From contig JBHJMP010000875.1 of the NCBI GenBank assembly GCA_043381765.1, forward strand, positions 1 through 36,848: 36,848 bases of DNA, read 5' to 3'. A program made the translations under genes and the position numbers. The notes below the pieces were generated by a model that saw nothing but the letters and a program-made list of their open reading frames with translations, was not told where the DNA came from and did no database searches. Shown here one piece after another: positions 1 through 36,848 of this stretch. This DNA is from Collodictyon triciliatum (Eukaryota). Positions within the stretch are counted from its first letter, which is position 1; the number at the start of each line of letters is the position of its first letter.

Positions 1-59
1 ACAAATGGGGCGGTGGGCTTTTTCCTTTTCCTTTTTCCTTTTTCTTTTTCCTTTTTCCT

Positions 60-144
<85 letters not shown>

Positions 145-171
145 CTTTTTTTTCTTTTTTTTCTTTTTTTT
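1..171 (+). repeat. Duplicate of the aminopeptidase exon1/intron1 junction followed by a poly-T/(CTTTT)n tract
   Basis: Bases 1-35 (acaaatggggcggtgggctttttccttttcctttt) repeat 550-584, then run into a T-rich tract like the one at 568-810. Confidence 0.85.
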
Positions 172-407
172 CGACGTAAACAAGGCCGCAAAAGGGAAGG
201 CCAAGCTTTGAGCGACATAAACCACGCACACCAATACTGGAAAACAAAAGTGGAGAATAGTTTCTGGCTTTGCTTCGTGTCTGTTCTGATAGTCAAGTGC
301 TGTCCCGCATCGATGTGTCTTCTCCAGACAAAACAAACTGCGCGGTTCAAACCTGTGTCTGCTGCGATCTCTGCTCACCTGCGCGTTGTGCGTCCTTTTC
401 TGAACAG

Positions 408-4379
<3,972 letters not shown>

Positions 4380-4512
4380 AAGACTCAAATGATGAAATAA
4401 ATCGCAGCAATTAAGTATGCTAGCACATTCGGAGAAAAAAACTGAAGAAACCTTTTATTATGAGTGGCTTCTCATATGTTGAAAGTGGAGAATATTTTTC
4501 GTCGCAAGTTTG

Positions 4513-6230
4513 TCTTTTTTCCTATTTTCTGTCCTTCCAACAAATTATGAAGGCATCAGCAAAAGCCGAGGAAACCGCCTTCGCCTCTAAGACAAAAATG
4601 AGCTGTGGACAAGACAGTGGAAACCCCGGATTGTGCGGTTGGAGTTTTTGTGTTTTGGGTGGAAAGAAAAAGAAAAATGAAATAGAAAGGAGAGAAAGTG
4701 TTCTCACACGCAGACTATTCTACCCGAGGTGAATCAGCTCCAACGCGATTTCTGGTTGTATTCGAGACTTGTAAAAGAGCGGATAAAGTTATCGGGTCGA
4801 TGAAAGTACGCACATGACAGTTTCTTATCGAATCGATTACGACGAGTCCTTTCAACCATCTATCTCAAACAAGGTTTACATCCTATTTCATTCCACTGGA
4901 TGAGTCTTTTGAGGGGAAAACGGGTCACTTTCCTTGCGTTTCTTGCTGGGCGACTCAGACGGAAAGCGATACATCGTTGTTTGTCTGGTATAAACGGAAG
5001 TGGCGCTTGACCGTCCCCTGGCATCGGAACCATGCGTAGCCGGCAGTGGACTTTGCTTAACCGGAGTATGGATAAGCGTTTGTGGTTTTAGAAACATACG
5101 CTCCTGCTTGCTCGAACTGTCTTTGGTGTGTGAAGTTACAAGCTTGGATTCGACTTGTGCTGTTTGTTCTTGCTCCTTGGTTCTCGGTGCGACGGGCTGG
5201 GGCAGGATAAACGGACTATCTTTGGTGGGCGCTGGTTCTTGTGTTGCCTTCGCTTGGAGTATCCTTTCGGATAAGTAACGAAGACTGCCTTGATGCCTCC
5301 TATGTTAACCATATTCACGTCAGTCTGAATGGATAGTTCAAGGGGGGATTCCTTTCGGGGTTTGGAGATGCGCTGCTCTTGGGTCTTGCGATGTGCGGGC
5401 TTGTCCGGTGTTGGCGGTGGAGGGCTCAAGTGTGATGATTCTGAAGAGGAACCGAGATTTCCTTCCATGTCGTCGTCGCTGTCGCTGTATGCGTGTATCT
5501 GCTGTGAGTCTTGCGGGCTCTGCTGTTTGCCTGGCCTTGGCTTCCTTGACCACGTTGCTGCTTGTCTGCTTAGCAGTTGTATTCTTTTGCGGGGCCTTTA
5601 CCTGTCGTTCGTTGTTCGCGGCTGGCGGACGCTCTTTGAGAATGCACTTTGGACACTTTTTGCCCATGACCGTAAACTTTGCAGGGAGCTGGTTCTTATG
5701 GCAAAGAAGCTTCACCATGGCCGTGTCTGTGAAGAAGCCTTTGTCCTTTTTGATGTCCTGAGGGGGTCGGTCTGAACGGCTTCAGCTCCTCACGAAGGAG
5801 TTGCGGCCACACGTCCAGCGGTAGTTGGTAGAGCATCACCGAGGTCTCTGTAGGTTTACTTCTGCTGAAGCTGATCGTAATATCGATCAAACTTACCTGC
5901 TTCGGCTCCAGAAGCTTTCGCGCGTTTTCTGCAGTGCACAAGGCAATCAGGCAAAGGCCTTCGCTGTCCGGGTAAGCGCAGTTGGATGGACTCTTCCCAA
6001 AGTTTGTTCGCTTTCAAGAAGGAGGCGGACGCATCTGTAAGTCTGCGGGCCTTGTTCTTGTTGTAAACGACTTGCTCGACCCCGTGCAAAAATACTGTCC
6101 GCTCAGACAGACTTGCAGGCGGCTTCTATGCGCGGGTCTTCCTATACTTACACTAAACTTGGGGGTTTTCCGCACCAGCGTTGGAACCAGAAGAACTGGC
6201 TGCAACTTGCGAAGCCTTCGACGGGTTGCG
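4513..6230 (-). mobile_element. Family A element, copy 1: decayed ~1.7-kb non-LTR-type element with a frameshifted ORF1-like frame and no visible RT
   Basis: Co-linear in reverse complement with 28733-30428 (e.g. 38-bp exact match 5295-5332 vs 29621-29658). Fragmented frame FLKANKLWEESIQLRL...AENARKLLE...VMLYQLPLDVWPQLLREELKPF...DKGFFTDTAMVKLLCHKNQLPAKFTVMGKKC ending HPVE* at 4888. Its 3' end is shared with short copies. Boundaries are approximate. Confidence 0.8.
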
Positions 6231-6629
6231 GCTCGTACTTTCCATCTGTCGTGTAAGACAGATTGACACTCGCATCCGCCATTCGTAACCTAATGAACAG
6301 ACTCGCAGCGCAAAAACTCTTCAAAGATGTATTCACCAGGCCTGTCTTAGATGAGTGCATCACACTTAGACATCGATATTTTACCATAATATTAGTTTTA
6401 GATACATGTCAGTATCGCTATTTTTCTCTTGCTCACAATTCTTTCAATAAAATTCACAATATGTTTGTTGAAGAATAGAACAAGGCAACCGCATCTATCT
6501 TAAGCATATTTTTTTATGATTCTTTATTGACGTATTTTCTATTCGTGTCTCAACAGTAAAAATTTCTTGAACCATTATATTTTAGTTTTTTTTTAAAATA
6601 AAAGATAATCCAACTTGAGAATCGGAGAG

Positions 6630-9600
6630 TTACTCTGTATGATTTGTGATTATATTGGCGAACTTTTCCTTGTAAGCTTCTATTGTGCTTCTGAGCTGTG
6701 ATATCCTATTTCTGATTGGCCCAAAATTGATTTTAGAAAAGCAGCTAAATAGAGGCTTCAGTAAGGCCCATACAAAAGGAACGATGAAAATGGTGATGAA
6801 AGTGGAATTTAATCCAATAATCGCATAGGATATCCAATCATTTCCTGGGAGAAGTTTTTGAACGAGAGCTGCAAAGAAAGAGATGTACAGCAGAAACCAG
6901 CAATTAGTGGAGAAAGAATCATCTGAATGTAGCATGTATGGCTGGTACCGATTCTGCATCGATAAGGAGAGCTGTACAAAATAAAATTATTAATAAGATA
7001 AACTTCCTAAATAAACGGAACGTCAATTCATGTCCTTAAAAAAAGAAGAATAAGAGGACGCAAACCTGTATCAAAATGAAGAAAATAAAGTAGAGAATAG
7101 CTGTGTATGTGTAAGGGACTACAAAAGCTGTCAAGCTGAATAGAACGGACTGTATAACCCGAACCATAATCCACCAGTCGCGTTTCTTTTTAAAATAATG
7201 CAAATGAGTTTTTTTGAACATTTTTCATTTTTGTGATTGGTATATCATCATTACCTCCTCATAAATACCAGCGAGTCGATTCATCAGAATCTGGCATACA
7301 ACTTCAAATGGATTTACAGGCGAATCCACACGATTGTCCGACGATGTCTGATGGGATTGAGGTCTTTGTCTCTCTGAATTACTTCGCCCCGGTTCACTTT
7401 CAGCCGCTTCAGACGAATTTCCCCTAGTTGCCTGAATCTCCCCATTAGCACCGAGATTATTCAGCCTTTCCATTGGGATATCGTTATCTGACCTCTTTTG
7501 TAACAACATCACATTCATTAATAATGAAAAAAAAAGCTTCTTTTTGAAATTTAATTTTTGAAAACCATGTTCTGGAAGGACATTAATAAAGATATGTACT
7601 CACATGGATACCATTTTCTTTTGCTTTCAATTTCCTGGTTCTTATGACAATGTACCACAGAAAGCTGGGATATAAAAATACGTAAACCAGGCCAGGAATA
7701 GCGGAGAGAAGCATCTTTAGGTAATTATCTGTCAATGGGCTGCACTGAATCCAAGGATACAAATTTACGAACCATTTCTTCACCCCTTCATCATAGAGAG
7801 TGCAACCGAAAGTACCAATAACATCTCGTACAACAGAGAAATATGTAGCTTCCAAGAATGTAAATGTAATCGCAACAACCTATAATTAAACAATTTTAAA
7901 AAAAAAAATACAATGCAAGGAAATACAATTGGTTATGTTATAAAAACTATCCGATGTTCATCCTACCTTTCCGATGTTTTTTGTATCCTTCTTTGCAAGT
8001 GTTCTCTTAAATATAAGGAAAGCAACGAAAGCAATAGAAGGGATTCGAGCGAGATTAAGAATCGATATAATATGTGGTTTGTTGCCGACGATGCACTCAA
8101 TGGTAGGTAACTTTAGTGAAAACAAGTTGCTTACAAATCTCCCAGTGGATGTAATAAAGGGCATGGAGACAACATTCCCCAATACTTGTAGGATTTGAGT
8201 GTAAAACAGAAATATATCCAGGGAGGCTACGATTACATATTATTTTAGAGACAGGAATCTAGTAGAAACTGAATGGATGAATAAAAAGAAATATGAATTA
8301 ATAGTGAAATGAAATACGATTACCTGAATCATGCTCGTCCTCACCTCCCCCATCGTCTCCGTCATCATCTGTACTTTCTTCAATCCATGCCATACCAATC
8401 TGATACAGTCCACCAATTATCAAAAGTGCAATAAAAGCAATTAATTTGATGATTGAGTAATCAGAGGAGCATTTGTTGCATTCTCCACTCTCGAATAAGT
8501 ATCCATCCTCACAAGAAGAACACCCTTTCCCCTTGTATCCTTTTTCACACGGAAAATCATAAGTATTATTGCTAATGAGCATCCTTTCAGGCATGGATTC
8601 TGGAATGTAAAATTTGCACACGTCTGGGTTCATACACGGAATTATCTGGACTATATTTAGAATGTCAGGAGTAAAATAGCACTTTTCCAAAGTAACCCCA
8701 TTATTGCAATCACATTCTCTGGGGCACTTCATGCAGTGATTTCCAAATCCAAAGTAACCAGGCAAGCATTTGCACATTCCATAGTCGTGATAATTTGAGT
8801 CAATTTCCACTTCCGTCTCAACCAACCCTGTACGAGAGGCAATCGACGGACATGAGTATCTGTCTGTCGTCTTTTCCAAATTGTAAGATTCTGTGACGTT
8901 AATAAAGAAGGGAAGAAAATATGAAGAACCATGATTCATACTCGTATTTTTCAAGCCTAAATACTCGATATTGGTGAATAAATCAAAAGACTCGGGAATG
9001 CTCCCAACGATTGGATTTCCAGTAAGATCGAAGGAAGACCATTTCAGTAGATTAGTAAGCCTATCAAGCTTCGTGATATTGTTGTTTTTAAGCCTCATTA
9101 CCCTTGCATTACGAACGTAATTAAATATCCTTCCATCGAACTTTCCATATAGTTGGTTGTCATCAAGCAGAAGGGTCTCGTAAAAGTAATCATAATTTCC
9201 TGTTATTGGTACAATAAAAGCACCAACATACCCTGAAAATGAATTACTTCTCAAATCTATAGAGATGAGGTTAGGAATATTCCAAAACAAGGCTGGCATA
9301 GTTCCGGAGAACTGGTTGTGGGATATGGACAACGACTTCAATTCTTTAAGATTCTGAAAATAAGTAGGTATTGTGCCGTTCATTTTATTATACGACAATT
9401 CGATGTACTTAATTGATGGTATATTCCAGTTTTTTGATATCGAGCCACTAATTTGGTTTTCGCTGACATCGAGTATCTCTAATAATGGCAAATTTAATGA
9501 AGGAAGATAGCTCTCCAGATTATTTTTGGAAACCAAAACCTCTTTTAATTTCAAGCACTTGTGAAAGGCAGGGACTTGGCCTAATATGTCGTTATTTTTA

Positions 9601-12065
9601 GTAACATATCGCAAGCTCAATTTTTCTTTTAATTAAGTTATTAATATCTCTTCAAAAAAAATTCGCTTACCGTTGAATTCATTATCAACAAGATTTAAAA
9701 TCCTGATATTGGTAATATTGCTGAAATTTGGTATCGTTCCTGAAAAAAATTCGCAATTTAGCAGAAATTTTTGTTGGAAAAAGTAAAAGAAAAAAATACA
9801 AACCAGTCAATTTATTAGACGATAACATAATTAATTGGATATTTGGAATTCCATTGAAGTTTGGGACCATTCCTGTAAGATAGAGTTAACCATCCATTCA
9901 TTCAATTTAATGCTATTAAAGACATAAATATTACCAATCAGATGATTGATGTCAAGATAAATTCGTTCGACATTCGGAATCCAACTGAAGTTTGGAACTG
10001 TCCCTGTGATGCAAGTTTAGTAGTTCATCAATCTACAAAATAATCTTAAAACATACCAGCCAGTTGGTTATTGCCCAGAGAAATTGTTCTAATATTGGGA
10101 ATTTCGCTGAAGTTTGGAATCGTCCCTGTGATATTATGTTATTTTTTCTTTCGCTTATACATTCAATCATCTTAAAATATACCATTCAATTGATTATTGC
10201 CAATAGCTATTATTCTGATATTGGGAATCTCGCTGAAGTTTGGAATCGTCCCTGTGATATTATGTTAGTTTTTTCGCTTATTCATGAATTTATAATATAT
10301 TACCTCTCAGTTGGTTCATGAAAAGAAATATGGTTTCAACAAATGGGATACCACTAAAGTTCGGAACAGTTCCTGTGATAAGATGTTAGTATTTTATCAA
10401 ACACATATGAAAAAAAATATGTAAGTATACCAGTCAGCTGATTATTATTAAGTTCTATGGATTTAATATTCGGAATGCCACTGAAGTTTGGAATCGTTCC
10501 TAAAATAAAAAAAAAACTTAATTATTCGTCAATGATGTATGAAGCTAAGTATAAATATTACCATTAAAACGATTATATCCAAGTCTGATTGTCTTTCCAT
10601 TTATAATTCCACTGAAATTTGGAATCGTCTCTGTGATATTTTGTTAGTTTTTTCCACTTATTCATGCATTAATATTATATTACCTCTCAACAGATTCAAA
10701 AAAAGCTCAATTCTTTCAACAATCGGGATACCACTGAAGTTTGGAATCGTTCCTGTGATGCCAAGTTAGTATTTATCAATTATCTATAAAATAATTATGT
10801 AACGTGCCTGTAAGCTGATTACTGTGAAGATAAATCTCTAAAACATTTGGAATACCACCGAAGTCTGGAACCGTTCCTGTGATAAAATTTTAGTGTTTGT
10901 TATATAATCAATAATAAAAATAAAGGCAGTAAAAAAAAACCATAAACTTTGCTTCCATAAACCGCAAGAATCTGAGCATTCGGTAGTCCAGAAAAATCAG
11001 GCAGAGCTCCTGGAAAAGAAAATATCTTAATTATATCAAAACATGAATGAATGTTAAAATAAATCAAAAACCTGTGAGTCTATCACTTATTCCAATCCGT
11101 AGTGTGGCTATCTTTGAGATTCCAAGAAAATCAGGAACTGTGCCATCCAACTCATTCTCATCAATCTCAAAGCGTTCAATATTAGGCATTCCTTGAAAGT
11201 CTGGAATTGTTCCAATAATTTGATTTACACGAAGGTTCAAATGTGAGATACTCGGAAGATTGAAGTCGGGAAGATTTCCGTAAATTTTATTGAAACTCAA
11301 GTCCAAGTAATTAAGTAATTGAAATCTCTCAATAATTGCATATGAAACTCCAATGTCTCCATTGAGGTTATTTTTTGGCAAATTGATTTTAACGATGGGG
11401 CATCTGCCGTTCTGTAAAAATAAAATAAAAAGTTAAAAATGTAGATAAATGTTTAATTTTTTGAGAAATCACCTTATAGTCTTCATCCAGACAACTCTGA
11501 TGGCACGATATCCCATACCAATCACAAATCGAAATACCGCCATCCTTCCATCCATTGGCCTGAAACCAATCTTTGCCGCCAAGTGTATTGTAGAATTGAA
11601 CAAGGAGTTCGTATTGAGACTCAGTATTGACATCCGCCATATTTCGGCTTCCTTCGTTCCACACAAACAATTTTTGGATATCTCTTCGTTTTGGTAAATG
11701 ACTTTCTTGATAAAAATCGGCCTCAACAGGATTTATTCGTCTATCATAATCCCATTCAGTATCATGCCCATATTTACTGGAGCATTCTCTGCTTTCGTGG
11801 AAATTAATCGGTGTTGAAGAGTTCTCGTCATTCTCTTTGAAAAAAAGACATGTTTCATCGTAGTAGTTCAACAGAATTTGAAATGCATCTTCGACTTTCA
11901 TTGAAACCAGCTCATCCCTCGAGTACTGACAACTATTTCCATTATTTTATGAGAAGGTTTAAAAACGTAATGGTTTTAAGATATCAAAACTTACCTTTGC
12001 TGGGGATAGATGGAAGATGCTGACGTAATTACGAAAGCAAAGGTGGCAAAGGAAAAGAGTAGCAT
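6630..12065 (-). CDS. Signal peptide - LRR ectodomain - Cys-rich (EGF/TNFR-like) stalk - multipass (~7 TM) receptor-like protein, 20 exons
   Basis: ATG at 12065, MLLFSFATFAFVITSASS signal peptide. Plant-type LRR N-cap (LVQFYNTLGGKDW...WKDGGISICDWYGISC) and LRRs of type LxxLxLxxNxLxGxIP. Cys-rich segments CKCLPGYFG..CMKCPRECDC and CEKGYKGKGCSSCEDGY. Hydrophobic helices with FGCTLYDEG..LYPWIQC, YEEKRDWW and YQPY motifs. All exons join in frame to TAA at 6632-6630; one donor is GC. Confidence 0.9.
9671..11009 (-). repeat. Tandem array of eleven 69-nt single-LRR exons (phase 1-1) separated by related 52-64-nt introns
   Basis: Exons at 11009-10941, 10876-10808, 10752-10684, 10630-10562, 10499-10431, 10372-10304, 10251-10183, 10125-10057, 10003-9935, 9872-9804, 9739-9671. 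Each encodes G(T/M/A)(I/V/L)P(N/D)FxxIPxxxxIxLxxNxLx. Several introns share an ACTAAC branch site and an ATCACAG acceptor. Confidence 0.95.
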
Positions 12066-12879
12066 TGAATTTCTGATGATTTATATTTAATTAGGGGTCT
12101 TTTCACAATTAGGATTTTCCGATGATATATCAATTGAGACAAACGCTGTGTTTGTCTTGAAAGGAATTCTTTTCCGATGAAGAACGTGGTTGCGTCGGAT
12201 TATGCTTTTACTTTCATATGGCCTATACACGTCTCGCCTAGTGCAATTTTGAAATGAATAAAAAAAACTTGATAAGCGCAAATTTCTTTGATGTTTTACT
12301 GACCAGGCCCAGTAGGATTCAGCAGATTTTATTCCAAGGAGACCCAATAGCCAATAATGGAGTATCCGCATTGAATCTTGATGATTAATAAATCAAATGA
12401 CTTTGTTAATACGGCTAGTTCCATGAAATAGAATCTTTAAAATAAAAAATCATGACATATCTGTTTTTAACTTGGACATGAAAAATTTGCAGTTATTTAC
12501 ATTGATGATTTTACTATTTAATTTCAGTCACTCTTAGTTTCAGTAATATATATATATATTAATTTGATTTTCTTGTAATTTGATTTTAATATTAAACAAT
12601 CAATTTACATCCAAAGCCAAAAACTCAACCATCTTGGAAAAATTGAAAGGGAGAACAAAAACAATATATTTTCATTTTTATTTATACATTATGTCATTAT
12701 TGAGTTATACGACTATTCTTTTGTTATTTATTTAGAGGTGAACAAAACAACAAATTATATCTGAAATAAATATACCAATATACTATGGTAAAATCAAGCT
12801 ACATGATTCAAATTTTATAATAATGAAAATTCTTCATCTTGTACTTTATATTAAAATATTATATTAATTTCATCACAAA

Positions 12880-13058
12880 TTCTCTCCTTTCTATTTTCTT
12901 TTTCTTTTTCTTTCCACCCAAAACACAAAATCTCCAACCACCCAATCCGGGGTTTTCCACTGTCTCGTCCACAGCTCATTTCTTGTCCTAGAGGCGAAGG
13001 CGGTTTCCTCAGCTTTGTTTTCTCTCAATAAACTGTTGAAAAGAAACCAAAAAAAAAA
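12880..13058 (+). mobile_element. Family A 5'-truncated 3'-end copy
   Basis: Matches ~30255-30428 and, inverted, ~4513-4695 (ggttttccactgtctcgtccacagctcatt...gaggcgaaggcggtttcc). Ends AATAAActgttgaaaagaaacc followed by an A run. Confidence 0.85.
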
Positions 13059-14013
13059 CACTCACAAGCAACTTTAAAATAAAGACACCAGTGTTGGCTA
13101 AAGTTTAAAAGTAACGGATTTCAGAATGAATTTTTTCACATAATACAAAAACCATGTTTAAAAATGAATGAATGTTATGATAAAATTAATTTCTATTGAA
13201 CCGTTTCTTTTTTGCAGATTTTCTAACGACATGTAATCTAAGAAATGTCATTACTGTCACCTTTTGCCGATTTTTTGTGACATTTTTTGACATTTTTTGA
13301 CATTTTTTGACGTGTGAGATGTAAATAATGTAACGGACAATCTTTTTTTTATTTACACACATATAAAGACGAGGCATATTTTGAAAGATGGGTTTATAAA
13401 ATTAACAAAGCAGAAACAATGCAAAGGAAACAATCCTTCAGTATTTTGAAACCAAAAAAACTTTTTTTAAGATAAAGGAAACAAGAAGATCCTGGCAAAA
13501 TAATAAACCGATAGGAAGATATAAAGACAGTAATTGATATCATGAAAGGAATCGATTCAACTTCTTTCATATTGAATAAAACGATTTTTTGATTTCTTCC
13601 CTCTTTTTACACAAAGGAACAAATAACTCGAATTATAACAACACGATAAACACATTTTCCTAACCTTGTTGTGTTTTGATCAGTGATCCACACTTTAATT
13701 GATTTAATACAAAAGAGAAAAAAAAACTTAATATCGTCATATTTTTATCCTTGTTTTTTAAACACGTAGCATCCAATATTTTGTACCAGAGAAAAGGACA
13801 TCTTTGTATATTTTTACCTTCCTTTCTTCTCCTAAATAAAAATCCAACCACGCAATCCAGAAGTTTCTGTCTCTTTCATAGTTCATTTATACCATAGAAA
13901 CGAAGGCATTTTTTCTGATCATTTCCTTTGAAAAACACTAGGATAAATTAGTAGCATAAAATAATAGAATAAAATCGAAAAAATACTTATAATTTTTCTC
14001 TTCAAGAACGGAA

Positions 14014-28123
<14,110 letters not shown>

Positions 28124-28486
28124 TCTTCACCATGAAGTTCAAGTGAATCTTTATGGAAAAATAAAATAAAAATACTAACCCAAAACAAAGATATGTTTCT
28201 TCTGGATCTATGTTTTATTTTATATCTATCAGTTGAAAAAAGTATTCAAATGGTATATATTTGGTGCTCTCTTGTTCAACAAAAAAAAACACAATTTATT
28301 AATAAAACGCTCTCTGGGATTAACTATGGTGCCGCTCGACTCAGCACGCACAAAATCCTATATTACACACAAAACCAAATGACCCTAACTCTATAATGAA
28401 TGGGCATCTAAATTCTTTTGATATAAACCTTCACTACCAACAATATCACGCCCATGACTGATTTTCAATCAAGATTTCCCCGCTTG

Positions 28487-28673
28487 CTACCCACGCAACC
28501 AATCAACCAGTTGGGACGCCCACCTGACCAGCTCGCTATCACTGATTTCTTTCCAGTGCTACCCTCTCCACGGTAGTGTCTTCCCCTACTCGCGTTTGCT
28601 CTCTCCCATGCGCTCCATCCCGTCCCTTTGTATGGCATAACCTCGCTACAATTTGAATCGAATAAAGGAAAAA
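28487..28673 (+). mobile_element. Family B 187-bp A-tailed retro-insertion (SINE-like or 5'-truncated LINE) with a perfect 16-bp TSD
   Basis: aagatttccccgcttg at 28471-28486 and 28674-28689. The insert is C-rich and ends tttgaatcgAATAAAggaaaaa. Confidence 0.85.
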
Positions 28674-28732
28674 AAGATTTCCCCGCTTGATGAAAAAAAC
28701 AAGAGCTGAGACGGGGATATCAGCAAAAGCCG

Positions 28733-30428
28733 AGACCCATCGAAGGCTTCGCAATTCGCAGCTATTTCTTTCCGTTCCAATGCTTGTACGAAAAAATCCC
28801 CGAGTTGCACGTAAGTCCAGGAAGACCCGTGCAAAGAAGCCTCTTTCAAGTCTTTCTGAGCGGATAGTATTCTTTTACGGGGTCGAGCAAGTCGTCCGCA
28901 ACAAGAAAAAGGCCCGCAGGCTAACAGATTCGCTCGCCTTCTTCTTGAAAGCGAACAAACTTTGGGAACAGTCCATCCAATTGCGTTTAACAGACAGTGA
29001 AGGGCCTTTGCCTGATCGCCTTCTGCATTGCAGAGAACGCCCGAAAGCTTCTGGAGATGAAGCAAGTAAGTTTGATCCATAATATGTTCAGCTTTAGCAG
29101 AATTAAACCAACAGAGACCTCGTTCATACTCTACCAACTACCGCTGGACGTGTGACCGAAACTTATTCGTGAGATGCTGAAACCGTTAAGACCGACCCAC
29201 GCGGAGATCAAAAAGGACAAAGGCTTCTTCACAGACACGGCCGTGGTGAAGCTTCTCTGTCACAAGAACCAACTCCCTGCAAAGTTTACGGTCATGGGCA
29301 AAAAGTGTACAAAACGCAACTTAAAAAAAGGACATCCTTCGGTCTCATAGGACAAAAAAAACGAGCAAAATAATACCCTAGCCAAGCACCCAAGCAGCAA
29401 CAGGGTCAAGGAAGCCAACTCCAGGCAACAACAGAGTCCGCAAGACTCACAGCAGATACGCGCATACAGCGACAGCGACGACGACATGGAAGGAAATCTC
29501 GGTTATTCTTCAGATTCCTCTCACTCGAGCCCTTCGTTGACAACACCGGACAAGCACGCACATCGCAAGACCCAAGAGCAGCGCATCTCCAAACCCCGAA
29601 GGAATTCCCCCTTAAACTACCCATTCAGACTGACGTGAATATGGTTAACATAGGAGGCCTCAAGGCAGTCTTCGTTACTTATCCGAAAGGATACTCCAAA
29701 GCAAAGGCAACACAAGAACCAGCGCCCAATAAAGATATTCCATTTACCCTGCCCCAGTCCGTCGCACCAAGAACCAAGGAGCAAGAGCAAACAGCACAAG
29801 TCGAGTCCAAGATTGAAACTCCACGCACCAAAGACAGTCAGAACAAGTAGGAGTGTATGTTTATAAAACCACAAACGCGTATCCATACTCCGGTTATGCA
29901 AGTCCACTGCCGGCTATGCATGGTTAAGAAACCAGAGGACGGTCAAGCGCCACTTCCGTGAATACCAGGCAAACATAGACGGATCTCTTTTATCTGAATC
30001 CCCCAGCAAGAAACGCAAGGAAAGTGACCCGTTGTCTCCTCAATAGGTTCATCCTGTGGAATGAAATAGGATATAAATCATTTCTGGGATAGATGGTTGA
30101 AAGGACTCGTCGGAATCGATTTTCGAAGAAACTGCCATGTACATACTTTCATCGACCCGAATACTTTATCCGCTCTTCTGTCAGTCTCGAACGCAACCAG
30201 AAATCGCGTTGGATCTATATCACCTCCGGTATAATAATCTGTATATGAGAACAATACTCTCCTTTTCTTTTTTCTTTTTTCTTCCTTCCACTTAAAACAC
30301 AAAAACTCTAACCACACAATCCAGGGTTTTCCACTGTCTTGTCCACAGCTCATTTTTGTCCTTTAGGTGAAGGCGTCTCAACCCGCTCTGTTTTCTCTCC
30401 ATTAAATGTTGAAAAGAAACAAAAAAAC
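28733..30428 (+). mobile_element. Family A element, copy 2 (decayed, ORF1-like frame with stops and frameshifts)
   Basis: Co-linear with copy 1. The frame ends HPVE* at ~30064, followed by ~170 bp of conserved sequence, a pyrimidine tract, the conserved 3' terminus and an A run. The 5' boundary is approximate. Confidence 0.8.
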
Positions 30429-30439
30429 CACCAACAATC

Positions 30440-31296
<857 letters not shown>

Positions 31297-31491
31297 TATA
31301 CTCTGGAAAGTTACAAAGAAACATATGCTACGGTCCTCGTGGACTGTGAACATAATATTTCTACAATTACTCTGTTGCAAAAGAAAATCAATCTATCAAG
31401 TCTAGGAATCTTGTTTCTATACATTTTCTTGAACAGATTATAAAAAAACATCCAAATTATTGGCTACTTTTTACTGCAAGAGAATAGAGAT

Positions 31492-31589
31492 TTTTTTTGG
31501 TTTCTTTTCAACAGTTTATTGAGATAAAAAACAAAGGCGGGGAAACCGCCTTCACCTCTAGGACAAAAATGAGCTGTGAACAAGACACT
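31492..31589 (-). mobile_element. Family A 98-bp 5'-truncated copy with a 14-bp TSD (1 mismatch)
   Basis: The reverse complement matches the family A terminus including AATAAA and the A tail. Flanked by aag(a/t)gaatagagat at 31478-31491 and 31590-31603. Confidence 0.88.
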
Positions 31590-32366
31590 AAGTGAATAGA
31601 GATGAGAAAATGTGTTGTGAAATATCGCTCACAACATTTTACCTATAGTCTATTCGAGGTAAAGTTTTTTCTTCATAATGAAGCAATTGATCAATCATAG
31701 ATCCATAATTTGAATCGGACAGAAGAAAAAAAACCAAGGGCTGATCCTCTTCATTTTTAATTTTATTAACACCTTTATTTTTATATCTCCAAATGCTTTA
31801 CAACGTCTTTATATTATTTTACTATTTTTTTATATTCGATTCAAGTAAGAGTTTTTTATGTCGATGGACCGGCTTAGTTACTTTTAATCGAATAAATGGT
31901 ACAGTTTGGTCGTTTTTTTGCCTTCTTTTGAAATTAATGAAATACATTGTTTAAGGGGTACAGGAAAGCAGGATAAGGAAGCTTTATTAATGCCTCATCA
32001 CTATGCACCCGAAAGGGTCGATAATAGTTACAACTATAAAGGCTTGCAACTACCAGGAGCCCTGACCTGGATTCCATCTAGGGTCAGATTTCCCCTCCTC
32101 TGAAGTCAAATGATGCACAAATGACGTTCGAGTACGGAGACAATCTACTTATCAAACACACGTCCTCTTTCAACTCTTGGCTACGAAATATTGTATGATG
32201 CTATTTTTACCCTGAATAGTGCTTTTAATAACTTGAATACCTTCATTTCAATTGGATAATACAGGTACCCATATTAAAAATATGACATGAAATATTTCAT
32301 TGAAAATAAGATTGTTAACGAGATTTCTTAACCTTTAGATCTATTATTATGAGCATGACTATTAAT

Positions 32367-32510
32367 ATGATTATGATTATGATTATGATTATGATTATGA
32401 TTATGATTATGATTATGATTATGATTATGATTATGATTATGATTATGATTATGATTATGATTATGATTATGATTATGATTATGATTATGATTATGATTAT
32501 GATTATGATT
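32367..32510. repeat. (ATGATT)n microsatellite
   Basis: About 24 perfect units. Confidence 0.99.
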
Positions 32511-32874
32511 ATAATTATCTTTATACGAAAAAATTATGAGAATTGGAATGAAAAATTTCTTCTATTACTTTATTCAACGTCATACTCTTTAAAAAAAATC
32601 AATCACAATATATTGATCTTGTATGATTTTAATGAGAAAATAATAATAATAATAATAATGAAAAATTGATATTAAAGTCGAATCAAAAAGTTAAAAAAAG
32701 TATTCAAAAGAATAGAGACATATCATTGTAAATTGAAAATAAACCCTGAATTTTATAGGGTTAGTAATTGTTTCTAATGAAAACCAGGATTGTAAATTTG
32801 TTATCTTTTTTATAAATCTGCACAATCACTGGTCTTGTATAAGTTTATTTTTATAATTTATTAAAATATATGGT

Positions 32875-32926
32875 CTCCTCACCTTTTCTTTTCTCTCGAT
32901 AAACTATTGAAAATAAACCAAAAAAT
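32875..32926 (+). mobile_element. Family A extreme 3'-end remnant
   Basis: ttttctctcgataaactattgaaaataaaccaaaaaa vs ttttctctcaataaactgttgaaaagaaaccaaaaaa at ~13018-13054. Confidence 0.65.
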
Positions 32927-33161
32927 AAGAATATCTTACCCAATTCTGCTTCGCGTCGCCACATTATACCAAAGAATAAATAATTAGTCCAGACTTCAGT
33001 GATTTACAAGAAAGTCCAATGTTAATAAAATAAAAAAGAAAACTTATTTGCCATGGCATGAATGATATGAGAATTTTTTTGGATTTTAAGATAAGGTCGG
33101 GTTTAATATTTTGAGAAGCCAAGTCCCTGAATGAGTTAAATAATTGCTTTTGAATCAAGTG

Positions 33162-33664
33162 NNNNNNNNNNNNNNNNNNNNNNNNNNNNNNNNNNNNNNN
33201 NNNNNNNNNNNNNNNNNNNNNNNNNNNNNNNNNNNNNNNNNNNNNNNNNNNNNNNNNNNNNNNNNNNNNNNNNNNNNNNNNNNNNNNNNNNNNNNNNNNN
33301 NNNNNNNNNNNNNNNNNNNNNNNNNNNNNNNNNNNNNNNNNNNNNNNNNNNNNNNNNNNNNNNNNNNNNNNNNNNNNNNNNNNNNNNNNNNNNNNNNNNN
33401 NNNNNNNNNNNNNNNNNNNNNNNNNNNNNNNNNNNNNNNNNNNNNNNNNNNNNNNNNNNNNNNNNNNNNNNNNNNNNNNNNNNNNNNNNNNNNNNNNNNN
33501 NNNNNNNNNNNNNNNNNNNNNNNNNNNNNNNNNNNNNNNNNNNNNNNNNNNNNNNNNNNNNNNNNNNNNNNNNNNNNNNNNNNNNNNNNNNNNNNNNNNN
33601 NNNNNNNNNNNNNNNNNNNNNNNNNNNNNNNNNNNNNNNNNNNNNNNNNNNNNNNNNNNNNNNN
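33162..33664. other. Assembly gap
   Basis: Run of N. Confidence 1.
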
Positions 33665-35964
33665 AAAAAAAAATGACAGCCCGATCCTTTTTTTTGGGGG
33701 GGTTTCTTTTGCAAACACGAGTACCCCACAACATTATTTTTGCCGACTGTGTGGTAAAAAAGAATGGATTGAAATTTTATGTTTGTGTCTTGTTTTCATT
33801 CTTGGAAATTTTAAAATTTAATGTCATAAAGAACGATAACCTCAAAATTTGCATTTTAAACCAAAAAAATAGATTGAAAAAGTGGACTTTGATATCAACA
33901 GTGAAATTTATGGTAAGTTTCTGTGTCAAAACCAGATACGAATATCTGGCTTTTATATTAAAAAATGGAGCTTATGATAAAAAAAATAGCACAATTATAC
34001 TCGAGAACCTCTGATTTCATATATATGAGCATGGTTGCATATATTTACTTAATTCGACCCCTGTTCAATGGATATTTGTATGCAAGATGATTAGTTTGAT
34101 GCATTTTTTATGTGCATATTCATTTAATTTACCGCAGGGGTGATATGAACCCAATTAAAAAGAAAATGGAATAGAGCTATATACAACTCTCCCGTCTTCA
34201 AACGTGTTCTGACTCGAAATTCGTTGAAGGTATACCTTTGTATATCTTTACATCATGTCATGACACATTTATGGTTTGTTTTTCCGTTTTCTTTTCACAT
34301 ATGTAAATTGATTGCAAATAAATTTAATTACATATTGCATGATTGATATGATCCCTGTCATAATATGATCTAGTGTGTATTAACTACTGAATAATGTAAA
34401 GTAATCAAAGTCTAGGGACTACTCCAGCTATACATATTATTTTTTTTGCACAAGCTTAAAGGAAGAACAGAAAACTAGGTTGCATTAAATTTTGTTACGA
34501 ATTGTCTTAACTTCAAATGCGATTGTAATAACTTACTTTTCTGATGACGATGAAGCTTTCAACATGATTTATGTTCTTTATATTGCTTTTTTTTTATGAT
34601 TTGGTAAGGTATATGAAAGAGTTTTTTCAAAGTATGCGGTGAAACGCTGTAGGAAAGATTCTACTGTTTATTCGATTTAATGGAATGATTTTTGGTTTAT
34701 CTTTATGAGTTATGATTTTTTTTTCTGCGCTATGTTTGAGGAAAATGACGGGTACCGGAGTCGGGTCAAGAACGCTTGGTAGAGAAACTGAAATGGATGC
34801 TCATCAATACAGACCTATGACAGTTTGTGGATCAAATAAAATAAAGAAATATACACCCTACCCTGCATTATAGCTCCAAATAGCTGATGCTTTTAGGATG
34901 TGAATGTTGGAATACCGGAGCGCGGTTTTTTTTTCATTTAGTCATATACCGTGATATCTAGCTCATATGATATAAAACAATATCGACAAATAAGTTTTGG
35001 GGGCTGGGAAAAAACCTTACCATCTAATATCTCAAAAAAATGCAATTGTATTGGATGCTTAATGAAAATTAACCGTTTTGGTGGAAAAAAAAGCAACAAT
35101 TTATCAAGCATGTAAGCAATATTTAGGATTCAGAATGCGGGATTAATGTTTTTTGTATCCATGCATTCCAACTTTCTATGTGCAGCTAAAGCTATTTATC
35201 CCAAATATAATAGATATAACGCGTTAAGATATCGGTCGCATTTTCTAACTCAGAATTTACGGATCTATCTTTACTCATATCAGCAATTCCGGACACCAAT
35301 ACACTCAGACAGCTATCCTAAATTTTGTACCAGACTTGAATTTAAATGAATAGGATGTATGATATAAATATTAGGATATAAAGATCTACATAGGATACTT
35401 TGAATATAATAAAGGAAAAAAATAAAGATTTACATAGGATATTCTTTTTTATTTGCAATCAATATACATTTTCTCTTGAACTGCGCTTGTATCTGAATAG
35501 AAATGCTTCAATAACTGAAGAATATATTGTGGTTCTGTTGTCTCATGTAATGCTCTTTAGAGCGTAGGAGGCATTCTATGTTTTCTATCCCTATTTAAAA
35601 TATACAAATTGAATAATATATTAAAAGCAATGAAATAAGGAATATGCATAATTTAGAACAAGAAAAATAGCATAATAAAGTAATATATCACAAAGTTAAA
35701 ATTATTATAATGAGAATAGATAAAGCAAGAGGCTTATGCGATAACAAATAAAAAAACGGAAACAAAAATAACCCAAATACTTAGAATTGAAAACATCTGT
35801 GAAGAGGAATATCTGTGTAGCCATTTTTCTCTTGCATTACTCATCCTTAAAATAGTTTGCATTCATCTGCACTTGAAATGTCTCTGTATATTGTCTCTCT
35901 CTTGTCACATTTTTTCTTGGTTGCTACCACTTACTCGCTTGACCTCACCTCATATGACCTTATA

Positions 35965-36070
35965 TCATCTCATCTCATCTCATCTCATCTCATCTCATCT
36001 CATCTCATCTCATCTCATCTCATCTCATCTCATCTCATCTCATCTCATCTCATCTCATCTCATCTCATCT
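35965..36070. repeat. (TCATC)n microsatellite with degenerate flanking units
   Basis: About 21 perfect units. Confidence 0.99.
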
Positions 36071-36780
36071 TATGTCATCAAATAGCATCACATATACAAA
36101 TCTTCTTTTATAATTACATCTCATCTCATATCCTTCTGCTCCATTTTCGCTCCTCTACACGAATCTGAGCTCATCTGCACTTCAAAAATTATACCCTCTG
36201 CTTCATCTCACATCTCCGTTCCTTGGTCGATCCCCTCTGCTTCATCTCCTCCCATCATCTGATCTCCGTTCCTTGGTCGGTACCGTGTCGGGTTTAGCAA
36301 CTATCCCTCTCTCTGTTTCTCACTTGCTCGCCTCTTCTTTCCTTGGTTGCTCCCGTCTCTGACTTCGCTATCATCTGCTGTTCGTTCCCTGGTAGCTGCC
36401 ATCTCGGGTTTCGCTATCATCTCCTCTCGACTCCATGCCTTGGTTGGCTTCCATCTATGTGTCATTACAGTTATTCACTTGTTATATTAAATATCACTTT
36501 TTATCAACCTGATTTCCTTGGTCTAGACCCTTGCATCTACACTAAGAAACGCTCTTTATATACGATTGGATTGGTCTAACCCTTTTTAGTAGCTTATTAT
36601 TACCTTTCATCAGCGATTGTGATGGTCTCTCTTTCTCACACGAATAATAAAAATAAATCACAAGAAAGAAAAGAATTATTAAATAAAAAAAATTTAAACC
36701 ATATATCTTTATATAACATTGTCCTTTGGATTCTATACAATAATACATGGTGGAGATAACACTGTATATATTTTTATCAC

Positions 36781-36848
36781 ACTGCGACTGCGACTGCGAC
36801 TGCGACTGCGACTGCGACTGCGACTGCGACTGCGACTGCGACTGCGAC
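36781..36848. repeat. (ACTGCG)n hexamer repeat running to the window end
   Basis: 11 perfect units plus a partial unit. Confidence 0.99.

What the first reader, a model, noticed from the sequence alone, without database searches (positions are those of the whole stretch)
9671..11009. Candidate variable-receptor system: one-LRR-per-exon cassette array with a hypervariable binding face
Seen: eleven exons of exactly 69 nt, all phase 1-1, so any cassette can be skipped, duplicated or swapped without a frameshift. The convex half is nearly fixed (GTIPNFSGIPN). The xxLxLxxN beta-strand differs radically in every unit: QILAVYGS, LEIYLHSN, ERIELFLN, KTIRLGYN, KSIELNNN, ETIFLFMN, RIIAIGNN, RTISLGNN, ERIYLDIN, QLIMLSSN, RILNLVDN. 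Some introns look better conserved than these codons. The flanking LRRs (11411-11072 and 9580 onward) are intron-free, so the modular design is confined to this block. Known: those x positions form the ligand-binding concave face in LRR proteins, and exon-per-LRR shuffling has been described for brown-algal (Ectocarpus) LRR-ROCO genes. Inference: this is a diversifying non-self or prey/host recognition receptor varied by exon shuffling and/or alternative splicing, here on an extracellular multipass receptor.
Basis: partly seen in the sequence, partly recalled or inferred. Interest (0 to 1): 0.85.

Follow-up and report, generated by a model that had tools for sequence, protein, structure and literature searches.

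The report
One-LRR-per-exon array in protist receptor
A membrane receptor gene of an unnamed freshwater protist builds the middle of its leucine-rich-repeat domain from eleven 69-base exons made by tandem duplication, a known kind of design, and nothing here shows that it is a variable-receptor system.

Summary
On the minus strand, 11009-9671 holds eleven 69-nt exons. All are phase 1-1 and each encodes one 23-residue LRR. They lie inside an intact gene (12065-6633): signal peptide, cap, about 25 LRRs, Cys-rich stalk and a multi-helix membrane domain.

The array grew by duplication of exon-plus-intron segments. Cassettes 7 and 8 form a 126-nt tandem repeat. The stretch i2-c3-i3-c4 matches i5-c6-i6-c7.

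The "hypervariable face" claim does not hold as stated. Concave positions differ between cassettes (identity 0.095) no more than between the intron-free LRRs of the same protein (0.091). Among duplicated cassettes, omega at concave sites is 0.87 (95% 0.33-2.22) and at scaffold sites 0.12.

Some introns are indeed more alike than the exons they flank (14% vs 23% differences, p=0.03). The cause is unresolved.

No RNA run was listed, so splicing could not be tested. Transcript isoforms of the closest relatives (Diphylleia rotans) show no whole-LRR skipping.

One LRR per symmetric exon is already described in brown-algal ROCO genes and gonadotropin receptors (72 nt, phase 2). This is a new variant of that kind, in a new receptor architecture.

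The parts
6633..12065 (-). Whole receptor gene. Domain order: signal peptide, N-terminal domain, LRRNT-like cap, about 25 LRRs, Cys-rich stalk, TM1, acidic linker, further TM helices, stop at 6633.
   Evidence: The spliced model is open from 12065 to 7967. The C-terminal exons align to Diphylleia P0134 and P0010 at 29-51% identity. Pfam finds LRR_8, LRR_4 and LRR_1.
11995..12065 (-). Exon 1: start codon and a hydrophobic signal-peptide-like N-terminus. The donor is phase 2.
   Evidence: Read from the sequence.
11473..11932 (-). Exon 2: N-terminal domain and an LRRNT-like cap (CDWYGISC).
   Evidence: Pfam LRRNT_2 scores E 0.0051 and 17.5 bits, below the 20.7 cut-off. By eye, the N-terminus resembles that of Diphylleia P0010.
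11072..11411 (-). Exon 3: about 4.5 LRRs without introns.
9671..11009 (-). Array of eleven 69-nt phase 1-1 exons (c1-c11) with ten internal introns of 52-64 nt. Cassette coordinates: 11009-10941, 10876-10808, 10752-10684, 10630-10562, 10499-10431, 10372-10304, 10251-10183, 10125-10057, 10003-9935, 9872-9804, 9739-9671.
10753..10807 (-). Intron 2, with a GC-AG donor. It is related to introns 5 (10430-10373) and 8 (10056-10004).
   Evidence: Identities are 0.73-0.75 for i2 with i5 and i8, and 0.67-0.68 for i5 with i8. Alignment, nhmmer.
10631..10683 (-). Intron 3. It is 89% identical to intron 6 (10303-10252) and 76% identical to intron 7 (10182-10126).
10039..10275 (-). 126-nt tandem duplication (1.9 copies, 87% matches). 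It makes intron 6 + cassette 7 and intron 7 + cassette 8.
   Evidence: Tandem Repeats Finder. Cassettes 7 and 8 are 84% identical.
8324..9580 (-). Large exon: about 9 further LRRs without introns, the Cys-rich stalk, the first TM helix and an acidic linker.
   Evidence: The stalk matches 132 proteins at E<=0.001.
6633..8226 (-). Exons of the multi-helix membrane domain: 8226-7967, 7879 to about 7600, about 7413-7051 in two exons, and 6986-6633. One acceptor, near 7570-7530, is unresolved.
   Evidence: The AlphaFold model of relative P0134 shows about 10 long helices after the stalk.

Best explanation
The block is the germline product of repeated tandem duplication of an 'intron + one-LRR exon' unit. 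It lies inside an intact gene for a large LRR-ectodomain, multi-pass membrane receptor.

The receptor belongs to a family that, among the records I could name, is expanded above all in the freshwater predatory flagellate Diphylleia rotans (CRuMs).

The eleven cassettes supply repeats about 6-16 of a roughly 25-repeat LRR solenoid. Each contributes one concave beta-strand (xxLxLxxN) and one conserved convex segment (GTIPNFSG, usually with an N-x-S sequon).

Because every unit is 69 nt and phase 1-1, unequal crossing-over can add or remove repeats in frame. After duplication, scaffold residues stay under purifying selection, while concave residues drift at about the neutral rate.

What is shown and what is inferred:
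- Shown: the exon anatomy, the intron homology and the family membership.
- Inferred: extracellular ligand binding by the concave face, signalling through the membrane domain, and constitutive inclusion of all eleven exons.
For: - Anatomy and open frame.
- Duplication. A 126-nt tandem repeat has 87% matches. Closest partners agree: c3 and c6 are reciprocal best, as are their downstream introns. c4's closest exon is c7, and their upstream introns are reciprocal best. c7 and c8 are reciprocal best; c8's closest upstream intron is c7's, and c7's second-closest is c8's.
- Selection. Pooled over three disjoint duplicate pairs, pS is 0.46, pN at concave sites 0.43 and pN at scaffold sites 0.09. That gives omega 0.87 (bootstrap 0.33-2.22) at concave sites and 0.12 at scaffold sites.
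- Between-repeat variability equals that of the intron-free LRRs.
- Family. The stalk region finds 132 proteins at E<=0.001. Of 20 clusters looked up, 11 are D. rotans transcripts, 7 are unnamed metagenome proteins, 1 is Planoprotostelium and 1 is Rhodelphis. The membrane exons align to D. rotans proteins at 29-51% identity.
- No whole-LRR indel appears in 0 of 23 pairwise comparisons of D. rotans transcript isoforms from 9 clusters.
- No orphan cassette is credible elsewhere in the 36.8-kb window. There were 13 pattern matches: 12 inside the gene and 1 two-mismatch match at 32983, against 0.21 expected by chance.
Against: - Homologous introns are more alike than the exons they flank. Intron mismatches are 22 of 157 and exon differences 48 of 207 (p=0.03). 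Synonymous codon changes occur in 18 of 50 same-residue codons (p=0.0016 against the introns). Plain co-duplication with neutral introns does not predict this.
- A Mantel test of exon against intron similarity over all 11 units is not significant (r=0.32, p=0.10; r=0.19, p=0.15).
- A 93%-identical environmental contig over 9170-9372 differs by 8 non-synonymous and 2 synonymous codon changes. Two or three of them fall at concave positions. This hints at fast protein evolution. It rests on one contig at depth 3.6, and I could see only 13 of its 15 differences.
- Constitutive splicing is assumed, not shown.
Confidence: 0.68

Rival explanations
1. This is a diversifying recognition receptor. The symmetric cassettes are skipped or combined by alternative splicing, or exchanged between loci by conversion. 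One gene would then yield many binding faces for prey or non-self. The conserved introns would carry splicing-control elements.
For: - All eleven exons are 69 nt and phase 1-1.
- Introns i3/i6/i7 and i2/i5/i8 are better conserved than the flanking exons and than synonymous sites.
- The non-consensus GC donor after cassette 2 could favour skipping. That is inference.
- Concave sites are unconstrained, with omega 0.87.
- An environmental variant shows 8 non-synonymous against 2 synonymous changes.
- Brown-algal ROCO genes with the same exon register are reported to be shuffled and alternatively spliced (PMC3341825 and PMC11378527 passages).
Against: - dN/dS is not above 1.
- x-position diversity is no greater than in the intron-free LRRs.
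- 0 of 23 isoform comparisons in D. rotans relatives show a whole-unit indel.
- No orphan or donor cassettes appear in the window.
- No long complementary docking or selector pair was found. The 20 inverted pairs are AT-rich, 11-26 nt and 76-93% complementary.
- Introns of 52-64 nt leave little room for control elements.
Confidence: 0.14
2. The LRR array is old and was once a continuous exon. The introns were gained later, by spread of a short introner-like element into the same protosplice site (xAG|G before GTIP) of neighbouring repeats. That would explain why the introns look younger than the codons.
For: - Synonymous divergence between c3 and c6 (pS 0.62) is as high as between most of the other cassette pairs compared (0.35-0.78). 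Their flanking introns differ by only 10-20%.
- Six introns form one family recognisable by a profile, with E from 1e-10 to 2e-7.
- The flanking LRRs have no introns.
Against: - Intron similarity follows exon similarity locally: c3 and c6 with i3 and i6, c4 and c7 with the same intron pair, c7 and c8 with i6 and i7.
- A 126-nt tandem repeat spans intron plus exon.
- The intron profile hits nothing outside the array in the window. The window is small, so this is a weak test.
- AT-biased mutation and splice-signal constraint in very short introns could also lower intron divergence. That is inference.
Confidence: 0.1
3. This is an assembly artefact or a decaying pseudogene array.
For: The window holds two runs of N (4066-4209 and 33162-33664). 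Repeats are prone to collapse in assembly.
Against: - The frame is open through all 16 modelled exons.
- All acceptors are AG, and 15 of 16 donors are GT.
- Independent metagenome contigs match stretches of the array with 0-2 differences.
- The N runs lie outside the gene.
Confidence: 0.03

Closest known systems
Type I LRR exons of brown-algal (Ectocarpus, Saccharina) ROCO genes
   Same: - There is one LRR per exon, in tandem arrays of equal-length symmetric exons.
- The exon register is the same: it starts at the G of GxxP and ends after NxLx.
- The repeat is a plant-like GxIP type.
- The array is inferred to have grown by exon duplication.
(PMC3341825 passages; PMC11378527 passages.)
   Different: - Here the exons are 69 nt and phase 1. 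There they are 72 nt, reported as phase 2.
- Here the ectodomain of a secreted multi-pass membrane protein is involved. There it is a cytosolic ROC-COR GTPase.
- Here the introns are 52-64 nt and hold no intronic or reverse-strand dead LRR exons.
- Positive selection and alternative splicing are reported there and not shown here.
Glycoprotein-hormone (LH/FSH/TSH) receptor genes of vertebrates
   Same: An extracellular LRR domain is encoded largely one repeat per exon, with all introns in one phase, on a multi-pass membrane receptor. It is interpreted as duplication of a prototype exon. This is as cited in PMC11378527 (passage). I did not read the original papers.
   Different: - Those introns are phase 2 and the membrane part is a rhodopsin-type 7TM domain.
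- Here Pfam finds no 7TM family.
- A confident model of a relative has no PDB match at E<=0.001.
LRR - Cys-rich stalk - multi-TM proteins of Diphylleia rotans (EukProt transcripts, e.g. P0134, P0135, P0010)
   Same: - The domain order is the same, with 23-residue GTIPNF-type LRRs.
- The stalk is 37-46% identical at E 1e-39 to 1e-55.
- The membrane exons are 29-51% identical.
   Different: - The relatives are known only as transcripts, so their exon structure is unknown.
- Some carry extra N-terminal modules. One search lists PF06119 for P0010; I recall it as NIDO, and the name comes from no call. One search lists PF14312 for P0006.
- The best identity is 46%, so none is the same gene.
Dscam exon clusters and lamprey VLR cassettes (diversifying receptor systems)
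   Same: They have arrays of similar, frame-neutral cassettes that encode a binding surface. The VLR cassettes are LRRs. This comparison is recalled from general knowledge.
   Different: - Dscam uses mutually exclusive choice guided by docking and selector RNA pairing. No such pairing was found here.
- VLR uses somatic copying from flanking cassettes that lack splice sites. No flanking cassettes are in the window.

Membership tests
Leucine-rich repeat proteins (Pfam LRR_1/LRR_4/LRR_8) | Repeated LxxLxLxxNxL core that reaches the Pfam gathering scores | tested here: met
   LRR_8 scores 49.6 bits against a cut-off of 27. LRR_4 scores 37.4 against 27. LRR_1 scores 41.6 against 20.6, all on the large exon. 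23 repeat starts were parsed at spacings of 22-29 residues.
Plant-type LRR ectodomains with an LRRNT_2 cap | N-terminal Cys-pair cap (PF08263) above the gathering score | tested here: inconclusive
   The window scores 17.5 bits against a cut-off of 20.7, E 0.0051. Relative P0135 reaches 29.3 bits.
Exon-per-LRR shuffling arrays (brown-algal ROCO type) | Each LRR in its own exon, equal length, same phase at both ends | tested here: met
   11 of 11 exons are 69 nt and phase 1-1.
Exon-per-LRR shuffling arrays (brown-algal ROCO type) | 72-nt exons in phase 2 | tested here: not met
   Here the exons are 69 nt and phase 1. The 72 nt and phase 2 values come from PMC11378527.
Exon-per-LRR shuffling arrays (brown-algal ROCO type) | ROC-COR GTPase domain downstream of the LRRs | tested here: not met
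   Pfam finds only LRR families in the exons searched. The C-terminus is a membrane domain.
Exon-per-LRR shuffling arrays (brown-algal ROCO type) | Inactivated or reverse-strand LRR exons inside introns or nearby (traces of shuffling) | tested here: not met
   12 of 13 matches to the cassette motif lie in the gene, all on the coding strand. The other is a two-mismatch match at 32983 on the + strand, against 0.21 expected by chance. The introns are 52-90 nt.
Exon-per-LRR shuffling arrays (brown-algal ROCO type) | Positive selection at concave positions | tested here: inconclusive
   Omega at concave sites is 0.87, with a bootstrap 95% interval of 0.33-2.22, from three cassette pairs.
Exon-per-LRR shuffling arrays (brown-algal ROCO type) | Alternative splicing of LRR exons | not testable with these tools
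   No RNA holder was listed. Only DNA contigs could be laid.
Diphylleia-type LRR / Cys-rich stalk / multi-TM receptors (unnamed family) | Homologous Cys-rich stalk followed by a homologous multi-helix membrane domain | tested here: met
   phmmer gives E 1.3e-55 to P0134 and 1.0e-52 to P0135. tblastn HSPs cover the membrane exons with E from 4e-13 to 1.6e-48.
LGR / rhodopsin-type LRR-GPCRs | 7TM rhodopsin-family domain | tested here: not met
   Pfam finds no 7TM family in the window exons or in the relatives. The best GPCR chains in Foldseek have E 0.8-1.9 and TM 0.11-0.18.
Fungal-type TRP (PF06011) membrane proteins | Match to PF06011 | tested here: not met
   There is only a language-model look-alike. 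It scores 0.94, and 25% of that cluster carry PF06011. hmmscan finds no PF06011 at E<=0.1 in P0135, P0134 or P0140.
Introner-like mobile introns | Many near-identical copies in unrelated genes | tested here: inconclusive
   The profile of six introns hits only the array in the 36.8-kb window. No genome is held.
Dscam-like mutually exclusive splicing | Docking site complementary to a selector in each variable intron | tested here: not met
   The 20 inverted pairs are short and AT-rich. None recurs in each intron.

The most novel reading that the evidence does not exclude
A deep-branching predatory flagellate of the CRuMs lineage may use frame-neutral LRR cassettes as a combinatorial recognition module. 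Cassette skipping or exchange would be guided by the unusually conserved short introns. One receptor gene of a large family would then give many binding faces for prey or non-self. This would be an independent, third invention of LRR-cassette diversification, beside brown-algal ROCOs and lamprey VLRs.
Probability: 0.1. Interest if true: 0.8.

Novelty: new variant of a known kind. Interest (0 to 1): 0.38.

Why it matters
This would be a third, independent case of the 'one LRR per symmetric exon' design. It differs in exon length and phase from the brown-algal and vertebrate cases. It sits on a receptor architecture that has not been described: an LRR ectodomain, a Cys-rich stalk and a membrane domain of about 10 helices with no solved look-alike. 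The family appears to be expanded in Diphylleia, a lineage whose cell-surface recognition is unknown.

The locus offers a concrete place to test whether protists vary LRR receptors by exon duplication or by splicing. As it stands, the evidence shows ordinary evolutionary modularity, not a working diversification system.

Tried and rejected
- Whole genome: none is held, so no genome-wide count of paralogs or orphan cassettes was possible.
- Earlier findings of this scan: three look-ups (by place, by sequence with P0001, by words) returned nothing.
- RNA evidence: no RNA holder was listed. Only Logan contigs of four freshwater-metagenome DNA runs could be laid.
  - The three 'joints' (7726>10695, 9478>10109, 9802>12160) have 20-22 letters on the shorter side.
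  - They come from single contigs at 85% likeness. The tool warns that such joints often come from other organisms or repeats. I do not read them as structural variants.
  - Bins without cover say nothing.
- Metagenome pattern scan for two adjacent cassette cores 100-130 nt apart: 18 loci. Of these, 17 are unrelated tandem repeats. One, L009, is an LRR array read as one continuous frame, that is, without introns.
- Word-indexed protein searches:
  - The whole large exon against longer proteins was swamped by generic LRR hits.
  - The stalk region found nothing at 'longer' or 'near' lengths, although HMMER on the representatives found 132. Those two blanks are therefore failures of sensitivity.
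- Rfam on the whole window: 0 matches.
- Docking/selector search by inverted repeats: only AT-rich chance-like pairs.
- Mantel test of exon against intron similarity: not significant.
- Membrane-domain identity:
  - Pfam finds nothing.
  - The Atlas gives only a weak TRP-like lead.
  - Foldseek against the PDB gives 0 matches at E<=0.001.
- Literature:
  - 'Collodictyon' plus 'leucine-rich repeat' gave 1 irrelevant paper.
  - 'LRR is encoded by' / 'single exon' / 'exon duplication' gave only dystrophin-type papers among the 12 listed of 169.
  - Supplementary tables of the two brown-algal papers were not seen. They may hold exon lists and site-model results that bear on the comparison.
- Alignment A1 of the three P0010 isoforms showed only a truncated form.
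Full report
**1. What is there**

The finding lies on the minus strand of an AT-rich eukaryotic sequence (about 30% G+C around it).

Reading 11500-9400 and testing frames in scripts gives eleven exons of exactly 69 nt. They start at 11009, 10876, 10752, 10630, 10499, 10372, 10251, 10125, 10003, 9872 and 9739.

- Each is preceded by AG.
- Ten are followed by GT. One, cassette 2, is followed by GC.
- The exon before each cassette ends in G, so every intron splits a codon after its first base. All cassettes are therefore phase 1-1.
- The ten introns within the array are 52-64 nt. The intron after cassette 11 is 90 nt.

My first regular expression caught only 9 of 11, because of the GC donor and because cassette 4 starts with A. 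I also mis-set the start of cassette 4 and corrected it from then on.

**2. The gene around it**

Joining the inferred exons from 12065 to 7967 gives 3147 nt without a stop.

- *Exon 1* (12065-11995) starts with a hydrophobic signal-peptide-like segment.
- *Exon 2* (11932-11473) ends in a CDWYGISC cap. It is weakly LRRNT_2-like: 17.5 bits against a cut-off of 20.7.
- *Exon 3* (11411-11072) encodes about 4.5 LRRs without introns.
- *The eleven cassettes* come next.
- *A 1257-nt exon* (9580-8324) follows. It holds about nine more LRRs, a Cys-rich stalk, a first membrane helix and an acidic linker.
- *Further exons* down to the stop at 6633 encode more membrane helices.

The borders of those last exons are supported by tblastn alignments to Diphylleia rotans proteins: 45% identity over 8939-8382, 38% over 8227-7613 and 51% over 6986-6786. 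One acceptor near 7570-7530 remains ambiguous.

The intron-per-repeat design is indeed confined to the middle block.

**3. Who has such proteins**

No genome is held for the window.

HMMER of the stalk region (210 residues) against 1.84 billion representatives gave 132 proteins at E<=0.001, 40 at E<=1e-10 and 7 at E<=1e-30. I looked up 20 of their clusters:

| Source | Clusters |
|---|---|
| D. rotans transcripts | 11 |
| Unnamed metagenome proteins | 7 |
| Planoprotostelium fungivorum | 1 |
| Rhodelphis marinus | 1 |

 P0010, ranked fourth, is also D. rotans. The best identity is 46%, so none is the same gene.

Short contigs of freshwater metagenomes match stretches of the gene with 0-2 differences.

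The source is thus an unnamed freshwater eukaryote that shares a receptor family with Diphylleia. A collodictyonid is the simplest guess, but it is a guess.

**4. How the array arose**

- Tandem Repeats Finder reports a 126-nt period with 87% matches over 10039-10275. That is intron 6 + cassette 7 against intron 7 + cassette 8. These cassettes are 84% identical.
- Introns fall into related groups. i3, i6 and i7 are 76-89% identical. i2, i5 and i8 are 67-75% identical.
- A profile of these six introns finds each of them, at E from 1e-10 to 2e-7. It finds intron 1 weakly (E 0.033) and nothing else in the window.
- Closest partners agree locally.
  - c3 and c6 are each other's closest exons, and their downstream introns are reciprocal best.
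  - c4's closest exon is c7, and they share the same best upstream-intron pair.
  - c7 and c8 are reciprocal best.
- The three-way alignment of c2-c4, c5-c7 and c8-c10 shows this period-three order.

A Mantel test over all eleven units is not significant (r=0.32, p=0.10; r=0.19, p=0.15). The case for co-duplication therefore rests on these local concordances and on the tandem repeat, not on a global statistic.

I conclude that the block grew by duplication of exon+intron segments. This also explains why the introns are confined to it.

**5. Is the binding face hypervariable?**

Between repeats, no more than in any LRR protein. Pairwise identity at x2, x3, x5, x7 and x8 is as follows:

| Set | Identity |
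|---|---|
| The 11 cassettes | 0.095 |
| 12 intron-free LRRs of the same protein | 0.091 |
| Three Diphylleia relatives | 0.12-0.15 |
| A plant EIX1-like protein | 0.18 |

Among duplicated cassettes, differences do concentrate on the concave face. Pooled over the disjoint pairs c2/c5, c3/c6 and c7/c8:

- pN is 0.43 at concave sites and 0.09 at scaffold sites, and pS is 0.46.
- Omega is 0.87 at concave sites (bootstrap 95% interval 0.33-2.22) and 0.12 at scaffold sites.

The face is unconstrained, but an excess of replacement change is not shown.

One environmental contig is 93% identical over 9170-9372, in the intron-free LRRs. It differs by 8 replacement and 2 silent codon changes, two or three of them at concave positions. 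This hints at fast evolution of the domain. It is one contig at depth 3.6, and I could see only 13 of its 15 differences.

**6. The intron anomaly**

- For the three homologous pairs, introns differ at 22 of 157 aligned sites and exons at 48 of 207 (Fisher p=0.03).
- Of 50 codons that keep the same residue, 18 use a different codon (p=0.0016 against the introns).
- For c3/c6, pS is 0.62, while the flanking introns differ by 10% and 20%.

I see four possible causes and cannot separate them:

- constraint on very short introns;
- AT-biased mutation that slows divergence of AT-rich introns relative to third codon positions;
- conversion that homogenises introns while selection keeps the exons distinct;
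- younger, spreading introns.

No copy of these introns lies elsewhere in the window. No recurring complementary element suggests Dscam-like control.

**7. Splicing and shuffling**

Neither could be tested directly.

- No RNA holder was listed.
- Among D. rotans transcript isoforms that share 90%-identity clusters, 0 of 23 pairwise comparisons in 9 groups show an internal gap of one or more whole LRRs. Length differences are terminal truncations or small gaps elsewhere. Trinity isoforms of relatives are weak evidence, but they point against common cassette skipping.
- The window holds no credible orphan cassette.
- A scan of metagenome contigs for two adjacent cassette cores gave 18 loci, none of them a paralogous exon array.

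**8. The membrane domain**

- Pfam finds no family in the membrane exons or in the relatives.
- An AlphaFold model of relative P0134, built on a 30-sequence alignment, is confident: mean pLDDT 80.6 and pTM 0.79. It shows about ten long helices after the stalk.
- Foldseek against the PDB gives 0 matches at E<=0.001. The best is E 0.31, with TM-scores normalised by query length of 0.15 or less. Only faint laminin-EGF-like matches cover the stalk.
- The protein-atlas look-alikes include a cluster in which 25% of members carry the fungal TRP family PF06011 (score 0.94). hmmscan does not confirm it.

How the receptor signals is unknown.

**9. Comparison with what is known**

In brown-algal ROCO genes each LRR is encoded by one 72-nt exon of the form GxxPxxLxxxxxLxxLxLxxNxLx. 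That is the same register as here. The arrays show shuffling, intronic dead exons and some positively selected concave sites (PMC3341825, passages).

A later paper gives phase 2 for these exons. It notes the same one-LRR-per-exon, phase-2 design in gonadotropin receptors, and it discusses alternative splicing (PMC11378527, passages).

The present array shares the principle and the register. It differs in several ways:

- length (69 nt) and phase (1);
- intron size;
- absence of dead exons;
- protein context: a secreted ectodomain on a novel membrane domain instead of a cytosolic GTPase or a 7TM GPCR.

I recall, without a call, that phase 1-1 is the class typical of shuffled extracellular modules in animals.

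**10. Verdict**

- It over-reads ordinary LRR sequence diversity as hypervariability.
- Diversification by splicing or shuffling remains an untested possibility, which I put near 0.1-0.15.

I file this as a new variant of a known kind, of moderate interest.

Noticed in passing
window 6633-8226 (-); model of relative P0134: The multi-helix membrane domain has no Pfam family. A confident AlphaFold model of a 46%-identical relative (pLDDT 80.6, pTM 0.79) has no PDB match at E<=0.001. It may be an undescribed membrane fold, shared by a receptor family expanded in Diphylleia.
   Followed up: partly
window 9671-10752 (-), cassettes 3-9 and 11: 8 of 11 cassettes carry an N-x-S/T sequon (N-F-S) at the same place in the conserved convex segment GTIPNFSG. 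Cassette 11 has a second one, N-I-T. The convex side may be regularly glycosylated.
   Followed up: no
window 10807-10806 (-), donor of the intron after cassette 2: This is the only non-GT donor in the modelled gene: GC, in a weak context. The homologous introns 5 and 8 have GT there. It is a candidate weak point for skipping of cassette 2.
   Followed up: no
window 9170-9372: A freshwater-metagenome contig, 93% identical at depth 3.6, differs by clustered multi-base codon changes: 8 replacement and 2 silent. It could be a diverged strain or a close paralog.
   Followed up: partly
window about 16960-25680 (+): A neighbouring gene with long introns has ORF pieces that hit Kelch repeats (16963-17382 and 19432-19911). 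Another piece hits the end of a kinase-like domain and the start of a guanylate/adenylate cyclase domain (25168-25677). It looks like a receptor-type cyclase.
   Followed up: no
window about 5000-6233 and 28000-31000: These blocks are rich in G+C: 0.53 for the first and 0.42-0.48 for the second, against about 0.30 around them. Bin 6000-6233 has 28-64x summed contig depth in three metagenome runs, with many variants. The gene itself has about 2-4x. The 5000-6233 block is probably a repeated or mobile element. No Pfam hit appears on two of its ORFs.
   Followed up: no
window 1-850, 19750-19910, 30490-30610, 32330-32560: Long simple repeats. They appear as Lys/Glu/Arg-rich, poly-Tyr/Ile/Leu, (Cys-Val)n and (Asn-His)n runs in the ORF translations. 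N runs lie at 4066-4209 and 33162-33664.
   Followed up: no
proteins P0010, P0006 (Diphylleia rotans): Relatives combine the same LRR-stalk-membrane core with other N-terminal modules. P0010 lists PF06119, with repeated FW(T/S/A)D(L/N/V)D motifs; I recall it as NIDO, a domain I know mainly from animals. P0006 lists PF14312 and has several LRRNT+LRR blocks.
   Followed up: no
locus L009, about 560-1250 (+): A metagenome contig (G+C 0.35) encodes at least 10 consecutive 23-residue LRRs of the same GxIP(N/D)FS type in one open frame, without introns. Its organism is unknown.
   Followed up: no
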